DNA of 30,259 nucleotides from a virus. Lineage: Duplodnaviria > Heunggongvirae > Uroviricota > Caudoviricetes. This document shows, piece after piece, positions 1-30,259 of the stretch. The notes under the pieces are model-generated. The model made no database searches and had not been told where the DNA came from. It saw only the letters and a list, made by a program, of their open reading frames with translations. Positions within the stretch are counted from its first letter, which is position 1. Every line of letters begins with the position of its first letter. The position numbers and the translations under genes were made by a program. Location: the IMG/VR virus record IMGVR_UViG_2718217795_000001, positions 1 to 30,259 of that record. The stretch is one strand, 5' to 3'.

Positions 1-1167
1 CTACTCGCTTTCCTCCGAGCTGTATTCCACGTCAGAAAGCTTAACCTCAAGCTCTAAACCCGTCGTGAAGCCGCTATTACTCAGAATGTGAGTTACCTTA
101 CTGATTAACCAAGATTGCTCATCTATGACGCGCTTAAAGCCTGATACGCGCACCGGCGTCTCAGGGAACAAGTCAGCTCGACCGAAAGCCAGCGTAATTG
201 AAAACTCCGCAACGCCTCGCTGCAGCTTATCCCACTTAGCCTGAGCGGCGCGCATCGCCTGCGCCTTAGAAGCGTAGACAGTCGTCAGCGCCAGCACGTT
301 ATCGGCCTCACCGGCCATATACTCACCCTCGCGCGCCTCCGGCTCTTGTTTGGCCTTTGTCTTTTTGCTAACTGGCTTTGCTTTCGGGTGCTCCAGTGCG
401 CGCAGGTGCTTCTCTTTTGGCTTGCGTTTCAGTGTTACTTTCTGCTTTTGCGGCTTCGGGTCTTTGGTGTGCAACCATTTTGCCGTTACGCCGGTATAAG
501 CCCCACGGTCAGCAATGGCAAACTGGTGACGGTCGCCATCGCTGCGGGTCAGCGTCATTTGCGGGACGGGTTTACCGCTGGCCGTCATCGCACTACCGGC
601 TTTCAGAAACAAGAGTTTACCCGCTTTCACTGACACCTCCGCCCCGTTGCGGTCAGCCAGCCGGGTCAGAAATACGGCGTCGGACTCCTGCGACTGGTCG
701 ATGTGCGGTACCGGTATTTTTTTCAGTGAATCCGCGACACTGGCCGTCAGTTTATTGCGCTTTGCAATGGTACTGACCAGTTCACCGATGGTGGTGTCGT
801 GCCATGACTCCTCACGCCGTGAATTGAGCGTTCCGCGAAAGTCTGCACTACGCGCCCGGATGGTCAGGGTATCAGGTGCGCCCCGATGCTCAATCTCATC
901 GACCGTGAAATCGCCCTTATTCAGAAGCGCCGAACCCTGCCAGCCAAGCCACAGCGTCAGCACCGCCCCGCGCAGGGGTAACTCGACTTTGCCGTCGGTG
1001 TCGTCGAGCTCAATGTCGAGCTGGTCAGCCTCAAAACCCCTGTTGTCGGTCATGGTGAGAGAAATCAGCCGGTCACTAAAATTGCTGGTAATGTCCTGGC
1101 TGTTCAGCGTCAGCATAAATGCCGGTGCAATGCTGGTACCGGCGTCAATTGTCATGCCCGTAATCAT
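1..1167 (-). CDS. D: Tail protein D (late control gene D family), 388 aa
   Basis: ORF-track protein recognisable as P2 gpD-like; ATG at 1165-1167 overlaps the upstream gene stop (ATGA); position 3' of U/T in conserved P2 order. Window begins exactly at its stop codon. Confidence 0.9.
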   Translation of the reverse strand: MITGMTIDAGTSIAPAFMLTLNSQDITSNFSDRLISLTMTDNRGFEADQLDIELDDTDGKVELPLRGAVLTLWLGWQGSALLNKGDFTVDEIEHRGAPDTLTIRARSADFRGTLNSRREESWHDTTIGELVSTIAKRNKLTASVADSLKKIPVPHIDQSQESDAVFLTRLADRNGAEVSVKAGKLLFLKAGSAMTASGKPVPQMTLTRSDGDRHQFAIADRGAYTGVTAKWLHTKDPKPQKQKVTLKRKPKEKHLRALEHPKAKPVSKKTKAKQEPEAREGEYMAGEADNVLALTTVYASKAQAMRAAQAKWDKLQRGVAEFSITLAFGRADLFPETPVRVSGFKRVIDEQSWLISKVTHILSNSGFTTGLELEVKLSDVEYSSEESE

Positions 1168-1652
1168 GCGGTCAGCCCTCCGAGCGCACCCTGCAGCTTA
1201 TCAGTCAGATTACCGGCAGAGCCGAGAAGCTCGCTGGCCTGCTTATTCAGGTCGCCAAACATTGCCGTCAGTGATTCGTCGACCCGTTTCAGCGAAAGGG
1301 TGAAATCAATCTTTCTGGCCGCGCCGTCGCTGAAAAACTCGGTATGCGTGGTCGACACCGTCTCGACGATATACATCCCGAAGATATTTCCGGTTCCCTC
1401 AATCAGCGGCCACGCTCTGCCCTCGTCGGCCATCAGCTCGACAGCCAGCAGAGATATACGACCGCCAGTAATGGCAGGATAAAGCGTACCGGCAAGCTGG
1501 ATCGCGTTTTCCCCCTCGCCGAGAAACTGATACGCAGGAGCTTTGCCGACCCGGTCATTAGACGCCCAGCGGTAATTCTTCGAGTGCTGCATCGACTGAT
1601 AAGGCAGGGTGCGACGTTCAAACACAAACATTCCAAGAGCAAGCATCATCAT
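1164..1652 (-). CDS. U: Tail protein U, 162 aa
   Basis: P2 gpU-like sequence and position between T and D; three consecutive ATG codons at the 5' end with AAGGAGG RBS upstream, exact start uncertain within 9 nt. Confidence 0.88.
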   Translation of the reverse strand: MMMLALGMFVFERRTLPYQSMQHSKNYRWASNDRVGKAPAYQFLGEGENAIQLAGTLYPAITGGRISLLAVELMADEGRAWPLIEGTGNIFGMYIVETVSTTHTEFFSDGAARKIDFTLSLKRVDESLTAMFGDLNKQASELLGSAGNLTDKLQGALGGLTA

Positions 1653-1660
1653 CAGCCTCC

Positions 1661-4102
1661 TTAATCGTGCATCATGCTAGCGCGGGCTTTGGCTCGCTTG
1701 TCGCGTTCATATTTTTCTAACGCATCCTGCAACTGGTTACCCAATTGACCACCCGGCGCGCCGCCACCCGGCAGGTTTATTTGATAGGTAGGGCTGCTCT
1801 GGTCAATATAGGTACGACCGGCGGGAGCCGTGACAGGTTGATAAGCCTGATACCCACCAAGCGAGCTGGTTGTCGGAATATACCCTCCACCCTGACCAAC
1901 CGGCGGCGTTTTTGCCGTTTCCGTATCAATACTGCTCGATTCCTTTTTAACAAGGCCGAGCTTTTCGAGAATTACATCAAGACCACCGCGCAGCTTATTG
2001 AAAATATTCAGAGGCAACATCAGCGCATCGGCCAGTGCCTGACCAAATATAACGCCGACATTTTTGCAGCTATCTAGCGTCTCCTGCGTGGCTTTGACCG
2101 GTGCAATCAGGTCTTTAAACCATTGCCAGACGCCGCGCAGCTTCTCACCGAGGCCGTCAAAAATGGGTGCCAGTGGGGCGAACATTTCCCCTACCGGTGC
2201 AAAGGCGCTCATGATGCCCTCAATCACCCCCGAGAAAAATGCGCTGATGGGCTCCCAATATTTGCGGATGAGTAGCGCCCCGGCCACAATCGCCGCACCG
2301 ACGGCCACAATCGGCCAGGTAATCGCACCGAGCGCTGTCATAATGGCACCACCGGCAACAGTAAAGACCGTACCCAGCACGCCAGCAGCGGCGATAATGG
2401 CGTTAATCCCCATCACAACCGGCCACGCAACGAGACCAATGCCGCCGATGATACCAATCAGAGCAAGTGCGCCACCGGCAATGATGCCGATGGTTTCCGC
2501 CAGCCCCTTATTTTTCTGGATCCAGCCGTCGAGCTTTAACACATACTGCGTGGCCGTTTGGGTAAGCTTGCGCAGTGAGCCCTCTTGCTGGTCATAGAGG
2601 TCAGTACCGACCGCCTCGTAAGCCGACTGAAACTCTTTAAAATCACCGCCGAGGTTATCCTGCATAACCTTGACCAGTTCCTCGGTTTTTCCGTCGGATG
2701 CCTTAATCGTAGCGGTGAGTTTATCGAGCTTTCCGCTTGCCGCTGCGGCCATCAGCACACTTGCAGACTTCATGGCCTCCTCGCCGAATATAGTTTTCAC
2801 ATATTCAGCTTTCTGACCAGTTCCGAGCTTGTTGCGCTCAAAACTGGCCTGCATTTCTTTCAAGATGGTAAATAACGGGCGCGTATTGCCTTTGCTGTCC
2901 GAGGTTTTAACACCCAACTCTTTGAGGGCATCGTATGCTTTGCCTGTTGGTGCCTGTAGTCTCGTTATTACAGCCGCGCCGCCCGTCCCAGCCATTGACC
3001 CCCTGATGTTATTATCATGAAGTGTGCCGGTAATCGCCGCCGCTTGTTCAAGACTCACTCCGGCATTTTTCGCAACAGGGGCAAGGTAACTTAATGAGTC
3101 ACTTAGTCCCTGAAAATCAGCGGTGGTTTTGTTCATCGTGGTTGAAAGAACATCACCAATATGTGCAGCCGCGTCATTAGAAAGCTGAAAGGCGGCTTTT
3201 GTCCCCATCAACAGTTGCGCGTTTTCCTCCATTGTTTTTCTGTTCGCAAGTGACAGGTTGAGAGTCACAGGCGTCATGGCCGCTATAGCTTCAGCATCAC
3301 CACCACCTTTTGCGATAATAATCTGCGCACTGGCGGCATCATCGGCAGAGGCGGCAGTATTGTCACCGAGCTGGCGCGCCTGTTTGCGTAGCGCCTGCAT
3401 TTCTGGCGACTGCTTATCTACCCCGAGCACGGCCTGCAGCTCTGAATTTTTCTGCGCAAAGTCATAACCGGGCATCAGTAATTTAACCCCGGCCATCGTT
3501 CCCGCTGTCGCGATACCGACCCCGGCAGCACCTGCTGCGGCCATGTTACCGGCGAGCTCTTTACCTGATTTGTATCGCTCTTTCACCCGACTTAATTTCG
3601 CCTGCTGCGCACTGACGCGCGCCAGTGCCTCGCGCTGTCGGTTAAGCTGCGCCGTCGTTTCGCTGATAGAGGTTTTGAGCCGACGCTCATCGGCAGACAG
3701 GGTGCGGGTATTAATACCGGCCTGCATCAGCTCGGAGCGCTGTCGCTGTACCGACGTTCTCAGGCTGTTGTATTTCGTTTGCAGCTCAGAGGCGGCGCGC
3801 TTTGCCGCTTCGAGTGCCTGCGCCTGCGCGCGGGTCGGACTGGTGGTGTTTTTAAACTGCACGGCCAGCTCACCGGCTTCGCGCTTCGCCTTTTCAAGCG
3901 CCTGACTGGTTACGGCCAGTTGCGCACTTGCCTTACGAAAGCCGTCGATTTTCGATGCCTGACCATTCAGGTCACGCAGCCCCTTTTGTGTGTTGCGAAT
4001 ATCACCCGAGAGGGTTTTACTCGCGGTCTGGATGGATTTAAGCGGTCGGGTCGCCTGGTCGACCGCTTTCAGTAATACCTCAAGCCTCAGGTTATTACTC
4101 AT
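1661..4102 (-). CDS. T: Tail tape measure protein T, 813 aa
   Basis: Long coiled-coil-rich N-terminus, Gly/Ala-rich hydrophobic central segment, size and position typical of P2 gpT; ATG at 4100-4102 overlaps end of E' frame. Confidence 0.9.
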   Translation of the reverse strand: MSNNLRLEVLLKAVDQATRPLKSIQTASKTLSGDIRNTQKGLRDLNGQASKIDGFRKASAQLAVTSQALEKAKREAGELAVQFKNTTSPTRAQAQALEAAKRAASELQTKYNSLRTSVQRQRSELMQAGINTRTLSADERRLKTSISETTAQLNRQREALARVSAQQAKLSRVKERYKSGKELAGNMAAAGAAGVGIATAGTMAGVKLLMPGYDFAQKNSELQAVLGVDKQSPEMQALRKQARQLGDNTAASADDAASAQIIIAKGGGDAEAIAAMTPVTLNLSLANRKTMEENAQLLMGTKAAFQLSNDAAAHIGDVLSTTMNKTTADFQGLSDSLSYLAPVAKNAGVSLEQAAAITGTLHDNNIRGSMAGTGGAAVITRLQAPTGKAYDALKELGVKTSDSKGNTRPLFTILKEMQASFERNKLGTGQKAEYVKTIFGEEAMKSASVLMAAAASGKLDKLTATIKASDGKTEELVKVMQDNLGGDFKEFQSAYEAVGTDLYDQQEGSLRKLTQTATQYVLKLDGWIQKNKGLAETIGIIAGGALALIGIIGGIGLVAWPVVMGINAIIAAAGVLGTVFTVAGGAIMTALGAITWPIVAVGAAIVAGALLIRKYWEPISAFFSGVIEGIMSAFAPVGEMFAPLAPIFDGLGEKLRGVWQWFKDLIAPVKATQETLDSCKNVGVIFGQALADALMLPLNIFNKLRGGLDVILEKLGLVKKESSSIDTETAKTPPVGQGGGYIPTTSSLGGYQAYQPVTAPAGRTYIDQSSPTYQINLPGGGAPGGQLGNQLQDALEKYERDKRAKARASMMHD

Positions 4103-4582
4103 TGTGGTTTCCGCTACGCTGCAGCGCCTTTTCGCGCCATGTGATGAGCTCGGTCAGGCTCAGGGAATAGAGCTCTGATGGCGGCCAGTGGAATATCACC
4201 GCGATATCCGCCATCAGGTCATCGGTCGACAGGTCGGGCGGAAAATCTATTCCGCCGAAGCCGGTGACAAAAAACCAATCACCTTAGCGGCCAGCGACAG
4301 CATATCGGGCAGGTTCATTGCGGTAAGCTCCTGCGCCGTGAGCGCGGGATAGGTCATACGGGGCAGGACTTTAATCAGCGCATCGACTTCGGACTGCGCC
4401 ACCGCTGCCAGACTGACACCGCGCAGGGTACCGGCGTTCGGCTCAATCAGGGTGACTTTATCAATCGTCTGACCGGCGCGCTTAATCGGCTTGTCGAGGG
4501 TCACGACGTTCGGGTTTATGGTGTCAATTTCATTGCCAGCCGTATCAACAAATTCAGCGGTTTTACGTGGTGCTTTTGCCAT
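4095..4582 (-). CDS. E+E' tail assembly chaperone made by programmed -1 frameshift
   Basis: Slippery run GGTTTTTTG on the coding strand (plus 4268-4276); the -1 frame is open from the slip site to a TAA at 4095-4097 that overlaps the T start codon, reproducing the P2 E/E' arrangement. Confidence 0.7.
4247..4582 (-). CDS. E: Tail assembly chaperone E, 111 aa
   Basis: Position immediately upstream of T, ATG start at 4580-4582, ends KVIGFLSPASAE with a T-rich slippery site inside the last codons. Confidence 0.85.
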   Translation of the reverse strand: MAKAPRKTAEFVDTAGNEIDTINPNVVTLDKPIKRAGQTIDKVTLIEPNAGTLRGVSLAAVAQSEVDALIKVLPRMTYPALTAQELTAMNLPDMLSLAAKVIGFLSPASAE

Positions 4583-4645
4583 GATGTTTTTCTCTGCTCT
4601 GAATGGGGATTAATAACCGGCCAGCAGTGCTGACCGGTCAGGGAA

Positions 4646-5164
4646 TTACAGCCCGATTGCGCGGCGGTGCTGCTCCAGACGGTCAACGCCGTTCACCTTC
4701 TCGACCATGTTGACGGTGTCGATTTCGATGACGTCGCTACCATCAATCGTGAGGCGGTAATAGGTGCAAACGGTCGATAGTTTGGTCGAGGTGTTTTCAC
4801 CCTGCTTATTCTCGCCGCCGTCGATTTCTTTGTGACGGCCACGCATGACCACCTCGACTGCGATGATTTCGCCGGTGTCGTCGCGCTGGTAGGAGCCAGC
4901 AAAACGCAGCGGCACGGCGTCAGCTCCCGGCGCGGCGTACTGCGCCCACAGCGCCACATCAGGCAGGCCACCGACAGACCATTCAACGGTGAGCGCATCG
5001 TCGTCGAGGCCGAGGTCAATTGCCGCCGCACCATTCATACCGCCGCCGCGATAGTTTTCGAGCTTGCGGGTCAGCTTCGGCAGCGTCACGGATTCAACAA
5101 CGCCCATGTAGCTCAGGCCGTCATTGAACATGTTCAAATATTTGAGTTTGCGGGGTAGTGCCAT
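4646..5164 (-). CDS. FII: Tail tube protein FII, 172 aa
   Basis: P2 FII-like sequence, ATG with AGGAGCC RBS, position between FI and E. Confidence 0.9.
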   Translation of the reverse strand: MALPRKLKYLNMFNDGLSYMGVVESVTLPKLTRKLENYRGGGMNGAAAIDLGLDDDALTVEWSVGGLPDVALWAQYAAPGADAVPLRFAGSYQRDDTGEIIAVEVVMRGRHKEIDGGENKQGENTSTKLSTVCTYYRLTIDGSDVIEIDTVNMVEKVNGVDRLEQHRRAIGL

Positions 5165-5179
5165 GTTGTTTCAGGCTCC

Positions 5180-6358
5180 TTAGCTGTTGACCGATTCGGC
5201 CAGATTCACCAGATATTTATCGGTGATACGCTGGCGCAGGGTCAGGCTTTCCAGTGGTGGAACCGGCGTATAGTCGTAGTCGATATACAGTTTCCCGGCC
5301 TTGAGGGTTTCCTTATCGTTCGATTCCTCGTCGAACCAGCATTCACCGTCCACGATGTAGCCATTTGATTTCAGCTCGCGGAATTTGGCGTTAATACCGT
5401 CGACAATGTCACGGATAAGCGATGCGGTGATGGGCTTGTCGACCGCCCACATGTGCGCCTCGGCCATTGTGTCGGCCAGCACCTGAGCGGTGCGGGTGTA
5501 GTTCTCAAACAGGAAAAGCGGGTCATCAGAACAGGTGCGGTTACCCCAGAAGCGGAAACCATCTTTGCGCACCAGCGTCGTCACCCCGGCCTCGTTGAGC
5601 AGGTCAGCATCGGTACCGGATGCCTGCAAATCCCAAAACACTGACGCACTGATGCCGGTAACACCCTGCACGCCGACGTTAGACAGGGTTTTGTGCCAGC
5701 CGACGGTCTGGTCGATATAGGCACGCAGGCCGAGTGCGCGCGCGGTGGCGTAGGCTGTTGCGGTGGCGTTCGCGGTGGTGTCCCATGCGAGGAAATCAGG
5801 CCAGATAAGCATCAGTTCGCGCTGGCTGAAATTCTCGCGATAGGCCATCGCCTCGGAAATAGTCTTACAGCCCCATGCACTGACATAGCCAAAGGCGCGC
5901 AGGCTGATACAGACCGACGCAAGTGCGACTGCGACCTCTTTGGTATCGAGCCCCGGCACGCCGAGAATGCGCGGCTTAACGCCGGTGACCGCTTCGGCAG
6001 TCAACAGCGCCTTGATACCGGTGTATTTACCGTTCTCATCCGTGCCGCCGATGATATTGGAAATGGTCTGCGCTTCCGCGTCTTCTCCGGTACCTTCGGC
6101 AACACGCACGACAACGGTGACGGGCTTTGACTGGTCGGCGATGGCCTGCAGGGAGGCAGACAGCGTGCCTTTTTTACCGGCTTTCGCAATGGCGCTCTGC
6201 ACATTGGTAATCAGTACCGGCTCATTGAGGGGAAATGTCGCGGCATCCGCATCGCTGGCCGTACAAACCATGCCGACAATTGCGGTTGCAACAGTGGAAA
6301 TGACGCGGGTGCCGTCGTTAATTTCGAGCACCTGCACGCCGTGGTGAAAATCACTCAT
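5180..6358 (-). CDS. FI: Contractile tail sheath protein FI, 392 aa
   Basis: P2 FI-like sequence and size; ATG at 6356-6358 with GGAG RBS. Confidence 0.92.
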   Translation of the reverse strand: MSDFHHGVQVLEINDGTRVISTVATAIVGMVCTASDADAATFPLNEPVLITNVQSAIAKAGKKGTLSASLQAIADQSKPVTVVVRVAEGTGEDAEAQTISNIIGGTDENGKYTGIKALLTAEAVTGVKPRILGVPGLDTKEVAVALASVCISLRAFGYVSAWGCKTISEAMAYRENFSQRELMLIWPDFLAWDTTANATATAYATARALGLRAYIDQTVGWHKTLSNVGVQGVTGISASVFWDLQASGTDADLLNEAGVTTLVRKDGFRFWGNRTCSDDPLFLFENYTRTAQVLADTMAEAHMWAVDKPITASLIRDIVDGINAKFRELKSNGYIVDGECWFDEESNDKETLKAGKLYIDYDYTPVPPLESLTLRQRITDKYLVNLAESVNS

Positions 6359-6454
6359 CCGGTTAACTCCGTGGTTAGTGGGCGAGTGTTATTGTCCTGG
6401 CTGGTCTGGTGAGGGGCTATTTGTCGGCGATGGGTAGCGGATGGCACATAAATA

Positions 6455-6483
6455 AATCATAAAAAAGACGGGCATCAGCCCGC
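6455..6483 (-). terminator. Rho-independent terminator after gene G
   Basis: On the minus strand: hairpin CGGGC-TGAT-GCCCG followed by TCTTTTTTAT, directly 3' of the G stop codon. Confidence 0.55.
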
Positions 6484-6489
6484 CCTGCA

Positions 6490-7086
6490 TTATTCCGGTT
6501 TAACCGGCCACTCGATATCCGGTGCCGTGGAAATGTCGACCGCGTTCAGTGCCTGAATGTATTTCATCCACGCAATCAGGCTGGCCTTGTCATCATCACT
6601 GATGATGCCGAGCTGCAGCTCGGTTTGCCACAGGCTGATTACGCTTTGCGCTTCAGTCAGCAATGCGGATTTTTGCTGCTTCGCCTCCAGTACCTGACCG
6701 CTTTTCTGTGCGGTCTCATCCGTAACCCATTCGCTACCACTCCATCTGTCATAAGGTGTCAGTGGCTTGATGGTGGTCACGTTGTCTGGATAGTCACCAA
6801 GCTCGGTAATCTCGACAGGTTGACTGGTTTCAGTGTCATACACCGTTTCGCCCCGGTGGTCTGTTACATATCGCCACCCGTCAAGGGTGGCTGTACGGCA
6901 AACGGCAAATCCCGCCTTTTCATCGACTGGCACATCGGTACAGGAGTTGGCAGGGATACCGACACCAACGGCAAGAAATTCCACGGATGCAGATAAATAT
7001 TCGCGCGTTTTACCATCAAAGTTATAGACGGTCATATCACCGGCTTTTATAGCAATACCACTTTTGTTTAGTGTTGCTTTTGCCAT
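6490..7086 (-). CDS. G: Tail fibre assembly chaperone G, 198 aa
   Basis: Immediately downstream of tail fibre gene H with TAATG overlap; sequence resembles P2-type tail fibre assembly proteins. Confidence 0.8.
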   Translation of the reverse strand: MAKATLNKSGIAIKAGDMTVYNFDGKTREYLSASVEFLAVGVGIPANSCTDVPVDEKAGFAVCRTATLDGWRYVTDHRGETVYDTETSQPVEITELGDYPDNVTTIKPLTPYDRWSGSEWVTDETAQKSGQVLEAKQQKSALLTEAQSVISLWQTELQLGIISDDDKASLIAWMKYIQALNAVDISTAPDIEWPVKPE

Positions 7087-8132
7087 TATGCAGCCCTCAC
7101 TATGTAGTTAAATGCTATGTTGCGCGGGCGGGTTTCAGTGCCAATATTCGCTGCATTGTCAGAAGCAACCCCACGAGTGCCGATAGCTCTTACTGCTGAA
7201 GGTAGGCTTTGAGGCTCCCGGTCAGTATAGGCAATCCCCCCATCCCCTCCAGTTGCTAGCGGAGCATAACTCCCGGCCTGACCAATAGTTGACGATGTTG
7301 TATTTGAACCTGTCCAGACCTGCTGGTTATGTGAGTGGTCTCTGAGTGAATGGCCTTGAGATGAAAGCAGCGCACGCCCGTTGTCGATACCACGACTATC
7401 ATCCCATCCACGGATAAACTCACCGCGTAAATCAGGCAGATTCCCCGACGGAAATACTGCGGCGAGCCCCGGATATTTCACCTTATCAAATACCGCACCA
7501 TTACATTTCAGCCAGCCTGTCGGCGGCGTCGCTGACGGATAAGGGAGCGGCACGCCGACCGGGGTATATTTCGCAATGTCAGTTATTTTCAGGTATTGCG
7601 GATGCGGGTCAGCATCTGCAAGGTGTGCGGCCAGCAGACTATCAGCATAGGATTTCACCTCGATAACTTTGTCGTCGACATACTGGCGCGTTGCCAGCAC
7701 GACTGACGGGTCGATTTTCAGGGTGATAGCCGACGTGCTCGACACAATCAGAATCATGCGAATGGTCTGCGTGCGACCGCTTCCCTCCTGCAGTTGCGGT
7801 TTGTAGGTCTCCGGGCAGTTCGCCACGGCAATCAGAATGCCGTCATCGTCATAAAGGCCAATCTCGCGGATCCAGAAACCACCTTCATTCTCGGGAATAA
7901 TCTGTTCCGCGATAATCTGACTGGTATTGGCCGGGTCAACGGTCAGCAGGTTCAGCGGCGCGATGCGTTTCTGGTTAATGAGCTTCGTCTGCGCCGGGTC
8001 AGGGGTCGGCAACGTACCATTCGCATCACCGACGGCCATCTGCGTCAGGTTGAGTTTGGTACCGAGTGCCGCCGCGTTCGCCAGCCGCGCCGCGCCCTGA
8101 TTGGTCAGAATGGCAAAATATTTTGCGGTCAT
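7086..8132 (-). CDS. H: Tail fibre protein H, short variant, 348 aa
   Basis: N-terminal ~170 aa resemble the conserved baseplate-attachment region of P2 gpH; C-terminal part differs and the protein is about half the P2 length. Confidence 0.8.
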   Translation of the reverse strand: MTAKYFAILTNQGAARLANAAALGTKLNLTQMAVGDANGTLPTPDPAQTKLINQKRIAPLNLLTVDPANTSQIIAEQIIPENEGGFWIREIGLYDDDGILIAVANCPETYKPQLQEGSGRTQTIRMILIVSSTSAITLKIDPSVVLATRQYVDDKVIEVKSYADSLLAAHLADADPHPQYLKITDIAKYTPVGVPLPYPSATPPTGWLKCNGAVFDKVKYPGLAAVFPSGNLPDLRGEFIRGWDDSRGIDNGRALLSSQGHSLRDHSHNQQVWTGSNTTSSTIGQAGSYAPLATGGDGGIAYTDREPQSLPSAVRAIGTRGVASDNAANIGTETRPRNIAFNYIVRAA

Positions 8133-8737
8133 GCGTTCACTCTCAGATTATCAATCAAATGGATGGCCGAGGCCGGGTAATATTCACCGCCGACGACAAT
8201 CTCCTCGGGGGTGTAGGGGTAAACAGTCAGCGCGTCGCCGTGATAGCATCCCGCGCCGACATACAGTTCGCCGGTCGAGCTCAGACTGATAGCCAGCCCG
8301 GTCAGGTGGCGACTTGCCGGTTTGGCGTCTTCAATCAGTCGCTCAAGCTCCTGATACATTTCGTCAGTGATGCCGCTGTCGAGGACGCCAACAACGAGGC
8401 GGAATGTGCCTGGCTCCTCGTTGAGCTGCCACCACTCGCGCACCTCAATCAGAAAGCCGAGCGGCTCGACGACCCGACGCAATGCGCTGATGGTGCCTTT
8501 GTGCTGATGGACGAAAAACGAGGACGCGCAGACGCTGCGCTTTGTCGCCTCCGGCCATTTCTCATCCCACCTGTCGACCGACAGCGCCCACGCCAGATAC
8601 GGCAGCAGCTTTACCGGGCAGGTGCGCCAGTTCCACAGGGTGCGCAGCGGTACCGGCACGCGCTGAATCTCAGAGAGTGCAGCAGCGGCGGCAACTTCCA
8701 GCGGCGACGAGCCAACGGGTAACAGCCTGTCACTCAT
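8129..8737 (-). CDS. I: Baseplate protein I, 202 aa
   Basis: P2 gpI-like sequence, ATGA overlap with H, conserved order J-I-H. Confidence 0.85.
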   Translation of the reverse strand: MSDRLLPVGSSPLEVAAAAALSEIQRVPVPLRTLWNWRTCPVKLLPYLAWALSVDRWDEKWPEATKRSVCASSFFVHQHKGTISALRRVVEPLGFLIEVREWWQLNEEPGTFRLVVGVLDSGITDEMYQELERLIEDAKPASRHLTGLAISLSSTGELYVGAGCYHGDALTVYPYTPEEIVVGGEYYPASAIHLIDNLRVNA

Positions 8738-9638
8738 CCGAGCCCCCGATAGTTATCTGGTACTCGGTGCAGTTCGACGCCTGCGACTTACTCAGCACAA
8801 TATCGGTCTGAGGTGATGCCAGCTCGACACGCTGCACCCCCTCAACATGCAGCGCCGCGTAAATGGCCGACAGACGGATATCACGCCCGAGGCGGTGCTG
8901 CGCGCTGATGTAGCTCTGCAGCTTCTGCTCTGATGCCTGCCTGATGGGTTCAGATTCGGGGCCGGGGTAAACGTAGAGCGTCGCGTCAATCTGGTACGGC
9001 ACAATCTCGGCTGACTGGACGGTAACCCGGTCGGCCACCGGGCGCACATCTTCGGCATTCAGCGCTTTATCAACAATCGCCAGTAGTTCAGGACTAGCAG
9101 TGCCGTCACCCTCGCGCGATAGCACGGTAATCGTCACGCAGGCTGGCGACGGACTTGCGACCGAGACGTCAGCGACCCGCCCGTCGGCGCTGCGACCGTG
9201 ATACTCATATGCCCCGACCGGACCCGCCGCGCTCAATCCCTCAAACGCCTGTTGCGTGCGCAGTCGCAGGTCAGTATCGGATTCCATAACGGCAGGTGTC
9301 GGCGGAATGGTGGTGTCATCCGCCGGGGTGATGGTCAGGCGCTCGGTATTGTTGTTCCCGGCCACGACGTCGAGGTCGTTACCGGCGGAGTAGGCCAGCG
9401 TCACCGCCTGTGCGGCTTCGTTCACCCGCTGACGCCAGATAACTTCACGGTAGGCGTTTTCCTGCAGCAGCTTAACAATCGGCTCTGACTCAAGCGCGAG
9501 CGTCCGGGCAATGGACTCCTGCTGGTCTTCGGGATAGAGCGAAATCAGCGTCGCAATGCGTTCCGCAAGGATGGTTTCATAGTCCAGTTCCTCAACCACG
9601 TCGGGAACGGGTAACTGACTCAGGTCAACGGTTGCCAT
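8730..9638 (-). CDS. J: Baseplate wedge protein J, 302 aa
   Basis: Size matches P2 gpJ (302 aa); sequence and order W-J-I. Confidence 0.9.
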   Translation of the reverse strand: MATVDLSQLPVPDVVEELDYETILAERIATLISLYPEDQQESIARTLALESEPIVKLLQENAYREVIWRQRVNEAAQAVTLAYSAGNDLDVVAGNNNTERLTITPADDTTIPPTPAVMESDTDLRLRTQQAFEGLSAAGPVGAYEYHGRSADGRVADVSVASPSPACVTITVLSREGDGTASPELLAIVDKALNAEDVRPVADRVTVQSAEIVPYQIDATLYVYPGPESEPIRQASEQKLQSYISAQHRLGRDIRLSAIYAALHVEGVQRVELASPQTDIVLSKSQASNCTEYQITIGGSDE

Positions 9639-9644
9639 AGTGAT

Positions 9645-9992
9645 TTAACTCAGTGAAACAGTGGTTGAAACTGACGCACCGGTATCGGTACGCATCCCGG
9701 TAATATCGACATACATTTCGCCAGCGTCGCCGGTCTCAAAGCTGATGGCGGTAAGCCGGATGCGCGGCTCCCACTTCTGGATAGCCGAATAGCACGCCAC
9801 CATAATTTGCAGCCTGAGCGCCGGGTTTTGCGGCATATCAATCAGCGCCGACAGAAGCGAGCCATATTCACGGCGCATCACCCGCGAGCCGACCGGCGTC
9901 AGCAGTATGTCGCGCATGCTCTGACTGATGTGCTCAGTGTCGCTGATGCCGAGGCCGGTATTTCGGTTCATCCCCTGATAGCGCGCCGTCAT
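9645..9992 (-). CDS. W: Baseplate protein W (gp25/GPW lysozyme-like family), 115 aa
   Basis: P2 gpW-like sequence and size; ATGA overlap with V. Confidence 0.9.
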   Translation of the reverse strand: MTARYQGMNRNTGLGISDTEHISQSMRDILLTPVGSRVMRREYGSLLSALIDMPQNPALRLQIMVACYSAIQKWEPRIRLTAISFETGDAGEMYVDITGMRTDTGASVSTTVSLS

Positions 9993-10624
9993 AACGGAGC
10001 CCCCGTTTGCCCGCCGCTGTCGCCCGGGTGTTTATGGGTGTGGAGCACCTTGCCATTAGACGACAGTGACCCGCCGGAATGTTCGATATTGCCGCTCATC
10101 TTGCCGCCTTTCTGCACCTCAAGCGTCGCCGTCGTCAGCTTATTGGTGCAAATCACCTCCGGGGTGTCGAGGGTGATACTGGTCGAGGCTTTCACCAGTA
10201 CCAGCGGCACGGTTGCGGTGATGGACTCCGATGCCGTCACGTCGGCCGTTTTTATGCCGCTGACCGTCAGCGCGCCGGTTTCGGGCTCGTACTCAATGAC
10301 CGCACCATCAGGGAAAGCCACATGCCACGCATCCGCCGAGGCCGACGGAGCGGGGTTATCGTCGGAGAAAATACCCGGCAGCACGAAAGCGGTATCAAGC
10401 TCACCACCGATTGCCAGCAGCAGAACCTGCTCACCGACCGAGGGAGCCCACCACGTCCGCGAACGACCGGCGCGGGTGGTCAGCCAGTTCAGCCATGTTG
10501 TCTGGATCCCGCCGCTTTGTACGCGGCACAGCCCCTGCACGGTATCAACCTCAGTCACCACACCTGAGCGGATGAGGTTGCGAATCGCGCGTGCGAGCTC
10601 CTGTATCGTGGATAACGTATTCAT
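9989..10624 (-). CDS. V: Baseplate spike protein V, 211 aa
   Basis: P2 gpV-like sequence and size; first gene of the V-W-J-I-H-G block. Confidence 0.9.
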   Translation of the reverse strand: MNTLSTIQELARAIRNLIRSGVVTEVDTVQGLCRVQSGGIQTTWLNWLTTRAGRSRTWWAPSVGEQVLLLAIGGELDTAFVLPGIFSDDNPAPSASADAWHVAFPDGAVIEYEPETGALTVSGIKTADVTASESITATVPLVLVKASTSITLDTPEVICTNKLTTATLEVQKGGKMSGNIEHSGGSLSSNGKVLHTHKHPGDSGGQTGAPL

Positions 10625-10692
10625 AGTGCAAGGATGCCTCTGGTCTGGAGTCGCGCCAATTCGCGCGGCTCCGGTGGTGGTTCACACAATAT

Positions 10693-11142
10693 TTATTTGC
10701 CGAGGTGCCTGATAATGACGTCTTCAATCATCTGCTCATCGTCGCGGGTGAAACCGAGCAACGGGCGGGCATCGTACTGCACATCCCGGCTGTTGCGGTT
10801 TGGCCGGTCTTTGAGCCCGTACTGATGCACCCGCGCCATGCGCTGCACCTTGCCGGTAAACTCCACCACCGCCGCACTGTCGCTGCCTTTAGCTTTCATA
10901 AAGCGGTTGGTGCGCAGTTTGGCGAACATTTCACGTTTAATCCGACCTTTCTTGCTCCGCACCGGCTGGCGCTTACGCGCGGCATACGGGGTGCCGTCGG
11001 GTGCCTGCTGGCGCTTGATGCGCTGTTGCTGACTGGTACGCAACTTTTTCGCAACCTCAGCCGCCATTTGCCGACATGCCGCCGGTGACAGGCTGGCAAT
11101 CAGACCGGCAAGGCGTTCCTGCAGCGCGGTTAATTCACTCAT
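10693..11142 (-). CDS. S: Tail completion / virion morphogenesis protein S, 149 aa
   Basis: P2 gpS-like sequence; order R-S-V. Confidence 0.85.
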   Translation of the reverse strand: MSELTALQERLAGLIASLSPAACRQMAAEVAKKLRTSQQQRIKRQQAPDGTPYAARKRQPVRSKKGRIKREMFAKLRTNRFMKAKGSDSAAVVEFTGKVQRMARVHQYGLKDRPNRNSRDVQYDARPLLGFTRDDEQMIEDVIIRHLGK

Positions 11143-11611
11143 CCCACTTACTCACCAGTTCGCCGTTAACGTACAGCTCGACCGGGCGCGTCACCGGCTC
11201 AGGCAGCGGCGGCTCAGGGGCATAGCTGACGTGCAGCGCGCCGTCGACCTCTTTGACGAGCGTGCGCTCGGTGAGCCTCAGGCTGATACTGATATCAAGC
11301 GAATCGTCGTTATTGATATCAATAATCCAGGTGAATCCTTTTTCCCGGCCGTCGTCGGTGGTCATAATGTCTGGCTGATGTTCACGCAGCCACGCCTGCA
11401 CCGGCACGAATATCAAATCGAGGTCGCCGGTGAAGTCGGTCACCACCACGTTAAGCACGTACACCTTTTCAAACGACAGCGAGCTCGCCAGCCGGGAATC
11501 GGTATGGCCGTTGTCGGCAAACAGGCGCAGCATATCGGGGTTATTTCGGAGCTGCGGCACGGCGTTAATCAGCGCCTTGCGCAGGCTTTTGTGCTTCTGC
11601 ATCGAGTTCAT
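11135..11611 (-). CDS. R: Tail completion protein R, 158 aa
   Basis: P2 gpR-like sequence; overlapped at its 5' end by the o-spanin gene. Confidence 0.85.
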   Translation of the reverse strand: MNSMQKHKSLRKALINAVPQLRNNPDMLRLFADNGHTDSRLASSLSFEKVYVLNVVVTDFTGDLDLIFVPVQAWLREHQPDIMTTDDGREKGFTWIIDINNDDSLDISISLRLTERTLVKEVDGALHVSYAPEPPLPEPVTRPVELYVNGELVSKWDE

Positions 11612-11855
11612 CCTGACAGTGTTTGACGGTTTTGACCTGTAGCGCGCAGGCGGTCAGCGCGCCCTCAAGACGGCGGATATCCGCGCTCAGGTCGCCATTG
11701 GTTTTCGGGTCACTTCCCGGCATCGGGCAAAGGCTCACCCTCGGGCATCCGCTGACCACAATCACCGGCGCTGGCACAGGCGGTGCGGGTGTGCAGCCGA
11801 CGCACAACATCAGGCAAAGCAGCGTTATACCAGCGGCGAAAGGCTTCATTTTCAT
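11565..11855 (-). CDS. lysC: o-spanin (LysC/Rz1-like outer-membrane lipoprotein), 96 aa
   Basis: Signal peptide ending in Cys (LCVGC) followed by Pro-rich segment TPAPPVPAP; starts inside lysB in another frame and runs into R, as in P2. Confidence 0.75.
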   Translation of the reverse strand: MKMKPFAAGITLLCLMLCVGCTPAPPVPAPVIVVSGCPRVSLCPMPGSDPKTNGDLSADIRRLEGALTACALQVKTVKHCQDELDAEAQKPAQGAD

Positions 11856-12123
11856 TAAGTAACCTCGTTATCGTCTGCTCGCGGCGGCTGGCTTCCTCGC
11901 TAGCCTTTGCGAGCTGTTCGCGCAGAACCACCTGCGCGGATTCATTACGTCTGGCAATCTGACCGGCAACACTGAGCTGATTTTTCAGCATGCCAATCGT
12001 CGTCTTTTGTTCGCTCGCGACGCGGTTTGCTGTCTCAAAGGAGCGGGTTAAATTGCCGTTCTCATGGCGCAACCACAGCAGCCCGAGCACGGACAACACT
12101 AACAGCACGGCTAACACTTTCAT
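11710..12123 (-). CDS. lysB: i-spanin (LysB/Rz-like), 137 aa
   Basis: N-terminal transmembrane helix then charged coiled-coil region; ATGA overlap with endolysin stop. Confidence 0.8.
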   Translation of the reverse strand: MKVLAVLLVLSVLGLLWLRHENGNLTRSFETANRVASEQKTTIGMLKNQLSVAGQIARRNESAQVVLREQLAKASEEASRREQTITRLLNENEAFRRWYNAALPDVVRRLHTRTACASAGDCGQRMPEGEPLPDAGK

Positions 12124-12629
12124 TTCACCCCCTTCAGGCAGTAAGTACGCTCACGCTGGCGTCGATTTTCGAGGCCGGTACTACGCTCCCCGTTGACGTA
12201 CACCCAACGGGTGAGCTGGTCGCATGCCTGCCACCACTGATGACGCTTGATGTAAGAGACCAGCGTAGAGCGACAGGCCGCGCCGGTGCCGACGTTAAAA
12301 GAGAAACTGACGAGCGCGTCGTAAACCGACTGCGGCATGGTGACCGGCACGCAGACCGCGAGACGGCGCTCGGTGTTCAGCACGTCTGCGACCAGATTTG
12401 CCGCCGCTTCGCGCTCGGTGATATCCCGTTTCGGTACCACCCCGGCAGTGTGGCCGATGCCTGACGTCCACACGCCCGCGCTGCACTGGTAAGGTGTCAG
12501 GCGACACCCTTCGAGGTCGGCAATCAGCGCCAGACCGTCAGGCGAGGTATTCAGCAGACGAAAATCAGGCATCAGTGCCGCCAGCGCCAGCACTGCGGCC
12601 ACACTGCAACGTTTAACGATTGAGCTCAC
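12120..12629 (-). CDS. SAR endolysin, T4-lysozyme-like (P21 R / P1 Lyz type), 169 aa
   Basis: GTG start (track); weakly hydrophobic Ala-rich N-terminal segment (SAR-like); catalytic pattern E40-x8-C49-x5-T55 with extra Cys8 and Cys42; C-terminus resembles P21-type endolysins. Confidence 0.85.
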   Translation of the reverse strand: MSSIVKRCSVAAVLALAALMPDFRLLNTSPDGLALIADLEGCRLTPYQCSAGVWTSGIGHTAGVVPKRDITEREAAANLVADVLNTERRLAVCVPVTMPQSVYDALVSFSFNVGTGAACRSTLVSYIKRHQWWQACDQLTRWVYVNGERSTGLENRRQRERTYCLKGVK

Positions 12630-12834
12630 GGGTCACCCCTTTGTCGATTCCCATTTCGGTCAGGTAACGAAAGGTTTTGCGCCGGTACCAGAAATTCACC
12701 GCCGCCGTAAAAATGGCGCACAGACTACCCACATACAGCGCCAGTTTTTCGGGCGACATTGCCCCGAAATACGCCAGCCCAACGGCCAGCCAGTAGGCGA
12801 TAAACGTGGTGATTTTTTCCATACTCAGTCCCAT
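12613..12834 (-). CDS. Class II holin (pinholin-like) with dual-start motif, 73/69 aa
   Basis: Two predicted TM helices and charged C-terminus; N-terminus MGLSM gives two in-frame ATG starts (12834 and 12822) like the S21 71/68 holin/antiholin pair; sits directly upstream of the SAR endolysin. Confidence 0.7.
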   Translation of the reverse strand: MGLSMEKITTFIAYWLAVGLAYFGAMSPEKLALYVGSLCAIFTAAVNFWYRRKTFRYLTEMGIDKGVTRELNR

Positions 12835-13028
12835 AGGTTCAGGGTCTCCGCCGTGGGTGATGTTTCAACGTCTGGCAGGTCAATCGCCGTGCCATGCGGC
12901 AGAATGACGCCCAGCTCAGACAGGCCGGGATTAGCCTGCAGCACCGTCTCGACCACGCCCTCAGTGCGCCCGTAATACCGGACGCAAAGCGCGTCGAGGG
13001 TATCGCCCTGCATCGCGTAGACTTTCAT
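12825..13028 (-). CDS. X: Tail protein X (LysM-like), 67 aa
   Basis: Same length as P2 gpX and closely similar by eye (GDTLDA-CVRYYGRTEGVVETVL motif). Confidence 0.88.
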   Translation of the reverse strand: MKVYAMQGDTLDALCVRYYGRTEGVVETVLQANPGLSELGVILPHGTAIDLPDVETSPTAETLNLWD

Positions 13029-13537
13029 CAGAGCTGGCCCACGATGCAGCGCGGCTTATCCTGCAGGCGCGAGACCGACCAGCGCATATCCCGCCACAGG
13101 TCATCAATGGTGGTTTCGACGCTGTCGGCTTTTTTGTCACCCTTGCCGGTGGCCTCAACCCCGCGATAACGCTCATACAGGGTGGCTGTCGCCATCGCCG
13201 TCACGGCGCTCAGGTAGTGGAAAACACGCACATTCTCGCCGTCGATTTCCTCGGCGTCAGGCACGTCGGCCAGTGTCTTAAACCCGGCGGCAATCTGGCG
13301 CAGCCGGTAGTCGTAAAGCTCTGCATTGGTTTCCGCCATGCCGGTCTTGATGGCGTTGCGCAGGCGCGCATCGGAAACCGTCTGCTCAAGGCGCATCAGC
13401 TCGCGCACCCGCTTCGGATCCACATCAGGGAAAAAGAACGTGTTTTTAATCACTGCGTCGCCCGTCTCCGGTGCTGGAATCACCACGCCCGGTACGTCCT
13501 GCGGTTCGTCGGGCTGATTCAGTATTACTGTCGTCAT
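13028..13537 (-). CDS. L: Head completion protein L, 169 aa
   Basis: P2 gpL-like sequence and size; ATG at 13535-13537. Confidence 0.85.
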   Translation of the reverse strand: MTTVILNQPDEPQDVPGVVIPAPETGDAVIKNTFFFPDVDPKRVRELMRLEQTVSDARLRNAIKTGMAETNAELYDYRLRQIAAGFKTLADVPDAEEIDGENVRVFHYLSAVTAMATATLYERYRGVEATGKGDKKADSVETTIDDLWRDMRWSVSRLQDKPRCIVGQL

Positions 13538-13630
13538 GACAACCTCATTAGGTTGGGCGGTGGACGCCGGTCGCCGTCAGGGTCAAAACCCGCTTTGACC
13601 GGCGTGCCGCCCGGCTCGGGGAGCGTTCAG

Positions 13631-14380
13631 TTAACCGGCGGTTTTTACCGCCTTTGGTGGACGCCCGCGCTTTGCCGCCGGTCTGGTGGCAGGTTTGCGC
13701 GTGCGCGGTTTAGTCGTTTTACGGGGCGCGGCATCGGGCTTAGGCTTCAATGCCCGCTCCAGTCGCTCAATCTCTTTGCGCACACCGGCATTGCGGTCGA
13801 GCTGCATTGCGCGCTGAAACTGCGCCAGCGCTTCGGCGTCCTGACCGGCATCGCGCAGGGTCAGGCCAGTCACCTTATGCAGACGAGCGCGCACCATATC
13901 GGGAACGTCAGCACCGTCGGTCAGGCTGAGGGTGGTCAGCAGTAATGCGAGGTCGACAGGCTCACCGGCATCGCGCAGGCGCAGCGCGGCAAGTGCCACC
14001 TCCTCAACCAGCATGTAAGGCGTGGTTCGGCGATGGTTAGAGGTGAGGCCGTATTTCAGCGCGTAGGGCGCAATTTCCAGCGCGCCAGCGATATCACCGG
14101 CATCGAGACGCCACAGCATGACGGTCATGACAATGTCATCCTGCGCACCACGGCCATCAGCCAGCACACCGGCGACCCACGGCGCATAGAACGGCAACAG
14201 CTCGCGCTTTTTCGCGGCTTTCAGTTCGTTTGAACGGATGGTTTTTAACGTGCGACGGTCATCGGCCAGCTTTACCAGCATCTGCTCGTAGGCGGTTGCA
14301 TGGCGCAGCGGGGCTTGTTCCCGCTGCGCGGCTTGAGAGGCCGAGACCCGCATCATGTGACGCTGTGCGGGGCTCGTCAT
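13631..14380 (-). CDS. M: Terminase endonuclease (small) subunit M, 249 aa
   Basis: P2 gpM-like sequence with basic Lys/Arg/Pro-rich C-terminal tail; order O-N-M-L. Confidence 0.85.
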   Translation of the reverse strand: MTSPAQRHMMRVSASQAAQREQAPLRHATAYEQMLVKLADDRRTLKTIRSNELKAAKKRELLPFYAPWVAGVLADGRGAQDDIVMTVMLWRLDAGDIAGALEIAPYALKYGLTSNHRRTTPYMLVEEVALAALRLRDAGEPVDLALLLTTLSLTDGADVPDMVRARLHKVTGLTLRDAGQDAEALAQFQRAMQLDRNAGVRKEIERLERALKPKPDAAPRKTTKPRTRKPATRPAAKRGRPPKAVKTAG

Positions 14381-14383
14381 GGT

Positions 14384-15451
14384 TTAGGCTCCGCTTTCCG
14401 GTGCTGCAGGTGCGGTGAAATCGCCGAGGGTGATGTTTTCCAGCAGGCACCCGGCGGCATACGCCTCGACCACATAGTCGATGTTCATCGACTCGTAGTT
14501 TTCCACGCGGTCTTTTTTCGGGTTCTCATCAATGCTGCGGCGGTGGCTCTCATCCATGAAGTAGATAGAGAGGTTTTCCAGCGTGGTCACGAACACCGCA
14601 TTCGCCGGGAAGTACGGCACGCGCACGGCTGGCAGGTTGCCGATGCGCTTCTGGCTGATGATGATATCCGCCGCGAGCGACTCGGTGTTTTCCTGCTGTT
14701 TGTTGACCAGCGGGAAATATTTGTCAGCCAGCAGCTTACGGCCAACGATGGCAACGAGTTTCGGGTCATCCTGATAAATCTCGTCAATCAGGGTGTTGGT
14801 ACCATCCATCACCAGCGCGTCGAGGTTCTCATAGTCGCCGTTCTTACCGACACGAATCACCGCCGAAACGACCTTACCGTCAGCGTCGGTGATGTTGCTC
14901 ATCACGCGGGCAGGAGCTTCGTTGCGGTACTTCTGCAGCCAGCCGACGGCCACATCCTGCAGCATCGGGTTTTTGCTGCGGTCTGAGGTATCAGCGCGGG
15001 TGGTACCGTTGAAACCGGCCATGATGAAATCCAGTGCCTGACGCTGGACAATGGCGTCGCGGATGCGGCGCTGGAAGTCCTGAAAACGCGCCCACAGGTC
15101 GAGGCGTTTATAGGTCAGGTGGAAGTCAAAGTTAATCTGATTGCACTCGTACTTGTTGGACTCAAGCGCGGTGAAATCTGCGGTCTGGCGCTCTTTGTCA
15201 CCCGAGGTGTCGGTCGTGCTGGCGATGGTGCCGGTCACACCGACGCCGATTTTCTCGCCCTTCATTTCTGCGACCGGCAGAATGTTAATCATCTGCAAAA
15301 ATGCAGATGACGCCTGCACGGTGTTCATCAGCGTTTGCGTGACGGACGGCTCGACGGTGAATTTTTTGCTGACGTCATCAACGCTGATGCCGTTCAGTTT
15401 GGCGAGCTGGGTCAGATAGGCATTGAACTTAAAACGGGTTTCCTGACGCAT
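14384..15451 (-). CDS. N: Major capsid protein N, 355 aa (start corrected)
   Basis: Track ORF begins at a GTG (15484); the internal ATG at 15449-15451 has an AGGAAA RBS and gives an N-terminus MRQETRFKFNAY matching P2 gpN. Confidence 0.9.
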   Translation of the reverse strand: MRQETRFKFNAYLTQLAKLNGISVDDVSKKFTVEPSVTQTLMNTVQASSAFLQMINILPVAEMKGEKIGVGVTGTIASTTDTSGDKERQTADFTALESNKYECNQINFDFHLTYKRLDLWARFQDFQRRIRDAIVQRQALDFIMAGFNGTTRADTSDRSKNPMLQDVAVGWLQKYRNEAPARVMSNITDADGKVVSAVIRVGKNGDYENLDALVMDGTNTLIDEIYQDDPKLVAIVGRKLLADKYFPLVNKQQENTESLAADIIISQKRIGNLPAVRVPYFPANAVFVTTLENLSIYFMDESHRRSIDENPKKDRVENYESMNIDYVVEAYAAGCLLENITLGDFTAPAAPESGA

Positions 15452-15526
15452 AGTATTTCCTGTTTGAATTAATCGGTTAGTCACAGCATCGGGCGGGGTT
15501 GCCGCCCGGTTTCGGTCTGCGGTTTA

Positions 15527-16381
15527 TCAGCAGTCGGTCAGCAGCTCGTCGCCACCACCGCCACTGGCTTTTGTACGTCGCGGCTGGCTGAAACTTTCGG
15601 TTTTGTCGAGGGTGTTTTTCAGGGCGGAAAATGCCTGGCTGGTTTCTTCGACCTTGCCGGTCAGCTCCTGTTTGAAGGTGGCAAACGCGGTTTCCATAGC
15701 GGAAAGGCGCTCGTCTTGCTTGGTCAGGTTGGTCTGCACATGTTCGCTGACGGTGGTCACCGCCTCATGCACATCATTCAGGCGCGCATCGTCGCTGACC
15801 TGCTTACGACTGAAAATGGCTTTCACCTTATCGGCCAGGCTGTTGAGCACCGTGTCGGGAACGTCTTCAAATTCCAGCTCGGCCAGCGTGGCAACGGAAA
15901 AGACGTTTTCAGGGTTGGCCTTAAAGCGCTGCAGCGGGTTGTGCTTCGCGTTGCGGCAGAATTCGAGGTACTCGGTACCGAGGCTCGCCGGGTCATCGGT
16001 GACCGCAAGGCCGACGAGGTAGCATTTGCCGGTATTGGCAAAATTCGGCTGAATTTCCATTGAGGTGTAGACCTTCTGCGCGGCTTTATTCATCGCGATA
16101 AGGTCATCGGTCGGGGTGATTTTAGCGAACAACGCCCATTTGCCGTTAAGCGCAGAATCGTCGTCAATCTTCTCGGCTTTCAGTTCGACCACATCGCCAT
16201 AGCGCTTGAATACGCCATCAGGCAGCAAGCCGCGCAGGTGTTCAAGGTTGATACGGCAACCGTAGACGCGCGGGTCGTAGGTTTCGGCCATTTCCTGAAT
16301 ATCGCCGGCGCTGATAATGCGCCCGTCGCAGGTATCACCCTCGACGCCGATGCGAAAGAACTTTGAGACTTTTTTTGCCAT
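15527..16381 (-). CDS. O: Capsid scaffold protein O, 284 aa
   Basis: N-terminus MAKKVSKFFRIGVEGDTCDGR matches P2 gpO; same length. Confidence 0.92.
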   Translation of the reverse strand: MAKKVSKFFRIGVEGDTCDGRIISAGDIQEMAETYDPRVYGCRINLEHLRGLLPDGVFKRYGDVVELKAEKIDDDSALNGKWALFAKITPTDDLIAMNKAAQKVYTSMEIQPNFANTGKCYLVGLAVTDDPASLGTEYLEFCRNAKHNPLQRFKANPENVFSVATLAELEFEDVPDTVLNSLADKVKAIFSRKQVSDDARLNDVHEAVTTVSEHVQTNLTKQDERLSAMETAFATFKQELTGKVEETSQAFSALKNTLDKTESFSQPRRTKASGGGGDELLTDC

Positions 16382-16546
16382 TGTCAGGAGTCCTGAGGTT
16401 GGGGTTACTGGTCACCGCCAGTTTCCAGACTCGTGACACGCCAGACCACCAATGACGACTGGACAACCGCCCACACAACAGCACCTTAGCGAATCACTGA
16501 CGGCCATTAAGTAGCCTTGCCCTGAATCCACTACGGCGAGGCATCA
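16382..16546. promoter_or_regulatory. Divergent late promoter region between O and P
   Basis: 165-bp intergenic region between divergently transcribed late operons; by analogy with P2 P_O/P_P. No perfect TGT-N12-ACA activator dyad found, only one-mismatch candidates. Confidence 0.4.
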
Positions 16547-18316
16547 ATGACCATCTCCACCGATACAACCTTGTTGCATGACCCGCGACGGCAGGCATCG
16601 CTGCTTTACTGGCAGGGCTTTTCCGTGCCACAGATTGCCGAAATGCTGCAGGTCAAGCGCCCGACCGTGCAGAGCTGGAAGCAGCGCGACGGCTGGGACG
16701 GTATCGCACCGATTTCCCGCGTCGAAAGCAGCCTTGAGGCGCGCCTGATTCAGCTCATCGCCAAGCCGCAAAAGTCAGGCGGCGACTTCAAAGAGATTGA
16801 CCTGCTCGGGCGGCAGATTGAGCGACTGGCGCGCGTTAACCGCTACAGCCAGACCGGCAACGAGGTCGACCTTAACCCCAATGTCGCCAACCGTAACAAG
16901 GGCGAGCGTAAGAAGCCGAAAAAGAACTTTTTCAGCGACGAGGCTATCGGGAAACTGGAGGAATTATTTTTCGACCAGTCTTTCGAATACCAGTTGCAGT
17001 GGTACCGCGCAGGACTGGCGCACCGTATTCGCGACATTCTCAAATCCCGCCAGATTGGCGCGACGTTCTATTTTTCCCGCGAGGCACTGCTGCGCGCACT
17101 CAAGACCGGCCATAACCAGATTTTTCTTTCAGCCAGTAAAACGCAGGCTTACGTGTTCCGTGAATACATCATCCAGTTTGCGCGACTGGTCGACGTTGAC
17201 CTGACCGGCGACCCGATTGTCATCGGCAACAACGGCGCAAAGCTGATTTTTCTCGGTACCAATTCCAACACGGCGCAGAGCCATAATGGCGACCTGTATG
17301 TCGACGAAATTTTCTGGATCCCGAACTTTCAGCGGCTGCGCAAAGTCGCCTCGGGCATGGCCTCGCAAAAACACCTGCGCTCAACCTATTTTTCAACGCC
17401 CTCCACGCTGGCGCATGGCGCTTACCCCTTCTGGTCTGGCGAACTGTTCAACAAGGGGCGCAGCAGTATCACCGAGCGTATCGATATCGATATCAGCCAT
17501 ACCGCGCTCGCCGGTGGTCAGCTCTGCGACGATGGACAGTGGCGGCAGATTGTCACCATTGAGGACGCGCTTGCCGGTGGCTGCACCCTGTTTGACCTTG
17601 ACCAGCTCAAACGCGAAAACAGCGCAGAAGACTTTAAAAACCTGTTTATGTGCGAATTTGTCGACGACAAAGCGTCGGTGTTCCCGTTCGAGGAGCTGCA
17701 ACGCTGCATGGTCGACGTGATGGAAGAATGGGAGGATTTTGCCCCGTTCGCCGATTATCCATTCGGATCCCGCCCGGTCTGGATTGGCTACGACCCGTCA
17801 CACACTGGCGACAGCGCCGGGTGCGTCGTACTCGCGCCGCCGGTGGTCTCGGGTGGCAAGTTCCGCATGCTGGAGCGCCATCAGTGGAAAGGCATGGACT
17901 TTGCCGCACAGGCAGAGGGGATCCGAAAGCTGACCGAGAAATATAACGTTGAATACATCGGCATTGACGCGACCGGCCTCGGCCTCGGCGTTTATCAGTT
18001 GGTGCGCTCATTCTTCCCGGCAGCGCGCGGTATCCGTTACACGCCTGAAATGAAAACCGCAATGGTGCTCAAGGCAAAAGACACCATTCGCCGCGGCTGT
18101 CTGGAATACGACGCCGGGGCAACCGACGTCACTCAGTCGTTTATGTCCATCCGCAAAACCATGACCAGCAGCGGGCGCAGCGCCACCTATGAGGCCAGCC
18201 GCACCGAGGAAGCCAGTCACGCCGATATCGCATGGGCGACCATGCACGCCCTGTTAAACGAACCGCTTTCTGCCGGTAGCGGCATGCAGCCTAAATCTAT
18301 TCTGGAGTTCAACTAA
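16547..18316 (+). CDS. P: Terminase ATPase (large) subunit P, 589 aa
   Basis: P2 gpP-like sequence and size; ATG with GGCGAGG RBS; TAATG overlap with Q. Confidence 0.92.
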   Translation: MTISTDTTLLHDPRRQASLLYWQGFSVPQIAEMLQVKRPTVQSWKQRDGWDGIAPISRVESSLEARLIQLIAKPQKSGGDFKEIDLLGRQIERLARVNRYSQTGNEVDLNPNVANRNKGERKKPKKNFFSDEAIGKLEELFFDQSFEYQLQWYRAGLAHRIRDILKSRQIGATFYFSREALLRALKTGHNQIFLSASKTQAYVFREYIIQFARLVDVDLTGDPIVIGNNGAKLIFLGTNSNTAQSHNGDLYVDEIFWIPNFQRLRKVASGMASQKHLRSTYFSTPSTLAHGAYPFWSGELFNKGRSSITERIDIDISHTALAGGQLCDDGQWRQIVTIEDALAGGCTLFDLDQLKRENSAEDFKNLFMCEFVDDKASVFPFEELQRCMVDVMEEWEDFAPFADYPFGSRPVWIGYDPSHTGDSAGCVVLAPPVVSGGKFRMLERHQWKGMDFAAQAEGIRKLTEKYNVEYIGIDATGLGLGVYQLVRSFFPAARGIRYTPEMKTAMVLKAKDTIRRGCLEYDAGATDVTQSFMSIRKTMTSSGRSATYEASRTEEASHADIAWATMHALLNEPLSAGSGMQPKSILEFN

Positions 18317-19362
18317 TGGGTAAGCAAAAATCCCGCAAAGCCGCTGCGCAGAAGGCCAGCAAGCCACAACACCTGACCGCCAGCGCACCGCCAAAAACAA
18401 CAGCTTTCACCTTCGGCGAGCCGGTGCCGGTACTCGATAAGCGCGACATTCTGGATTACGTCGAGTGCATCAGTAACGGCAAGTGGTACGAGCCGCCGGT
18501 CAGCTTCTCCGGGCTGGCAAAGAGCCTGCGCTCTGCTGTACATCACAGCTCACCGATTTACGTTAAGCGCAACGTGCTCGCGAGCACCTACATTCCGCAC
18601 CCGTTGCTGTCCCGTCAGGATTTCAGCCGCTTTGCGCTCGACTATCTGGTATTCGGCAATGCCTTTCTTGAGCAGCGCCACAGCGTCACCGGCCAGTTAA
18701 TCAAGCTGCTGGCCTCACCGGCCAAATACACCCGGCGCGGGGTCGACGATTCTATATTCTGGTTTGTGGAAAACTTCACTCTACCGCATGAGTTCGCGCC
18801 TGATACGGTGTTTCACCTGCTGGAGCCCGATATTAATCAGGAGATTTACGGCCTGCCCGAATATCTCAGCGCGCTTAATTCTGCCTGGCTGAATGAATCC
18901 GCGACGCTGTTCCGCCGCAAGTATTACCAGAACGGCGCGCACGCGGGTTACATCATGTATGTGACCGACCCGGCGCAGAGCGCGACCGACGTCGAATCGC
19001 TGCGCGAGGCGATGCGAAACTCGAAAGGGCTCGGCAACTTTAAGAACCTGTTTTTCTACGCTCCCGGCGGAAAACCGGACGGCATCAAAATCGTGCCACT
19101 GAGTGAGGTCGCCACAAAGGATGACTTTTTCAACATCAAGAAAGCCAGCGCCGCCGACCTGATGGACGCGCACCGCGTACCGTTCCAGCTCATGGGCGGC
19201 AAGCCCGAGAATATCGGTTCGCTCGGTGACGTTGAGAAGGTGGCAAAAGTATTTGTGCGTAACGAGCTGTCACCCCTGCAGGACAGGTTCAGGGAGGTAA
19301 ACGACTGGCTCGGCATGGAGGTCATCAGGTTCAAAGAGTACACCCTCGACAACCCGGAATAA
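18316..19362 (+). CDS. Q: Portal protein Q, 348 aa
   Basis: P2 gpQ-like sequence and size; followed by terminator and cos. Confidence 0.92.
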   Translation: MGKQKSRKAAAQKASKPQHLTASAPPKTTAFTFGEPVPVLDKRDILDYVECISNGKWYEPPVSFSGLAKSLRSAVHHSSPIYVKRNVLASTYIPHPLLSRQDFSRFALDYLVFGNAFLEQRHSVTGQLIKLLASPAKYTRRGVDDSIFWFVENFTLPHEFAPDTVFHLLEPDINQEIYGLPEYLSALNSAWLNESATLFRRKYYQNGAHAGYIMYVTDPAQSATDVESLREAMRNSKGLGNFKNLFFYAPGGKPDGIKIVPLSEVATKDDFFNIKKASAADLMDAHRVPFQLMGGKPENIGSLGDVEKVAKVFVRNELSPLQDRFREVNDWLGMEVIRFKEYTLDNPE

Positions 19363-19371
19363 TCCCCCTCA

Positions 19372-19395
19372 AGCCGCCAGCATGGCGGCTTTTTC
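19372..19395 (+). terminator. Rho-independent terminator after Q
   Basis: Perfect 7-bp stem AGCCGCC / GGCGGCT with 5-nt loop followed by TTTTT, 10 nt after the Q stop. Confidence 0.65.
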
Positions 19396-19538
19396 ATACC
19401 CCGCCACCATCACGCCTCAGATGCGCCACACGCGCACCACCACACCCGACCACCAACGAACCGACAGCGACCACGACCGCGCCATCACGACGCGCTCAGA
19501 CGATAATTTTTATTATTACGCACCACCGCTGGCGCGCA

Positions 19539-19557
19539 ATGCTTTCCCCGCCACGCC
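19539..19557. other. cos site, 19-nt cohesive end of 186 type
   Basis: Plus strand ATGCTTTCCCCGCCACGCC is the reverse complement of GGCGTGGCGGGGAAAGCAT, the cohesive-end sequence I recall for phage 186 (P2 differs at 2 positions); lies adjacent to Q as expected. Confidence 0.7.
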
Positions 19558-19651
19558 TGCCCGCTTAACGGGTCGCTTTTAATGCAGGTGCATCAGGAGC
19601 CCCGAGCCGCGCCAGCGCTGGCGCTGGCTCACAAATTCTGGAATCAAAAAC

Positions 19652-19681
19652 GCATGCAATTTAATGCAAGATAATGCATTC
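19652..19681 (+). repeat. Three tandem ~10-bp repeats with core ATGCA(A/T)
   Basis: cgcATGCAAt / ttaATGCAAg / ataATGCATt, helically phased, ~110 bp upstream of the cassette start codon. Confidence 0.5.
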
Positions 19682-19730
19682 AAATTGAGTTTATGATACT
19701 GATCGGTCAGTCATGCCTTCATTCTTAGGT

Positions 19731-19760
19731 TTGATATGGCACAGGCTACCTTGTAACAAT
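19731..19760 (+). promoter_or_regulatory. Candidate sigma70 promoter of the AT-rich cassette
   Basis: TTGATA (19731-19736), ~18-nt spacer, TG-extended AACAAT (19752-19760); AAGGTG RBS 6 nt before the ATG at 19789. Confidence 0.35.
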
Positions 19761-19788
19761 TAGGGATTTTTCAAAAAGGTGACTACCC

Positions 19789-20847
19789 ATGGCAGGTGAA
19801 ACTCAAAATATTTCAGCAATGGCGGAAAAGATATCTTCCGATTTATTTAAGTGGTTCAAGTGGGAGCTTGTTGGGGTAACCAATGAAAACTTTCAGTGTT
19901 TGAAGTCTACGCAACATAAAACAAAGTCTGGAACACACCCGACTGATGTTGTTTTTTCCTATAAGGATCCATACTTAAATCGGACGATTTTTTTAAATAC
20001 AGATTTAAAAAGTTATGTAAAAGGGTCGATAACAGCAACCTCAATGCGAAACGCATTAGTCTCATTGGCTAACTCTATTGATTGCGCAGAAGGTAGCAAG
20101 GAATGGAAGGATAGATACTCTTATCAAAGTGGCTCTTCTGAGGTTAGAGGAATGCTCTTTGTATATAATCATGATGGTGAGTTTGACAGATCGTTCTATG
20201 ATGTGTTTTATCAGTCTTATAATGCAGAAACTGATAAAACAAAACGGGGTATTAACCTTGATAATATTCCTCTAAAACAAGGTCAGAAGATTCATATTAT
20301 TGAGCCGAGAACTATAAATTATTTGCAATCAATAATTACGGACTTGTCTCAACTGAGTCACAATCGAGAATTTCCTTTAGGTAAAAATTACCAGTTCTTT
20401 TACCCAGACCTATCACTTCATAAAGTTAGCGGGTCACCTGAAGAACACCCGGCAACAGTAGAGTTGTTAACGGGGCCTTTTTTGATAATTAAACACAACG
20501 ATGTTAAACATTGTGATGAAGAAACTTTAGAGTGGAAAACAACCTATAAGCATGGTTATGTTATTTATTACAATGGCGAGGGTAATAATGAATTAGAGTT
20601 TGTTTATATTCTTGATACGTTATCAAAATACCAACTCTTGGATGGAAATGAAAAGATAAGAATTAGAATTGTACATCCAAGCATTTATAAAGATGTTCGC
20701 AGTATTTTTATGCGTGCTAAGGAAACATACTGTAGAGAATGGGGTTTCGATGAACATAAAAAAACCATCATTGATGCCATTGATTTTCACCAAGTTGAAT
20801 TTACAAAACCTCACTTCAGTTCTGTTGAGATTGGTTGGGAGCGATAA
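19789..20847 (+). CDS. Cassette gene 1: hypothetical protein, 352 aa, possible PD-(D/E)xK nuclease fold in N-terminus
   Basis: ATG with RBS; ~35% GC; N-terminal pattern E26 ... PTD52-VVF ... IFLNTD72-L-K74 fits a restriction-endonuclease-like core; no Walker A/B. Confidence 0.6.
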   Translation: MAGETQNISAMAEKISSDLFKWFKWELVGVTNENFQCLKSTQHKTKSGTHPTDVVFSYKDPYLNRTIFLNTDLKSYVKGSITATSMRNALVSLANSIDCAEGSKEWKDRYSYQSGSSEVRGMLFVYNHDGEFDRSFYDVFYQSYNAETDKTKRGINLDNIPLKQGQKIHIIEPRTINYLQSIITDLSQLSHNREFPLGKNYQFFYPDLSLHKVSGSPEEHPATVELLTGPFLIIKHNDVKHCDEETLEWKTTYKHGYVIYYNGEGNNELEFVYILDTLSKYQLLDGNEKIRIRIVHPSIYKDVRSIFMRAKETYCREWGFDEHKKTIIDAIDFHQVEFTKPHFSSVEIGWER

Positions 20848-20849
20848 GT

Positions 20850-21974
20850 ATGAAAATCGGTTTGTATAGCGTTAATGACAAAGCTATGTTTGATGCTCTC
20901 AATCAAACAAAGGTGACTCATGAAGACATGAAAAGCCTTTTTTTCAAAAGAGGCACTATTATTTCTAAGGATACAAAACGGAAGACTTTAGCTTTGGATT
21001 TTTCGAAGAACTTCCACGGCTATTATGACTTTGAATATTTATCAGAAATTCTTGGATCTGTAGGGAGAAGAGAGAAAGTATCAATTAATATTGTCAACAG
21101 TGCAATTAGTTTAAGTGATATGGAAGTCACAATAAAATCTATATGTGAAGAATTACAAAAAGAGGGGGATGTAACAAATATCAATTACACCGAGAATGGA
21201 TTTGAGGTGTCAGTAAAATATGTCAAGCTGGATTTTAAAATGAGCGAGTTTCGGCAATCCTCATCTCGCGAGGCTAAAATACAAGTAGAGTTGAATGATG
21301 AGGGAGAGTATATTACGCGCTTCCCTCAGAATGCCAAGGCACATGAGTTTAATGAACTTTTGATTAAAAAAATAAAAGAAACTAATAATGATGAGCCTGT
21401 AAGTCTTGAAGAGATATCGCTTGAAACGGTCAAAGATTCAAATGAACGTAGTCGTTTCTTTAAAGAACTGATCGTTAGTATGCCAAATTACAAATGTGTC
21501 GATGTGTCAGATGTTTATGTCACCCATCCAGTATTAGAGGTTAAAAAACCATCTGAATCTGAAGATGATGAAGATGACTCGGATGAGGATGATGATGCTG
21601 TAATAGACACTGGGTATCATATTTCAAAGGCATCATTGAAAGGAAGGGGTGTCCTTGAATCACCAGAACTGGAAGAGTTATTGGGTAATGGGTTTTACAT
21701 TACAAAGATAATATGGAGTTCGGTAGTCGAAGGTTTTAAAGACTCCGATAAGTATGAATTCGAAGCCCAGTTTGTGGATCCGGATAAATGTAAGCTGTTT
21801 TCTTATCTCGTTCGTGGATGTTATAAATATAAAAAAGTAAATGTGTTTACTAATCGGCAAAATGTGGATAAGGAAAAAGAAAATGTGCTATTATTATCAA
21901 TAGAAAAAACGGCTCGAGAAATCTCTAATAGAATAATATCTTTAAATACTCTCGAGGTAGTCACTGAAAAATAA
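20850..21974 (+). CDS. Cassette gene 2: hypothetical protein, 374 aa, with poly-acidic linker
   Basis: Track start is a TTG at 20835 overlapping gene 1; ATG at 20850 follows GGGAG RBS and lies 2 nt after gene 1 stop. Run SESEDDEDDSDEDDD at nt 21552-21596. Confidence 0.6.
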   Translation: MKIGLYSVNDKAMFDALNQTKVTHEDMKSLFFKRGTIISKDTKRKTLALDFSKNFHGYYDFEYLSEILGSVGRREKVSINIVNSAISLSDMEVTIKSICEELQKEGDVTNINYTENGFEVSVKYVKLDFKMSEFRQSSSREAKIQVELNDEGEYITRFPQNAKAHEFNELLIKKIKETNNDEPVSLEEISLETVKDSNERSRFFKELIVSMPNYKCVDVSDVYVTHPVLEVKKPSESEDDEDDSDEDDDAVIDTGYHISKASLKGRGVLESPELEELLGNGFYITKIIWSSVVEGFKDSDKYEFEAQFVDPDKCKLFSYLVRGCYKYKKVNVFTNRQNVDKEKENVLLLSIEKTAREISNRIISLNTLEVVTEK

Positions 21975-21985
21975 AAGGAGTTGTT

Positions 21986-22657
21986 ATGAAAACAAAATGG
22001 TTTACTGCCAACTTCCCTGCCGGTCTCGATAGGTTATACCAGGCCATCATAAACACGCCTTTTGACAGTGACAAAGGTTGGGGGTTTAGTATTCTTTCAT
22101 ATGAAGATAAGTATATATCTTCAAAATATATTGAAAGGGTTGAGGTAAGCGAAGTAATCATAGACCCCTATGGTAATGAAACTGAGTTTAATCATTTCAA
22201 ATATGTGCAGTTTAACTTTTGGTTTTTTAAAGCTCAAGGCGGTAACTTCATTTTAATAATTGATTCTCCGCCTAGAAGTATCAAGGGTTTTATCTCCAAT
22301 GTGATTAAGGCAACTGAATCCGATTTTAATGTTTCTTATCTTGTGATTCAAATTGATGAGTTTATAAAATTTATCACGCCTCACTTCGAAAAGGTTCAGG
22401 TGCACAAGGCCAAATTAAAGGATTTGACTTTTAGTAAAAATACATCTGGCATTTTAGAACTTGAGTCTTCAAATGACGCGATAGATGAGATGAGAAATAT
22501 TTTTAAAAATGCAAAATTCACGATTGATAAAGTTAAATTGAGTGTTAAATCTAACACTGGCAATGAAACATTAGAAGTGAATTCCAATGGTTCTCTTAGC
22601 TTCTCAGAGGAGCTTTTTGATAAGATATTCTCTGCAGTTGAGCGTTTCACTTTCTAA
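21986..22657 (+). CDS. Cassette gene 3: hypothetical protein, 223 aa
   Basis: ATG 11 nt after gene 2 stop with AAGGAG RBS; AT-rich; no recognisable motif. Confidence 0.6.
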   Translation: MKTKWFTANFPAGLDRLYQAIINTPFDSDKGWGFSILSYEDKYISSKYIERVEVSEVIIDPYGNETEFNHFKYVQFNFWFFKAQGGNFILIIDSPPRSIKGFISNVIKATESDFNVSYLVIQIDEFIKFITPHFEKVQVHKAKLKDLTFSKNTSGILELESSNDAIDEMRNIFKNAKFTIDKVKLSVKSNTGNETLEVNSNGSLSFSEELFDKIFSAVERFTF

Positions 22658-22666
22658 GATAGAGTT

Positions 22667-22706
22667 GAAAAGCACTCTTAGTAAAATAAGGGTGCTTTTC
22701 ATTTTA
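22667..22706 (+). terminator. Rho-independent terminator after the cassette
   Basis: Stem AAAGCAC(tctta) / (taagg)GTGCTTT with loop, followed by TTTTCATTTT, 10 nt after gene 3 stop; near-palindromic so possibly bidirectional. Confidence 0.6.
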
Positions 22707-22847
22707 ACTTTAAAAGTTTTTCGAAATCCGAAAGTGTTCGCGAGATTTGTTACCTCGTATTCATTTTGATTAGCGAGTTTTTATCAAGGTCAATGCTCTT
22801 ATAGGTATCGAAACCTGAGCCCGCATGTAATACCCGGAGCTTAAATT

Positions 22848-23030
22848 CTATTCGGCTTTATAGAAAATATCCGGGTCATCCTCAGCACTTTCACTGTTCG
22901 CTAAATCAGCAATAAGAGTGAGTGCGAGCTTAAGGTCTGACGGTTTGCAATTTGCAATCAGAGACACCTCTGCAATGAATTGTACACAAGCCCACTTTTG
23001 CTGAGTTCGGCTGAAATGTTCGCCAACCAT
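22848..23030 (-). CDS. Small SOS-regulated ORF, candidate Tum-like antirepressor (possibly truncated), 60 aa
   Basis: ATG with GGGAGGG RBS, about 20 bp downstream of a near-consensus LexA box; occupies the position between gene A and cos where 186 carries tum. No sequence homology asserted. Confidence 0.4.
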   Translation of the reverse strand: MVGEHFSRTQQKWACVQFIAEVSLIANCKPSDLKLALTLIADLANSESAEDDPDIFYKAE

Positions 23031-23052
23031 GAAATCCCTCCCATAGAGTTTT

Positions 23053-23072
23053 TACTGTATGTTTGTACAGTA
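23053..23072 (-). promoter_or_regulatory. LexA operator (SOS box)
   Basis: TACTGTATGTTTGTACAGTA: perfect CTGT-N8-ACAG core, 17/20 match to the TACTGTATATATATACAGTA consensus, very similar to the E. coli recA box. Confidence 0.8.
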
Positions 23073-23143
23073 TCACGTATTGGCAAAAGATGGGAAGAGG
23101 AAAAAAACGTTAGAGTGATGTATGTGCATGATAAGGATGAAAA

Positions 23144-25372
23144 TTAACTATCAATTTTTGTTGCCGCTTCGGCTAAATCCGCAACGCGACGTAGAATCTT
23201 TCTGGCTTGAGACTGTTGTGACGGTGCTGCGGAAAATACCTCTCCTTTAGCTGTTCCACGCAACCATTTACCGTTAAAGCAACTCTTACCACCTGCCATA
23301 AGGTGCAGGGCTTCGCCCCGGCTGATGGTGATGCCGGTAGTGAGACGTATCTCGTCGATAGTTTTCGACAAAGCTGCATTTTGTTCGTCCGTTCCGTGGA
23401 TGAATTTTCGTCGTGTTGACGGTTTTTGCTTCCTCAGTCGGCTCGCCAGCTCTCGTCTTTCTGACCGACTCAGTGATTTTGTTAAATCCAATATCGGTGG
23501 ATCGCTTTCGCTTCCCGTACAGTTATTGACAGAACTCCGAGAGGGCGCAGGAGCGCCCTTAACGTCAACGGCCAAATCAACGGCACGCTTCGGCACAATT
23601 TTCCACTGCGTTAGCCGGGTTAAAATCGGGGTGCCAGCACCGACAGCGGAATCGTACACGCCACGGATGCAGACGGTTTCCTCACCATACTGGTTAAACT
23701 CGGCGCGCGGTTCATACAGCGTGCGCACCTGCAAATCATCGCGACGGACAAACGGGCCACCCTGCGCATTAACGTAACCAGCCCAGTCACCGGCGTCAGC
23801 GGCATCATGGACGGCGGCAAACTCAACGCTCAGACCGTGTGCGGTCTCGGTATCAGCGAGGCGACGCAACTCACGGTAGACCGTCACTGGCGCACCACCG
23901 ATAAACTGAAACTGACGGATGTGCCAGCGTGCCGCCCATGCCGAAACGGCGGGGGCTGTTTCTTTCAGCAGCTCACCGCTTTCGTCATCGGTTTCACCAT
24001 CAAGAGCATAGCCGTCGATATTTTTCGAAATGTATTTAGCTACATAGCCGGTAGCGCTCCCCTTTTCCGGGTCAATGGCCTCGGCATGAAAGCGAGCTTT
24101 TTTGGCTTTATCGCTTCTCAGTTCGTGGTGGTCTTCCTCCCACGCATAATCACGGATGATGAGGCGCACGCGCTCGACGTCTTCCGGCAACATGAACATA
24201 AGCATGTGCCAGTGCGGCGTCCCGTCGTGATGAGGCTCGGCAACACGTATGCCGAAAATGCGGATTTCTTCCCGGTGCAGCTTGGCGCGAATGCGCGCCC
24301 AAAGGCCGGTGAGATAGCTCTGCGTGTCCAACGGGCTGGCACCGTTCCATTTGCTGTTACGGTAGCCTGCTTTGGTGGTGGCGTGATATTTAGACGGTGC
24401 GGTCAGGGTGTAAAACTCACCGACATAACCGAGCTCATTGCAGATGTTTTCAAAACCACGGATACGGGTCATCAGCTCGCAGCGGCGTATCGCAGGGTTA
24501 GCGACCGAACCGTCGTATTTTTCAATCAGGCTGATGCGGTTGCCGTCTTCATCTTCGAGATCCAGCCCCTTGAGAAATTCACGCGTGCGGCGCTTCTGCT
24601 CACGCCAGTCGGTCACGCAGTTTTTACTCGCGTAGGCGTGTCGTTTTTTGCTGACATTTCCGACGGCAATTTGCAGATGTTCGCGCCATGCAGCCGCAAT
24701 GCGACGCAGACGACCACGCCACCACACATCGTTAAACATACGAGCGATAGCCGGGGCGATTTCATCTTCTCCGACATATTTTTTAGTCACCCGCTCCCAA
24801 TGCGGAGGGGTGACATTGAATTGCAGAGAAATAATACCGGCGCGCATGTACCAGGTGTACAGCGTTTTTAGCTCGCTAAATCCGGTGTCATCAATGTCAG
24901 CCAGTTCAGCACGAATGAAATTAGCAATATCAGCGGCCAGCAGGTCAATATCGGCGCGCGACATATCAGGGAGGCGGTTATATCTGGCGACTATGTTGAC
25001 CATGCGTGACGCCAGATATTGCATGAGCTGGGTATCAAAATGACCACCAAAAACAGTGGCCGATAAGTTGCTGTTGATACCCGCGCACTGATATTTTTTT
25101 GCGACCAGTTCAAGACGTGGTAATGCCTTTTTGCAGAAGCTGATTAAAAAGGCATTGGCTCGTTGACTGCCCTGATTTTGCTCCAGCACCGCAGCGGTGC
25201 GATAAACATCAAAGCGCACGCACTCGGGTTGGAGCGAAAGCACTTTTCTCGCATGCAGCAAAGCCGCGAACATACGGTCGCGGCGATACTGTTGGTCATA
25301 GGTAAGATATGGGCTGGCTATTGCTGACCGTGGAGCGTTCCACGGGTAAGCAAAGTTAACGCTTACCCGCAT
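23144..25372 (-). CDS. A: Replication initiation protein A (rolling-circle nickase), 742 aa
   Basis: P2/186 gpA-like sequence and size; last gene of the early lytic operon. Confidence 0.9.
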   Translation of the reverse strand: MRVSVNFAYPWNAPRSAIASPYLTYDQQYRRDRMFAALLHARKVLSLQPECVRFDVYRTAAVLEQNQGSQRANAFLISFCKKALPRLELVAKKYQCAGINSNLSATVFGGHFDTQLMQYLASRMVNIVARYNRLPDMSRADIDLLAADIANFIRAELADIDDTGFSELKTLYTWYMRAGIISLQFNVTPPHWERVTKKYVGEDEIAPAIARMFNDVWWRGRLRRIAAAWREHLQIAVGNVSKKRHAYASKNCVTDWREQKRRTREFLKGLDLEDEDGNRISLIEKYDGSVANPAIRRCELMTRIRGFENICNELGYVGEFYTLTAPSKYHATTKAGYRNSKWNGASPLDTQSYLTGLWARIRAKLHREEIRIFGIRVAEPHHDGTPHWHMLMFMLPEDVERVRLIIRDYAWEEDHHELRSDKAKKARFHAEAIDPEKGSATGYVAKYISKNIDGYALDGETDDESGELLKETAPAVSAWAARWHIRQFQFIGGAPVTVYRELRRLADTETAHGLSVEFAAVHDAADAGDWAGYVNAQGGPFVRRDDLQVRTLYEPRAEFNQYGEETVCIRGVYDSAVGAGTPILTRLTQWKIVPKRAVDLAVDVKGAPAPSRSSVNNCTGSESDPPILDLTKSLSRSERRELASRLRKQKPSTRRKFIHGTDEQNAALSKTIDEIRLTTGITISRGEALHLMAGGKSCFNGKWLRGTAKGEVFSAAPSQQSQARKILRRVADLAEAATKIDS

Positions 25373-25644
25373 AGTTCCCCCATTTGTCTACGCTGTATGC
25401 TTAGCATCACATAGCCGGGAGCCCACTCGCTAAGGTCAGTTATATGAGTCACCAGCACGTAGACAAAAGCGCCGGTAAAACCGACCTTTTTCGGGTCATA
25501 TACGCAGGCTCCGTACTCGTTTAAGCAAAGTAAATCCCCTACAGCAAAATCACGGTCAGCACGGCGAAACTCGGCTTTTTTTGTTCCATTGATGACAGCC
25601 TGAAAAAACTCAGGCCGAATTTTTAGTTGATGTGTTTTTCTCAT
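25363..25644 (-). CDS. Small early protein, DUF3850/ASCH-like (tentative), 93 aa
   Basis: Track start 25671; internal ATG at 25642-25644 forms an ATGA overlap with the upstream gene stop, suggesting coupling. Motif KIRPEFFQAVINGTKKAEFRRADRDFAVGDLL resembles ASCH/PUA-like small proteins (from memory). Confidence 0.5.
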   Translation of the reverse strand: MRKTHQLKIRPEFFQAVINGTKKAEFRRADRDFAVGDLLCLNEYGACVYDPKKVGFTGAFVYVLVTHITDLSEWAPGYVMLSIQRRQMGELCG

Positions 25645-25913
25645 TCCACCGCCTTGATAGAGGAGGCGCATATTTCTCCGATACGCTCAATTTCAGATGC
25701 CATTGCGTCAAGCGTGGTAATTGATGACTGCTGAATATGATGATGAATCAGCCCGGAAATAAGCTGGTTAATTTTCGGGTAATAACCGATGGTATCGAGC
25801 CATTCCTCACCAGCTTTTTTACCTGACTTAACGACTTTCTTTTCATTCAGGATGAATTGATATTGGTCGCTGGTAATAACCCATTTGTTGCTAACTTCGA
25901 TACGAATACTCAT
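25641..25913 (-). CDS. Hypothetical early protein, 90 aa
   Basis: ATG start, tightly packed in early operon; function not recognised. Confidence 0.45.
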   Translation of the reverse strand: MSIRIEVSNKWVITSDQYQFILNEKKVVKSGKKAGEEWLDTIGYYPKINQLISGLIHHHIQQSSITTLDAMASEIERIGEICASSIKAVE

Positions 25914-26135
25914 TTAAACGCCCTTGTAATGTTTAGATTTGAGCTCTGCTATTTGCTGACAGGTCACGCAAAAGGCCACGCCCGGTATAGCAATGCGGCG
26001 AGCTTCCGGGATTGGTGCGTCGCATTCTTCGCAGAGGAAACGAGAAGGCGCAGCGATACGGCTGCGCGCGTTGTTGATGTGGCGCTCGCGGTCTTCCTGC
26101 TCACGCTGTTGTGCTAAATCCATTGCGTCGGCCAT
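25914..26135 (-). CDS. TraR/DksA-family C4 zinc-finger protein, 73 aa
   Basis: CEECDAPIP...FCVTCQ gives a CxxC-x17-CxxC zinc finger typical of small phage TraR-like proteins. Confidence 0.7.
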   Translation of the reverse strand: MADAMDLAQQREQEDRERHINNARSRIAAPSRFLCEECDAPIPEARRIAIPGVAFCVTCQQIAELKSKHYKGV

Positions 26136-26362
26136 TAGTGCAGCTCCTGTGATTCATTCTCAAAGCGAGTGGCTTCACGGCGCAGCAGTTCGGCGGCTTC
26201 GGTACCGCTCATCCCCTCTTTGGTGATATGTATCGCCAGTGCCTCAAGACGGATTGAAACAGCGAGCGCGCGGTCTTTACGTTCTTCTTTTTTGGCATCG
26301 GTCAGCAATACGGCCAGCGCATCGCTATCTGTATTAAAACTACGGGTTACAGTATTACGCAT
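26135..26362 (-). CDS. Hypothetical early protein (DUF2732-like, tentative), 75 aa
   Basis: ATG start; TAATG overlap with downstream gene; family assignment from memory only. Confidence 0.45.
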   Translation of the reverse strand: MRNTVTRSFNTDSDALAVLLTDAKKEERKDRALAVSIRLEALAIHITKEGMSGTEAAELLRREATRFENESQELH

Positions 26363-26429
26363 AATTTATTCTCCTGATTTCGGGCAATAAGAAGCCCGGC
26401 GGGTTTACGCCATTAAATTTCTGTTTGGA

Positions 26430-26768
26430 TTAATTCGGCATGGTTAGCCGTTTGGGAAATAAACTCACCACTGCACGAAAATGATTCATCGCTGTAATAA
26501 GCGCCTTTTTCTCGTCAGTAGTCAGCTCACTTAATTCGAGCTCATGACGAGCCGCCGGTATTTTTGCCAGAAAGAAAATAGCGGCCAGCGCCCGAGCATT
26601 TTCTTCAAATTGTGGATCGCGTTTATCGCGCATATCATCGACAAAACGCTCAACCTCTTTCCAGCTATCACCCCAATATCTCGCACGTAATTCAGCTACG
26701 TGGTTGAGACCAGCCAGACGCGCGCCTGCCTTTAGCGGAACATTCGCGGAAACAGCTTCGATAGCCAT
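26430..26768 (-). CDS. Hypothetical early protein, 112 aa
   Basis: ATG start at 26766-26768; position between CII region and replication genes. Confidence 0.5.
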   Translation of the reverse strand: MAIEAVSANVPLKAGARLAGLNHVAELRARYWGDSWKEVERFVDDMRDKRDPQFEENARALAAIFFLAKIPAARHELELSELTTDEKKALITAMNHFRAVVSLFPKRLTMPN

Positions 26769-26932
26769 GATTCCCCCTGTTTTTTGGTGGTCAGGCCAGC
26801 CAGTAAATCAGCCTGTGAGCGGCTCGGGTGCCAGCGCTTGCCGTCTTTACCAATAATCCAGCCGTGGCCGCAGTGCATGCCGGGGCTTTGCTTAACGAGC
26901 AAAGACGCGAATGACGGTTCATTTTTCAGCAT
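26732..26932 (-). CDS. Small overlapping ORF downstream of cII (Fil-like position), 66 aa
   Basis: Track start is GTG at 26938; ATG at 26930-26932 with GAGGTG RBS; overlaps next gene by 37 nt. Coding status uncertain. Confidence 0.3.
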   Translation of the reverse strand: MLKNEPSFASLLVKQSPGMHCGHGWIIGKDGKRWHPSRSQADLLAGLTTKKQGESWLSKLFPRMFR

Positions 26933-26939
26933 GAGCACC

Positions 26940-27449
26940 TCAAATCAGACCGAATGACGCGCCAATACCGCTCATGGTATCGACAACACTCGTCATTGCT
27001 GGATTGGTCTGCAAACGTGCATGCAGCGCCAGTGCCGACAAAGACAACATGCGAATACCGGAGTTAACGCTTTCAATCATGGTGTGCTTACGGGCAGAGG
27101 TCAGACGCTCATCAGAGACCGCGCCGCTCGCCAGTTCGCCGAGTTCCCGCATAGCACGCATGACGTAAGACTGTAATTTGTCTTTTGCCAGCTCGTTGAC
27201 CGGTACACATGGCAGGCAATGAATCTGAGCCAAAAAACCATCAACTAAGGCTGAGTCTTCGGTCAGGTCTGTCAGTAGCCATAACTCAGGTGGGGTGAGC
27301 TGGTGAGGCTGTTCCGGGTTGAGCTTGTTACGTAACGTCTGAACATTCATTCCCGCACGTTCGGCAAGCTTCGTCATGTTGTGACGTTGAGCGAAAGCAC
27401 GACACGCATCGTCATAATGGGGATGTTTGGAAATCTGAAAATCAAACAT
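26940..27449 (-). CDS. cII: CII-like lysogeny-establishment regulator, 169 aa (start corrected)
   Basis: Track start is a TTG; ATG at 27447-27449 with GAGGGA RBS gives MFDFQISKHPHYDDACRAFAQRHNM... and exactly 169 aa, the length I recall for 186 CII; second gene of the early operon as in 186. Confidence 0.7.
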   Translation of the reverse strand: MFDFQISKHPHYDDACRAFAQRHNMTKLAERAGMNVQTLRNKLNPEQPHQLTPPELWLLTDLTEDSALVDGFLAQIHCLPCVPVNELAKDKLQSYVMRAMRELGELASGAVSDERLTSARKHTMIESVNSGIRMLSLSALALHARLQTNPAMTSVVDTMSGIGASFGLI

Positions 27450-27481
27450 GGTTAAGTTCCCTCTAACTTGCATAATCAAAT

Positions 27482-27853
27482 TCAGTTAAGAGCGGTGCGC
27501 TGGTCGATGTAGCGACAATCAATCGCTTGTTGAGTCAGTTTGTCGCGCCATGCTTTTACGTTTACGAGGGTGCGGCTTCGTTTACCGGCTTCCTCTTTGT
27601 TGGAAAAGTCTTTGGTCGGAGCTTTAAGAAGAATGCCCTCATCAAGCCATTGCCAGACCAGACGCTCGCTAACGCCGCGAGTGGCAGCAAAGTCTTTCAC
27701 TGTCATGGTGTCGGACATTGCAGAGCGAATCATTGTCTGCAGGGCTGGCAGCATTGCTGTAACGATGGCGTCAAACTGAGTGGGGTCTAACAGCACAGTT
27801 TGATTTTGTGAGTTTTGCGAGTCGTGCATCGAGATTGATTTTGCATCTGACAT
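27482..27853 (-). CDS. Apl/Cox-like HTH excisionase/regulator, 123 aa
   Basis: First gene of the early lytic operon, divergent from cI; AGGAGA RBS; core MTVKDFAATRGVSERLVWQWLDEGIL is an HTH; has an unusual ~45-aa N-terminal extension. Confidence 0.55.
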   Translation of the reverse strand: MSDAKSISMHDSQNSQNQTVLLDPTQFDAIVTAMLPALQTMIRSAMSDTMTVKDFAATRGVSERLVWQWLDEGILLKAPTKDFSNKEEAGKRSRTLVNVKAWRDKLTQQAIDCRYIDQRTALN

Positions 27854-27863
27854 ATCGCATTAT
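27835..27863 (+). promoter_or_regulatory. Candidate lysogenic promoter (pL/Pc-like), rightward
   Basis: TTGATT-N17-CATTAT overlapping the apl-like start; would fire toward cI, face-to-face with the leftward promoter. Confidence 0.3.
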
Positions 27864-27916
27864 CTCCTGTTGTTTGAAATGTGGTGCAGTGGTGTGCATC
27901 TTGGTCGATAAGCGCC

Positions 27917-27945
27917 ACTATAGATCGTAAAAAGTTATCTGTAAA
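27917..27945 (-). promoter_or_regulatory. Early lytic promoter (pR/Pe-like), leftward
   Basis: Minus strand reads TTTACA-N17-TATAGT (plus 27940-27945 and 27917-27922), ~55 nt upstream of the apl-like start. Confidence 0.6.
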
Positions 27946-27965
27946 CACCCATAAAATTATCTGTA
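27922..27965. repeat. Direct repeats TTATCTGTA (x2) plus degenerate AGATCGTAA over the lytic promoter: candidate CI operators
   Basis: TTATCTGTA at 27935-27943 (overlapping the -35) and 27957-27965, 22 bp apart; related AGATCGTAA at 27922-27930 next to the -10. Confidence 0.5.
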
Positions 27966-27974
27966 GGGGTTTTT

Positions 27975-28838
27975 ATGAGTTCTGAACTCGATGTTCAGTG
28001 GCGTATAGGTGCATCAAATGGCGTGTTAGAGCGCGTAATGTCAGCCTATGGCGTCAAGATGCAAAAGGATTTAGCTGACCTGTTGGGCATCGCTAAACAC
28101 AGCGTTAGTGGCTGGGTTCAACGCGATGCAATACCCGGCAATGTCATAGTTAGGTGTTGTCTTGATACTGGTGCTGATATCAATTGGCTTGTAAGTGGTG
28201 AGCTTGCAAATGCAAAACATGAGCGAGTCGGTTGCAAGCTAAAGGGCAAAGAACTCTATGACGAGATCATGACGAACGGGGGCAAAACCGTTTTGCGCAG
28301 AATTCTTGATGCTTATGGGTTTACGATGCAAAAAGAGCTTGGTGATTTATTGGGTATTTCTTCCGGCACTATAAGCACTTGGGTCAGGCGTGACTTTTTC
28401 CCGGGCGATGTGGTGGTGACCTGCGCACTTGACACTGGCGTTTCGTTGGAGTGGCTTTCTACAGGCAAAGGCAAGATGCGAGAAGGCAGGGAAAGTGAAT
28501 CTCTTAGCGCCTTAACAGTAAGAAAATGTCGCCTTGAAGCTGGCGAGCTTAAAGATATTGGGCGTTGGACTCCAGACCTTACAATGGTTCCTGAAAACAT
28601 TGATGAATTGATCTTTATTGATGGAGTAGGCGCATCTTGGCTTGTTGATTGTTCTAACTCAAAGATCGGTAATGGTCGTTGGCTTATTGGCATTGATGGT
28701 GCGCTCGATGTTTTTGATGTCATCAGGTTACCAGGTGGAAAGGTCAGGCTTTCAAATAAGTCTGCGGAGTTTGAATGTAATCTTTCAGACATCACACCAT
28801 CAGGTGCAGTGATTTTTACTTTGGAAAAGCATGTTTAA
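27975..28838 (+). CDS. cI: CI-type immunity repressor with tandemly duplicated N-terminal HTH domain, 287 aa
   Basis: Divergent from the early operon; residues 17-75 and 106-164 are ~50% identical copies of a 186-CI-like HTH module; distinct C-terminal domain. Confidence 0.7.
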   Translation: MSSELDVQWRIGASNGVLERVMSAYGVKMQKDLADLLGIAKHSVSGWVQRDAIPGNVIVRCCLDTGADINWLVSGELANAKHERVGCKLKGKELYDEIMTNGGKTVLRRILDAYGFTMQKELGDLLGISSGTISTWVRRDFFPGDVVVTCALDTGVSLEWLSTGKGKMREGRESESLSALTVRKCRLEAGELKDIGRWTPDLTMVPENIDELIFIDGVGASWLVDCSNSKIGNGRWLIGIDGALDVFDVIRLPGGKVRLSNKSAEFECNLSDITPSGAVIFTLEKHV

Positions 28839-28847
28839 GGAGCAGTT

Positions 28848-29186
28848 ATGAAAAAGTTATTATTTTTGATGGCCGGTATCGCGCTTTCTTCCTCAGCCTT
28901 AGCCGCTGAGAAATTTAAAGAGATTGATAGTAAATCTCTTGGTGATAAGTGGCCGCTTACCTTTGAGCATGCAAAAGTATCTTGTGTAAACAGTCACTAC
29001 GTTTTTGTTTATGACACTGACACGGATGAACGCTACCCCTTAAGCGGCATGGCTAAGAACGCCGTCAAGTCTGGAAAAATGGAAGGGCGAGATTTAAAAG
29101 AAGTTCTAAAAAAAGACCCTAACGATCCATTAGAACGAGCTGATATTGCTCCTGTTTTCAGTGAAGCCATAGCGCTTTGTGAATAA
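28848..29186 (+). CDS. Secreted small protein (moron) between cI and int, 112 aa
   Basis: AAGGAG RBS; N-terminal signal peptide MKKLLFLMAGIALSSSALA-AEK with AxA cleavage site; AT-richer than the backbone. Confidence 0.65.
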   Translation: MKKLLFLMAGIALSSSALAAEKFKEIDSKSLGDKWPLTFEHAKVSCVNSHYVFVYDTDTDERYPLSGMAKNAVKSGKMEGRDLKEVLKKDPNDPLERADIAPVFSEAIALCE

Positions 29187-29209
29187 AAATATTTGGCCTC
29201 GGTGTAGCT

Positions 29210-30259
29210 ATGACAGTTAGTAAGCAAAAAAACGGTAAATGGTTATGCGAGCTTTATCCAAACGGTAGGGAAGGGCGGCGTATTCGTCGGCATTTCAATA
29301 CAAAAGGTGAGGCCGAGGCATTCGAAACATTTACGAAGAATGAAAGTGAGGACAAGCCTTGGCTCGGCAAAAAAGAAGATCGCCGACGCTTAAGCGAGTT
29401 GATTCAACTCTGGCATAACCTGCATGGACAGGCTTTAGTCGCCAGTAAGTCGCGGTTAGCAAAGCTGCAAATTGTGTGTAACGGTTTGGGCGACCCAATT
29501 GCATCCCGCTTTACCGCTAAAGATTGGGCTCATTACCGCGACCGCCGACTCCGTGGTGAAATAGACAACGGATATCATAAAGACCCGGCGAAATGGGTCG
29601 CCAAACCCATAACCGTGAATCGTGAGCAGCAATATCTTATAGCTGTGTTTAATGAGCTGCGGCGGTTAGGGGAATGGAGTTTACCCAACCCACTGGAAGG
29701 GGTGCGCGTATTCAAAGAAGCCGAGAAAGAAATGTCCTGGCTAACTCTTTCTCAAATCCCTGAGCTGTTTCGAGCCTGCGAGCAATACGGCAAAGAGGAT
29801 CTCACGATGATTGTCAAAGTCTGTCTTGCAACCGGCGCAAGATGGGGGGAGGCCGAGAGATTGACACGGCCTCAACTCTCTCCCTGCAAACTGACTTTCA
29901 CAAAAACCAAAGGTAAGAAAAATCGCACCGTTCCCATTCCTAAATGGCTGTATGACGAGCTAGCCGAACGTCAGGGCAGAATGTTCAAGCCCTGCTATCA
30001 GGAGTTTAAAAAGATGCTCAAACTCACGAATATCGAGCTAACTGAAGGGCAAAAGACGCATGTCCTGAGGCATACATTCGGCGCGCATTTTATGATGAAC
30101 GGCGGAAACATACTGGTACTGCAGAAAATCCTCGGACATTCCAACATTCGCGAAACAATGAGATACGCGCACTTTGCTCCTGACCATTTAGAGCAAGCCG
30201 TCTCTCTCAATCCTCTTTCTCTCTATGTTGGCGACAATATGGCGGCAGAGGTTGCATAA
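29210..30259 (+). CDS. int: Tyrosine integrase (P2/186 Int family), 349 aa
   Basis: C-terminal catalytic signature HVLRHTFGAHF ... LGHSNIRETMRYAHF; last gene before the expected att site; stop codon is the last 3 nt of the window. Confidence 0.93.
   Translation: MTVSKQKNGKWLCELYPNGREGRRIRRHFNTKGEAEAFETFTKNESEDKPWLGKKEDRRRLSELIQLWHNLHGQALVASKSRLAKLQIVCNGLGDPIASRFTAKDWAHYRDRRLRGEIDNGYHKDPAKWVAKPITVNREQQYLIAVFNELRRLGEWSLPNPLEGVRVFKEAEKEMSWLTLSQIPELFRACEQYGKEDLTMIVKVCLATGARWGEAERLTRPQLSPCKLTFTKTKGKKNRTVPIPKWLYDELAERQGRMFKPCYQEFKKMLKLTNIELTEGQKTHVLRHTFGAHFMMNGGNILVLQKILGHSNIRETMRYAHFAPDHLEQAVSLNPLSLYVGDNMAAEVA

Follow-up and report, generated by a model that had tools for sequence, protein, structure and literature searches.

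Organization of the lysis locus

The window (the whole stretch of DNA analysed, 30,259 nucleotides, IMG/VR record IMGVR_UViG_2718217795_000001) contained the holin–endolysin module of a 186-like prophage (P2 family, Peduoviridae). The lysis-region genes of the window were all located on the minus strand (Table 1), and neighbouring genes overlapped: the end of gpX overlapped the first ATG of the holin gene, the start of the endolysin gene overlapped the stop of the holin gene by 17 nt, and the o-spanin gene began within the i-spanin gene and extended beyond its end (overlapped architecture). The i-spanin scored 159.5 bits against TIGR03495 phage_LysB (cut-off 92.75), and the o-spanin scored 128.5 bits against NF038368 P2_Rz1.

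Table 1. Coordinates and assignments of the features at the lysis locus (positions in the window)
Feature	Coordinates	Strand	Basis
Tail protein X (gpX); context only, not a lysis gene	12825..13028	-	PF05489, 104.6 bits
Class II holin, candidate pinholin; 73 aa from ATG 12834	12613..12834	-	phrog_20
SAR endolysin by homology; 169 aa, P1 Lyz-type GH24 T4-lysozyme-like muramidase	12120..12629	-	PF00959, PDB 1XJT, 3HDE
Putative SAR segment C8-P21 (CSVAAVLALAALMP), preceded by K6-R7, with putative isomerising Cys8 inside	12567..12608	-	Alignment
Catalytic motif E40-G-C42-x6-C49-x5-T55 (predicted roles: E40, catalytic Glu; C42, putative caging Cys; C49, Cys at the catalytic position)	12465..12512	-	Aligned with P1 Lyz E42, C44, C51, T57
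i-spanin (LysB/Rz-like); 137 aa, N-terminal transmembrane helix	11710..12123	-	TIGR03495, phrog_89
o-spanin (LysC/Rz1-like lipoprotein); 96 aa	11565..11855	-	NF038368, PF23793 LysC
Module differing from phage 186	12107..12854	.	blastn of window vs. 186 locus

In the blastn comparison with phage 186, 92.6% identity ended at position 12106 and restarted at position 12855, so that exactly the holin and endolysin genes had been exchanged. The 186 holin scored 142 bits against PF04550, to which the window holin gave no match, and tblastn searches of the whole window with 186 Y, 186 P, and Midge LysA found nothing. The preliminary description of this DNA had placed its lysis genes outside the canonical P2 Y/K type, and this was correct: the Y/K pair was replaced precisely, with no homologue of Y, K, or LysA in the window.

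The holin

The holin began with MGLSMEK and displayed the arrangement TMD1 (about residues 8–26 or 8–28), loop SPEK, and TMD2 (about residues 31–50 or 31–46), the boundaries being those of a hydropathy proxy only, and its C-terminus was basic (RRKTFRYL...KGVTRELNR), in keeping with N-in/C-in topology. It matched phrog_20 'holin' with E 1.6e-22, and the same family was matched by S21 with E 1e-32 and by HP1 Hol with E 9e-10. Direct comparison with S21 gave 34% identity and E 2e-4 by BLASTP and a probability of 76% and E 2e-5 by hhalign; in the hhalign alignment, the family-invariant residues G36, T43, and N47 were aligned with S21 G43, T51, and N55, while S21 G40 and T54 were not conserved in the window holin. 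The protein was, as first described, a small holin with two predicted TM helices; its 73 aa had two hydrophobic stretches, and it is probably homologous to S21. Among Pfam models, PF16080 (HP1 holin; TC 1.E.7) was approached with 27.8 bits, just below the cut-off of 28.8, while a 51%-identical relative (P0183) cleared it with 39.1 bits; the S21 model PF04971 was not matched by the window holin, and a relative (P0141) reached 20.8 bits against it (cut-off 26). NCBIfam had no model naming the endolysin or the holin above cut-off. The E. coli copies of the holin were named 'HP1 family phage holin' by PGAP, and many of the database copies were misnamed 'primosomal protein'.

The protein had also been called a pinholin; from its probable homology to S21, small-hole behaviour may be expected of it. 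The neighbouring endolysin does not decide the matter: SAR endolysins also function with canonical holins, and a SAR endolysin does not imply a pinholin, because P1 Lyz works with LydA, a canonical class II holin and its main partner in E. coli (PMC9025707). That pairing is one argument for the view that the window holin belongs to the canonical class II proteins that open large holes, SAR release following since any hole collapses the proton-motive force. TMD1 pointed the same way, being less like a SAR domain than that of S21, fairly hydrophobic, and aromatic (F, Y, W, Y, and F; Kyte-Doolittle mean 1.30 vs. 0.64 for S21 TMD1; small residues 43% vs. 63%), as did the absence of the S21 Gly/Ser-rich stretch (a 6-residue alignment gap) and the above differences at S21 G40 and T54 and from PF04971. 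However, the holin shared phrog_20 and a significant profile alignment with S21, its pairing with SAR-type lysozymes was strict across genera of Peduoviridae, and the only tested members of the superfamily act as small-hole formers, which is established for S21 (PMC6116005) and suggested for HP1 Hol (PMC7312051). A large-hole holin was thus considered unlikely, though it was the strongest of the alternatives, and a holin making small S21-like holes was preferred.

The two in-frame starts of the holin

The motif MGLSM had been likened to the dual start of S21. Its M1 and M5 (the latter at 12822-12820) were both encoded by ATG and were aligned with M1 and M4 of S21, and to this extent the likeness stood; it failed in that the four-residue extension contained neither Lys nor Arg and that M5 was not conserved. 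An extra basic residue is reportedly what makes S21-71 and lambda S107 antiholins. The window holin added no such residue, and its sequence does not predict a dual-start antiholin of that kind.

In close relatives, M5 was replaced by Leu (CTG), Val (GTG), or Thr (ACG): CTG-Leu was found in the most widespread relative, and ACG-Thr was found in another, in which the first start alone was left. The upstream ATG of the holin arose from the end codons of gpX (CTA TGG GAC TGA, Leu-Trp-Asp-stop), and the gpX-derived ATG was out of the holin frame in the Klebsiella and Cartapus relatives. Some relatives had the upstream start only (ATG or GTG) and some had only the downstream, putatively ancestral Met; the window had both. 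A speculative reading, which taken as a whole we hold to be quite improbable, would be that the start migrated onto the end of gpX and gave 73- and 69-aa isoforms differing by an uncharged extension, the longer form slowing externalisation of TMD1. If true, the dual-start antiholin principle would have a variant here that does not depend on charge, and the SAR segment of its partner endolysin, at 14 residues, would be among the shortest seen in endolysins of the P1 type.

The endolysin and its cysteines

The endolysin gene started with GTG, with an AAGGGG Shine-Dalgarno sequence 6 nt upstream (translation of ORF 12120-12629). Its product scored 134.9 bits against Pfam PF00959 Phage_lysozyme (E 2.6e-39, cut-off 22.3), and its best solved relatives in a PDB search were two SAR endolysins known from experiments, P1 Lyz (1XJT, E 1.6e-22) and R21 (3HDE, E 4.7e-21). 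The translation contained E40-x8-C49-x5-T55 plus C8 and C42 exactly as claimed in the preliminary description, with codons read directly in the sequence at 12606-12608 (C8), 12510-12512 (E40), 12504-12506 (C42), and 12483-12485 (C49); further cysteines were C93, C119, C136, and C164. In HMMER and MAFFT alignments, C8, E40, C42, C49, and T55 were aligned with C13, E42, C44, C51, and T57 of P1 Lyz (reference sequence checked against 1XJT). The Cys spacing had been said to parallel that of P1 Lyz, and C8/C42/C49 were indeed in register with C13/C44/C51; likewise, alignment with P21 R and P1 Lyz gave Cys at the catalytic position, matching P1 C51.

All five residues were invariant in a 45-sequence alignment of relatives 80-96% identical, and this invariance together with the PF00959 score argues that the motif is not due to chance. 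Among close homologues, the E-C-C-T pattern was present in 119 of 120 and C8 in 112 of the 113 that were full length. Homology supports the prediction that the protein is a P1 Lyz-type SAR endolysin. One aberrant copy (P0079, C8Y plus C42G) was considered as covariation backing caging and was rejected as decaying or error-rich: on its 1.7-kb contig, gpX was truncated and the holin lacked a start codon. An AlphaFold2 model of the endolysin, made from 45 sequences 80-96% identical, was unusable (mean pLDDT 47.6, pTM 0.35).

The Cys-for-Asp catalytic residue, which had been named as a feature of the cassette, was present (C49) but was not distinctive. About 97 of the best 150 representatives of 50% clusters had Cys at the Asp position, many of them without any N-terminal segment, and among the same 150 such a segment was lacking in 23 'L-C' and at least 15 'C-C' proteins. 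The triad has already been published as E-8aa-D/C-5aa-T (PMC4640515, PMC3556154), and Cys for Asp in it is nothing special, being common also in homologues that are soluble as judged from their sequences. Since the C-x6-C pair occurred in at least 15 homologues without an N-terminal segment, the two motif Cys alone are not proof of caging.

It might be that the enzyme is a SAR endolysin with non-regulatory Cys, controlled purely by conformation or sterically in the manner of R21; Cys49 would simply be tolerated in place of Asp. Regulation of R21, which has none of these Cys, was reportedly described by Sun et al. in 2009, a study cited in PMC6116005, and Cys at the Asp position was the majority state in the best 150 representatives, segment-less proteins included. 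Set against this, the best 150 representatives of 50% clusters included 31 diverse proteins whose N-terminus had a TMD-like segment; all 31 had both motif Cys, and 28 had a Cys in the segment as well. The window residues were, moreover, in exact register with those P1 Lyz residues for which isomerisation was structurally shown (1XJT/1XJU; PMC3556154). Non-regulatory Cys were thus judged improbable, and control through the Cys was preferred.

The N-terminal segment of the endolysin

The N-terminus of the endolysin was MSSIVKR-CSVAAVLALAALMP-DFR, i.e. two basic residues followed by 14 uncharged ones. K6 and R7 were nearly invariant in the 45-sequence alignment, in agreement with SAR endolysins in general, which typically have one or two basic residues (PMC9239132). 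The uncharged run was shorter (14 residues vs. 20 in P1, 23 in R21, and about 16-18 in HP1) and poorer in A+G+S+T (43% vs. 55% in P1 Lyz and 65% in R21); it had a Kyte-Doolittle mean of 2.2, was rich in Ala, Leu, and Val, and contained no Gly. The weakly hydrophobic N-terminal segment of the preliminary description was thus recovered as an uncharged stretch after K6-R7, but it was short and Ala/Leu/Val-rich rather than Gly/Ala-rich like those of P1 Lyz and R21. With 14 residues rich in Leu, Val, and Ala, it resembled the h-region of a signal peptide as much as a SAR domain. Two other readings of the N-terminus were rejected: (i) an alternative GTG start at V10, because AAGGGG fitted the first GTG and K6/R7/C8 were conserved, and (ii) a lipoprotein signal, because V-K-R preceded Cys8 and hence there was no lipobox.

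Signal-peptidase sites follow the -3/-1 rule, and a possible site could be read between A17 and A18 of A15-L16-A17-A18; however, this sole AxA lay inside the hydrophobic core, no AxA was read outside the core, no small-x-small site was found in a polar c-region, and the run ended A-L-M-P-D-F with Pro after the core. A cleaved Sec signal peptide, leaving a soluble periplasmic enzyme otherwise restrained (e.g. by PMF as proposed for fOg44 Lys), was thus regarded as very improbable: the 14-residue run after a basic n-region did have the size of an h-region, and the corresponding 16 residues of HP1 Lys have been assigned to a signal peptide by SignalP (PMC7312051), but the invariance of Cys8, its register with P1 C13, and the segment Cys found in most TMD-bearing homologues would be hard to explain were the segment discarded, and the nearest solved relatives P1 Lyz and R21 are uncleaved SAR proteins (PMC6116005).

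Distribution of the cassette

The same cassette, with 95.7-98.5% DNA identity, was found in Midge (PV287706), RCIP0057 (OR532851), Yersinia pestis vB_YpM phages, and Erwinia EtG, across which the holin was 98.6-100% identical. The cassette is functional in plaque-forming phages; Klebsiella phage RCIP0057 and the listed Yersinia pestis vB_YpM/GCS667 phages encode a holin with 100% identity to that of the window. The gene pair was already known and in this sense ordinary, annotated copies from several isolated phages having been deposited: RCIP0057 labels the endolysin 'SAR-endolysin', Escherichia phage Midge labels it 'SAR endolysin', and 'holin class II' was an existing annotation among the isolated-phage copies of the holin. 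The Midge annotation started the holin at the second Met; moreover, Midge and EtG carried between the endolysin and i-spanin genes an extra gene for a 143-aa LysA-like 'putative antiholin', which was absent from the window and RCIP0057. A literature search on the lysis of phage Midge or of Eganvirus found no paper.

The cassette was present in 100 of 5426 complete E. coli genomes (~2%), and the same holin type followed by a KRC-TMD...EGC...C lysozyme was found in five further genera of Peduoviridae. The prophage thereby joins a subset of 186/P2-like phages in which the holin–endolysin pair has been swapped as one S21/HP1-type plus P1-type module that is widespread in Peduoviridae. The finding has little significance beyond correct annotation, although recombinant use of the endolysin would need removal of the N-terminus or handling of the Cys.

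Proposed lysis mechanism

It is likely that the module combines a small class II holin with a Cys-regulated, membrane-tethered P1-type lysozyme, the holin most likely making S21-like pinholes. The model below was built directly on the anatomy of the genes, their homologies, the residues found conserved and in register, and the exact replacement of Y/K; for export of the enzyme, its tethering and caging, the isomerisation step, and the size of the holes it relied on homologous proteins. The endolysin would be exported by Sec and anchored in the inner membrane by its short segment (K6-R7, C8-P21), its lysozyme domain lying in the periplasm, and the tethered enzyme would be inactive through a Cys49-Cys42 disulfide, by analogy with P1 Lyz. 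Meanwhile, the class II holin (73 or 69 aa) would build up in the membrane until its timed depolarisation, most likely via small S21-like pinholes. The SAR segment would then exit the bilayer, and the Cys8 thiol would attack the Cys42-Cys49 disulfide, so that Cys49 is freed and the enzyme becomes active. The LysB/LysC spanin would complete lysis at the outer membrane.

Comparison with known systems

In phage 186, the lysis genes of the late operon lay, as in the window, between gpX and LysB, but the Y and K/P proteins were unrelated to the window pair: the 186 holin was of the PF04550 type with 3 TMDs, and the 186 endolysin was lambda-R-like and had no N-terminal hydrophobic segment.

P1 Lyz and the window endolysin shared the GH24 fold family and 34% identity over the full length. 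Both displayed basic residues followed by a Cys-bearing uncharged segment and then E-G-C-x6-C-x5-T, all in register, but the segment contained 20 residues in P1 Lyz vs. 14, Gly-free, in the window endolysin, and an 11-residue insertion after the NVG motif was found in the P1 and HP1 lysozymes and not in the window endolysin. P1 Lyz, the prototype of its kind, is reportedly activated by disulfide isomerisation (Xu et al., 2005), 1XJT being its inactive and 1XJU its active form. According to PMC3556154, the triad Cys of P1 Lyz is regulatory. Within its P2-type late operon, the window endolysin gene was directly downstream of the holin gene; in P1, lyz and lydA are not linked (PMC9025707). R21 was 36% identical to the window endolysin, but it had Val and Asp at the positions of C42 and C49 and lacked all three of the regulatory Cys.

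The HP1 hol/lys pair, for which pinholin plus SAR endolysin behaviour has been found experimentally (PMC7312051), comes like the window from the P2 family, and in HP1, too, a small holin gene adjoined upstream and overlapped the gene of a lysozyme with EGC...C...T and an N-terminal Cys-bearing uncharged stretch (about 16-18 residues). HP1 Hol and the window holin shared phrog_20 but only ~18% identity, with a hhalign comparison that was not significant, and HP1 hol has no dual start (PMC7312051), unlike the window holin with M1 and M5. The window holin was closer to S21, likewise a class II holin: S21 SMDKISTGIAY was aligned with window SMEKITTFIAY, the SP loop and TMD2 G-S-L...T...N were common to both, and the two in-frame Mets were equivalently placed. 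The two proteins differed in the extension (MKS, with Lys, in S21 vs. MGLS, without Lys, in the window) and in TMD1, which was 6 residues shorter and less Gly/Ser-rich in the window holin.

Late operon and exchange of the lysis genes

The gene order around the cassette was that of a P2/186 late operon, with all relevant genes on the minus strand (see table), and the remainder of the window was a 186-like prophage carrying gpD, tail and baseplate, capsid, terminase, and portal genes together with replication protein A, CII-like and CI-like regulators, and integrase. Compared to phage 186, the flanks were 92.6% identical, but homology ended at 12106 and restarted at 12855, and thus precisely the holin and endolysin genes were exchanged: the holin of 186 belonged to PF04550 and its endolysin resembled lambda R, and tblastn found no trace of the 186 holin, the 186 endolysin, or LysA anywhere in the window. 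In agreement with the preliminary description, the cassette was not the canonical P2 Y/K pair, and a P1-type Cys-regulated SAR endolysin plus a small class II holin in its place is well supported as the predicted composition of the cassette.

Genes of the late operon around the lysis cassette
Feature	Position	Strand
Small terminase	13631-14380	-
Head completion gpL	13028-13537	-
Tail protein X (gpX)	12825-13028	-
Holin, 73 aa	12613-12834	-
Endolysin, 169 aa	12120-12629	-
LysB-type i-spanin	11710-12123	-
LysC-type o-spanin, 96 aa, overlapped with i-spanin	11565-11855	-
gpR	11135-11611	-
gpS	10693-11142	-

The window o-spanin had the N-terminal signal MKMKPFAAGITLLCLMLCVGC and matched NF038368 across residues 4-87; the records of Escherichia phage Midge (L002:1566-1724) and Klebsiella phage RCIP0057 held only a 52-aa product with an internal Met start and without signal, probably a mis-call. 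The longest ORF of the CI-type repressor (27975-28838, plus strand) was 287 aa, two stretches of which matched the Phage_CI_repr HTH domain, while CI of phage 186 is about 190 aa; either the start was over-extended or the N-terminal domain was duplicated. Three co-directional ORFs of 352, 379, and 223 aa (19789-22657, plus strand) occupied the P2-type cargo hotspot, flanked by the portal gene and by replication gene A; they had no match in Pfam and matched PADLOC PDLC03004/5/6 'Hp1/Hp2/Hp3' (E 3e-65, 6e-36, and 5e-8), and they are probably anti-phage defence cargo.

Endolysin

The endolysin gene started with GTG preceded by AAGGGG and overlapped the end of the holin gene by 17 nt. Its translation confirmed the residue positions described before (C8, E40, C42, C49, and T55) and gave the further Cys C93, C119, C136, and C164. 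The protein belonged to Pfam Phage_lysozyme (GH24; 134.9 bits), and its nearest solved structures were those of the two structurally characterised SAR endolysins, P1 Lyz (1XJT, E 1.6e-22; 1XJU) and phage 21 R (3HDE, E 4.7e-21). HMMER and MAFFT alignments both gave the same register with P1 Lyz (the P1 Lyz sequence used was identical to 1XJT chain A across residues 1-185): C8=C13, E40=E42, C42=C44, C49=C51, and T55=T57. P1 Lyz isomerisation, as described by Xu et al. in 2005, reportedly involves C44-C51 while the enzyme is tethered and C13-C44 once it is released. The lysozyme of the P2-family Haemophilus phage HP1 had the same three Cys, while R21 had Val and Asp in place of C42 and C49. C136 and C164 were invariant in the alignment of the window endolysin, P1 Lyz, HP1 Lys, and R21, and might be joined by a structural disulfide once the enzyme is in the periplasm.

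The catalytic motif is given as E-8aa-D/C-5aa-T (PMC4640515). E-C-C-T was found in 119/120 close homologues (80-99% identity), and C8 in 112 of the 113 full-length sequences among them; in a 45-sequence alignment, C8, E40, C42, C49, and T55 were invariant, and K6 and R7 nearly so. The wider sample comprised the best 150 representatives of 50%-identity clusters: 31 of these had an N-terminal TMD-like segment, all 31 had Cys at both positions, and 28 had a Cys within the segment, the remaining three looking N-terminally truncated. Of the computational evidence, this association speaks most strongly for a P1-like mechanism. A Cys in place of the Asp was present in about 97 of the best 150 representatives, many without N-terminal extension (23 'L-C' and 15 'C-C'), and is thus a common state of the lysozyme subfamily; the Cys-for-Asp residue that headed the preliminary description was indeed there (C49) but was not unusual. 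One endolysin copy (L014, a 1710-bp Logan SRR17222378 contig) had C8Y, C42G, and R24C; its gpX was truncated (…NL*) and both holin start codons were gone, and its joint loss of C8 and C42 was rejected as covariation evidence because the copy was decaying or of low quality.

The N-terminus carried two basic residues, a run of 14 uncharged residues (CSVAAVLALAALMP), and then D22. By our own count, the uncharged run was 14 residues versus 20 in P1 Lyz, 23 in R21, and 18 in HP1 Lys (16 by the count of the HP1 paper, PMC7312051); it was Ala/Leu/Val-rich, with no Gly and 43% small residues. Its length is short for a stable anchor and fits a releasable segment. A run of this size also matches a signal-peptide h-region, and SignalP called the HP1 Lys equivalent a signal peptide, yet HP1 Lys behaves as a SAR endolysin (PMC7312051). 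Cleavage by signal peptidase looks unlikely in the window endolysin, because the sole AxA (A15-L16-A17) lay inside the hydrophobic core and Pro-Asp-Phe came after it, and the invariant C8 argues for a segment kept in the mature protein; we consider a cleaved signal peptide very improbable. A SAR endolysin of the P1 Lyz type was supported in its core by homology, register, and conservation.

Holin

The holin had two hydrophobic stretches (~8-26 and ~31-50), a 4-residue SPEK loop, and a strongly basic C-terminus, a predicted class II topology. It matched phrog_20 'holin' (E 1.6e-22) over the same profile region as did S21 (E 1e-32) and HP1 Hol (E 9e-10), and its score of 27.8 bits with Pfam PF16080 (HP1 holin) fell one bit short of the cut-off. 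Direct comparison placed it nearer S21 (BLASTP: 34% identity, E 2e-4) than HP1 Hol: with a 27-sequence holin family profile, hhalign gave 76% against S21 and no match against HP1 Hol. SMEKITTFIAY paired with SMDKISTGIAY of S21, the SP loop was common to both, and the family-invariant G36, T43, and N47 paired with S21 G43, T51, and N55; however, TMD1 lacked six Gly/Ser-rich residues, and S21 G40 and T54 were not conserved. By Kyte-Doolittle value, TMD1 was the less hydrophobic of the two helices (TMD1 versus TMD2, 1.30 versus 2.10), in the same direction as in S21 (0.64 versus 1.72), S21 being more extreme.

S21 channels measure up to 2 nm (PMC6116005), and E. coli killed by HP1 Hol neither lyses nor releases beta-galactosidase, while phage release requires HP1 Hol (PMC7312051). 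The window holin is therefore most likely a pinholin, as had been proposed; the label is probable and not certain, because P1 Lyz is served by the canonical holin LydA in addition to the pinholin LydD (PMC9025707). Many NCBI and UniRef copies of this holin were named 'primosomal protein', which appears to be a propagated mis-annotation, and others 'HP1 family phage holin'.

Holin start codons

The gpX frame read ...CTA TGG GAC TGA and the holin frame ATG GGA CTG AGT ATG GAA AAA; thus the first holin ATG was made by the gpX Leu-Trp codons, and the second lay 2 nt past the gpX stop, both apparently placed for termination-reinitiation. The two Mets (M1 and M5) aligned with S21 M1 and M4, which bears out the resemblance noted in the preliminary description; a dual start with antiholin was not supported for the window sequence. 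The G-L-S extension had no basic residue, with Lys/Arg there in 0/74 homologues, and M5 was replaced by Leu (CTG) in P0141, the most widespread holin relative (indexed in >3000 blocks of the assembly collection), by Thr (ACG) in P0173, which begins with GTG, and by Val in others; only the first start would be usable in such relatives. In phages of Klebsiella and Cartapus, which are more distant, the ATG that arises from gpX was out of frame and the holin began at the M5-equivalent Met. The M5 position would therefore be the ancestral start (cf. S21-68 MDKIST and HP1 MNSKIDS), and the M1 start, specific to this lineage, presumably a side effect of the gene overlap. In the Midge annotation, the holin start was placed at M5.

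In Yersinia enterocolitica phage vB_YenM_31.17 (NC_070918; L010:1201-1215), the codons in frame before the holin start of the record gave MGLK-MEK. Two Mets with a Lys in the extension therefore made up a dual-start motif of the classical kind, and this sister lineage may have such a dual start, unlike the window; the lineage of the window had S, T, or N at the Lys position. P0141 (MGLSLEK) occurred on complete enterobacterial chromosomes CP082147, CP192609, and CP163007, where gpA and a DinI-like gene directly adjoined gpX-holin-lysozyme-LysC-gpR-gpV with no head genes; this locus looks like a truncated P2-like remnant.

Occurrence and comparison with known systems

In megablast with window 11500-13100, RCIP0057 was 98.5% identical over the whole query (gene labelled 'SAR-endolysin'), a dozen Yersinia pestis phages 95.7%, and Midge and Erwinia phage EtG 96-97%; the holin protein was 100% identical in the window, RCIP0057, and the Yersinia phages. 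The cassette thus functions in plaque-forming phages. Midge and EtG, unlike the window, RCIP0057, and 186, carried an extra LysA-like 'putative antiholin' gene (143 aa, multi-TMD; in Midge, L002:2121-2552) between endolysin and i-spanin, and the last ~20 endolysin codons differed between the window and Midge in line with this extra gene (window 12100-12189). In Graikaemvirus, Gegavirus, Elveevirus, Entnonagintavirus, and Hpunavirus, too, a holin of this type preceded a KRC-TMD / EGC...C lysozyme. The cassette was present in 100/5426 complete E. coli genomes, with the PGAP gene names 'lysozyme' and 'HP1 family phage holin'. An 18.6-kDa enzyme has been expressed and examined in spot assays (PMC9902359).

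The cassette is nothing new: the same genes are on record from isolated phages with correct annotation, Midge having 'SAR endolysin' (similarity to P1 lysozyme noted) and 'holin class II', and the proposed mechanism is the textbook one of P1 Lyz and S21.

Follow-up and report, generated by a model that had tools for sequence, protein, structure and literature searches.

The spacer between the terminase gene M and the head-completion gene L of a P2/186-like phage holds a folded element. Comparison shows that, in most of the P2/186-like lineages sampled, mutations have preserved its base pairs. We consider the structure very probably real and strongly selected. Its most likely role is to set the expression strength of L and of the genes after L, and it is apparently an uncatalogued cis-acting structured element in an operon spacer. 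The window, which is the whole 30,259-nt stretch of DNA that was analysed, is a phage-186-like genome (Peduoviridae, Eganvirus). Identity over the 601 bases around the element is 99.8% to Klebsiella phage RCIP0057, 93.7% to phage 186 and ~70% to P2.

The late genes lie on the minus strand of the window. M, an ORF at 13631–14380 (minus strand), encodes the small terminase subunit and is gene R of phage 186 and the homologue of P2 M. L, an ORF at 13028–13537 (minus strand), encodes the head-completion protein and is gene Q of 186. The ORFs confirm the 93-bp gap between them (13538–13630) recorded in the first-pass annotation, and in nearly all lineages examined the M–L spacer measures 92–111 nt. 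The UAA stop codon of M (13631–13633, minus strand) lies 6 nt upstream of the first hairpin of the element. The start codon of L is at 13535–13537 (minus strand), taken from the ORF, and the sequence has a Shine-Dalgarno region for L, GAGGUU, at 13540–13545 (minus strand), the spot equivalent to that where a ribosome-binding site is annotated in phage Midge. Searches of the M–L junction for a sigma-70-like promoter and for the late-promoter dyad TGT-N12-ACA returned none. An ORF of 242 aa runs antisense through L, the element and M on the plus strand (13217–13945), and looks like a by-product of G+C-rich coding DNA and not a gene.

The covariance model R1, built from enterobacterial sequences alone, has a single significant match in the 30-kb window, at 13551–13628 on the minus strand (88 bits, E 6e-17), which gives an intercistronic element that measures 78 nt as mRNA. 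From 5′ to 3′ it consists of a small C-loop hairpin, a single-base linker and a long hairpin with a near-invariant base, a freely covarying upper stem and a tip that is free to vary. Hairpin 1 (GCUC-CCC-GAGC, 13614–13624, minus strand) has a 4-bp stem and a loop of C alone, and is also predicted independently by RNAalifold. Its third stem pair covaries (G-C 45, U-A 25, A-U 3), while the three loop columns are C in 77/77, 76/77 and 77/77 distinct sequences. The linker to the long hairpin is one base, C, or two bases, CA, in the P2 type. The long hairpin opens with a basal helix of GGGCGG (13607–13612, minus strand) and CCGCCC (13555–13560, minus strand), which is 100% paired and shows compensatory changes in two of its six pairs, for example GGACGG/CCGUCC in loci L065–L068 and AGGCGG/CCGCCU in Burkholderia and Ralstonia phages. 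In phiCTX the basal helix is CGCCGG/CCGGCG. Between basal and middle helices a single C is bulged at 13606 (minus strand), a C in 77/77 distinct sequences, and it faces an unpaired CCA at 13561–13563 (minus strand) that reads CCA in 75/77 and UCA in 2/77 distinct sequences, leaving its second and third positions invariant.

Above this asymmetric loop the middle helix pairs ACGCCGGUC (13597–13605, minus strand) with GACCGGCGU (13564–13572, minus strand), the two arms of an inverted repeat that correspond respectively to the right and left arms of the outer repeat discussed below as read on the plus strand. Pair probabilities in this helix are 0.98–1.0 and compensatory changes are seen in all nine of its pairs (alignment A5), with variants that include ACGCCGGUC/GACCGGCGU, ACGAUGGCC/GGCCAUCGU, ACACAGGCC/GGCCUGUGU and UCGCUGGUC/GACCGGCGA. 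The apical region (13573–13596, minus strand) contains a short GGGU/ACCC helix and is variable in length; its pairs are 72–79% paired with some covariation. Directly after the basal helix stands AACCU (13550–13554, minus strand), which is predicted to pair with the Shine-Dalgarno region of L.

Several further features of the sequence in and around the element were noted. The 3′ strand CACCGCCC (13555–13562, minus strand) matches eight consecutive bases of 16S rRNA, in its universally conserved region near position 1400, an identity that may be a coincidence of G+C-rich sequence. The decamer GGTGGACGCC is present twice, at 13559–13568, where it covers part of the 3′ arm and the CCA, and at 13656–13665 inside M, where it forms the codons G-R-P-P. 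The copy in M could pair transiently with the 5′ arm of the element during transcription, although the duplication is probably a coincidence since other lineages vary at synonymous sites. A second hairpin, GGCGGU-AAAA-ACCGCC (13637–13652, minus strand), lies in the 3′ end of M, 3 nt before the M stop codon. It is kept in many related loci with other sequences (GCCGGUU/AACCGGC, GGCGA/UCGCC), takes the form GGCUGG...CCAGCC in Pectobacterium, Yersinia and Serratia loci, and is absent from P2.

The first-pass annotation had described nested inverted repeats in this spacer, with the perfect 7-bp stem as the main feature. Both repeats are present. The inner one is a perfect 7-bp repeat with a 6-nt spacer, GGTCAAA (13581–13587) and TTTGACC (13594–13600), exactly as had been given. 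The outer one, CGCCGGTC/GACCGGCG, is also where it had been placed but was undercounted at 8 bp, as in full it is a 9-bp repeat of ACGCCGGTC (13564–13572) and GACCGGCGT (13597–13605). The two are not nested. Both use GACC at 13597–13600, so that only one of them can form. Folding of the transcribed strand, which had been proposed as a check, favours the outer 9-bp helix and predicts that the inner hairpin never forms: the best fold with the inner hairpin reaches −35.1 kcal/mol against −43.7 kcal/mol for the fold that uses the 9-bp helix, and because of this 8.6 kcal/mol difference the pair probability of the inner stem is ~0 in the folded mRNA. Nor is the inner stem the main feature of the spacer, as most of the repeat (13581–13600) falls in the variable apical region and it is lineage-specific, with phage 186 having just 4 bp of it. 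Perfect 7-bp stems with loops of 3–8 nt number 31 in the window, compared with 13.5 ± 4.2 in dinucleotide shuffles, and the inner 7-bp hairpin is at chance level and incidental. The interval once assigned to the whole feature, 13565–13604, takes in just the middle of the structure at 13551–13628. Two other points have held up. The hairpin is not followed by a U-run on the mRNA strand of the window, and the outer repeat, whose conservation in related phages had been set as a test, is kept across the phage family with compensatory changes. The folding energy of the single sequence is only mildly unusual (z = −1.95); the argument for the outer repeat as a real helix is a comparative and not a thermodynamic one.

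That comparative argument begins with an alignment of the spacers of the window, 186, PSP3, Midge, ENT4, P2, one Klebsiella phage and one Yersinia phage. Its middle, the site of the inner hairpin, is the least conserved part, and the flanks GCUCCCCGAGCC-GGGCGGCACGCCGG and ACCGGCGUCCACCGCCC are nearly invariant. Measured against P2, Klebsiella phage ST147-VIM1phi7.1 and Yersinia phage vB_YenM_56.17, the arms are 83–100% identical, compared with 58–73% for the flanking coding DNA and 44–60% for the apical part. Unguided, RNAalifold recovers from 63 distinct sequences the 4-bp hairpin with its CCC loop, the 6-bp basal helix and a middle helix of 8–9 bp. In this 63-sequence alignment (A3), 96.8% of cells pair as against 31–46% when the partner columns are slid, compensatory changes occur in 9/19 pairs, and the observed values were reached by none of 500 shuffles. 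Once distant phages are added compensatory changes occur in 17/22 pairs, a figure that leans towards structure because the enlarged alignment was fitted to the model.

The element is widespread and tied to one position. One genome per bacterial species was scanned with a gpL alignment, and this yielded 73 enterobacterial prophage loci. All but one of these carry the element upstream of L. The exception, L075 of Yokenella regensburgei, is without it at ~1050–1200; an incomplete L match (residues 1–131) and unrelated DNA upstream of L suggest that this prophage is rearranged. R1 also finds matches between M and L in ten distant phages (E 3e-9 to 3e-5), namely SopEPhi, a Klebsiella Kapieceevirus, a P88-like phage, phiT5282H, Kp4848-1 and Kp4860-2, together with Aeromonas LPM4, Ralstonia RSY1, Burkholderia KS5 and Pseudomonas phiCTX. 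The score is weaker in a Mannheimia phage. R1 gives one match per locus, just upstream of L, in 90/93 sources, and the element is present in 55/55 phiCTX-like contigs. A pattern scan of viral contigs blind to context returned 80 loci, eight of which pass the model, and all eight lie between M and L homologues. Among E. coli genomes having the region it occupies one place per genome in 122/122, and this, with the one model match in the window, does not fit repetitive extragenic palindromes of the REP type, which come in many copies per host genome. A broad gpL alignment was too divergent for a locus search and was replaced by two narrower ones. The canonical element was found in none of the 80 closest relatives of the Vibrio K139-type gpL. 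Most of the Vibrio K139-like and HP1-like relatives inspected (viral contigs L293–L372, ~770–900) have another conserved long hairpin in the M–L gap. In the HP1-like contigs L335, L342, L357 and L367 it is followed by a U-run of 4–6, U6 in three of the four, and is terminator-like. Common to the family is a long stable hairpin directly after M, with a U-tract in some lineages.

The element is most simply a fold of the late-operon mRNA. In its reliable helices G-U cells outnumber A-C cells by 23 to 7 on the late-mRNA strand, a pattern that single-stranded DNA of the same strand would share. The alignment folding energies do not separate the strands (antisense −33.5 kcal/mol, compared with −31.4 to −31.7). 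An RNA role is favoured because the element always has a stop codon on one side and a ribosome-binding site on the other. The minimum-free-energy fold of the window stacks an AACCU/AGGUU helix right beside the basal helix. This layout is also predicted for 40/50 distinct enterobacterial sequences, although the predicted helix is just 3–5 bp and the 50 sequences are related. In some distant members, L152 among them, the element lies further from L.

Our results are consistent with a model, to which we give an even chance, in which the M–L junction is a cis-acting expression boundary that sets the head genes O, N and M apart from L and the tail and lysis genes. The very stable hairpin would form or protect the 3′ end of the O-N-M message, with an endonucleolytic cut at or just past the hairpin base preceding protection, or, in relatives with a U-tract, with leaky termination in place of the cut. 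The hairpin would also act as a platform for the pairing of AACCU with the Shine-Dalgarno AGGUU of L, which would keep independent initiation at L low. The net effect would be that less product is made from L and from the tail and lysis genes that follow. Such a role is hinted at by the HP1-like hairpin and U6 in the same gap and by the predicted pairing of the L Shine-Dalgarno region. Long irregular spacer hairpins with an internal loop near the base, placed at the boundary of highly and weakly needed gene products, are likewise found as the RNase III sites of the T7 early genes and as operon-stabilising stem-loops. The element has the shape of a T7-type RNase III site, with helices of 6, 9 and 3–4 bp, the C/CCA loop and an apical internal loop. 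It differs from T7-type and stabilising hairpins in that its helices are far richer in G+C, and from simple stabilisers in that the sequence of its base is conserved from phages of Enterobacterales hosts to those of Burkholderia. Very G+C-rich helices are poor RNase III substrates, which counts against the boundary. So do the shortness of the predicted Shine-Dalgarno helix, the wider spacing to L in some distant members and the neutral folding energies of the two strands. A pure stabiliser or Shine-Dalgarno occluder, moreover, would need no invariant bulged C and CCA. Structure alone leaves unexplained why the bulged C and CCA, the G-C pairs next to them and the hairpin 1 C-loop are near-invariant, which implies a specific partner; the invariant hairpin base would be where a trans-acting factor docks, be it a nuclease or a protein that binds RNA.

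If that partner were a dedicated regulator, the element could instead be a translational operator, in which a phage or host protein binds the invariant base to repress or activate translation of L, and in which translation of L may be coupled to that of M across the folded spacer. The M–L spacer is indeed structured beside a ribosome-binding site, and a protein site would fit the pattern of unpaired bases and closing pairs that are invariant near the hairpin base, below a freely varying distal stem. The hairpin takes up the spacer almost entirely, leaving 6 nt between it and the M stop and 17 nt between it and the L AUG. The E. coli str operon offers a parallel in its rpsL-rpsG spacer, which is ~96 nt and whose fold brings the upstream stop near the downstream start. 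This folded intercistronic region before the regulated cistron likewise has conserved unpaired nucleotides. S7 binds the intercistronic region ahead of its own cistron and acts on coupled translation only (review PMC10931766). The element shares neither sequence nor Rfam similarity with the S7 operator, however. An operator appears unlikely given that no candidate for the binding protein was identified and that distant members place L anywhere from 16 to >60 nt away. As a binder, the basic tail at the C terminus of M was rejected, since in Pectobacterium loci M ends in ...AAASR with the element still present. A different partner is implied if the hairpin mimics a tRNA acceptor of the pre-tRNA-His kind, so that host tRNA-processing enzymes would split the late operon message. 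Cleavage by RNase P would fall at the bulged C, trimming by RNase E or exonucleases would follow beyond the CCA, and a stable hairpin RNA of ~45 nt ending in CCA might be released; if this is true, that RNA may have a function of its own. The near-invariant CCA immediately 3′ of a covarying helix and the invariant unpaired C on the 5′ side are suggestive of such a mimic. Bacterial RNase P cuts mRNAs, operon spacers and phage regulatory RNAs, and cleaves pre-tRNA-His at N(−2)/N(−1); its non-tRNA substrates, such as pre-4.5S RNA, the P1/P7 C4 precursor and operon spacers, likewise have a helix followed by CCA and share with the element a single unpaired base at the would-be cleavage site and a phage setting (PMC4919922). 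RNase E is reported to cut 1–3 nt past the encoded CCA of tRNA precursors (PMC2190699). In contrast to these substrates, the CCA of the element is internal, flanked by a stable helix, and a tRNA-like elbow is absent. Leader and trailer are locked in the 6-bp G-C helix (100% paired), an expected obstacle to RNase P, and the element lacks both a G at +1 and a U at −1. ARAGORN found nothing tRNA-like, and the tRNA-like and C4 families of Rfam gave no match, which together make the mimic decidedly improbable.

Three further readings place the signal in replication or transcription. A hairpin on the strand displaced in rolling-circle replication might serve as a single-stranded lagging-strand site for primosome or helicase loading, as the complementary-strand origins in intergenic DNA of phiX174 and G4 do. 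In P2-type phages protein A makes the nick at which replication starts and, to our knowledge, the lagging-strand start site is undefined. DNA of the same strand would show equal covariation and an equal surplus of G-T over A-C, folding energy favours neither strand, and there is a single copy per genome. Such a DNA signal is nonetheless very unlikely. Every lineage has the element confined to the space that separates a stop codon from a ribosome-binding site, the anti-Shine-Dalgarno bases abut the helix, and the same gap holds a hairpin even where the sequence differs, all of which a role at the level of the message fits better. A leaky intrinsic terminator or attenuator that stops a fraction of polymerases after M would account for a G+C-rich stem-loop on the transcript at an operon-internal boundary, and in P88-like and HP1-like relatives a U-tract is added (U6 within 2 nt of the stem). 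In the record of Mannheimia phage vB_MhM_587AP1 the depositors marked both a promoter and a rho-independent terminator within the upper portion of the homologous hairpin (L086, 367–408), where the full structure is without a U-run after it. In the window, however, AACCUAAUGAGG and not a U-tract comes after the stem, U-tracts are likewise missing from the versions in phiCTX-like, Aeromonas and Burkholderia phages, and a terminator scan at the M–L junction gave no minus-strand match. The stem is also far longer than that of an intrinsic terminator and is broken by internal loops, being a ~60-nt hairpin with a 1x3 internal loop near its base and a variable branched tip rather than a compact stem with a loop of 3–8 nt. 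We thus hold termination in the window to be extremely unlikely. Equally slight is the chance that the element is a processive antiterminator which modifies RNA polymerase in cis for the long L-to-S segment. HK022 put RNA consists of two stem-loops separated by one unpaired base, and the element too has two hairpins one base apart with conserved unpaired bases, but it lies three genes downstream of the promoter, strong terminators are not predicted downstream within the operon, and an Rfam match is absent. The polarity of amber mutations in the P2 late operons also counts against antitermination. Three other ideas were tried and dropped. A switch pairing the C-run of hairpin 1 with GGGCGG fails by eye in L065–L068, phiCTX and Mannheimia, which alter the basal helix and leave hairpin 1 unmatched. 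A K-turn and a mimic of signal-recognition-particle RNA do not fit the loop-flanking sequences.

Searches of existing resources returned no prior description of the element. Rfam 15 has nothing overlapping it in the window at E up to 10; its one match nearby, at 13 bits (13637–13667, in the 3′ end of M), is a chance one, and seven relatives gave just sub-threshold chance matches to microRNA models. ARAGORN places no tRNA or tmRNA at the element. No description was found in the literature, although the original P2 sequence paper may carry an early mention of a stem-loop. A candidate source, PMC10380284, concerns an unrelated prophage gene.

Phages 186 and P2 are textbook temperate phages whose late operons are usually described as controlled by promoters only. 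Within such an operon lies a non-coding structure whose conservation exceeds that of the neighbouring genes. Its bulged C, CCA and basal helix make a small and sharply defined target for mutagenesis, and the covariance model is ready for use in annotating P2-like prophages. The presence of the element across enterobacterial, Aeromonas, Pasteurellaceae, Pseudomonas, Burkholderia and Ralstonia phages suggests that a post-transcriptional control point has gone unrecognised, which would divide the head genes from those for head completion, tail and lysis.

Follow-up and report, generated by a model that had tools for sequence, protein, structure and literature searches.

A putative divergent 3HP anti-phage cassette with a predicted GAPS4a-like nuclease in the hotspot between cos and gene A of a 186/P2-like prophage

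Three adjacent genes lying between cos and gene A very probably form a divergent member of the 3HP anti-phage family (Rst_3HP in DefenseFinder; Hp1, Hp2 and Hp3 in PADLOC). The DNA analysed, called the window here, is a stretch of 30,259 nucleotides (IMG/VR record IMGVR_UViG_2718217795_000001, positions 1 to 30,259). The features of the cassette and its borders are the following:

19539..19557, no strand assigned: cos cohesive-end sequence, exact reverse complement of the 19-mer GGCGTGGCGGGGAAAGCAT; left border of the hotspot
19731..19760, + strand: candidate sigma-70 promoter (TTGATA, 18-nt spacer, AACAAT, extended -10 TG), with the hp1 start 29 nt downstream
19789..20847, + strand: hp1, 352 aa, putative PD-(D/E)xK nuclease, GAPS4a homologue (Pfam PDDEXK_GAPS4)
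20850..21974, + strand: hp2, 374 aa counted from ATG, predicted N-terminal four-helix domain and RdgC/Iml3-type alpha/beta core
21986..22657, + strand: hp3, 223 aa, predicted stand-alone RdgC/Iml3-type fold
22666..22701, + strand: intrinsic-terminator-like hairpin (15-bp stem, 6-nt loop, T run), 9 nt past the hp3 stop codon
23144-25372, - strand: gene A (Pfam Phage_GPA, E 5e-135)

An earlier note on this DNA had found the architecture of the cassette unlike that of well-known multigene systems. When the three products were compared with the PADLOC models, all three were matched: that of hp1 by PDLC03004 Hp1 (E 3.4e-65, residues 1-345 on model positions 1-325 of 333), that of hp2 by PDLC03005 Hp2 (E 6e-36, residues 4-365 on 4-351 of 359) and that of hp3 by PDLC03006 Hp3 (E 4.9e-8, residues 2-202 on 3-200 of 227), the matches being judged by E value. 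The gene order hp1-hp2-hp3, adjacent and co-directional, is the one that 3HP requires. Rst_3HP is the DefenseFinder name for the three-gene prototype system "hp+hp+hp" (plasmid pFR109, E. coli E1114), which was cloned from the P2 hotspot and protects against just one of eight phages, P1 (Rousset et al. 2022, Cell Host Microbe, PMC9122126). BLASTP against the E1114 proteins, taken from Rousset Table S2A, gave collinear, near full-length alignments for Hp1 (35% identity, E 5e-70), Hp2 (31%, E 4e-38) and Hp3 (20%, E 1e-10). A closer E. coli cassette is present in Rousset Table S5; it lies in the same hotspot and has 76% nucleotide identity, with 87%, 80% and 73% identity at the amino acid level.

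The proposal that the cassette represents a defence system of a wholly new category, hitherto uncharacterised, draws on the search of Pfam-A (installed version), in which all three proteins gave noise only and no significant match, on PHROGs, where they matched families of unknown function only, and on the literature, in which 3HP appeared in census-type mentions and no published mechanism was found. Against this stand the PADLOC matches of all three proteins, their homology to a validated system of the same hotspot and the Pfam family PDDEXK_GAPS4 borne by the Hp1 homologues, and we regard the proposal as refuted, with a negligible chance of being right. Profile searches placing all three proteins in a known system were what the earlier note had itself named as speaking against its reading, and PADLOC returned exactly this placement. 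What stands of that reading is a horizontally acquired cassette of an anti-phage family; "uncharacterised" does not, since 3HP was already catalogued and its prototype validated against P1.

The ORF coordinates bear out the description of three co-directional, tightly coupled genes on the + strand, separated by 2 nt and 11 nt and with a Shine-Dalgarno-like motif upstream of each start (hp1, AAAGGTGA; hp2, GGGAG; hp3, AGGAG). An alternative start of hp2, TTG at 20835, would give a product of 379 aa; the gene calls in a near-identical Enterobacter hormaechei prophage are identical to those of the cassette. The earlier estimate of about 35% GC in a GC-rich backbone agrees with the computed values, 34.7% for the cassette and 55.2% for the remainder of the window, and GC3 was 0.30-0.35 in the cassette genes compared with 0.72-0.73 in the portal and terminase genes. 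The cassette had also been credited with a candidate promoter and terminator of its own. As to the terminator, the strong terminator-like hairpin at 22666-22701 corresponds to an inverted repeat (I8) of 93% complementarity, and a scan of the region found 8 terminator-like sites where 2.4 were expected. As to the promoter, the candidate at 19731-19760 is well placed, though it is a consensus-level match only, and the AT-rich region contained 10 promoter-like sites where 11.4 were expected from shuffled sequence, no enrichment and thus no better than chance. No RNA family was found in an Rfam search of the window, and no direct or inverted repeats suggestive of a transposon were found flanking the cassette.

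The very low GC content and the chance-level promoter match would suit a relic, either inactive or silenced: foreign DNA, rich in AT, under repression (e.g. by H-NS) and with no current function. The three ORFs are intact, however, each with its own ribosome-binding site, and proteins 96-100% identical to those of the cassette occur in several Enterobacteriaceae. Judged from the comparison with the E. coli cassette (pN 0.07-0.15, pS saturated), the cassette genes are under strong purifying selection, and the putative catalytic residues of Hp1 are invariant. A relic is therefore very improbable.

The location between cos and gene A, as originally described, was confirmed on both sides. The 19-mer whose reverse complement forms the left border is one which we take to be the 186 cos sequence; positions 19400-19557 of the window align with the cos end annotated in Erwinia phage EtG, and portal and terminase genes lie to the left of cos. 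Since gene A is on the - strand and the cassette on the + strand, the two are convergent. As a correction to the earlier description, a 60-aa minus-strand ORF that has a LexA-box-like site is located between them. The expectation of variable cargo at this locus was borne out as well: the related phages and prophages compared had only the flanks in common and carried other cargo, for example SIR2 or assorted hypothetical genes. The cassette had no megablast-level match among 50,697 phage records, and the flanks alone were matched. These observations support the view that the cassette was acquired horizontally and is exchangeable cargo of this defence hotspot, here in a 186/P2-like prophage with an Enterobacter-type host.

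The earlier note had recognised no nuclease signature in the three proteins. Four results, from NCBIfam, from Pfam, from an invariant motif and from HHalign, instead identify Hp1 as a PD-(D/E)xK enzyme homologous to GAPS4a, with a predicted role as DNase effector. Hp1 matched NCBIfam GapS4a with 41.6 bits over residues 6-214; the cut-off is 270, and with a score so far under it Hp1 is, by its sequence, outside the curated GAPS4a family. PF26115 (PDDEXK_GAPS4) was present on every listed Hp1 homologue. In an alignment of 38 sequences the residues of the putative catalytic motifs H50-P51-x-D53 and D72-L73-K74 (H50, P51, D53, D72, L73 and K74) were invariant. HHalign against GAPS4a gave a probability of 94.5% with the single sequence and of 97.6% with the profile (E 3e-12), and aligned D53 of Hp1 with D49 of GAPS4a, the residue changed in the D49A mutant that serves as the inactive GAPS4-RiKo control in the GAPS4 preprint (Mahata et al., bioRxiv). 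The Hp1 alignment profile returned nothing significant from PDB sequences.

Hp2 is probably a distant homologue of GAPS4b, a relationship that was detected only when both proteins were represented by profiles; Hp2 compared with one GAPS4b sequence gave no signal. The HHalign score of Hp2 with the GAPS4b profile was 40.6, compared with 19.0 ± 3.5 (maximum 30.6) for block-shuffled controls and 13-15 for reversed profiles. Without secondary-structure scoring the probabilities ranged from 50.8% to 86.8% and the E values from 1.6e-4 to 4e-6, the top values (86.8%, E 4e-6) coming from a broader Hp2 profile. The GAPS4b HMM matched Hp2 of Azospirillum; a search of Hp2 against NCBIfam gave no match. 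The gene directly downstream of the homologous nuclease is hp2 in 3HP and the GAPS4b gene in GAPS4. The N-terminal helical domain of Hp2 aligns with the N-terminus of GAPS4b; in the published GAPS4 model GAPS4a is docked on a helical globular domain of GAPS4b, which may or may not be the N-terminal one. Hp2 also has a conserved acidic disordered loop (residues 230-253). We predict that Hp2 is a DNA-binding scaffold or sensor. Comparisons of Hp3 with GAPS4b detected no similarity.

The predicted structures of Hp2 and Hp3 resemble the DNA-encircling RdgC/Iml3 fold, which is also that of lambda RexA, and it is in these models that the three-dimensional fold of RdgC type is found. RdgC is a DNA-encircling ring dimer, and RexA is a phage-exclusion protein of the same fold that binds DNA non-specifically (PMC11077077). 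Foldseek with the Hp2 model returned Iml3, CENP-N and Chl4 with low TM-scores (0.2-0.34), and RdgC itself was not among the top 50. The Pfam RdgC family did not match the cassette proteins at E<=1, and the Hp2 and Hp3 profiles had no sequence match among PDB chains. In profile-profile comparison Hp2 and Hp3 showed no similarity, not even when 182 Hp3 sequences were used, so that only the fold suggests paralogy.

Triads of Hp1, Hp2 and Hp3 were found in several proteobacterial classes, in Campylobacterota and on one haloarchaeal plasmid. Homologous triads are present in V. cholerae, P. syringae and Cupriavidus, the last adjoining NACHT, AbiEii and KAP NTPase genes, and plasmid-borne ones in Aliarcobacter, Azospirillum, Enterobacter and Halobacterium. 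Hp3 alone comprised 750 representative clusters from several bacterial phyla and a haloarchaeal plasmid. The hp3 gene was conserved in every triad examined, and an Hp3-like ORF was found in none of 12 GAPS4 loci. This distribution bears on the idea of a module for the benefit of the phage, in which RdgC/RexA-like proteins would tune RecA, SOS or the lysis-lysogeny switch of the prophage and Hp1 would have a part in processing or recombining DNA. RdgC is an inhibitor of RecA functions, RexA shifts the balance of the lambda switch (PMC11077077), and the cassette adjoins a LexA-box-controlled tum/DinI-type gene. The triad is found outside prophages too, however, in chromosomal defence islands and plasmids of unrelated phyla; a homologue cloned alone protects against P1, and the locus has been proven to be a defence hotspot whose cargo is exchanged. 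We give the phage-benefit reading only a slim chance.

The explanation that best fits the observations overall, and one we consider likely, is a 3HP member in which a DNA-sensing clamp licenses a DNase. The effector would be Hp1, acting as a PD-(D/E)xK DNase; Hp2 would contribute its N-terminal helical domain and an RdgC/Iml3-type DNA-clamp fold, and Hp3 would be a second, stand-alone protein with such a fold. Hp2 together with Hp3 would form a ring or horseshoe on DNA and sense an abnormal state of DNA caused by the infecting phage (for example, linear DNA, free ends or breaks). Sensing would release Hp1, DNA would be degraded, infection would be stopped and the cell would probably die. GAPS4, according to a preprint (Mahata et al., bioRxiv 10.1101/2023.03.28.534373, 10.1101/2025.09.07.674715) a 2:2 heterotetramer whose DNase activity is set off by DNA that is linear or broken, provides the mechanistic template for 3HP. 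That the cassette works in this particular way, as a GAPS4-like DNase triggered by the state of DNA, we put close to an even chance. A linear-DNA trigger fits awkwardly with a phage that makes cos-ended linear genomes.

The trigger could instead be a protein. Hp2 and Hp3 would then keep Hp1 inactive, in the manner of a toxin-antitoxin or guard system, until a specific phage protein, e.g. from P1, bound or displaced them and Hp1 was freed. Effector or nuclease release by a specific phage protein is found in PARIS and in some abortive-infection systems. Protection by the prototype against P1 alone of eight phages suggests a phage-specific trigger, the acidic disordered loop of Hp2, being conserved, could mimic DNA or serve as bait, and DNA binding by Hp2 and Hp3 is a prediction. 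On the other side, the characterised members of the Hp2/Hp3 fold (RdgC, RexA and Iml3-Chl4) all bind DNA, and the closest characterised relative, GAPS4, answers to DNA breaks and not to a phage protein. We consider a protein trigger unlikely.

Returning to the DNA-sensing clamp, we tentatively propose, at somewhat less than an even chance, that 3HP and GAPS4 are sister systems going back to a single ancient module, in which a PD-(D/E)xK DNase of the GAPS4a/Hp1 kind is docked on a DNA clamp with the RdgC fold. The 3HP clamp would be a heterodimer like Iml3-Chl4, with Hp2 as the long and Hp3 as the short subunit; it would surround or cap DNA and license the nuclease where the DNA is abnormal. 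If this is true, prokaryotic immunity, that of archaea included, would have repeatedly used the RdgC fold (RdgC, RexA, GAPS4b, Hp2 and Hp3) to sense the state of DNA. In the literature searched, we found no paper connecting 3HP to GAPS4 or RdgC.

As a hit in a genome scan the cassette is ordinary: PADLOC or DefenseFinder would label it, and the family was validated in exactly this hotspot. Its value is mechanistic, 3HP having been without assigned domains or mechanism since 2022. New here are the link between Hp2 and GAPS4b, the RdgC/Iml3 fold for Hp2 and Hp3 and the conservation of the triad across phyla. Together with the link between Hp1 and GAPS4a, the GAPS4b link and the fold lead to a testable model for three "hypothetical proteins" that points to D53 and K74 as catalytic residues and, specifically, to DNA breaks or linear DNA as the trigger, and they raise the question of what the extra subunit Hp3 contributes.

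Compared with the 3HP prototype, the cassette has the same three co-directional genes in the same order, encoding 352, 374 and 223 aa here and 333, 359 and 227 aa in the prototype; the gpQ-cos-gpA hotspot of a P2-like prophage is common to both, and all three proteins are homologous over their full length. With identities of just 35%, 31% and 20%, the cassette represents a divergent subtype; its carrier phage is 186/PSP3-like with an Enterobacter-type host, whereas the prototype came from E. coli. The closer E. coli subtype of Table S5 was listed by Rousset et al. and was not among their tested systems.

The P2 genes old and tin occupy the same genomic position and have the same general role, prophage-encoded exclusion of other phages, but have no homology to the cassette. 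The Old protein is an ATPase that also carries a TOPRIM nuclease domain. An identity with Old or Tin was rejected, PADLOC giving no match to either for the three proteins. Restriction-modification was likewise rejected: no methyltransferase domain was found in the three proteins, nor does the interval from cos to gene A encode a methyltransferase. RdgC (recombination-associated protein of E. coli, PDB 2OWL), Iml3/CENP-L and Chl4/CENP-N differ from the cassette proteins in that no sequence similarity to them was detected. RdgC differs further in being a housekeeping RecA modulator without a coupled nuclease, and Hp2 for its part has in addition an N-terminal helical domain and the acidic loop. 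The partner of RexA (RexAB, PDB 8TWQ; PMC11077077) is the membrane ion-channel protein RexB, whereas here it would be a soluble predicted nuclease; an identity with RexAB was rejected, as the cassette has no membrane partner.

GAPS4 consists of two genes or a single fusion, to which 3HP adds hp3, and the motif HPxD...DxK of Hp1 stands in place of HGxD...SxK in GAPS4a. The two also differ in phage range, which is broad for GAPS4 and narrow (P1 only) for the 3HP prototype; this contrast, one phage of eight compared with broad protection, is a point against a GAPS4-like mechanism. The likeness extends to each of the first two components: the GAPS4a PD-(D/E)xK nuclease is homologous to Hp1, with the essential Asp aligned, and Hp2, the probable distant homologue of GAPS4b, is encoded at the corresponding downstream position and has the predicted fold of a ring-former, as GAPS4b is itself predicted to form a ring.

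The cassette, an AT-rich unit of three genes (hp1-hp2-hp3, encoding Hp1, Hp2 and Hp3) between cos and gene A, and its flanks were located as follows:

16547–18316, terminase gene, left of the cassette
18316–19362, portal gene, left of the cassette
19539–19557, cos 19-mer GGCGTGGCGGGGAAAGCAT as the exact reverse complement, between portal and cassette
19731–19760, candidate promoter-like site
19789–20847, plus strand, hp1, ORF of 352 aa
20850–21974, plus strand, hp2, 374 aa counted from the ATG
21986–22657, plus strand, hp3, ORF of 223 aa
22666–22701, strong terminator-like hairpin, 3' of hp3
23144–25372, minus strand, replication gene A, right of the cassette (Pfam Phage_GPA, E 5e-135)

We take the 19-mer to be the 186 cos sequence, and positions 19400–19557 aligned with the cos end as annotated in Erwinia phage EtG. 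The gaps inside the cassette were 2 nt (hp1/hp2) and 11 nt (hp2/hp3), and Shine-Dalgarno-like sequences (AAAGGTGA, GGGAG and AGGAG) were present ahead of hp1, hp2 and hp3, respectively. The GC content of the cassette was 34.7% versus 55.2% in the remainder of the window, and at third codon positions it was 0.30–0.35 versus 0.72–0.73 in the adjoining portal and terminase genes. The earlier note had described three co-directional, coupled genes of low GC between cos and gene A, with RBS-like sites, a terminator and a candidate promoter of their own. These data confirmed that description in every particular; the promoter-like site was well placed, and such sites were no more frequent in the cassette region than in shuffled sequence.

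Several further elements were observed around the cassette. An inverted repeat (GCACCACCGCTGGCGCG / CGCGCCAGCGCTGGCGC, 88% complementary, 19520–19624) flanks cos on both sides, its right arm belonging to a GC-rich palindrome (approximately 19598–19631); the repeat may have a part in recognition by terminase, or may be connected with where the late operon ends. In addition to what had been described before, the stretch from the cassette to gene A contains a minus-strand ORF of 60 aa (23030–22848), with a LexA-box-like palindrome, TACTGTATGTTTGTACAGTA, just upstream of it (23054–23073). Its product had no match in Pfam or PADLOC. The DNA at 22889–23140 matched stretches annotated as tum/TumA/DinI in PSP3- and 186-like phages and in E. 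coli prophages, so this ORF is probably an SOS-controlled antirepressor or DinI-type gene. Directly upstream of gene A, overlapping its start, another minus-strand ORF (25363–25671) showed 39% identity to P2 orf91 (E 3e-21), whose place in P2 is instead next to tin and old within the hotspot, and a weak PADLOC match to the candidate PDC-M11B (E 7e-5). A 349-aa ORF (29210–30259) ends, stop codon included, on the last base of the window. The counterpart of this ORF in a near-identical Enterobacter hormaechei prophage is an integrase gene, ahead of which lie a 186-type CI repressor and a YebY-like gene, and this synteny suggests that the window probably reaches the integrase end of a prophage (27975–30259).

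The interval between cos and gene A had been proposed to hold variable cargo, and a megablast comparison of positions 19400–23140 with 50,697 phage records and 5,426 complete E. coli genomes bore this out. The flanks were common and the cargo differed. Among the phage records 26 were matched, through the cos-side and A-side flanks only, and the cassette was found in 0 of the 50,697. Matches were obtained in 80 of the 5,426 E. coli genomes, most of them again by the flanks only, with other cargo (SIR2 or sets of hypothetical genes) in between; in nine of the 80, a three-gene cassette of 76% identity occupied the position it has here (portal-cos-cassette-A). As judged from these alignments, such swapping of cargo agrees with what is known of the hotspot. 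Hp1 was 100% identical in an E. hormaechei assembly in the same context, within a prophage carrying the 186-type genes Fil, CP76 and CI, and relatives of Hp2 and Hp3 with 96–99% identity were present in Cronobacter and Enterobacter.

Searches of PADLOC-DB gave one full-length match for each protein (Hp1, E 3.4e-65; Hp2, E 6e-36; Hp3, E 4.9e-8), to the models Hp1, Hp2 and Hp3 that are the components of DefenseFinder Rst_3HP, a mostly prophage-borne system according to its DefenseFinder annotation. The 3HP prototype, pFR109 from E. coli E1114, is listed as ‘hp + hp + hp’ with its protein sequences in Table S2A of Rousset et al. 2022 (PMC9122126), and protected against P1 only, of eight phages (PMC9122126). 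BLASTP against the prototype proteins showed identities of 35% (Hp1, E 5e-70), 31% (Hp2, E 4e-38) and 20% (Hp3, E 1e-10), and the two cassettes were collinear over essentially their full length, with the same gene order and similar gene sizes. The closer E. coli cassette (WP_024160514, WP_001398851 and WP_032238998) appears in Table S5 of the same study (PMC9122126). The cassette agreed with 3HP in every respect that could be tested, and by profile matches and collinear homology to the prototype it is a divergent member of this published and validated family. The earlier note had placed the architecture outside known systems and had named assignment of all three proteins to a known system by profile search as evidence against its proposal; such an assignment is what we obtained, and it rules out an unknown, uncharacterised system.

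Triads of Hp1, Hp2 and Hp3, confirmed by hmmsearch with profiles built in this analysis, were found on chromosomes of Vibrio cholerae, Pseudomonas syringae and Cupriavidus. The triad of Cupriavidus sp. USMAHM13 (CP017751.1, 1–11077) lies between a NACHT/PNP protein, an HTH-AbiEii pair and a KAP-family NTPase, which is a typical defence island. A more divergent variant occurred on 14 plasmids of Enterobacter, Klebsiella and Citrobacter; on the E. hormaechei plasmid NZ_CP133858.1 (4001–6994; 363, 415 and 215 aa; Hp1 about 28% identical) it adjoins relB and an ISNCY transposase. Triads were also carried by an Aliarcobacter plasmid, next to HNH and AAA-ATPase genes, and by an Azospirillum plasmid. 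The Halobacterium sp. DL1 plasmid CP007061.1 (2807–5773) holds a permuted Hp3-Hp1-Hp2 order (233, 322 and 433 aa). The three genes thus travel together across phyla. Hp3 alone formed 750 representative clusters (50% identity), all of stand-alone proteins of about 220–240 aa. Non-synonymous divergence from the E. coli cassette was 0.07–0.15 with synonymous sites saturated, and by this measure hp1, hp2 and hp3 are all under purifying selection.

The Pfam domain PF26115 (PDDEXK_GAPS4), as precomputed, was present in all Hp1 homologues among the matches listed, and its name already implies a link to GAPS4a, the nuclease of the GAPS4 system. NCBI annotates the E. coli Hp1 homologue as a PD-(D/E)XK nuclease. 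In an alignment of 38 sequences that included the validated prototype, H50, P51, D53, D72, L73 and K74 were invariant, and H50-P51-x-D53...D72-L73-K74 is, by alignment, the canonical PD...(D/E)xK arrangement. The GAPS4 preprint provides AlphaFold3 model files as a supplement, and the sequences of E. coli GAPS4a and GAPS4b (RiKo) were read from these. HHalign matched the Hp1 profile to GAPS4a with 94.5% probability and to a GAPS4a profile with 97.6% (E 3e-12, 235 columns), and the partner of Hp1 D53 was GAPS4a D49, whose D49A substitution served as the inactive GAPS4-RiKo control (Mahata et al., bioRxiv). In these alignments Hp1 retains an intact PD-(D/E)xK site and is a homologue of a nuclease subunit that needs its catalytic aspartate for defence. 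The Halobacterium nuclease scored about equally with the Hp1 profile (E 2e-13) and the GAPS4a profile (E 4e-14), and this triad may bridge 3HP and GAPS4.

For Hp2, we built a GAPS4a alignment from preprint File S1, retrieved 12 genomic GAPS4 loci with it and took the gene downstream of GAPS4a at each as GAPS4b (25–96% identity to the RiKo protein). In HHalign, the Hp2 profile aligned with the GAPS4b profile with a score of 40.6 (E 1.6e-4, probability 51%) over 213 collinear columns starting at the N-termini, and globally from end to end with E 1.4e-5. Control scores were much lower, at 13.6 and 15.2 for reversed profiles, 19.0 ± 3.5 for 60 block-shuffles (maximum 30.6) and 15–21 for unrelated profile pairs. 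When Hp2 of Aliarcobacter, Azospirillum and Halobacterium were added, the score rose to 51.9 (E 4e-6, probability 86.8%), and the GAPS4b HMM matched Azospirillum Hp2 directly. The best-aligning region takes in the N-terminal four-helix domain. Given this profile similarity and the fact that both genes follow directly on those of homologous nucleases, Hp2 is probably a distant homologue of GAPS4b, the predicted ring-forming partner of GAPS4a.

Pfam, NCBIfam and PDB profile searches gave no assignment for Hp2 or Hp3. AlphaFold2 models were of good quality, with a mean pLDDT of 80.4 (pTM 0.70) for Hp2 and 92.1 (pTM 0.85) for Hp3. Foldseek with the Hp2 model gave as best matches Iml3, CENP-N and Chl4, proteins of the RdgC fold (E about 1e-3, low TM-scores); RdgC itself, the DNA-encircling ring dimer of E. 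coli, was absent from the best 50. The models suggest that Hp2 and Hp3 share a DNA-clamp fold, and it is by predicted fold only that they would belong to the RdgC family. The two halves of the Hp2 fold are separated by a strongly acidic, disordered loop, KPSESEDDEDDSDEDDDAV (residues 230–253, window 21537–21608, pLDDT below 50). This loop was acidic in every Hp2 homologue inspected, the haloarchaeal one included.

Reports on GAPS4 describe a non-selective DNase, switched on by linear DNA or DNA breaks, whose action is abortive (10.1101/2023.03.28.534373; 10.1101/2025.09.07.674715). By analogy, Hp2 with Hp3 would bind or encircle DNA and sense an abnormal DNA state produced by the infecting phage, and this sensing would license Hp1 to degrade DNA. 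Two points count against such a mechanism or do not readily fit it: the prototype's protection was confined to P1, and a phage with cos ends would be an unexpected carrier of a sensor for linear DNA. In the main rival explanation the machine is the same and the trigger is a phage protein instead of DNA. The acidic loop of Hp2 could be an autoinhibitory element or DNA mimic, or equally well bait for a phage protein. Our literature search found no paper linking 3HP to GAPS4 or RdgC. The cassette probably works like GAPS4 despite falling outside it: it has three genes, whereas in the 12 GAPS4 loci neither an Hp3-like ORF nor any other conserved third gene was present; NCBIfam GapS4a aligned to Hp1 residues 6–214 with 41.6 bits, far under its curated cut-off of 270; and the Hp1 motif is a variant of that of GAPS4a. 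To the 3HP family, known already, the cassette adds a divergent member. Since 2022 this system has gone by the name ‘three hypothetical proteins’, and the comparison with GAPS4 offers a concrete hypothesis of how it works.

Follow-up and report, generated by a model that had tools for sequence, protein, structure and literature searches.

The second gene of a three-gene cassette in a P2-like prophage almost certainly encodes Hp2 of the 3HP anti-phage system. It is a divergent copy of a component of a known system and is not novel in kind. The window, the whole stretch of 30,259 nucleotides that was analysed, covers positions 1 to 30,259 of the IMG/VR virus record IMGVR_UViG_2718217795_000001. 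3HP is a validated, prophage-borne defence system whose three proteins have stayed “hypothetical”. The comparisons made here suggest that it can be viewed as a nuclease system related to GAPS4, with two proteins of RdgC fold at its core, a description that does not appear in the literature searched. A strongly acidic loop in Hp2 is a candidate regulatory element.

The three co-oriented genes of the cassette encode proteins of 352, 374 and 223 residues and span positions 19789-22657. The flanking genes are of P2 type, with the terminase at 16547-18316, the portal at 18316-19362 and, on the minus strand, the replication gene A at 23144-25372. Peduovirus-like phages without the cassette match these flanks at about 92% identity. 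The portal gene, ending at 19362, and gene A bracket a block with a GC content of 33-37%, versus about 55% in the phage backbone. The cassette is a three-gene operon of low GC content, acquired horizontally, and it occupies the gpQ-gpA hotspot. This cos-proximal hotspot of P2-like prophages is the typical, though not obligatory, location of 3HP, and plasmid and chromosomal copies are also found. In phage P2 itself the hotspot is occupied by old and tin. A strong intrinsic terminator closes the operon (Table 1). The promoter listed in the table is a positional candidate only, because such sites are no more frequent in the region than expected by chance. Two minus-strand ORFs inside the Hp2 gene (21023-21184 and 21678-21860) were set aside as mechanical ORFs.

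Table 1. Positions in the window of the 3HP genes, their expression signals and the regions of Hp2
Feature	Position	Strand	Basis or detail
Sigma-70-like promoter candidate	19731..19760	+	Consensus scan, TTGATA-18-AACAAT with TG extension; 29 nt 5' of the Hp1 ATG
Hp1 (putative PD-(D/E)xK nuclease, GapS4a-like, 352 aa)	19789..20847	+	PADLOC Hp1, 3.4e-65
Shine-Dalgarno GGGAG for Hp2	20837..20841	+	Read from sequence; embedded in the Hp1 C-terminal G-W-E codons
Hp2 (374 aa)	20850..21974	+	PADLOC Hp2, 6e-36; phrog_6531, 3.4e-152
Hp2 residues 1-72, predicted four-helix N-domain	20850..21065	+	Helices 8-17, 24-32, 44-52 and 58-68 in the model
Hp2 residues 73-182, predicted beta-alpha-beta4-alpha module (RdgC centre-domain-like)	21066..21395	+	
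Hp2 residues 183-228, predicted beta-alpha-beta before the acidic loop	21396..21533	+	E185-187, H197-210, E214-225 (model)
Disordered acidic loop, Hp2 residues 229-252	21534..21605	+	pLDDT <50; core SESEDDEDDSDEDDD at 21552-21596
Hp2 residues 253-374, predicted C-terminal beta-alpha-beta4-alpha module (RdgC base-domain-like)	21606..21971	+	Model
H-I-S-K-A-S-L-K-G motif, Hp2 residues 257-265	21618..21644	+	Most conserved stretch of the family, directly after the loop
Hp3 (223 aa)	21986..22657	+	PADLOC Hp3, 4.9e-8
Intrinsic terminator closing the three-gene operon	22666..22701	+	15-bp stem, then T-run; 9 nt past the Hp3 stop

Each of the three proteins matches its own PADLOC model (Table 1). The Hp2 match, to PDLC03005, aligns residues 4-365 of the protein with positions 4-351 of the 359 in the profile. 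The three proteins also match three PHROGs of unknown function. In a Pfam scan Hp1 and Hp2 had no match and Hp3 had sub-threshold ones only, and the window Hp2 has no NCBIfam match either. Hp1, Hp2 and Hp3 are the gene names of the “3HP” system, Rst_3HP in DefenseFinder, which the original prediction had not recognised in the cassette. Hp1 lies directly upstream and Hp3 directly downstream of Hp2 on the same strand, an order that is kept in 30 of 30 comparison loci from gamma- and betaproteobacteria.

Among P2-like phages the gpA-gpQ region is a defence hotspot, and a three-gene system from it, with no predicted domains, protects against P1 (Rousset et al. 2022, PMC9122126). The E. coli trio given in Table S5A of that paper (WP_024160514, WP_001398851 and WP_032238998; PMC9122126) corresponds to the genes of comparison locus L001, which are 87%, 78% and 73% identical to the three proteins of the window. 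The E. coli orthologue of Hp2 has the same neighbours as the window gene. Protection against P1, obtained with the E. coli representative (PMC9122126), is the sole published phenotype of 3HP, a system for which no mechanism has been published. Rst_3HP is reported to be carried mostly by prophages (PMC9090908), and 3HP is reported to be very abundant in Salmonella Typhi and Paratyphi A (PMC11305592).

The mechanical ORF of the Hp2 gene, 20835..21974, begins with TTG and gives 379 residues; counted from the ATG at 20850, the protein has 374 residues. In the raw sequence the TTG occupies 20835-37, the GGGAG 20837-41, the TAA stop of gene 1 20845-47 and the ATG 20850-52. The spacer between GGGAG and ATG is 8 nt and the ATG starts 2 nt past the gene 1 stop, so that the arrangement described in the original prediction, an ATG with its ribosome-binding site just after the gene 1 stop, is found to the nucleotide. 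The tail codons of Hp1, GGT TGG GAG, themselves constitute the Shine-Dalgarno element of Hp2, and a GGAG-like motif is present at the equivalent position in nearly all of the 30 loci. All of these loci are from other genomes, and in each of them the start codon of Hp2 either overlaps the stop codon of Hp1 or comes directly after it (ATGA, TAAnnATG and the like). All of the 31 aligned homologues start at a Met aligned with ATG 20850, within the sequence MKxGLYSV; the RefSeq start of the E. coli orthologue is the equivalent ATG, and the PHROG and PADLOC profile alignments begin at Hp2 residue 1-4.

A start at TTG 20835, giving a product of 379 residues, is highly improbable. The TTG is the first possible start past the upstream in-frame stop, and the closest relatives (L001, L002, L003, L006 and L009) have it too. 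The five additional codons of this form are conserved because they overlap the conserved C-terminus of Hp1 (G-W-E-R-stop). Nine loci (L004, L005, L007, L010, L011, L013, L015, L023 and L029) have an in-frame stop just 5' of the Hp2 ATG, which makes a TTG-type extension impossible there. Only GAG precedes the TTG, whereas the full GGGAG lies 8 nt before the ATG, and every homologue and profile begins at Met. Translation of Hp2 from ATG 20850, coupled to that of Hp1, is therefore well supported by comparison, and the suspicion that the annotated TTG was misleading holds. This correction is of practical importance when the gene is cloned and its product expressed.

Judged from its sequence, Hp1 appears to be a PD-(D/E)xK nuclease related to GapS4a, a reading that is new here. 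It matches the NCBIfam model antiphage_GapS4a (NF047933) at 8.6e-11 with 41.6 bits, far below the family cut-off of 270 bits. At least 95% of 35 homologues share the elements H50-P-x-D53 and D72-L-K74-S-Y, and the Hp1 homologues in loci L035 and L036 carry PF26115 (PDDEXK_GAPS4). The RefSeq name of the E. coli Hp1 orthologue is PD-(D/E)XK nuclease domain protein.

The Hp2 family is very probably homologous to GapS4b, a relationship that is likewise new here, the link being transitive and its scores lying far below the 300-bit cut-off. The window Hp2 does not match the GapS4b model (NF047934) directly. Among 60 diverse members of the family, 8 match this model, the best of them (P0192) at 1.4e-11 and 43.8 bits, with residues 23-234 colinear with profile positions 13-243 of 355. 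The same protein matches the Hp2 profile at 4.8e-53. Since it matches both profiles, the Hp2 family is very probably a distant relative of GapS4b; both the window Hp2 and this best family member fall short of the cut-off, which indicates distant homology and not membership. A match of P0192 to HEPN_RiboL-PSP (E 0.002, below cut-off) was disregarded.

As expected of a GapS4b-type gene, Hp2 is adjacent to a nuclease gene that appears to be of GapS4a type, Hp1. The locus is not a two-gene system, however. Every complete locus has Hp3 downstream of Hp2, also where tblastn gave no match and in the loci closest to GapS4b (L035 and L036). A further protein search, word-indexed and started from a broad alignment of Hp2, recovered in essence the close family again, and no protein named GapS4b was among its matches. 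When Hp1 was compared with plasmids by tblastn, no genuine GAPS4 locus was found, only further three-gene 3HP variants, and no paper connecting 3HP with GAPS4 was found in the literature searched. [quoted passage not shown]

The Hp2 family has 52 close homologues of 340-390 residues. An exhaustive profile search at E<1e-3 found 615 cluster representatives (clustering at 50% identity), and nearly all of the best 150 of these have 340-420 residues. The AlphaFold2 model of Hp2, built on 32 sequences, is confident, with a mean pLDDT of 81.7 and a pTM of 0.70. In this model Hp2 would consist of a helical N-domain followed by two alpha+beta halves (Table 1). The two-domain protein joined by an acidic linker that had originally been proposed is, by the model, an oversimplification, although it is partly right. 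The N-domain is basic (pI 8.9) and is the best-conserved part, with D10, K11, D15, R34, G35, S39, R44 and L47 as its conserved residues. A second variable linker is located near residue 182. The second alpha+beta half is predicted to extend from residue 183 to 366 and to end in a long helix. Its first part, residues 183-228, is the beginning of this base-like half and contains the invariant F203 together with the conserved F204, L207 and V219. Its second part, residues 253-374, is modelled at a pLDDT of about 90 with the elements E256-259, H272-279, E283-293, E301-310, E315-329, E332-337 and H341-366. H257, A261, S262, L263, K264 and G265 of the H-I-S-K-A-S-L-K-G motif are invariant in alignment A1, and G265 is present in 100% of 192 sequences. 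Hp2 is acidic overall (pI 4.98, net charge -17), and its conserved basic residues are K11, R34, R44, R73, K76, R140, R157, R200, K260 and R322.

Foldseek comparison of the Hp2 model with the PDB gave weak matches only (TM about 0.2), the best being CENP-N and Iml3. Hp3 gave the same top matches and, in addition, RexA. RdgC, lambda RexA, IML3 and CHL4 make up a recognised DNA-binding fold group (PMC11077077). RdgC forms a toroidal dimer with a basic pore of about 30 Å in which DNA is bound, and its subunits dimerise via the sheets of their base domains (PMC1885664). Hp2 is an RdgC-like DNA clamp with better than even probability. Its relation to RdgC appears to be structural only. Hp2 has no Pfam RdgC match, and hhalign of the family against E. 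coli RdgC gave a probability of 0.5%, which is not significant; membership of RdgC by sequence was rejected. A profile search of PDB sequences with Hp2 likewise gave no match. The RdgC-like fold predicted for Hp2 would independently fit the ring predicted for GapS4b. Single alpha+beta modules of this type, such as KA1 and TBP-like modules, are common and are not always DNA-binding.

Hp3 is the fastest-evolving of the three proteins, with identities of 20-77% versus 40-90% for Hp1. When the Hp2 and Hp3 families were compared by hhalign, the result was not significant, and the sole aligned segment was a motif of 11 residues, in which H-I-S-K-A-S-L-K-G of Hp2 (256-266) is paired with V-H-K-A-K-L-K-D-L of Hp3 (137-147; K-A-K-L-K is Hp3 141-145). 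This segment is among the most conserved motifs of both families. Paralogy of Hp2 and Hp3 is undemonstrated by sequence, hhalign giving nothing significant beyond this motif. Considering the models, the cassette would fairly probably comprise one nuclease and two proteins of RdgC/IML3 fold, the long Hp2 and the short Hp3.

The acidic run SESEDDEDDSDEDDD constitutes residues 235-249 of Hp2 counted from ATG 20850. It lies exactly where it had been placed, between regions put at about 235 and about 120 residues and found to have 234 and 125. Asp and Glu make up 12 of its 15 residues; when the residues of the protein were shuffled 20,000 times, only 4 of the shuffled sequences reached this density in any 15-residue window. 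In the model it is the core of the only long low-confidence stretch, which is inserted after the first beta-alpha-beta of the second alpha+beta half and has a net charge of -11 out of the -17 of the whole protein. The description of the segment as a linker is borne out with respect to disorder; as a connection between independent domains it does not stand, the loop being located inside the second half.

For comparison, the loop was taken as the stretch that separates two conserved anchors, T-H-P and H-I-S-K-A-S-L-K-G, and was measured in 192 full-length relatives, mostly less than 50% identical. Its length varies from 9 to 53 residues, with a median of 25, and it has a median of 10 Asp/Glu versus 1 Lys/Arg. 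The net charge is -4 or lower in 92% of the relatives and -2 or lower in 97%. Four short, nearly neutral loops (P0125, P0090, P0097 and P0069) and one basic loop (P0055) are exceptions. The loop is also acidic in the family members closest to GapS4b. Conservation of the acidic segment holds for composition and fails for sequence and length. About 8% of the relatives are without a clearly acidic loop, one of them having a basic one, so the fold does not strictly require it. It is a compositionally conserved, disordered, fast-evolving acidic element within the second alpha+beta half.

These properties bear on whether the run is only a flexible spacer, with its acidity accounted for by solubility and by easy slippage at GAT/GAA codons and without any regulatory or DNA-mimic role. 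The unconserved length and sequence and the predicted disorder are what such a spacer would have, as are the 9-nt direct repeat inside the run (two copies of TGAAGATGA at 21560-21577), the small in-frame indels by which close relatives differ, and the relatives with a nearly neutral or even basic loop. However, the acidic composition is kept through complete sequence turnover, out to the most distant, GapS4b-proximal members, which points to selection for charge, and the loop adjoins the most conserved motif of the family. The spacer reading is rather doubtful for these reasons. A role as an electrostatic gate or DNA competitor is favoured because the loop adjoins an invariant lysine-bearing motif in a protein of predicted DNA-clamp fold; gating as such is put forward tentatively and may well prove wrong.

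In a further reading, Hp2 would serve mainly to inhibit the Hp1 nuclease or act as its antitoxin. The loop would then mimic DNA in the active-site cleft of Hp1, infection would relieve the inhibition, and the fold would be a protein scaffold and not a DNA clamp. Hp1 does have an intact PD-(D/E)xK motif, its translation is coupled to that of Hp2 in every locus, as is usual for toxin-antidote pairs, and Hp2 is strongly acidic overall. In GAPS4, however, neither component protects alone, and GapS4b is needed for activity and is not an inhibitor only. The RdgC/RexA/IML3/CHL4 fold group binds DNA directly, and conserved basic residues are spread over Hp2. An inhibitor of this kind is quite unlikely.

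The preferred explanation, in which the gene encodes the Hp2 of 3HP translated from ATG 20850, Hp1 is the effector, Hp2 the clamp and the acidic loop its gate, appears as a whole to be somewhat more probable than its opposite. Hp1 would be a PD-(D/E)xK DNase related to GapS4a, and Hp2 its GapS4b-like partner, a non-enzymatic, DNA-binding scaffold of RdgC/IML3 fold. Hp2 would most likely dimerise, with itself or with the structurally similar Hp3, and the resulting ring or horseshoe would encircle or cap DNA. Hp1 may be held on the basic N-terminal helical domain of Hp2 (residues 1-72), a docking site we infer because GapS4a docks on the helical domain of GapS4b. By the same analogy, the clamp would sense DNA ends or breaks made during infection and would then license Hp1 to degrade DNA, leading to abortive infection. 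The acidic loop would most likely serve as an electrostatic gate, or built-in DNA-like competitor, beside the invariant K-A-S-L-K-G motif. It would close off the nuclease or the basic surface that binds DNA, and suitable DNA would open the gate by displacing the loop.

A heterodimer of Hp2 and Hp3 is conceivable by analogy, since IML3 and CHL4 set a precedent for one. An extended form of the model would make Hp2 and Hp3 ancient paralogues that pair through their K-A-x-L-K-G strands into a heterodimeric clamp like RdgC or IML3-CHL4 that threads or caps DNA ends, with Hp1 on the helical domain of Hp2 and, in the basic pore, the acidic loop of Hp2 as an internal DNA mimic that can be displaced by a free DNA end only, which switches the DNase on. 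This extended form is unlikely. If it is true, 3HP would be a three-component, self-gated relative of GAPS4, with a DNA clamp of kinetochore/RdgC type at the heart of an immune sensor. More generally, the link of Hp1 and Hp2 to GAPS4, the RdgC/RexA/IML3 fold predicted for Hp2 and Hp3 and the acidic loop beside a key motif provide 3HP with testable hypotheses about its catalytic residues, docking domain, dimer strand and gating loop.

Compared with 3HP as described by Rousset et al., all three genes of the window cassette are homologous, in the same order and at the same gpQ-gpA location. The window copy is a divergent allele, with about 76% DNA identity to the E. coli copies and with its nearest proteins in Cronobacter and Enterobacter, and the acidic loop of its Hp2 differs in length and sequence. 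With GAPS4 the cassette appears to share the GapS4a-type N-terminal PD-(D/E)xK motif of Hp1, which reads HPxD...DLK in Hp1 versus HGxD...SxK in GapS4a, and the relationship of the Hp2 family to GapS4b over the N-terminal 240 or so residues. The proteins are similar in size, the genes lie side by side with coupled translation, and a ring is predicted for the GapS4b partner. GAPS4 works with two genes, whereas 3HP always has the third gene, Hp3.

Relative to RdgC (PF04381; PDB 2OWL/2OWY), the modelled Hp2 has an additional four-helix N-domain and the acidic loop and is without an obvious tip-domain insertion; the role of RdgC is in RecA regulation, while that of Hp2 is in phage defence. Lambda RexA, which belongs to the fold group predicted for Hp2, is likewise a prophage-encoded exclusion protein. 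In IML3-CHL4 (CENP-L/N) a short paralogue pairs with a long one on DNA, a precedent for what Hp3 and Hp2 might do. Some DNA-binding proteins, such as HMGB1, SSB and T7 gp2.5, have autoinhibitory tails or loops that are acidic, and Ocr and ArdA are DNA mimics. As in Hp2, a long, disordered segment rich in Asp and Glu is located in or beside a nucleic-acid-binding protein; in Hp2, however, the segment is an internal loop and not a tail, and it is not a folded, DNA-shaped surface like that of Ocr.

The three proteins of the 3HP cassette have diverged to different degrees at the same loci (L002-L031, from other genomes). Identity to the window protein is highest for Hp1 (40-90%), intermediate for Hp2 (31-81%) and lowest for Hp3 (20-77%). 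Such an order would be consistent with Hp3 being the subunit responsible for specificity or sensing. In the window and at the L001-L031 junctions, the conserved G-W-E codons at the C-terminus of Hp1 contain the Shine-Dalgarno sequence of Hp2 (GGGAG in the window), and therefore a single short stretch provides both the Hp1 protein tail and the Hp2 ribosome-binding site across the family.

The acidic loop of Hp2 has natural variants. P0055, a member of the Hp2 family, has a lysine-rich loop (PKPKVENKNSKESKDQSKKKEF) in its place, and in a few other relatives the loop is short and neutral; these proteins are possible test cases for loop function. A K-A-x-L-K motif, which opens the second alpha+beta half of each protein, is common to Hp2 and Hp3, and this region is the only segment aligned in the profile-profile comparison of the two families. 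The motif may form a common strand for dimerisation or DNA contact.

The two plasmid-borne variants are divergent, yet they still match the PADLOC models for Hp1, Hp2 and Hp3, and their Hp2 proteins are longer (415 aa in L032 and 403 aa in L033). IS26 adjoins one of the two. In the metagenomic contig L036, the gene immediately upstream of a 3HP-like trio encodes more than 1052 aa and may be a defence-island neighbour. Beside the window cassette, the 60-aa ORF, whose match is to a PHROG without an assigned function, probably represents a genuine small gene of the phage rather than noise.

Features in the window and in comparison loci (L numbers)
Feature	Position	Strand	Remark
Hp1 H50-P-x-D53	19936-19947	+	conserved motif
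Hp1 D72-L-K74	20002-20010	+	conserved motif
Hp1/Hp2 junction	20830-20847	+	equivalent junction in L001-L031
Hp2 K-A-x-L-K motif, K260-G265	21627-21644		
Hp3 K-A-x-L-K motif, K141-K145	22406-22420		
60-aa ORF	22848-23030	-	between cassette and gene A (P2-type replication gene); phrog_1993, 2.7e-30
Three-gene variant	L032, 3001-5994		Enterobacter IncR plasmid NZ_CP122402.1
Three-gene variant	L033, 3001-5974		Vibrio cidicii plasmid
3HP-like trio with upstream gene	L036, 1-2865	+	upstream gene >1052 aa, with faint ResIII helicase match

Conservation of the two Hp1 motifs is 95% or higher among 35 homologues. The signature reported for the related nuclease GapS4a of the GAPS4 defence system is HGxD...SxK (bioRxiv 10.1101/2025.09.07.674715); compared with it, the Hp1 signature is closer to the canonical PD-(D/E)xK.

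Follow-up and report, generated by a model that had tools for sequence, protein, structure and literature searches.

Next to replication gene A, at the edge of the variable region of a P2-family prophage, a 60-aa open reading frame lies behind a LexA-like palindrome and faces an AT-rich gene cassette. The question that this locus raises is whether box and reading frame together form an SOS-inducible switch for prophage induction, and whether such a switch is still complete beside the cassette. The stretch of DNA analysed here, 30,259 nucleotides at its full length ("the window"), is as a whole a 186/PSP3-like prophage of the P2 family (Peduoviridae, Eganvirus-like), with the conventional map reversed. 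As set out below, the window very probably carries the module through which SOS induces prophages of the PSP3/186 type, in which the small gene, tumA, would act as an antirepressor under LexA control. The module is of a known kind, and the exact protein has already been catalogued.

The LexA box and promoter next to gene A

What fixes the "tum position" is gene A itself (23144-25372, minus strand; 742 aa; Pfam Phage_GPA, E = 5e-135; phrog_91, E = 1e-283), the upstream neighbor of tumA, whose start lies at 23030 on the same strand. From the stop codon of gene A one reads 71 nt, the LexA box, 10 nt, the ribosome-binding site GGGAGGG (23036-23042, minus strand; conserved in relatives), 5 nt and then the ATG. 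The same order, gene A followed by tumA (or, in 186, tum) on one strand, at the edge of the variable region near cos, is also found in PSP3, 186, Midge, RCIP0057 and 613R3. The first-pass annotation of this DNA had placed the reading frame in the same relative position as tum of phage 186 and about 20 bp behind the box, with a GGGAGGG ribosome-binding site. Both statements hold: tumA lies between gene A and the cos-proximal region, and 22 nt separate the box from the ATG. In complete genomes of E. coli the best match had 82% identity and comprised tumA and gene A only; the cassette was not found at that identity, and the window is accordingly not E. coli DNA.

Some features elsewhere on the map, and in the 186 record, may be mentioned here. 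The stretch of about 425 nt between portal gene Q and the cassette (19363-19788) is non-coding, C/A-rich in its first half (with runs of ACCACC and CGCC), and presumably holds cos. Between cI and int there is a 112-aa ORF of the DUF2511/YebY family (28848-29186, plus strand) with an N-terminal hydrophobic leader, which resembles a lysogeny-expressed moron and is conserved in related prophages. In the 186 record (U32222.1) the stretch 28815-28970 (positions 1655-1810 of our locus L002), which lies past the annotated stop of gene A, still encodes, with frames shifted, about 48 C-terminal residues of the gpA of the window (MAGGKSCFNG...ADLAE..); the old record may contain frameshifts that shorten A, or 186 A may truly end earlier.

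The box (23053-23072) has the sequence TACTGTATGTTTGTACAGTA and reads TACTGTACAAACATACAGTA on the minus (coding) strand. Its core, CTGT-N8-ACAG, has a single match in the window when both strands are scanned; on its own this core is weak, as shuffled sequences are expected to contain 0.35 matches and at least one was present in 28 of 100 shuffles. The full 20-mer differs from the E. coli consensus TACTGTATATATATACAGTA at three positions, all of them in the variable centre, and none of the 100 shuffles had a match within three mismatches of that consensus. Scored with an approximate position weight matrix made from 25 E. coli LexA sites, the site obtained 25.2-25.5 bits and would rank third among those 25 sites. 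No second LexA-like site was found in the window by this matrix, the next best 20-mer having only 9.5 bits. Since the window has a single such site, SOS input can presumably enter it only via tumA. The near-consensus box with a perfect core that had been claimed here is thus present and unique in the window, and scoring with a weight matrix, which had been proposed as a check, agrees within the limits of an approximate matrix.

The strongest argument that this is probably a real LexA box is comparative conservation. A single scan of species-representative genomes yielded 22 enterobacterial loci with tumA homologues, from Enterobacter, Citrobacter, Yokenella, Kluyvera, Escherichia, Pluralibacter, Kosakonia, Buttiauxella, Phytobacter, Dryocola, Winslowiella, Pantoea and Franconibacter, together with three loci of other or unresolved taxa. 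A CTGT-N8-ACAG box is located 37-42 nt before the tumA ATG in 20 of these 22 species-level loci, and in the other two (L025 and L026), where the match begins within the ORF, the box is found at the equivalent position. Across all 22 loci the CTGT and ACAG arms are invariant while the central 8 nt vary, i.e. the pattern that one would expect under selection for LexA binding. The box also aligns with the annotated LexA site of the 186 promoter p95.

One further contig deserves a description of its own. Locus L031 (GCA_048999755.1, ABYKDN010000004.1; positions 6001-9231) is a prophage remnant that has kept an identical copy of tumA together with the three-gene cassette. Neither gene A nor cI nor any structural gene was called in this 12-kb locus, whose chromosomal flanks include a BapA-like giant adhesin, and its LexA box has decayed to CTGT-N8-GCAG. 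Here the defence cassette seems to have outlasted the phage.

Between the end of gene A and the ATG of tumA, the DNA of the window aligns with that of PSP3, 613R3 and 186. In the 186 record this region carries p95, with -35 TTCACA, -10 TACTGT and a LexA site, annotated as responsible for SOS-dependent transcription of the SOS operon. By homology to that record, the window probably has a p95-like promoter at 23067-23096 on the minus strand, with -35 TTCCCA (23096-23091), an 18-nt spacer, TG at 23075-23074 and -10 TACTGT (23072-23067). On this strand the LexA box opens with the -10 hexamer, so that bound LexA would occlude the latter. A generic scan called no sigma-70 promoter in 22550-23250; the p95-like promoter was missed because its -10 matches at only three of six positions.

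TumA and the CI repressor

The gene tumA (22848-23030, minus strand) starts with ATG and encodes 60 aa, a predicted antirepressor corresponding to the N-terminal half of a split 186-type Tum. The protein is 90% identical to TumA of PSP3 over 60 of 60 residues (E = 2e-34), residues 1-47 being the same in both, and it matches phrog_1993 (E = 2.7e-30). In the GenBank annotation, PSP3 tumA is described as "similar to 5' end 186 tum; UV induction of prophage". We found 207 homologues, nearly all of 60-62 aa; the ORF of the window is full-length and not a fragment. It had been noted earlier that the ORF is much shorter than 186 Tum, and this stands (60 versus 146 aa); it is not a truncated gene, though, but corresponds to the N-terminal half of a tum that is split by nature.

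Codons 1-47, compared with eight relatives, gave dN/dS values of 0.00-0.07 wherever dS was unsaturated, i.e. strong purifying selection, indicating that tumA is a real gene whose protein product matters. The core ACVQFIAEVSLIANCKPSDLKLAL-LIADLA is nearly invariant. In the AlphaFold2 model (mean pLDDT 72.8) two helices, H8-25 and H30-48, form a hairpin, and the acidic tail is disordered. Neither Pfam, nor a sequence search of the PDB, nor a Foldseek comparison of the model with viral structures gave a significant match, and the last of these is uninformative since a two-helix hairpin is too small. At least 166 contigs, from Salmonella enterica as well as other Enterobacteriaceae, encode the exact protein, for which NCBI has "hypothetical protein" and UniRef "TumA". 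A whole-word literature search for the names TumA and TumB returned unrelated papers only.

Direct similarity to 186 Tum is weak when taken alone: the TumA profile aligned with residues 14-46 of 186 Tum by hhalign (E = 1.2e-4, probability 55%, 33% identity), and tblastn gave E = 0.012 over 31 aa. The profile match is nonetheless consistent with synteny, and synteny together with promoter homology argues for common descent of the two genes. The proposal that this is an SOS-inducible antirepressor module finds support in the homology to PSP3 TumA, in the alignment to 186 p95 and its LexA site, and in synteny, and may be considered the probable reading.

Judged by homology, the target of TumA is presumably CI, encoded by cI (27975-28838, plus strand; 287 aa; PF07022 twice, E = 6.7e-52; PF16452, E = 1.5e-17). 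Two Phage_CI_repr HTH domains (residues ~15-75 and 106-169) are followed by a Phage_CI_C domain, and no peptidase S24 domain was found in this protein by Pfam. The 186 CI has 192 aa and a single HTH domain. The tandem N-terminal duplication of the HTH domain is shared with PSP3 CI. The CI of the window is 84% identical to that of PSP3, and all seven sequenced phages that have tumA possess a CI 71-84% identical to it. That tumA is paired with a close homologue of this CI in every one of these phages suggests that TumA and CI form matched pairs.

tumB and the three-gene cassette

Homology to the nearest sequenced phages ends at the stop codon of tumA. In PSP3, SEN1, SI22, SW9, Midge, RCIP0057 and 613R3 this stop is followed, after 3-6 nt, by tumB, which encodes a DinI-like protein of 76-77 aa, and none of the seven sequenced phages with tumA in our collection is without it. 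A tblastn search of the entire window (word size 2, E up to 10) detected no DinI- or TumB-like sequence, and even its best hits were noise. Some 30 nt 3' of the tumA stop loosely resemble the start of tumB in an alignment; we rejected them as a tumB remnant, the resemblance being too weak and tblastn giving nothing there.

Among the 21 species-level loci that could be scored, tumB is present in seven and absent from 13; in the remaining one (L027) tumA is prematurely stopped, near a contig end. The 13 tumA-only loci retain the LexA box, and the genes next to tumA in such loci include type II restriction-modification genes and genes for NsnA/PD-T4-2-like proteins. By this survey tumA and its LexA box are evidently the conserved core, and tumB sits within the variable region. 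It had been supposed that the adjacent cassette may have truncated the operon. Indeed tumB is absent here, but tumA stands without it in 13 of 21 loci, and as this is common among related prophages it need not reflect a recent truncation by this particular cassette.

In Klebsiella phage ST437-OXA245phi4.1 (MK416011.1, 25578-28657) an Hp1 homologue (36% identity) is accompanied by an intact DinI-like (TumB-type) gene on the opposite strand, ~1.9 kb beyond the end of Hp1 and convergent with the related cassette, a layout that supports loss of tumB in the lineage of the window.

What follows tumA in the window is an AT-rich three-gene cassette (19789-22657, plus strand), for which PADLOC reported Hp1 (E = 3.4e-65), Hp2 (E = 6.1e-36) and Hp3 (E = 4.9e-8). 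The proteins, of 352, 379 and 223 aa, are encoded in the order Hp1, Hp2, Hp3 and in the same orientation. The Hp1-3 models of PADLOC we take to derive from the three-gene system of Rousset et al. 2022. With 33-37% G+C, versus 50-64% in the phage genes, the cassette is convergent with tumA, 190 nt apart from it, and occupies the place that tumB and further genes have in relatives. Its neighbors are portal gene Q (18316-19362) on one side and tumA/A on the other, which places it in the gpA-gpQ hotspot. Gene match and location together indicate that it is probably a 3HP-type defence system. The first of its proteins has a nuclease-like domain (PF26115, PDDEXK_GAPS4), seen as Pfam hits in related contigs. 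The interval between gpA and gpQ is a defence hotspot of P2-like prophages (Rousset et al. 2022, PMC9122126), and one of the systems validated from it, made up of three genes and devoid of recognisable domains, protects against P1 (PMC9122126).

The junction of tumA with 3HP is the same in all eight contexts listed for the exact TumA protein, and the exact arrangement of tumA and cassette occurs in many assemblies whose prophage gene sets are otherwise complete. Between the two convergent units lies a hairpin (22666-22701), separated from tumA by a 146-nt spacer, which is likely a bidirectional terminator, weaker for the tumA strand. The terminator call concerned the plus strand. The hairpin folds with -23.9 kcal/mol (z -5.9) on that strand and with -17.4 kcal/mol (z -4.8) on the minus strand, where the U run falls within the stem and no U tract follows. 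Rfam, searched with the whole window at gathering thresholds, gave no matches, and thus no known RNA element lies in the spacer between tumA and the cassette.

Induction model and comparison with known systems

The sequence elements, the homology to PSP3 tumA and to 186 p95, their conservation and the cognate type of CI are all read directly from the window and its relatives. LexA binding, SOS-dependent transcription and antirepressor activity, on the other hand, would be expected here by analogy with published work on 186, PSP3 and DuoHS. In an undamaged cell, host LexA would sit on 23053-23072, cover the -10 and keep tumA silent. Upon DNA damage, activated RecA would bring about self-cleavage of LexA and the p95-like promoter would fire. 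The 60-aa TumA would then be made and would bind or sequester CI, so that CI leaves its operators, the lytic promoter is derepressed and the operon that it drives (apl, cII ... A) may switch on. In the prophage of the window, which has no DinI-like tumB, the antirepressor half alone would remain to do so.

One may also consider an alternative explanation, namely that the locus is a crippled remnant, in which tumB and the SOS operon were lost to the cassette and TumA is insufficient or mis-tuned, such that the prophage responds to SOS poorly or not at all. This would fit the lack of any DinI-like sequence in the window and the presence of tumB directly downstream of tumA in every sequenced tumA phage of our collection, all the more so as the DinI-like short Tum products of 186 are annotated in its record as modulating SOS induction. 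We nevertheless consider it unlikely. The tumA ORF, its ribosome-binding site, its promoter and its LexA box are all intact, tumA is under strongly purifying selection, and the box is kept in 13 species-level loci that have tumA only. Furthermore, many assemblies in which the prophage gene set is otherwise complete share the arrangement of tumA and cassette, whereas in L031, a true remnant, the box has in contrast decayed, and published statements put the antirepressor activity in the upstream half of tum.

A different possibility is that the main effect of the SOS transcript comes from its convergent course into 3HP, where antisense RNA or polymerase collision would lower defence when the prophage turns lytic, besides or instead of antirepression. 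The two units do converge at a distance of 190 nt with a hairpin that lacks a U tract on the tumA strand, this geometry is fixed in all eight contexts listed for the exact tumA, and the homologous cassette of the Klebsiella phage is convergent with its DinI-like gene. However, the argument is a purely structural one, the hairpin also has a stable fold on the minus strand, the selection on tumA at the protein level implies that its product matters, and LexA-tumA modules adjoin many unrelated cargo genes in both orientations, all of which makes this explanation highly improbable. A combined version, in which the tumA transcript would pass the hairpin at 22666-22701 antisense into 3HP, so that SOS both lifts CI repression and shuts down defence, and in which loss of tumB would sharpen the SOS response, we also hold to be very unlikely. 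The palindrome could in principle be something other than a LexA site, i.e. a chance repeat or the operator of a phage protein, with an ORF unrelated to induction. The 16-nt core does turn up in 28 of 100 shuffles, and TumA lacks Pfam, PDB and structural matches, but the 20-mer is within three mismatches of the consensus in none of those shuffles, its matrix score ranks with strong E. coli sites, its position is conserved in 22 species with invariant arms and a variable centre, and it has a homologue in the LexA site annotated in 186, which leaves this scenario with a negligible probability.

If the window holds an SOS induction module of the PSP3/186 type, it becomes possible to label a 60-aa "hypothetical protein", present in hundreds of assemblies of Salmonella and other Enterobacteriaceae, as TumA, the antirepressor that LexA controls in PSP3-like prophages. 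Such a label predicts that these prophages, and the 3HP cassette that they carry, would be mobilised by mitomycin C, UV and other SOS inducers. The comparative addition is a modest one: on the border of the gpA-gpQ hotspot, tumB behaves like cargo that can be dispensed with, and tumA-only loci could be used to probe the contribution of the DinI-like partner to induction.

Small SOS-regulated proteins that inactivate repressors unable to cleave themselves have been described in other phages, such as GfoA and GftA of Gifsy-1 and Gifsy-2 and AntC of N15 (PMC3121763). These belong to lambdoid or N15-type phages and their sequences are unrelated to TumA. The Gifsy antirepressor also shares an operon with a dinI homologue, with dinI first, the reverse of the order of tumA and tumB (PMC3121763).

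More similar in layout is DuoHS, a prophage of E. coli HS, whose "tum" (ECHS_RS04495) is a 62-aa ORF directly after the replication endonuclease gene, with a CTGT-N8-ACAG box before it and a separate DinI-like gene after it. Either deletion of this gene or a lexA(Ind-) allele abolishes induction by mitomycin C (PMC12055606), which means that in the split arrangement the small upstream ORF is required for induction. The cognate cI gene of DuoHS has only 570 nt (~189 aa). We considered DuoHS Tum as a homologue of TumA and rejected this as unproven (E = 0.098), treating it as a positional and functional analogue. Since the similarity is not significant, DuoHS genetics offers an analogy for TumA rather than a direct test of it.

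With 186 (GenBank U32222) the window shares the genomic position of the gene, an alignable promoter and LexA box, and a CI of the Phage_CI_repr plus Phage_CI_C family. According to the account of Shearwin et al. 1998 given in PMC7708051, 186 Tum inhibits and sequesters CI and is expressed from the LexA-repressed p95. The regulatory logic would therefore be shared as well, in that what LexA holds back is an antirepressor, and the repressor itself is not cleaved by RecA. In 186, however, Tum is one protein of 146 aa whose C-terminal half is DinI-like, short modulators being made from internal starts, whereas TumA of the window comprises one half only, and 186 carries orf97 downstream of tum.

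A split tum is also known from PSP3 and Fels-2 (PMC3121763). Antirepressor activity has been placed in the upstream half of tum, and the evidence that PSP3 TumA is by itself the antirepressor is a personal communication, relayed second-hand in PMC3121763. PSP3 (GenBank AY135486; Eganvirus PsP3) divides the 186 gene into tumA, the antirepressor half, and tumB, the DinI-like half, and shares with the window the 60-aa TumA, its position after gene A, the LexA box and the promoter region. The two differ in what comes next, as well as in the acidic C-terminal tail of TumA: in PSP3 tumB (77 aa) follows tumA after 3 nt and is itself followed by gp37 and gp38, none of which the window contains, and in their stead the window has the hairpin and the convergent 3HP cassette.

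Follow-up and report, generated by a model that had tools for sequence, protein, structure and literature searches.

Background

The lysis-lysogeny switch of coliphage 186 is a main model for transcriptional interference as well as for repressor wheels that wrap or loop DNA. The 186 CI repressor assembles as a 14-mer wheel which can wrap or loop DNA, and a single helix-turn-helix (HTH) domain reading two classes of operators is an odd feature of that system. In phage P2 the operators O1 and O2 flank the -10 of the early promoter Pe, rather than sitting at its -35. The 186 switch was described by Dodd et al. (1990), as cited in PMC3675496. Three CI operators spaced two helical turns apart are found at 186 pR, in addition to the distal sites FL and FR (PMC3675496). 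For phage PsP3, Nilsson et al. (2011) reported a CI with a longer C-terminal domain and a counterpart of Apl that was a singleton without detectable domains (PMC3448106).

The region analyzed here controls lysis and lysogeny in a PSP3/186-like prophage (Eganvirus, PSP3 immunity group) of Enterobacter vonholyi. The whole stretch of DNA analyzed, referred to as the window, has a length of 30,259 nucleotides. While the layout is the one known from 186, the new element is a CI repressor with tandem HTH domains, a variable HTH1 and an invariant HTH2. Promoter conservation was assessed in 94 related loci and 13-mers were counted in 104 loci. The CI clusters of the PSP3-type region number in the hundreds and are distributed over Klebsiella, Enterobacter, Salmonella, E. 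coli, Kosakonia and Pantoea.

Gene content of the control region

The cI gene (27975..28838, plus strand) encodes a protein of 287 aa which, judged from its sequence, is a tandem-HTH protein. Pfam domain PF07022 was found twice, together with PF16452; the predicted HTH1 spans residues ~17-74, HTH2 residues ~92-163 and the 186 wheel-type C-terminal domain residues 182-284. Residues 105-280 matched 186 CI (2FJR, E=8e-21). The C-terminal domain modelled with AlphaFold2 resembled the wheel domain 2FKD (TM 0.88, rmsd 1.8 Å), and this similarity in fold suggests that CI may form a wheel here as well. CI thus carries an HTH domain together with the C-terminal oligomerization domain of 186 CI. HTH1 and HTH2 share 53% identity. 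The geometry of an HTH1-HTH2 pseudo-dimer was also taken from AlphaFold2, and this model was discarded as uninformative because the linkers were disordered and the pTM was 0.40.

The apl-like gene (27482..27853, minus strand; 123 aa) is the putative first gene of the lytic operon, as indicated by synteny and by a Cox/Apl-like HTH core (residues ~48-110) that follows a 45-aa N-terminal extension. The protein belongs to phrog_3554 (unknown function) with a weak match to the Cox-like phrog_575 (E=1.6e-4), and in a single comparison its HTH segment matched the HTH of 186 Apl with E=5e-5. Neither Pfam nor a PDB sequence search yielded a match for it.

According to Pfam domain matches, the 186-type gene set of the window comprises PF16452 in the C-terminal domain of CI, cII (PF06892, E=8.5e-48) and an integrase. 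No terminators were returned by a scan of 27300-28300, and across the whole window nothing matched an RNA family of Rfam.

Two predicted convergent promoters

A pR-like early lytic promoter is located on the minus strand (27945..27917). It consists of a -35 TTTACA (27945..27940), a spacer of 17 nt and a -10 TATAGT (27922..27917), with a predicted start at ~27910 and directed toward the apl-like gene. With 10 of 12 consensus positions it was the sole promoter-like match in the consensus scan of 27300-28300, a match which by itself is not above chance (1 found vs 1.0 +/- 0.9 in shuffles). TTTACA-N17-TA...T was kept in all 94 related loci, and 186 pR (TTTACT-N17-TATATT) is situated at the corresponding position.

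Facing it on the plus strand is a pL-like lysogenic promoter (27835-27863) with a -35 TTGATT (27835-27840), again a 17-nt spacer and a -10 CATTAT (27858-27863). From its predicted start at ~27870, transcription would proceed across pR into cI. This promoter matches 8 of 12 consensus positions, was missed by the consensus scan and spans the start of the apl-like gene (ATG at 27853): the -35 falls within apl codons 5-6 and the start codon within the spacer. The annotated 186 pL (TTGCGA-N17-CATGAT) likewise scores 8/12 and has identical offsets to the apl ATG, the -10 being 5-10 nt upstream and the -35 13-18 nt inside the gene. In 94/94 relatives the TTG and NANNNT hexamers were held at this offset, despite divergent Apl N-termini (MSDAKSI, MQTEKSN, MHTENSN, MTPQIAI, MNRNFSM and MASEIAI among the tabulated relatives).

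The two predicted starts are ~40 bp apart, as they are in 90 of the 94 loci. At the level of sequence, the interval between cI and apl therefore shows the arrangement that characterizes the 186 type, in which pR and pL face each other and the start of apl falls within pL. A preliminary description of this DNA had already placed the leftward TTTACA-N17-TATAGT on the minus strand and TTGATT-N17-CATTAT over the apl-like start, and had compared their convergent layout with 186 pR/pL; both predicted promoters stand, and the comparison is supported by the shared offsets and by the conservation in all 94 loci. The strong pR-like and the weak pL-like promoter would fire toward each other. Given convergent promoters with starts ~40 bp apart, pR activity is expected to depress pL by transcriptional interference, and repression of pR by CI should relieve pL, as in 186.

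Between the pL and pR starts, GTGCA direct repeats 10 bp apart (27884..27898, plus strand) are candidate sites for the Apl-like protein, or weak ones for CI. Three copies of CGTGC(A/T)T with 10-bp spacing are present in the same interval of locus L023.

Direct repeats at pR

The motif AARTTATCTGTA is present twice at a spacing of 22 bp. Repeat 1 (AAGTTATCTGTA, 27932..27943, plus strand) shares four bases with the -35 of pR and otherwise falls in the spacer, and repeat 2 (AAATTATCTGTA, 27954..27965, plus strand) is found on the upstream side of the -35, beside the cI ribosome-binding site and 10 nt ahead of the cI ATG. The core TTATCTGTA is exact at 27935-27943 and 27957-27965; extended to 13 nt (27931-27943 and 27953-27965) the copies are identical at 12 of 13 positions. 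Most relatives carry TTTTCTGTA in place of the TTATCTGTA of repeat 1. In 2000 dinucleotide shuffles of the 61-nt stretch from -10 to ATG, an exact 9-nt repeat with a lag of 15-26 had p ~0.0005. Elsewhere in the window the TTATCTGTA motif was not enriched (4 matches vs 3.6 expected at <=1 mismatch), nor did it occur beyond chance at FL/FR-like distal positions (34 window matches vs 26 expected).

The direct repeats two helical turns apart given in the preliminary description are thus present. To call the leftward promoter covered by them is too strong, as repeat 1 extends over the spacer and four of the -35 bases and repeat 2 lies outside the promoter. The degenerate third copy could not be found in the 121-bp intergenic region at <=1/9 or <=3/12 mismatches. 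Successive 22-bp units aligned leftward by eye gave only ~5/22 matches. The best partial match, TTATCTCCT (27860-27868), was rejected as a third copy; it represents the apl ribosome-binding-site/pL -10 region, and phages with other immunity types have the identical sequence there. Compared to the three inverted-repeat operators of the 186 type, the region has two copies in direct orientation, and inverted repeats occur in some sister types.

Judged from their sequence and position, each of the two repeats probably forms the immunity-specific part of a CI operator, repeat 1 of O1 and repeat 2 of the adjacent O2; a two-turn phase of CI operators is plausible. The repeats would be contacted by adjacent DNA-binding units of a CI wheel of the 186 type and not act as half-sites in the manner of P2 C. 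The Apl-like protein was considered as their binder and rejected, since apl is ~97-100% identical across types A, B and H, whose repeats differ.

Immunity types and recombination block

PSP3 and SEN1, which share the immunity type of the window, are of type A, and Midge and SW9 represent types B and C. Identity to phages of types B/H was 93-100% over 27497-27916, 30-50% over 27917-~28240 and 57-87% in the remainder of cI. A sharp recombination boundary is hence located inside pR, with the conserved apl and pL on one side and a variable block comprising the repeats and HTH1 on the other. Based on this profile, the repeats and HTH1 constitute one immunity block.

Types B, C, D and H carry repeats of their own at the two repeat positions; in B, C and D the lags are 21, 18 and 21, respectively (p 0.002-0.02). 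One copy abuts the -35 in types A and C (and by eye in H), and the other lies upstream of it. For types B and D the highest-scoring repeated unit is shifted to the left, with one copy beside the -10 and the next directly following the -35. No significant phased repeat was detected in types E and F; the repeats of types D, F and G look palindromic and not direct. In the sister type A' (L088/L089) the HTH1 recognition helix is the same and the second copy was not significant (p 0.6). HTH1 differs between immunity types, and all unique operator regions (47/47) paired with their own HTH1 type. However, linkage alone may account for this co-variation, given the physical proximity of HTH1 to the repeats.

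Within type A, substitutions were found inside the repeats (TT[AT][TC]CTGTA and TTAT[CA]T[GA]TA) and the flanking AAACACCCATAAA was invariant, a pattern which is unexpected for the most constrained bases of an operator.

Flanking sites and the two HTH domains

A homologue of the CII-binding site, ATGTTTG-N13-CAAACAT (27423..27449, plus strand), overlaps the cII start (ATG on the minus strand, 27449..27447) upstream of pE and shares 92% identity with the segment that carries the CII site/pE annotation in 186. As in 186-type switches, the cII gene is thus accompanied by a predicted pE directed toward cI. Next to it, at the junction of apl stop and cII start, lies the FR-like palindrome AACTTG-CATAAT-CAAATT (27465..27482, plus strand), the centre of which, CATAAT (27471-27476), is the likely -10 of pE. 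186 FR (ATTCAC-ATAAA-GTGAAT) has the same position, and the annotated extent of 186 pE together with the sequence suggests that its centre holds the pE -10 too.

The FL-like 13-mer CTTGCAAATGCAA (28203..28215, plus strand) lies inside cI at codons 77-81, in the HTH1-HTH2 linker, 736 bp from the matching 13-mer at the FR-like site (27467-27479). As candidate CI sites, the pair corresponds in position to the distal flanking sites of the 186 type (~300 bp from pR). The 13-mer occurred twice in 64 of the 104 loci (0.0009 expected per locus), and in 16 representative loci that were scanned the matches were at the apl/cII junction and inside cI. Among 81 unique sequences the FL-like site showed the strongest synonymous-site constraint in cI: codon N79 was the only zero-entropy site of 163 tested, and A78 had the lowest non-zero value. 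In type B the site is inverted and encodes a different peptide. An internal promoter at the FL-like site was discarded by inspection, its TTGCAA having no usable -10 on either strand.

The recognition helix of HTH2 (consensus ISSGTISTWVRRD) was nearly invariant in 13 representative CIs of types A-G, with conservative changes only. The recognition helices of the CI studied here contain KHSVSGW (HTH1) and SGTISTW (HTH2). A(G/A)ATCG beside the -10 was considered as an HTH2 half-site and found no support, since types F and G lack this motif and have an unchanged HTH2.

Which parts vary together is the sole basis on which we would assign HTH1 and HTH2 to different classes of sites. The variable HTH1 would read the variable pR-proximal repeats and so set immunity, and the invariant HTH2 would read the conserved CTTGCAWAWKCAA sites at the 186 FL/FR positions, which would permit looping and control of pE. 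In its strict form this means that PSP3-type CI splits the two DNA-recognition jobs of 186 CI: an exchangeable, fast-evolving HTH1 reads the pR repeats and alone defines immunity, and HTH2 reads the flanking CTTGCAWAWKCAA and perhaps weak pL sites for looping and pE/pL control. We put this strict form forward tentatively, as a possibility that we regard as somewhat doubtful. The two HTH domains, the position of the repeats inside an immunity-specific recombination block and the flanking sites do not appear in the preliminary description.

Alternative explanations

Taking all features together, the region is best read as a convergent switch of the 186 type and not of the P2 type. We consider it moderately probable that convergent pR and pL interfere with each other, that the AARTTATCTGTA pair represents the immunity-specific parts of two CI operators, and that HTH1 reads these repeats and HTH2 the flanking CTTGCAWAWKCAA sites. 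The preliminary description had additionally drawn on the analogy to P2 Pe/Pc. If the switch were of the P2 type, a repressor dimer would read two TTATCTGTA direct half-sites 22 bp apart, with neither wheel nor distal sites. Half-sites of P2 C are in fact direct, with 22 nt from centre to centre, and Pe/Pc are convergent (PMC1904263), so the 22-bp direct repeats at pR resemble this arrangement, in layout only. However, the repressor is not a homologue of P2 C, being a 186-type CI with two PF07022 domains and PF16452 and, with 287 aa, not a small protein. Furthermore, cII and a CII site/pE are present, where P2-type switches have no CII-type activator and a single repressor promoter (PMC1904263). 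Conserved FL/FR-like flanking sites also speak against membership. The repeats are found at and upstream of the -35, which is not the position of the P2 operators. Altogether a P2-type switch is very unlikely, and the analogy does not hold beyond the layout of promoters and repeats.

Within a 186-type switch, the promoters might be real and the TTATCTGTA repeats incidental, e.g. an old local duplication or an AT-rich UP-element-like stretch. CI would then contact other bases, in the invariant flanks, in pseudo-palindromes like AGATCG-N7-TTATCT or in the A(G/A)ATCG found directly next to the -10 of types A-E. This would agree with the variation inside the type A repeats between invariant flanks, with type A', which has the same HTH1 helix without a clear repeat 2, and with the inverted repeats in the pR spacer of types D, F and G (ATCGCAAATGCGAT, ATACACAAATGTAT, ATCCATATGGAT), the 186 pR operators being inverted repeats as well (PMC1904263). 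We nevertheless judge it rather unlikely, as an exact 9-nt repeat is locally improbable, phased repeats are seen independently in the same region of several other immunity types and the 21-22 bp phase fits that of the 186 operators (PMC3675496). It is even less likely, in our opinion, that TTGATT-N17-CATTAT is not a functional promoter at all and is kept by constraint on apl coding and ribosome binding, and that cI expression relies solely on pE, which requires CII, or on a weak promoter nearer to cI, e.g. TAAAAA-N18-TAAAAT (~27928-27957). Its low score and absence from the scan output would fit this, as would the overlap of its -10 with the spacer of the apl ribosome-binding site and of its -35 with apl codons, and the presence in type A of another plus-strand match of 8/12 within the pR region. 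On the other hand, annotated 186 pL scores no higher at the identical offset, TTG and NANNNT are retained there though the Apl N-termini differ, the alternative promoter near cI is missing from other immunity types, and a prophage requires a maintenance promoter independent of CII.

Implications

The PSP3-type region represents a common natural variant with a two-headed repressor and a promoter gap about two turns shorter. If the division of labour between HTH1 and HTH2 is true, it would offer a clean system to separate operator recognition from looping. Immunity types would then diversify by exchange of a small cassette with its boundary inside a promoter: swapping ~300 bp, i.e. half of pR and one protein domain, would create a new immunity with the long-range architecture fixed, and superinfection immunity among P2/186-like prophages could be predicted better. 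If it fails, the region is an unstudied homologue of a well-understood switch.

Comparison with known systems

Salmonella phage PSP3, SEN1 and Escherichia phage vB_EcoM-613R3 share the immunity type of the window. Their CI shows 85% identity and has the HTH1 found here, and the intergenic region is near-identical: the two promoters are present, as are the two repeats with 1-2 substitutions. They are available as sequence records, and no experimental analysis of their switch was found in the literature searched.

With Pe-Pc of P2 and W-phi the region has in common the convergent early and lysogenic promoters and, as CI would do here, a repressor targeting direct repeats (22 nt from centre to centre in P2); the P2 and W-phi repressors have separate operators (PMC1904263; PMC3448106). 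In contrast, P2 C is small (~100 aa) and unrelated, and cII/pE and distal sites are missing in P2 (PMC1904263).

The closest likeness is to coliphage 186 (Eganvirus ev186). Both have the gene order int-cI / apl-cII, a strong pR facing a weak pL whose distance to the apl ATG is identical, a CII site, a palindrome at the junction of apl and cII (FR position) with the pE -10 in its centre, and a second matching site ~270-300 bp inside cI (FL position). The wheel-forming fold of the CI C-terminal domain and the two-turn phase of the pR-proximal sites are likewise shared (PMC3675496). However, CI here has two HTH domains and 287 aa compared to 192 aa in 186, and two clear direct repeats are found at pR instead of three inverted ones. 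The predicted starts are ~40 bp apart vs ~62-63 bp in 186, a gap about two turns shorter, and the flanking sites are CTTGCAWAWKCAA instead of ATTCAC-N5-GTGAAT. Additionally, the Apl-like protein of 123 aa with its 45-aa N-terminal extension is only weakly similar to Apl, and a DUF2511 gene is present as an extra between cI and int.

Gene content of the switch region

The window is an arm of a P2/186-like prophage. The interval singled out in the preliminary description is a 121-bp gap between two divergent genes, here named after their counterparts in coliphage 186. The plus-strand ORF of 287 aa (27975-28838) matched PF07022 twice as well as PF16452, and by these domains is a 186-type CI. The minus-strand ORF of 123 aa (27482-27853) has a good AGGAG ribosome-binding site. 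Beyond it follow a CII homologue (PF06892, E=8.5e-48), DUF5347, DUF2732, a DksA/TraR zinc-finger protein and a replication protein; a DUF2511 gene and the integrase lie 3' of cI.

The minus-strand product shows only weak similarity to Apl/Cox proteins. The family it matched best was phrog_3554, of unknown function; residues 48-110 matched phrog_575 "Cox-like excisionase and repressor" (E=1.6e-4) and the HTH segment aligned with 186 Apl (E=5e-5, one comparison). It has a 45-residue N-terminal extension that is absent from 186 Apl, and is a candidate excisionase or pL/pR repressor. The PsP3 counterpart was described as a singleton without detectable domain (Nilsson et al. 2011, PMC3448106).

The nearest phage records were 75-84% identical at the DNA level across 97% of the query and formed three groups: Escherichia phage vB_EcoM-613R3 with Salmonella phages SEN1 and PSP3; Klebsiella phage RCIP0057 with Escherichia phage Midge; and Salmonella phages SW9 and SI22. 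Enterobacter vonholyi E13 carries a CI 100% identical to that of the window. This CI is widespread among Enterobacterales, with 837 homologues at E<=1e-5, most of which bear the annotation "phage repressor protein CI".

The DUF2511 gene (28848-29186) is situated between cI and int, where 186 has no gene, and encodes an apparent signal peptide (MKKLLFLMAGIALSSSALAAE). Presumably it is co-transcribed from pL in the lysogen, and it is a possible lysogenic-conversion gene.

Promoters pR and pL

A consensus scan of 27300-28300 returned one promoter-like site, the leftward pR-like promoter on the minus strand (-35 TTTACA 27945..27940, N17, -10 TATAGT 27922..27917; 10/12). Since shuffled sequence is expected to give the same count (1.0 +/- 0.9), this match alone proves nothing. 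Of 104 related loci fetched, pR could be anchored in 94, and TTTACA-N17-TA...T was present in 94/94. The rightward pL-like promoter on the plus strand (TTGATT 27835-27840, N17, CATTAT 27858-27863) matched the consensus at 8/12 positions, as does 186 pL, and holds the apl-like start codon within its spacer. Both promoters were found as first described. TTGNNN-N10-CAT-N4-NANNNT stood at the pL offset in all 94 anchored loci, with predicted starts ~40 bp apart in 90 of them. Across immunity types, here named A to H (the window being type A), the -35 TTTACA was common to A-G and TTGCAA was found in H. The pL hexamers kept their positions despite differing Apl N-termini (MSDAKSI, MQTEKSN, MHTENSN, MTPQIAI, MNRNFSM and, in 186, MASEIAI).

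In 186 the corresponding sequences are TTTACT-N17-TATATT (pR) and TTGCGA-N17-CATGAT (pL). In both phages the pL -10 lies 5-10 nt upstream of the apl ATG and the -35 lies 13-18 nt inside apl, whereas the predicted starts are ~63 bp apart in 186. The convergent layout is well supported because the pR and pL positions are homologous to the 186 promoters, whose face-to-face arrangement is credited to Dodd et al. 1990 in PMC3675496. We regard a convergent 186-type architecture, with predicted starts, as very probable. The layout had also been likened to that of P2, and this part did not stand: a P2-type switch was rejected because the repressor family is wrong and a cII is present.

Between the predicted starts, GTGCA(T/G) motifs occur 10 bp apart (27884-27898), with others at 27824-27830 and 27841-27846. 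The related locus L023 has three CGTGC(A/T)T copies with 10-bp spacing in its own interval between the predicted starts. Such motifs could serve the Apl-like protein as binding sites, or be weak sites for CI over pL.

Direct repeats at pR

Two exact copies of TTATCTGTA (27935-27943 and 27957-27965) extend to 13 nt (27931-27943 and 27953-27965, 12/13 identical) and are 22 bp apart, in agreement with the two helical turns noted previously. An exact 9-nt repeat at lag 15-26 arose in ~0.05% of dinucleotide shuffles of the 61 nt from the pR -10 to the cI ATG. The degenerate third copy of the preliminary description was not found; the nearest partial match, TTATCTCCT (27860-27868), belongs to the apl ribosome-binding-site/pL -10 region and is identical in phages of other immunity types. 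The 22-bp phase fits the geometry of the 186 CI wheel, since 186 CI acts at three operators over pR, each two helical turns from the next, that are read by adjacent dimers (PMC3675496).

Other immunity types carried repeats of their own: AAATCGA...TGAGT in type B (Midge) and AAATCGC in type D (both lag 21, p=0.01-0.02), AAATT(T/C)TTGTTG in type C (SW9; lag 18, p=0.002) and, found by inspection, TTAATTT in type H (lag 21). For types A, C and H, one copy adjoins the -35 and the other is upstream of it; the top-scoring unit of B and D is found beside the -10 and a second time immediately past the -35. The phased-repeat test gave nothing significant in types E and F, nor a significant second copy in A' (loci L088 and L089), which shares the helix of the first CI HTH domain (HTH1) with type A. 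Types D, F and G had the appearance of inverted repeats. Within type A, substitutions fell inside the repeats and the flanks were invariant.

That the repeats are Apl sites was ruled out because types A, B and H have almost the same apl. We lean towards reading them as the parts of two neighbouring CI operators that determine immunity specificity.

CI repressor and immunity block

CI residues 105-280 matched the 186 CI crystal structure 2FJR (E=8e-21). In an AlphaFold2 model, two five-helix HTH domains (HTH1, residues 17-74; HTH2, 92-163) and disordered interdomain linkers accompany a beta C-terminal domain, whose superposition on the 186 wheel domain 2FKD gave TM 0.88 and rmsd 1.8 A. HTH1 and HTH2 are 53% identical and therefore arose by internal duplication; judged from its sequence, CI (27975-28838) carries a tandem HTH duplication. 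Among 13 representative CIs the HTH2 recognition helix (consensus ISSGTISTWVRRD) was nearly invariant, with conservative substitutions only, and of the two domains only HTH1 varied between the immunity types. PsP3 CI has been described as having a longer C-terminal domain (Nilsson et al. 2011, PMC3448106); our literature search found no account of a tandem-HTH CI, nor experimental work on this switch.

In a related locus of Kluyvera sichuanensis (L024), CI has a single HTH (209 aa) and the intergenic region is shorter (94 bp), but the pL-like offset is unchanged; this locus may be similar to the state before the duplication.

Identity of the window to type B (Midge) or type H (locus L075) was 93-100% over 27497-27916, 30-50% over 27917 to ~28240 and mostly 57-87% over the remaining cI. 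The sharp change at 27916/27917 places the boundary inside pR, between -10 and -35; these alignments put the recombination junction, with the conserved apl/pL block on one side and the immunity-specific block on the other, at 27917-27930. The variable block contains the pR spacer, both repeats and HTH1, of which there are at least eight types. All 47 of 47 unique operator regions paired with their own HTH1 type, a co-variation that cannot be separated from linkage, the DNA segments being adjacent. Solely from which parts vary together, we hypothesize that HTH1, which varies, and HTH2, which is invariant, divide the labour.

CII site, pE and flanking sites

A predicted CII-binding inverted repeat over the cII start (ATGTTTG-N13-CAAACAT, 27423-27449) shares 92% identity with the segment of 186 that bears the annotation CII site/pE. 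CATAAT (27471-27476), 20 nt downstream, is the likely pE -10, mirroring 186. It forms the centre of a palindrome adjoining the apl stop codon (AACTTG-CATAAT-CAAATT, 27465-27482), exactly where 186 has its FR operator (ATTCAC-ATAAA-GTGAAT), whose centre (CATAAA) is likewise likely to be the pE -10, as read from the annotated pE extent. The palindrome was conserved between immunity types, and PSP3 and SW9 have a perfect form of it (AACTTG-CAAAAT-CAAGTT). Translation of cII probably begins at the ATG at 27449..27447, which would give 169 aa as in 186, and not at the TTG at 27479 that the ORF finder gave.

An FL-like 13-mer, CTTGCAAATGCAA, at cI codons 77-81 (28203-28215) matches the copy at the FR position (27467-27479), 736 bp away; in 186, FL and FR are 678 bp apart (PMC3675496). 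Two occurrences of the degenerate pattern CTTGCAWAWKCAA were found in 64/104 loci (expected ~0.0009 per locus), and in 16 representative loci scanned its matches fell at the FR/FL positions. In type B the cI copy is on the opposite strand and the encoded peptide differs there. Across 163 conserved degenerate codons in 81 unique cI sequences, mean normalised codon entropy was 0.76, N79 being the only zero and A78 the lowest non-zero value (0.13), so that synonymous-site constraint in the gene peaks at the 13-mer. This constraint acts on DNA, not protein, and from it we conclude that FL/FR-like sites flank the switch. By analogy with 186, we infer that CI binds them.

A perfect 9-nt inverted repeat (AGCTTGCAA / TTGCAAGCT, 28201-28240, 22 nt between arms) was also seen in the region coding for the HTH1-HTH2 linker, its second arm in type A relatives only. 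Possibly it represents another FL-like site at a distance of one operator phase.

Proposed mechanism and comparison with phage 186

After infection, apl-cII and the replication genes would be transcribed from pR, and pE (27471-27476), activated by CII, would be transcribed across apl, in antisense, and on into cI. Weak pL would maintain cI, the DUF2511 gene and int in the lysogen. CI on the candidate operators O1 (27932-27943; spacer/-35) and O2 (27954-27965; upstream of -35) would block pR and so remove interference on pL. A CI oligomer on the FR-like and FL-like 13-mers could loop the DNA and repress pE, as proposed for 186.

Most sequence-level features of the 186 family were found, and the region is predicted to work like the 186 switch. 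It differs from 186 in the tandem HTH of CI, in having two clear pR-proximal sites in direct orientation instead of three inverted ones, in a promoter gap ~22 bp shorter and in a longer Apl-like protein.

Follow-up and report, generated by a model that had tools for sequence, protein, structure and literature searches.

A PSP3-type phage CI repressor with two tandem helix-turn-helix modules that may separate local immunity from long-range control

The CI immunity repressor encoded in a 30,259-nucleotide stretch of Caudoviricetes DNA (the whole of positions 1 to 30,259 of IMG/VR record IMGVR_UViG_2718217795_000001; hereafter the window) contains, from the N to the C terminus, a first helix-turn-helix (HTH) module, a linker, a second HTH module, a further linker and a 186-type C-terminal domain (CTD) (Table 1). 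Judged from comparisons with related prophages, it is somewhat probable that in PSP3-type CI proteins module 1 (M1) reads the repeats at the leftward early promoter and sets immunity, module 2 (M2) reads palindromic sites, and a shared TumA antirepressor brings about induction. By analogy with phage 186, two tasks of its single HTH appear to be split between two modules here. No prior account of the tandem HTH, of its operators or of binding data was found in the searchable literature; the two-module form itself is common in enterobacterial 186/PSP3-like prophages, and the extra length of PSP3-type CI has been ascribed to "a longer C-terminal domain" (PMC3448106).

Table 1. Features of the cI switch region and the tumA locus, in positions of the window.
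Feature	Position	Strand	Description and basis
cI gene	27975..28838	+	287-aa immunity repressor; ORF, Pfam PF07022 twice and PF16452
M1, residues 17-76	28023..28202	+	N-terminal Phage_CI_repr HTH (Pfam); recognition helix IAKHSVSGWVQRD
Inter-module linker, residues 77-104	28203..28286	+	disordered at 79-87, then conserved helix KGKxLYDEIMxNGGK into M2 helix 1
M2, residues 105-165	28287..28469	+	Pfam, best stretch 106-169; recognition helix ISSGTISTWVRRD
C-terminal oligomerisation domain, residues 182-287	28518..28835	+	PF16452; 186 CI CTD fold
Leftward early lytic promoter (pR analogue)	27917..27945	-	-35 TTTACA (27945-27940), 17-nt spacer, -10 TATAGT (27922-27917)
Two direct repeats AAA(G/A)TTATCTGTA	27931..27965		repeat search; candidate M1 operators
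Palindrome TTGCAAATGCAA inside cI	28204..28215		codons L77-A-N-A-K81; positional analogue of FL; candidate M2 site
Degenerate palindrome copy TTGCATAATCAA	27468..27479		2 mismatches; cII / orf27482 junction; positional analogue of FR
Putative pL (lysogenic promoter)	27835..27863	+	TTGATT-17-CATTAT; faces pR convergently; analogy with 186 pL
PSP3 gp30-type gene, 123 aa	27482..27853	-	phrog_3554; same position as 186 apl
cII (CP76-type) lysogeny establishment activator	26940..27479	-	PF06892, E = 8.5e-48
tumA-type antirepressor gene (22848..23030) and upstream LexA box CTGTATGTTTGTACAG (23055-23070)	22848..23070	-	sequence homology

Residues 17-76 and 106-165 of CI are identical at 32 of 60 positions in an ungapped alignment, and the internal repeat reaches a local alignment score of 185, compared with 24.7 +/- 4.7 in 2000 shuffles (z = 34); the DNA of the two copies is 53% identical. 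Pfam hmmscan assigned two stretches of the protein to PF07022 (Phage_CI_repr, E = 6.7e-52) and residues 182-275 to PF16452 (Phage_CI_C, E = 1.5e-17). M1 shares the invariant core residues of M2 at an offset of 89, and M2 retains every HTH hallmark together with the basic RR that follows the recognition helix. These results bear out a first-pass annotation made from the sequence, which had aligned two N-terminal modules without gaps at about 50% identity at 28023-28466 (residues 17-164), had described a 287-aa repressor with two HTH modules ahead of the C-terminal domain, and had taken 186 CI to be a protein of about 190 aa with one N-terminal domain (192 aa and a single PF07022 match). That the second copy might belong to a separate gene, which the same annotation had considered, was not seen in the homologues examined. 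A gene fusion or mis-called ORF was rejected: the ORF is unbroken in every homologue examined, the linker is conserved (its motif is kept in 22 sequences), Met99 is not conserved, and upstream-frame stops are confined to genuine single-module genes. With a continuous ORF and an unconserved internal methionine, the arrangement is therefore neither two genes nor one gene with a hidden internal start.

The AF2 model of CI comprises three well-folded domains and disordered linkers (pTM 0.39), with pLDDT of about 82-86 in M1, about 90 in the CTD and below 50 at residues 79-87, and with an unbroken helix at residues 91-114. Given this pTM and the disordered linkers, inter-domain geometry is not readable from the model, which shows no fixed packing of M1 on M2 within one chain. 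The predicted CTD superimposes on 2FKD_A (Foldseek TM 0.88, rmsd 1.8 A over 107 columns), and CI matches 2FJR at a phmmer E of 8e-21. Seven dimers of the CI protein of phage 186 assemble into a wheel, which wraps DNA and loops it. The 186 protein has the same two Pfam domains and aligns colinearly with residues 105-280 of the window CI at about 30% identity, its residues 9-76 being colinear with M2; M2 is the equivalent of the single N-terminal domain of 186 CI, and M1 with the linker is therefore the addition. The 186 repressor has one HTH whereas the window CI has two, within the same gene context (cI-int, with a convergent apl/cII side).

The window CI is a further member of the PSP3-type two-module repressors and does not differ from them in kind. 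PSP3 CI (NP_958086) is 84% identical over 100% of its length, and the proteins of SEN1 (84%), SW9 (78%), Midge (71%) and vB_EcoM-613R3 (84%) are likewise colinear over their full length and two-module, with PSP3, SW9 and Midge giving the same domain calls; all five phages carry the same neighbours (gp30-type gene, cII, DUF2511 gene and int) and the same TumA. A protein identical to the window CI is already present in NCBI under the name 'phage repressor protein CI', and no specific NCBIfam model was found. The architecture is thus not peculiar to the window, given the likeness of PSP3 CI, and hundreds of enterobacterial prophages carry it: 583 relatives were found in IMG/VR, and 64 of 5426 complete E. 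coli genomes encode one. A survey of homologues for one- and two-module forms, as the first-pass annotation had proposed, recovered both, with two N-terminal domains (NTDs) plus a CTD in 183 of the 391 collected sequences.

The two-module CI arose more than once. In the clade of the window, a tandem duplication, as originally suggested, is plausible because the best non-M1 matches of M1 are M2-type modules (about 50% identity), and it is unproven. The same explanation does not hold for the clade of the Klebsiella phage 4LV2017, whose CI (313 aa, two PF07022 and PF16452 in a Peduoviridae switch) has the architecture of the window CI; that protein is a fusion of two different CI lineages, with an origin separate from the PSP3 type. 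In 4LV2017-type CI, M1 shares 85-87% identity with the NTD of single-module CIs of 207 aa, and M2 shares 82% with that of single-module CIs of 196 aa. The switch DNA is a recombinant that matches the protein, with the pR repeats and M1 from one single-module lineage and M2 and the CTD from the other. Unlike those of the window CI, both helices are 186-like (S-x-S-T-L/M-A-N-R-Y), and the repeats are TTCACA.

The pR analogue is the sole sigma-70-like match in 27400-28100 (10/12), its core is kept across 13 distinct switch types, and it drives orf 27853..27482 and cII. The paired direct repeats that the first-pass annotation had noticed in the switch region are real: AAAGTTATCTGTA (27931-27943) and AAAATTATCTGTA (27953-27965) lie 22 bp apart, the first of them overlaps the -35 hexamer and spacer of pR, and shuffling of the 75-nt region yielded a repeat this good in only 1% of cases. 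Neither the rest of the window nor the PSP3 locus contains a further copy of the repeat (AAARTTATCTGTA, up to 2 mismatches), and reuse of the motif at sites resembling the distal (FL, FR) and late-activator (pB) operators of 186 was rejected on this basis. Whereas the pR operators of 186 are palindromic (TATCTCCCAATTGAGAGATA; 20-bp palindrome), only direct repeats lie over pR in the window, in keeping with the altered operator geometry that had been anticipated. The three pR operators of 186 are phased by two DNA turns (PMC3675496), and the window repeats are 22 bp apart.

The operator style, and nothing further, resembles that of phage P2. The C repressors of P2, WPhi and P2 Hy dis bind paired non-palindromic direct repeats at the early promoter, and in P2-like phages the sequence, spacing and position of the repeats vary by immunity group (PMC1904263, PMC1904268, PMC2995052). 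P2 C belongs to a different family, however, with about 100 aa, one HTH and neither a CI-type CTD nor cII; within the window CI no Pfam match to a P2 C-type family exceeded the curated cut-offs, the only domains being of 186 type.

Comparison of heteroimmune relatives ties the operators to M1. Column entropy among 18 clade members is 1.31 bit in M1 versus 0.69 in M2; identity to SW9 is 62% in M1 and 97% in M2, identity to Midge is 58% and 95%, respectively, and the CTD is 75-87% identical to those of the two phages. At the DNA level, identity to Midge is 92-100% up to 27900, 28-68% over 27950-28300 and 76-84% in M2, and for Midge and SW9 together it climbs back to 76-88% in M2. The variable cassette (27925-28290) includes the pR repeats. 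The repeats are kept in PSP3, SEN1 and 613R3, which share the M1 helix of the window, and are replaced by other sequences where M1 differs; because helix and repeats are both shared, these three phages probably have the same immunity as the window. Across 16 M1-helix groups, the pR operator sequence is common within a group and differs between groups. Among heteroimmune relatives, M1 and the adjoining pR operator DNA thus co-vary as one cassette, while M2 is near-invariant, which links the extra module to altered immunity specificity, as had been proposed.

The further proposal that the two modules of one chain recognise the paired repeats is unlikely to hold, since the repeats are near-identical and the helices differ (IAKHSVSGWVQRD versus ISSGTISTWVRRD), since heteroimmune relatives change the repeats together with M1 while M2 stays near-invariant, and since direct-repeat operators also lie beside single-module CIs. 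A clear paired direct repeat is present in only some immunity groups (22 bp in that of the window, 21 bp in groups D and E), and the second copy is missing or lies in the opposite orientation in the group with the same M1 helix and a different second site (L047 and L048). A rule by which two modules imply direct repeats and one module implies palindromes was rejected: a generic best-repeat statistic was significant in 2 of 16 two-module switch types, and three direct TTCACA repeats accompany the 207-aa single-module CIs, so that direct repeats do not distinguish the tandem form. Lag-21 autocorrelation (z = 6.9) is partly due to an element, CTnTAnAT, common to the -10 and -35 regions.

A related reading, in which M1 and M2 of one chain form a pseudo-dimer that jointly reads each 13-bp repeat or the pair, is unlikely, though not negligibly so. 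Engineered single-chain 434 repressors, in which two DNA-contacting domains on one polypeptide read one contiguous asymmetric site, are a precedent for it. A monomeric mycobacteriophage immunity repressor also places two DNA-contacting domains on one such site (PMC9283540). With both domains on one polypeptide, sites need therefore not be palindromic, and the operator units here are non-palindromic; the single-chain repressors are unrelated in sequence to the window CI. The linker is also long enough for M1 and M2 to occupy adjacent major grooves, the common CTnTAnAT element recurs at 21-bp phasing, and across immunity groups the left part of each unit varies, whereas its right part, of TG(T/G) type, is better conserved. 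However, this right part overlies the -35 hexamer and the cI ribosome-binding site, so that no repressor is needed to account for its conservation. Moreover, M2 is invariant though the units differ strongly, single-module CIs with an M2-type helix use a palindrome and not the repeat units, AF2 predicts no packing of M1 on M2 (at the low pTM and linker pLDDT given above), and the reading leaves the conserved palindromes at FL-, FR- and pB-like positions unexplained. The comparison favours separate targets for the two modules, carried on a 186-type scaffold that oligomerises, over one joint site.

A 12-bp palindrome, TTGCAnnTGCAA, accompanies M2. The copy inside cI, TTGCAAATGCAA, is the sole exact match in the 30-kb window and lies at +229 from the cI ATG, about 267 bp from the pR -35. 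At this FL-like position the palindrome is present with up to 2 mismatches in 86 of 86 two-module loci (exact in 42). Selection at the DNA level is suggested by its retention in another frame with other amino acids (SLHLQ) and by its alanine codons, which are GCA in 86% of cases compared with 21% elsewhere in cI. The FR-like copy, TTGCATAATCAA, lies about 470 bp from pR, and 1-mismatch copies occur at this position in 21 related loci versus 0.2 hits per shuffled locus. The late-activator (ogr/pag) promoter lies outside the window and was read from relatives: in the heteroimmune phages PSP3, SW9 and Midge the palindrome overlaps its -35, coinciding with the TTGCAA hexamer.

The CI sites annotated in the 186 record fall into two types by sequence, those at pR and those at pB/FL/FR. 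Work by Shearwin et al. in 2002 reportedly found that the single HTH of 186 CI reads both. The distal operators of 186 lie about 300 bp either side of pR, FL being at +269 in the 186 cI gene (+229 for the window palindrome) and FR at the apl/cII junction (the cII / orf27482 junction for the degenerate copy), and a further site lies at the late-activator promoter, where relatives of the window have the palindrome. The conserved palindrome thus occupies the positions of the distal operators (FL, FR) and the late-activator operator (pB) of 186, but in a different sequence, the 186 distal sites being ATTCAC-N5-GTGAAT and that of the window TTGCAnnTGCAA. The existence of two types of 186 site is also supported by PMC1904263. 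Because M2 helices are almost invariant across the 86 loci, co-variation of helix and palindrome within the clade is uninformative, and the contrast with 186-type loci was used instead: all 80 of the 186-type loci, but no PSP3-type locus, contain the 186 B-type site TTCAC-N5-GTGAA, and TTGCAnnTGCAA was found in none of the 186-type loci. No FL-like palindromes were found in 4LV2017 and related single-module loci. Every module-to-site assignment, for M1 as for M2, derives from co-variation among related, physically linked sequences, a pattern that can also result from phylogeny and recombination. Another conserved protein might be what binds the palindrome, which at the late-activator promoter also doubles as a -35 hexamer.

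M2 also resembles the sole NTD of certain single-module CIs, namely P0252 (80% identity), P0255 (73%) and P0258 (65%), and in the single-module loci with 80% identity the palindrome is separated by 2 bp from the pR -35 and lies towards the -10. M2 might accordingly be kept mainly to repress a second, heteroimmune group of phages or satellites, such as P0252-type elements, and so widen superinfection exclusion instead of acting in the circuit of the phage itself, for which the adjoining of palindrome and pR -35 in the P0252-type switch would provide a target. The fusion of NTDs from two different single-module families in 4LV2017-type CIs fits such dual immunity as well. This explanation is nevertheless very improbable, as the palindrome occurs at three places of the phage's own genome that match the distal and late operators of 186 (the late site being read from relatives), which therefore argues for a role in cis.

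In the remainder of the switch region, the putative pL scores 8/12, under the threshold of the promoter scan, and was read directly from the sequence; its spacer contains TTGCATCTGACA, which is palindrome-like with 2 mismatches. The gp30-type gene gives weak Cox-like matches (phrog_575, E = 1.5e-4; Pfam Phage_Cox, E = 0.028) and is probably an analogue of Apl/Cox. A TGCA-N6-TGCA element lies at 27885-27898, between pR and the putative pL; by analogy it is more likely a site for the Cox/Apl analogue than for M2, and the Apl sites of 186 are direct repeats one turn apart (PMC7498355). A DUF2511 gene lies between cI and int, as in PSP3.

Induction of 186 proceeds through a LexA-controlled Tum antirepressor and not through RecA-stimulated self-cleavage of the repressor. 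The window has a putative antirepressor gene of this kind, a TumA homologue behind a LexA box. Its product is 90% identical to PSP3 TumA, and an antirepressor role has been described for the upstream half of PSP3 tum (PMC3121763). LexA-controlled TumA is likely to be the route of SOS induction acting on CI. TumA occurs in exactly the 10 phage records with a two-module CI, heteroimmune ones included.

That distribution bears on a further possibility, in which M2 no longer binds DNA and serves as a docking surface for TumA or as a spacer for the CTD oligomer, M1 then being the sole functional DNA-binding domain and the palindrome belonging to another factor or being a coincidence. TumA is about 90% identical across heteroimmune carriers and accompanies the two-module CI in 10 of 10 phage records; its target on CI must therefore be a conserved one, and no part of CI is better conserved than M2 (95-97%, versus 75-87% for the CTD). 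Conservation of M2 could be explained by TumA docking alone. Loss of DNA binding is nonetheless improbable, because all HTH hallmarks and the basic RR are kept, because the three single-module repressors named above have an M2-like domain as their only DNA-binding domain, because the FL-like palindrome is under selection at the DNA level, and because the palindrome tracks the M2-type helix in single- and two-module loci alike and is absent from 186-type loci.

M2 and the CTD correspond to a whole 186-type CI, to which M1 is tethered N-terminally through a linker of about 30 residues that is flexible in part. Under the preferred division of labour, the M1 domains of neighbouring subunits would bind both 13-bp repeats, which overlap the pR -35, and this binding would set immunity. 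The M2 domains of a CTD-held dimer would bind the copies of TTGCAnnTGCAA within cI, at the junction with cII and at the promoter of the late activator, providing 186-like long-range cooperativity and late-gene repression. M2 may in addition be the target of the conserved TumA antirepressor; as heteroimmune phages share M2 and the CTD, LexA-controlled TumA could induce all of them.

Few switches other than that of lambda are understood quantitatively, and the 186 switch is among them; two domains for two jobs would make local immunity and long-range or late-gene control separable in a common natural relative. For annotation, the label 'phage repressor protein CI' covers one- and two-module classes of distinct origin. 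More tentatively, and with somewhat less confidence than the division of labour itself, CI of this kind may be a split-specificity repressor, in which the exchangeable M1 and its operators form a portable immunity cassette, a fixed M2 reads the palindrome and offers a common point of attack to a shared SOS antirepressor, and new or dual immunities arise repeatedly by duplication of a CI NTD or by fusion of NTDs from heteroimmune phages. If this is true, new immunities would arise without rebuilding of looping, late-gene control or induction. P2/186-like prophages of Klebsiella, Enterobacter, Salmonella and E. coli may diversify their immunity by swapping the cassette of operator and M1 while keeping the induction pathway, a possibility of relevance to cross-induction and superinfection exclusion between prophages that share a host.

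A self-alignment of the CI repressor pairs residues 17-76 with 106-165 without gaps at 32 of 60 identical positions (local score 185; 2000 shuffles gave 24.7 +/- 4.7, z = 34). Pfam matches the protein to Phage_CI_repr in two stretches (PF07022, E 6.7e-52) and to Phage_CI_C in one (PF16452, residues 182-275, E 1.5e-17). The two helix-turn-helix (HTH) modules claimed in the first-pass annotation are thus genuine, and the coding copies of the outer (M1) and inner (M2) module share 53% DNA identity. The 186 CI, correctly given there as about 190 aa with one N-terminal domain, has 192 aa and a single PF07022, and is colinear with residues 105-280 of the window protein (phmmer to 2FJR, E 8e-21), so that M2 and the C-terminal domain (CTD) constitute a complete 186-type CI; on this alignment, residues 1-104 (M1 plus linker) are the added part. 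The second copy is not a separate gene, as phage homologues are colinear over their full length and Met99 is not conserved among homologues, which also excludes a hidden product of 186 length.

M1 and M2 share eight invariant core positions, 89 residues apart (Y25/Y114, W47/W136, R50/R139, C61/C150, T65/T154, W71/W160, L72/L161 and G75/G164), indicating that both are maintained as folded HTH domains. An AlphaFold2 model with 75 homologues as input contains three well-folded domains (block pLDDT about 80-92); the CTD superposes on that of 186 (2FKD_A; TM 0.88, rmsd 1.8 A), and a helix at 91-114 continues into helix 1 of M2. The model shows disorder in the linkers (79-87 and 171-177) and has a pTM of just 0.39, so no fixed inter-domain packing is predicted, which argues against a single-chain pseudo-dimer whose two modules would together read each operator repeat, a reading we consider unlikely.

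The window is a P2/186-like prophage (Peduoviridae, Eganvirus-like), and its nearest phage CIs are those of PSP3, SEN1 and vB_EcoM-613R3 (84%), SW9 (78%), and Midge and RCIP0057 (71%), with the gp30-type gene, cII, the DUF2511 gene and int as common neighbours. An identical CI is recorded at NCBI as 'MULTISPECIES: phage repressor protein CI [Enterobacteriaceae]' (37 contigs), the best 120 matches in a collection of 5.8 billion proteins are all 267-289 aa long, IMG/VR holds 583 relatives, and a copy is present in 64 of 5426 complete E. coli genomes. Local HMM counting among 391 collected proteins gave two N-terminal domains (NTDs) plus CTD in 183 and one NTD plus CTD in 142. The two-module CI is therefore already known as sequence, from PSP3, hundreds of prophages and database entries; its two-HTH architecture has apparently gone unremarked so far and has once been misdescribed. 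The only paper found to discuss PSP3 CI size ascribes it to 'a longer C-terminal domain' (PMC3448106), and no description of the tandem HTH was found in the literature searched.

Coordinates of the repressor gene, switch elements and associated genes (window positions unless a collected locus, L, is named)
Feature	Position	Strand or direction	Remarks
cI	27975-28838	+	ORF, 287 aa
Early lytic promoter (pR) analogue	TTTACA (27945-27940)-17-TATAGT (27922-27917)	leftward	only strong sigma-70-like site in 27400-28100
Putative lysogenic promoter (pL), weaker	27835-27863	rightward	TTGATT-17-CATTAT; read from sequence
Direct repeats, 13 nt	27931-27943; 27953-27965		AAAGTTATCTGTA; AAAATTATCTGTA; 22 bp apart
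FL-like palindrome	28204-28215		inside cI, codons L77-A-N-A-K81, linker after M1
FR-like copy	27468-27479		TTGCATAATCAA; 2 mismatches; place of 186 FR
LexA box and tumA-type ORF	box 23055-23070, stretch 22848-23070	-	CTGTATGTTTGTACAG; box precedes ORF
PSP3 gp30-type gene	27482-27853	-	123 aa; in place of apl/cox
DUF2511 (YebY-like) gene	28848-29186	+	between cI and int; signal-peptide-like N-terminus
4LV2017-type recombinant switch	L003 2380-2420; L270-L273, L332-L343 about 130 bp upstream of cI		

Among 18 clade members, column entropy is 1.31 bit in M1 versus 0.69 bit in M2; the M2 recognition helix ISSGTISTWVRRD is almost invariant, and that of M1 is group-specific (IAKHSVSGWVQRD in the window; IHANNVSSWLARN, VPSNSVSTWVQRN, VPANNISSWIQRE and others elsewhere). 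Identity of the window CI in M1, M2 and CTD is 62%, 97% and 87% to SW9, and 58%, 95% and 75% to Midge. At the DNA level, the window and Midge are 92-100% identical from 27400 to 27900, 28-68% from 27950 to 28300 (pR operators, N-terminus, M1 and linker 1), and again 76-84% within M2. This drop between conserved flanks indicates that operator DNA and M1 vary as a single cassette (about 27925-28290), as an immunity determinant would be expected to do, which supports the earlier proposal of an altered immunity specificity.

The first direct repeat covers the pR -35 and part of its spacer, and no further copies with at most two mismatches occur in the window; the putative pL would be convergent with pR, as in 186. 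PSP3, SEN1 and 613R3, which have the window's M1 helix, keep both repeats with one or two changes, and the repeat stretch differs in each of 16 M1-helix groups among 86 related loci. The suggested change in operator geometry holds for the window itself, where pR carries direct repeats, in contrast to the 20-bp palindrome of 186 pR, but support across groups is mixed. Group D (ATCGAwwwTGAGT) and group E (AAwTTAATTTTG) show clear 21-bp direct repeats, a generic repeat test reaches significance in only two groups, that of the window and group E, and two loci with the window's M1 helix and another right flank (L047, L048) have the second repeat missing or inverted. The summed autocorrelation of 13 distinct switch sequences has its sole peak at lag 21 (z = 6.9), a signal that comes partly from CTnTAnAT common to -10 and -35. 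The 22-bp spacing matches the two-DNA-turn phasing of the three 186 pR operators on the CI wheel (PMC3675496). The further suggestion that the modules read one repeat each is unlikely, because the repeats are near-identical, the recognition helices differ, and M2 stays constant when the repeats change. Two M1s of neighbouring subunits on the repeats would be a simpler reading, and the long flexible M1 tether would ease the symmetry constraint that ties 186 CI to palindromes.

The stretch GTGCAGTGGTGTGCAT (27884-27899), located between pR and the putative pL, holds two GTGCA copies 10 bp apart and is conserved across immunity groups; by analogy with 186 Apl sites, it likely comprises binding sites of the gp30-type Cox/Apl analogue, and it may alternatively act as an M2 half-site. 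The gp30-type protein, described in PSP3 as a singleton without detectable domain (PMC3448106), has weak Cox-like matches (phrog_575, E 1.5e-4; Pfam Phage_Cox, E 0.028). The DUF2511 insertion between cI and int, also found in PSP3, SEN1, SW9 and Midge, would be expressed from the lysogenic operon, and possibly has a lysogenic-conversion function. Three adjacent ORFs at 19789-22657 (+; 352, 379 and 223 aa), located between the portal/terminase genes and the replication gene, belong to PHROG families of unknown function and have no Pfam match; they match PADLOC Hp1/Hp2/Hp3 (PDLC03004-6; E 3e-65, 6e-36 and 5e-8) and probably constitute a three-gene anti-phage cargo system.

For the origin of the second module, a neighbour-joining tree (66 columns, no bootstrap) separates the M1s from the M2s as two sister groups, and the best matches of the window M1 beyond the M1 group are M2-type modules (about 50%). 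This fits the proposed tandem duplication, as an old event followed by fast divergence, without proving it. The window M2 is 80%, 73% and 65% identical to the sole NTD of P0252, P0255 and P0258, which are real single-module CIs with stops in their upstream frames. The CI of Klebsiella phage 4LV2017 (313 aa, 31% identical to the window CI, two PF07022) represents a two-module form of separate origin. Its M1 type shares 85-87% identity with the NTD of 207-aa single-module CIs and its M2 type 82% with that of 196-aa ones, and cI with its switch DNA is a mosaic recombinant of two such loci: the 207-aa family contributed the TTCACA direct repeats and M1, and the 196-aa family contributed the left part of the switch, M2 and the CTD, with its surviving N-terminus (MSTSKYPNEIKINPNQGGKAAIERL) as the inter-module linker. 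In this clade, too, the pR repeats have moved together with M1, an independent case of the same rule. The fusion has lost the 186-like CCCCAAATGGGA palindrome that the 196-aa family has at pR. P0296, P0307 and P0312 form a third group. In a metagenomic representative, P0375 (323 aa), three Phage_CI_repr-like modules are present and a CI C-terminal domain is not detectable. P0329 (525 aa) and P0370 (1170 aa), with 7 and 5 matched stretches, are further multi-copy proteins.

The conserved palindrome TTGCAnnTGCAA occurs exactly once in the window, at +229 from the cI ATG and about 267 bp from the pR -35; the 186 distal operator FL lies at +269 in its cI, likewise in the linker after the HTH domain. 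All 86 two-module loci carry it at this place with at most two mismatches (42 exact). SLHLQ or NSHLQ variants (for LANA) keep it three codons along, as AGT TTG CAT TTG CAA, and one variant has the symmetric change TCGCAttTGCGA. Across 50 distinct genes, its two Ala codons are GCA in 86%, versus 21% for other cI Ala (odds ratio 22; as the sequences are related, the p-value is only indicative), which supports selection at the DNA level. In 21 loci, copies with at most one mismatch form a second cluster at the cII/gp30 junction, some 500 bp upstream of cI, versus 0.2 hits per shuffled locus. In addition, TTGCATTTGCAA lies upstream of the PSP3 late-activator gene (pag/ogr) and the 12-mer TTGCAAATGCAA overlaps the ogr promoter -35 in heteroimmune SW9 and Midge; at the corresponding position, the 186 record has two annotated CI sites that repress the late-activator promoter pB. 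The window runs from the stop codon of a tail gene D homologue to that of int (30259); just beyond its ends lie the att site, ogr/pag and the ogr/pag promoter, where the palindrome is expected.

The 186 distal/pB palindrome TTCAC-N5-GTGAA was found in each of the 80 186-type loci and in none of the PSP3-type and P0252-type loci examined, and TTGCAnnTGCAA is absent from all 186-type loci examined. This reciprocal distribution indicates that the type of distal operator follows the recognition helix of the module next to the CTD (SSSLSNRYTRG in 186; SSGTISTWVRRD in the window). The single HTH of 186 CI reportedly reads both of the sequence types into which the annotated 186 CI sites fall, those at pR and those at pB/FL/FR. 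For 186, inverted repeats 'of two types' have been described (PMC1904263). P0252-type single-module loci have TTGCAnnTGCAA 42 bp upstream of cI, where 2 bp separate it from the TTGACA -35 of a leftward promoter, on the -10 side. In group E (L037-L046), the pR -35 region contains TTGCAATGGCAA, a one-mismatch copy, and an M2-type site may thus also lie at pR in some immunity types. That M2 is kept mainly for repressing a second immunity group is quite improbable. A single-module M2-type CI family of 196 aa (L188-L218, e.g. L194 1402-2091) is found at the extreme end of viral contigs, of which many are about 15 kb in length. Its carrier may be a small satellite-like element or a remnant, and not a full P2-like phage; the cI of L194 is followed by a DAHP-synthase-like host gene and has a 91-aa ORF and a zinc-finger gene of the DksA/TraR type upstream.

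SOS induction may bear on M2 as well. The 60-aa ORF behind the LexA box is 90% identical to PSP3 TumA; the upstream half of the split PSP3 tum is reported to be the antirepressor (PMC3121763). Homologues of TumA were found in all ten phage records with a two-module CI, heteroimmune SW9 and Midge among them, and in no other phage record. Being conserved, TumA must act on a conserved part of CI, which gives a second possible reason for M2 conservation and would fit M2 as a docking or spacer domain without DNA binding, itself a doubtful reading. We lean towards a mechanism in which M1, as the immunity module, would read the pR repeats, M2, as a CTD-held dimer, would read palindromes at FL-, FR- and pB-like sites, the CTD would supply 186-like oligomerisation and looping, and TumA would inactivate the shared part of CI. 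The comparative evidence points to a division of labour between M1 and M2 that is absent from the 186 paradigm.

Follow-up and report, generated by a model that had tools for sequence, protein, structure and literature searches.

A YebY-family gene with a predicted export signal as conserved operon cargo between cI and int in PSP3-type prophages

A small gene located between those for the repressor and the integrase in a temperate phage raises two questions: is it a recent passenger or an established part of the phage, and what might its product do for the lysogen? We address both for a stretch of viral DNA of 30,259 nt, which was analysed as a whole and is called the window here. From inspection of the window alone (the sequence-only reading), the gene had been proposed to be a moron for lysogenic conversion. 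A moron is a transcription unit of its own that has been inserted into the genome of a phage, a definition that reportedly goes back to Hendrix/Juhala 2000.

The open reading frame in question spans positions 28848-29186 on the plus strand and encodes 112 aa from an ATG start, with the stop codon included in the interval. As the window contains 74 open reading frames of at least 90 aa, many of which are spurious overlaps, the length by itself does not prove that this one is a gene. It is the homology and conservation described below that led us to accept 28848-29186 as such, and judging from the sequences we regard it as a real, selected gene for a small protein of the YebY family (DUF2511) with an export signal. 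A Shine-Dalgarno motif, AAGGAG (28837-28842, plus strand), is located 5 nt 5′ of the ATG and overlaps the stop codon TAA (28836-28838) of the preceding cI gene. Two antisense open reading frames, 28899-28997 and 29033-29227, were considered as genes and found to be unsupported, as the conservation pattern matches the plus-strand frame. The GC content of yebY amounts to 41.0%, compared with 45.6% for cI, 48.5% for int and 52.9% for the entire window. The gene is thus AT-richer than its neighbours, as had been claimed, but the deviation is modest: among windows of 339 bp its GC content ranks at the 11th percentile, and cI matches it in AT-richness over its 3′ third.

By a heuristic reading, codons 1-19 (28848-28904, plus strand) are predicted to encode a Sec signal peptide for SPase I, MKKLLFLMAGIALSSSALA. 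It consists of an n-region (MKK), an h-region (LLFLMAGIALSSS) and a c-region, with the predicted cleavage between ALA and AEK. The hydrophobic core has 13 residues and a top Kyte-Doolittle 9-mer value of 2.64, and residues A19, A20 and E21 at the cleavage site are invariant or nearly so across the alleles. The remaining stretch (28905-29186, plus strand) holds the mature YebY/DUF2511 domain of 93 aa together with the stop codon, as indicated by Pfam, the PDB search, the alignment and an AlphaFold2 (AF2) model. The mature protein is predicted to have a mass of about 10.5 kDa, an acidic pI of 5.2 and two cysteines. A lipoprotein reading could be ruled out, since the signal peptide has no lipobox Cys and the cleavage site reads ALA followed by A. 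From the n/h/c pattern and the AxA site, the protein is predicted to be extracytoplasmic. This heuristic assignment agrees with the periplasmic location of E. coli YebY, which has been determined by experiment (PMC8689200). The earlier description of a small secreted protein with a strong ribosome-binding site is in accord with both the AAGGAG motif and the canonical signal peptide.

The assignment to the YebY/DUF2511 family, which the sequence-only reading had offered tentatively, is substantiated by the domain search and by the modelled fold. The Pfam model PF10709 (DUF2511/YebY) matches with 57.5 bits (cut-off 21; E=1.8e-15) over profile positions 6-87 of 87, and the PHROG group phrog_2950 matches over the full length (positions 1-112 of 112, E=1.2e-45). 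A sequence search of the PDB retrieved E. coli YebY (7N0J, E=7.7e-9) and, as a weak match with a WPLT motif in common, MlbQ (2MVO). The AlphaFold2 model, with a mean pLDDT of 86 and values above 90 across residues 21-110, has the four-stranded antiparallel sheet packed by helices that characterizes the YebY fold. In a Foldseek comparison the seven top matches are all chains of 7N0J (TM 0.91-0.93, rmsd 1.1-1.4 Å), followed by MlbQ (2mvo/6qfp, TM 0.64/0.50, prob 1.0); nothing further was significant. According to Hadley et al. (J Biol Chem 2021/22), who solved the structure of the periplasmic, disulfide-bonded E. coli YebY, the hallmarks of the family are a first conserved Trp and two disulfide cysteines (PMC8689200). 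In the window protein, Trp35 (in DKWPLT), Cys46 and Cys111 align with Trp37, Cys48 and Cys113 of E. coli YebY, and a Cys46-Cys111 disulfide in the family position is therefore predicted; the MlbQ equivalent of the conserved Trp is Trp71. All three residues are invariant in an alignment of 21 homologues, in which 32 residues are invariant altogether although its members go down to 49% identity to the window protein. Scans of the yebY protein against NCBIfam (no matching model), the 2.0 release of PADLOC-DB (0 defence families at E<=1) and the viral structure library BFVD (no significant fold match) gave no hits, and an Rfam scan of the whole window revealed no RNA family.

The immediate surroundings place yebY in a tightly packed unit, which bears out the earlier remark that it is located on the lysogenic strand, with cI on one side and int on the other. 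Upstream is the cI repressor gene (27975-28838, plus strand; 287 aa), which is of the 186 type and encodes two PF07022 HTH domains and the CI C-terminal domain. Downstream is a tyrosine integrase gene (Int_N + Phage_integrase; 29210-30259, plus strand; 349 aa), the last gene of the operon in the window. The distance from the cI stop to the yebY ATG is 9 nt, and that from the yebY end to the int start 23 nt. These three plus-strand genes diverge from the lytic operon, which begins with an apl/cox-like gene (27482-27853, minus strand; 123 aa, phrog_3554) followed by cII (26940-27479, minus strand). A pR-like sigma-70 promoter, TTTACA-17-TATAGT (27917-27945, minus strand), is assigned to the lytic operon. 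Two exact copies of TTATCTGTA in direct orientation (27935-27943 and 27957-27965, 22 bp apart) lie on either side of its -35 element, a short distance upstream of the start of cI, and are candidates for operator half-sites; over the whole window the 9-mer shows no enrichment (4 matches with at most one mismatch vs 3.6 expected). On the plus strand, a consensus scan of positions 27400-30259, which weak signals could escape, detected neither promoter-like nor terminator-like sites. Since yebY thus has no plus-strand promoter or terminator of its own, we consider it operon cargo on the lysogenic transcript. In the annotation of phage 186, the pL/pE lysogenic operon comprises cI, int and orf69 and then a terminator. 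By analogy, cI is presumably the first gene of the lysogenic operon in the window, and yebY would be co-transcribed with it from pL/pE-type promoters and expressed in the lysogen.

Some peculiarities of the neighbouring genes deserve mention. The double-HTH CI of 287 aa is considerably longer than the CI of 186 (192 aa). In the loci examined, this long form nearly always accompanies yebY; an exception is the distant relative L082, in which a single-HTH CI of 194 aa is paired with a YebY. The cII reading frame as called has a TTG start and 179 aa, and all relatives are annotated with 169 aa from an internal MFDFQ..., so that translation probably begins at the ATG located 10 codons further downstream. 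The gene at the apl/cox position has marginal similarity to Cox (Pfam E=0.028; phrog_575 E=1.6e-4), in agreement with the description of its PSP3 counterpart as a singleton (PMC3448106). The int stop codon (30257-30259) coincides exactly with the window end, and therefore attP/attR must lie outside the window. In the genome loci examined that encode an identical YebY, the prophage adjoins genes for DUF2946, PepSY_TM and yfiB-yfiN-yfiR-like proteins (OmpA-like, CHASE8-GGDEF, DUF4154).

A comparison of related loci answers the question whether yebY is a recent passenger. In a set of 74 related loci, the gene order cI-yebY-int is found throughout, and yebY encodes exactly 112 aa in every case (44 distinct proteins, no indels, frameshifts or stops). 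The slot is likewise occupied in phages PSP3 (gp28/orf28), SEN1, SW9, SI22, Midge, RCIP0057 and vB_EcoM-613R3, and 59 IMG/VR contigs contain relatives with yebY at this place. Among 5426 complete E. coli genomes, 134 (~2.5%) match the region and are counted as containing the gene, which occupies the cI-int slot in at least 64 of these 134; hosts of yebY-bearing prophages also include Salmonella, Klebsiella and Enterobacter. The identical protein occurs in the same slot in at least six NCBI assembly loci, with 18 further similar places, and is indexed in 207 blocks of a genome collection. A scan of genome contigs yielded three loci, among them one of Enterobacter vonholyi with cII, apl, cI, yebY and int proteins at 100% identity.

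At the same time, cI abuts or overlaps int without an intervening yebY in 186, Fels-2 and Yersinia Eganviruses (e.g. Yersinia phage MDG45). Some of these phages share more than 90% identity with the structural genes of the window. Relative to these phages, yebY is an extra gene, and to this extent the notion of a gene inserted between cI and int stands. A recent insertion, however, is not what the data indicate, because the same slot is filled in all 74 loci as well as in more distant clades. The sequence-only reading had itself named conservation at this position across the family as evidence against its proposal, and precisely such conservation was found, among the PSP3-type loci and beyond. 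We conclude that yebY is an old, fixed component of the immunity/integration module of PSP3-type (186-like, Eganvirus) phages. The term moron has to be given up as well: the genes on either side are adjacent in related phages (186, Fels-2, MDG45), as in a moron, but an own promoter and terminator were not found in the scanned region, the gaps measure only 9 and 23 nt, and in base composition the gene departs only mildly from its surroundings. Strictly speaking, we regard the gene not as a moron but as conserved cargo of the operon.

Some relatives harbour extra cargo within the same operon. In L043 (2570-2974) and L014, a 134-aa open reading frame that has a signal peptide but matches no Pfam domain is located between cI and yebY. 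In L039 (3355-3861), L040-L042 and L077-L080, a protein of 166-168 aa with bPH_3 and SHOCT domains is encoded downstream of yebY, which represents a variant of the yebY/int interval. In view of these additional reading frames, the cI-int interval behaves as a small cargo slot. The strongest compositional outlier of the window is found elsewhere, namely a 3.3-kb island at 19600-23000 with 32-36% GC, bordered by the portal/terminase genes on one side and replication gene A on the other. Its three plus-strand open reading frames (19789-20847, 20835-21974 and 21986-22657) have no Pfam domains and match the PADLOC models Hp1 (E=3e-65), Hp2 (E=6e-36) and Hp3 (E=5e-8), respectively, names that we take to stand for the three-gene '3HP' candidate defence system from P2 hotspots. 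This island at 19.6-23.0 kb is the real moron-like cargo of the phage.

The yebY alleles differ strongly among the phages. The window protein is a distinct allele with 49-59% identity to its homologues in PSP3, SEN1, SW9, SI22, Midge, RCIP0057 and vB_EcoM-613R3, and in a neighbour-joining tree it represents the earliest-branching lineage of the phage clade. A gene-by-gene comparison with phage Midge gave identities of 100% for int, 98% for apl, 91% for cII, 68% for cI and 49% for yebY, which makes yebY the most divergent gene of the region. Sliding-window identity plots revealed recombination breakpoints at the cI/yebY junction in L025 and at the yebY/int junction in Midge and L051, and further breakpoints inside cI in PSP3 and L016. 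Since the identities of cI and yebY are uncoupled, yebY reassorts as a cassette of its own; strict co-inheritance with cI as a single immunity cassette was rejected on the basis of the L025 breakpoint and these uncoupled identities. From these comparisons the yebY alleles appear to be old and to reassort independently of cI and int.

Pairwise dN/dS values (Nei-Gojobori) at all divergence levels are 0.13-0.18 for yebY, 0.08-0.13 for cI and 0.03-0.04 for int, with synonymous sites being saturated between yebY allele classes. The values for yebY point to purifying selection, and gene-wide positive selection is ruled out at every divergence level. Variation is concentrated in the signal peptide, in residues 22-31 and in the alpha3-beta5 segment (residues 81-101), and residues 33-48 (WPLTFE..VSC) and 62-80 (RYPL.G...V.SGK.EG) are almost fixed. 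One allele pair, L072/L073, ends in ...ALWE and not in ...ALCE. This C111W exchange removes a disulfide Cys, the counterpart of which is essential in E. coli YebY, and these two genes may be inactive copies.

To place the phage proteins within the wider family, a profile search of 1.84 billion cluster representatives was evaluated. It returned 638 family members, with a single representative at E<1e-30; the next-closest ones share 31-33% identity with the window protein. The genes for P0018, P0019 and P0020 directly follow a 186-type CI in P2-like prophages or remnants, and those for P0021, P0023, P0024 and P0031 adjoin other regulators (HTH_31, WYL-like, HTH_3) or ogr in phage-like contexts. 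In total, three separate YebY clades directly follow prophage regulators (186-type CI, HTH_3, WYL-like). The neighbour-joining tree contains four groups: the PSP3/window group (99% bootstrap), a second CI-linked group (85%), a third group from phage contexts (98%) and the chromosomal AZY group (99%); the deep branching among the four is not resolved. Recent capture of a host yebY as the origin of the phage gene was ruled out, given 29% identity and separate clades. Phage and host genes can be found in close vicinity. In L077/L078, positions 1-4339 hold a degraded prophage remnant (integrase fragment, CI, phage-type YebY, bPH_3-SHOCT) immediately downstream of the host CopD(yebZ)-yebY pair, so that two YebY paralogues are about 3.5 kb apart. 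A Yersinia prophage integrated beside a YebY gene has also been described (PMC12653942).

The gene and its position have been on record before, both in databases and in one paper. Hadley et al. noted that in several Enterobacteriaceae the gene for YebY is flanked by one for a site-specific recombinase of the XerD type and one for a protein that bears the HTH domain of phage CI repressors (PMC8689200), which is exactly the cI-yebY-int arrangement of the window. The annotation of PSP3 gp28 dates back to the genome record of that phage, and homologues are labelled 'DUF2511 domain-containing protein' in RefSeq and 'putative periplasmic protein', with DUF2511, in Midge. Literature searches on PSP3 gp28, phage YebY and prophage DUF2511 found no experiment on a phage-encoded YebY. 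Two proteomics papers that name DUF2511 offer no tie to the prophage protein, and a peptide in one of them resembles chromosomal YebY.

What, then, could such a protein do? Our best explanation, which we put forward tentatively and with considerable reservation, is that YebY is a periplasmic binding protein made by the lysogen and active at the envelope, where superinfection exclusion would be its most likely role. The gene would be transcribed along with the repressor from pL/pE-type promoters, and owing to this co-transcription YebY would be made continuously in lysogens. After export, the protein would be locked in the periplasm by the Cys46-Cys111 disulfide and serve as a small soluble binding module that shields the lysogen at the envelope. 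The likeliest mode of action would be binding to a periplasm-exposed part of an incoming phage or of its entry route, resulting in the exclusion of superinfecting phages. The conserved face (WPLTFE..C, RYPL.G, SGK.EG) would contact a constant partner, and the variable alpha3-beta5 surface would track a changing one.

We are led to exclusion because the gene is adjacent to the repressor, because family members recur after unrelated prophage regulators, and because deep alleles reassort as cassettes; the variable surface segment and the further cargo gathering in the same slot point in the same direction. The peptide binding proposed for MlbQ and the damping of YebZ by YebY would both fit a periplasmic binding module (PMC8689200, PMC11923076). 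On the other hand, PADLOC gave no match, and dN/dS over the whole gene is far below 1. The exclusion proteins known so far are mostly membrane proteins or lipoproteins, and soluble periplasmic ones are rare. Moreover, the functional data for a Gram-negative member of the family concern copper import only, and not phages (PMC11923076). The high allelic divergence of yebY can be explained by age and recombination, with no need for an arms race.

A broader proposal, which is more doubtful than exclusion itself, holds that phage-borne YebY proteins constitute a widespread, multi-allelic and repressor-linked class of periplasmic effectors in P2-like prophages, and possibly others, that function in exclusion or in another form of envelope conversion. 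Each would be a soluble binding module with its specificity set by the variable alpha3-beta5 surface. If this is true, a characterization of these proteins would reveal the biochemical function of the chromosomal YebY family as well.

The main rival to the exclusion proposal relates to copper. Prophage YebY could hinder the host YobA/YebZ (CopC/CopD) importer and lower the entry of copper into the cytoplasm, which would amount to a lysogenic conversion that alters metal handling and possibly also antibiotic responses that depend on mar. Fold, Trp and disulfide positions correspond to those of E. coli YebY, and the blocks DKW, YPL.., SGK and DP, common to phage and chromosomal proteins, could form an interaction surface. 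A 2025 follow-up study found that co-expression of YebY with YebZ diminishes YebZ-dependent copper accumulation, and the host genera Escherichia, Salmonella, Klebsiella and Enterobacter are reported with AZY-like operons (PMC11923076). The same study, however, observed that a single yebY deletion in E. coli left the copper reporter unaffected (PMC11923076). Furthermore, the window protein shares only about 29% identity with E. coli YebY, the phage clade (99% bootstrap) stands apart from the AZY clade (99%), and conserved metal ligands are lacking, since among the phage alleles no His or Met is conserved and only the two disulfide cysteines are. AZY proteins are encoded with yobA (CopC) and yebZ (CopD), but yebY has cI and int as its neighbours, both in the window and in each of the 74 loci. 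With yobA and yebZ missing from its vicinity and the phage proteins in a clade of their own, we do not count the window protein as a member of the AZY operon. The occurrence of family members after several unrelated prophage regulators argues for a role in the phage lifestyle, and many deep alleles that reassort as cassettes would be unusual in a housekeeping-type modulator. We therefore consider copper-import damping rather unlikely.

An immunity function in the manner of MlbQ appears improbable, and more so than the copper reading. Here, YebY would sequester a peptide antibiotic, a bacteriocin or a tailocin component in the periplasm, and would guard against competitors and not against phages. 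Allelic diversity would suit diverse toxins, and MlbQ is the second-best structural match, supported by the weak sequence match with the common WPLT motif. Lantibiotics, however, are generally kept out by the outer membrane of Gram-negative cells, genes for bacteriocins or ABC transporters do not adjoin yebY, and MlbQ is a tethered lipoprotein, whereas the window protein is predicted to be soluble. As to its ligand, MlbQ has been proposed to bind the lantibiotic NAI-107 (PMC8689200).

It is very hard to maintain that yebY is a functionless hitch-hiker, or a spacer or translational-coupling element for int expression. The literature searches turned up no phenotype, and the C111W allele pair has lost a disulfide Cys, but a dN/dS of 0.13-0.18, the 44 distinct proteins of uniform length without a frameshift or stop in 74 loci, and 32 invariant residues at identities down to 49% speak for a protein that is maintained as such. 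Scarcely credible, too, is a recent, strain-specific moron that was acquired horizontally between cI and int as an independent transcription unit: the GC content below that of the neighbouring genes and the absence from 186, Fels-2 and Yersinia Eganviruses would be compatible with it, but it is contradicted by the comparative sequence data, i.e. the occupied slot in all related loci and more distant clades, the recurrence of the identical protein in the same slot, the lack of promoter and terminator in the consensus scan, and the location of the phage's real low-GC island (33-35% GC) elsewhere.

A secreted protein that would be produced alongside the repressor in every lysogen, and whose gene has stayed intact throughout the existence of the module, is well suited as a candidate for lysogenic conversion or exclusion. 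With its recurrence after different prophage regulators and the reassortment of its cassettes, the question of function is cheap to test, and the answer could also clarify the ligand of the chromosomal YebY/MlbQ fold.

Among known systems, the envelope superinfection-exclusion proteins T4 Sp, T5 Llp, phi80 Cor, HK97 gp15 and P22 SieA offer a functional analogy only; on the exclusion proposal, the window protein would act from the prophage state. They are small, phage-encoded and exported to the envelope, but membrane-anchored or lipoproteins, unlike the window protein, which is predicted to be soluble; PADLOC and BFVD indicated neither a sequence nor a fold relation to them. Prophage cargo genes and morons, such as lambda rexAB, 186 orf69, P2 old/tin/fun and the genes between int and repressor of cluster N mycobacteriophages, resemble yebY in being extra genes relative to close relatives, on the lysogenic strand, beside the repressor and lower in GC. 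In contrast to these, yebY has no autonomous promoter or terminator and is fixed clade-wide rather than sporadic, and family scans revealed no homology of its protein to rexAB, orf69, old/tin/fun or cluster N cargo. The Microbispora lantibiotic self-resistance protein MlbQ (2MVO/6QFP) shares the DUF2511 fold and the WPLT motif at about 21% identity, but is a lipoprotein that has a long unstructured tether and stems from an actinobacterium, where it is encoded in a lantibiotic cluster with ABC transporters (PMC8689200). E. coli YebY (AZY operon, 7N0J) is closer in fold, Sec signal peptide, Trp and the C-terminal Cys paired with the Cys of beta2; it differs in its separate clade and its yobA/yebZ neighbours, the window gene being part of a prophage lysogeny operon. 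The closest relatives are the proteins of the PSP3 gp28 group (phrog_2950), with which the window protein shares the family, the length of 112 aa, the slot between a long cI and int, and the strand, and within which it represents a distinct, earliest-branching allele.
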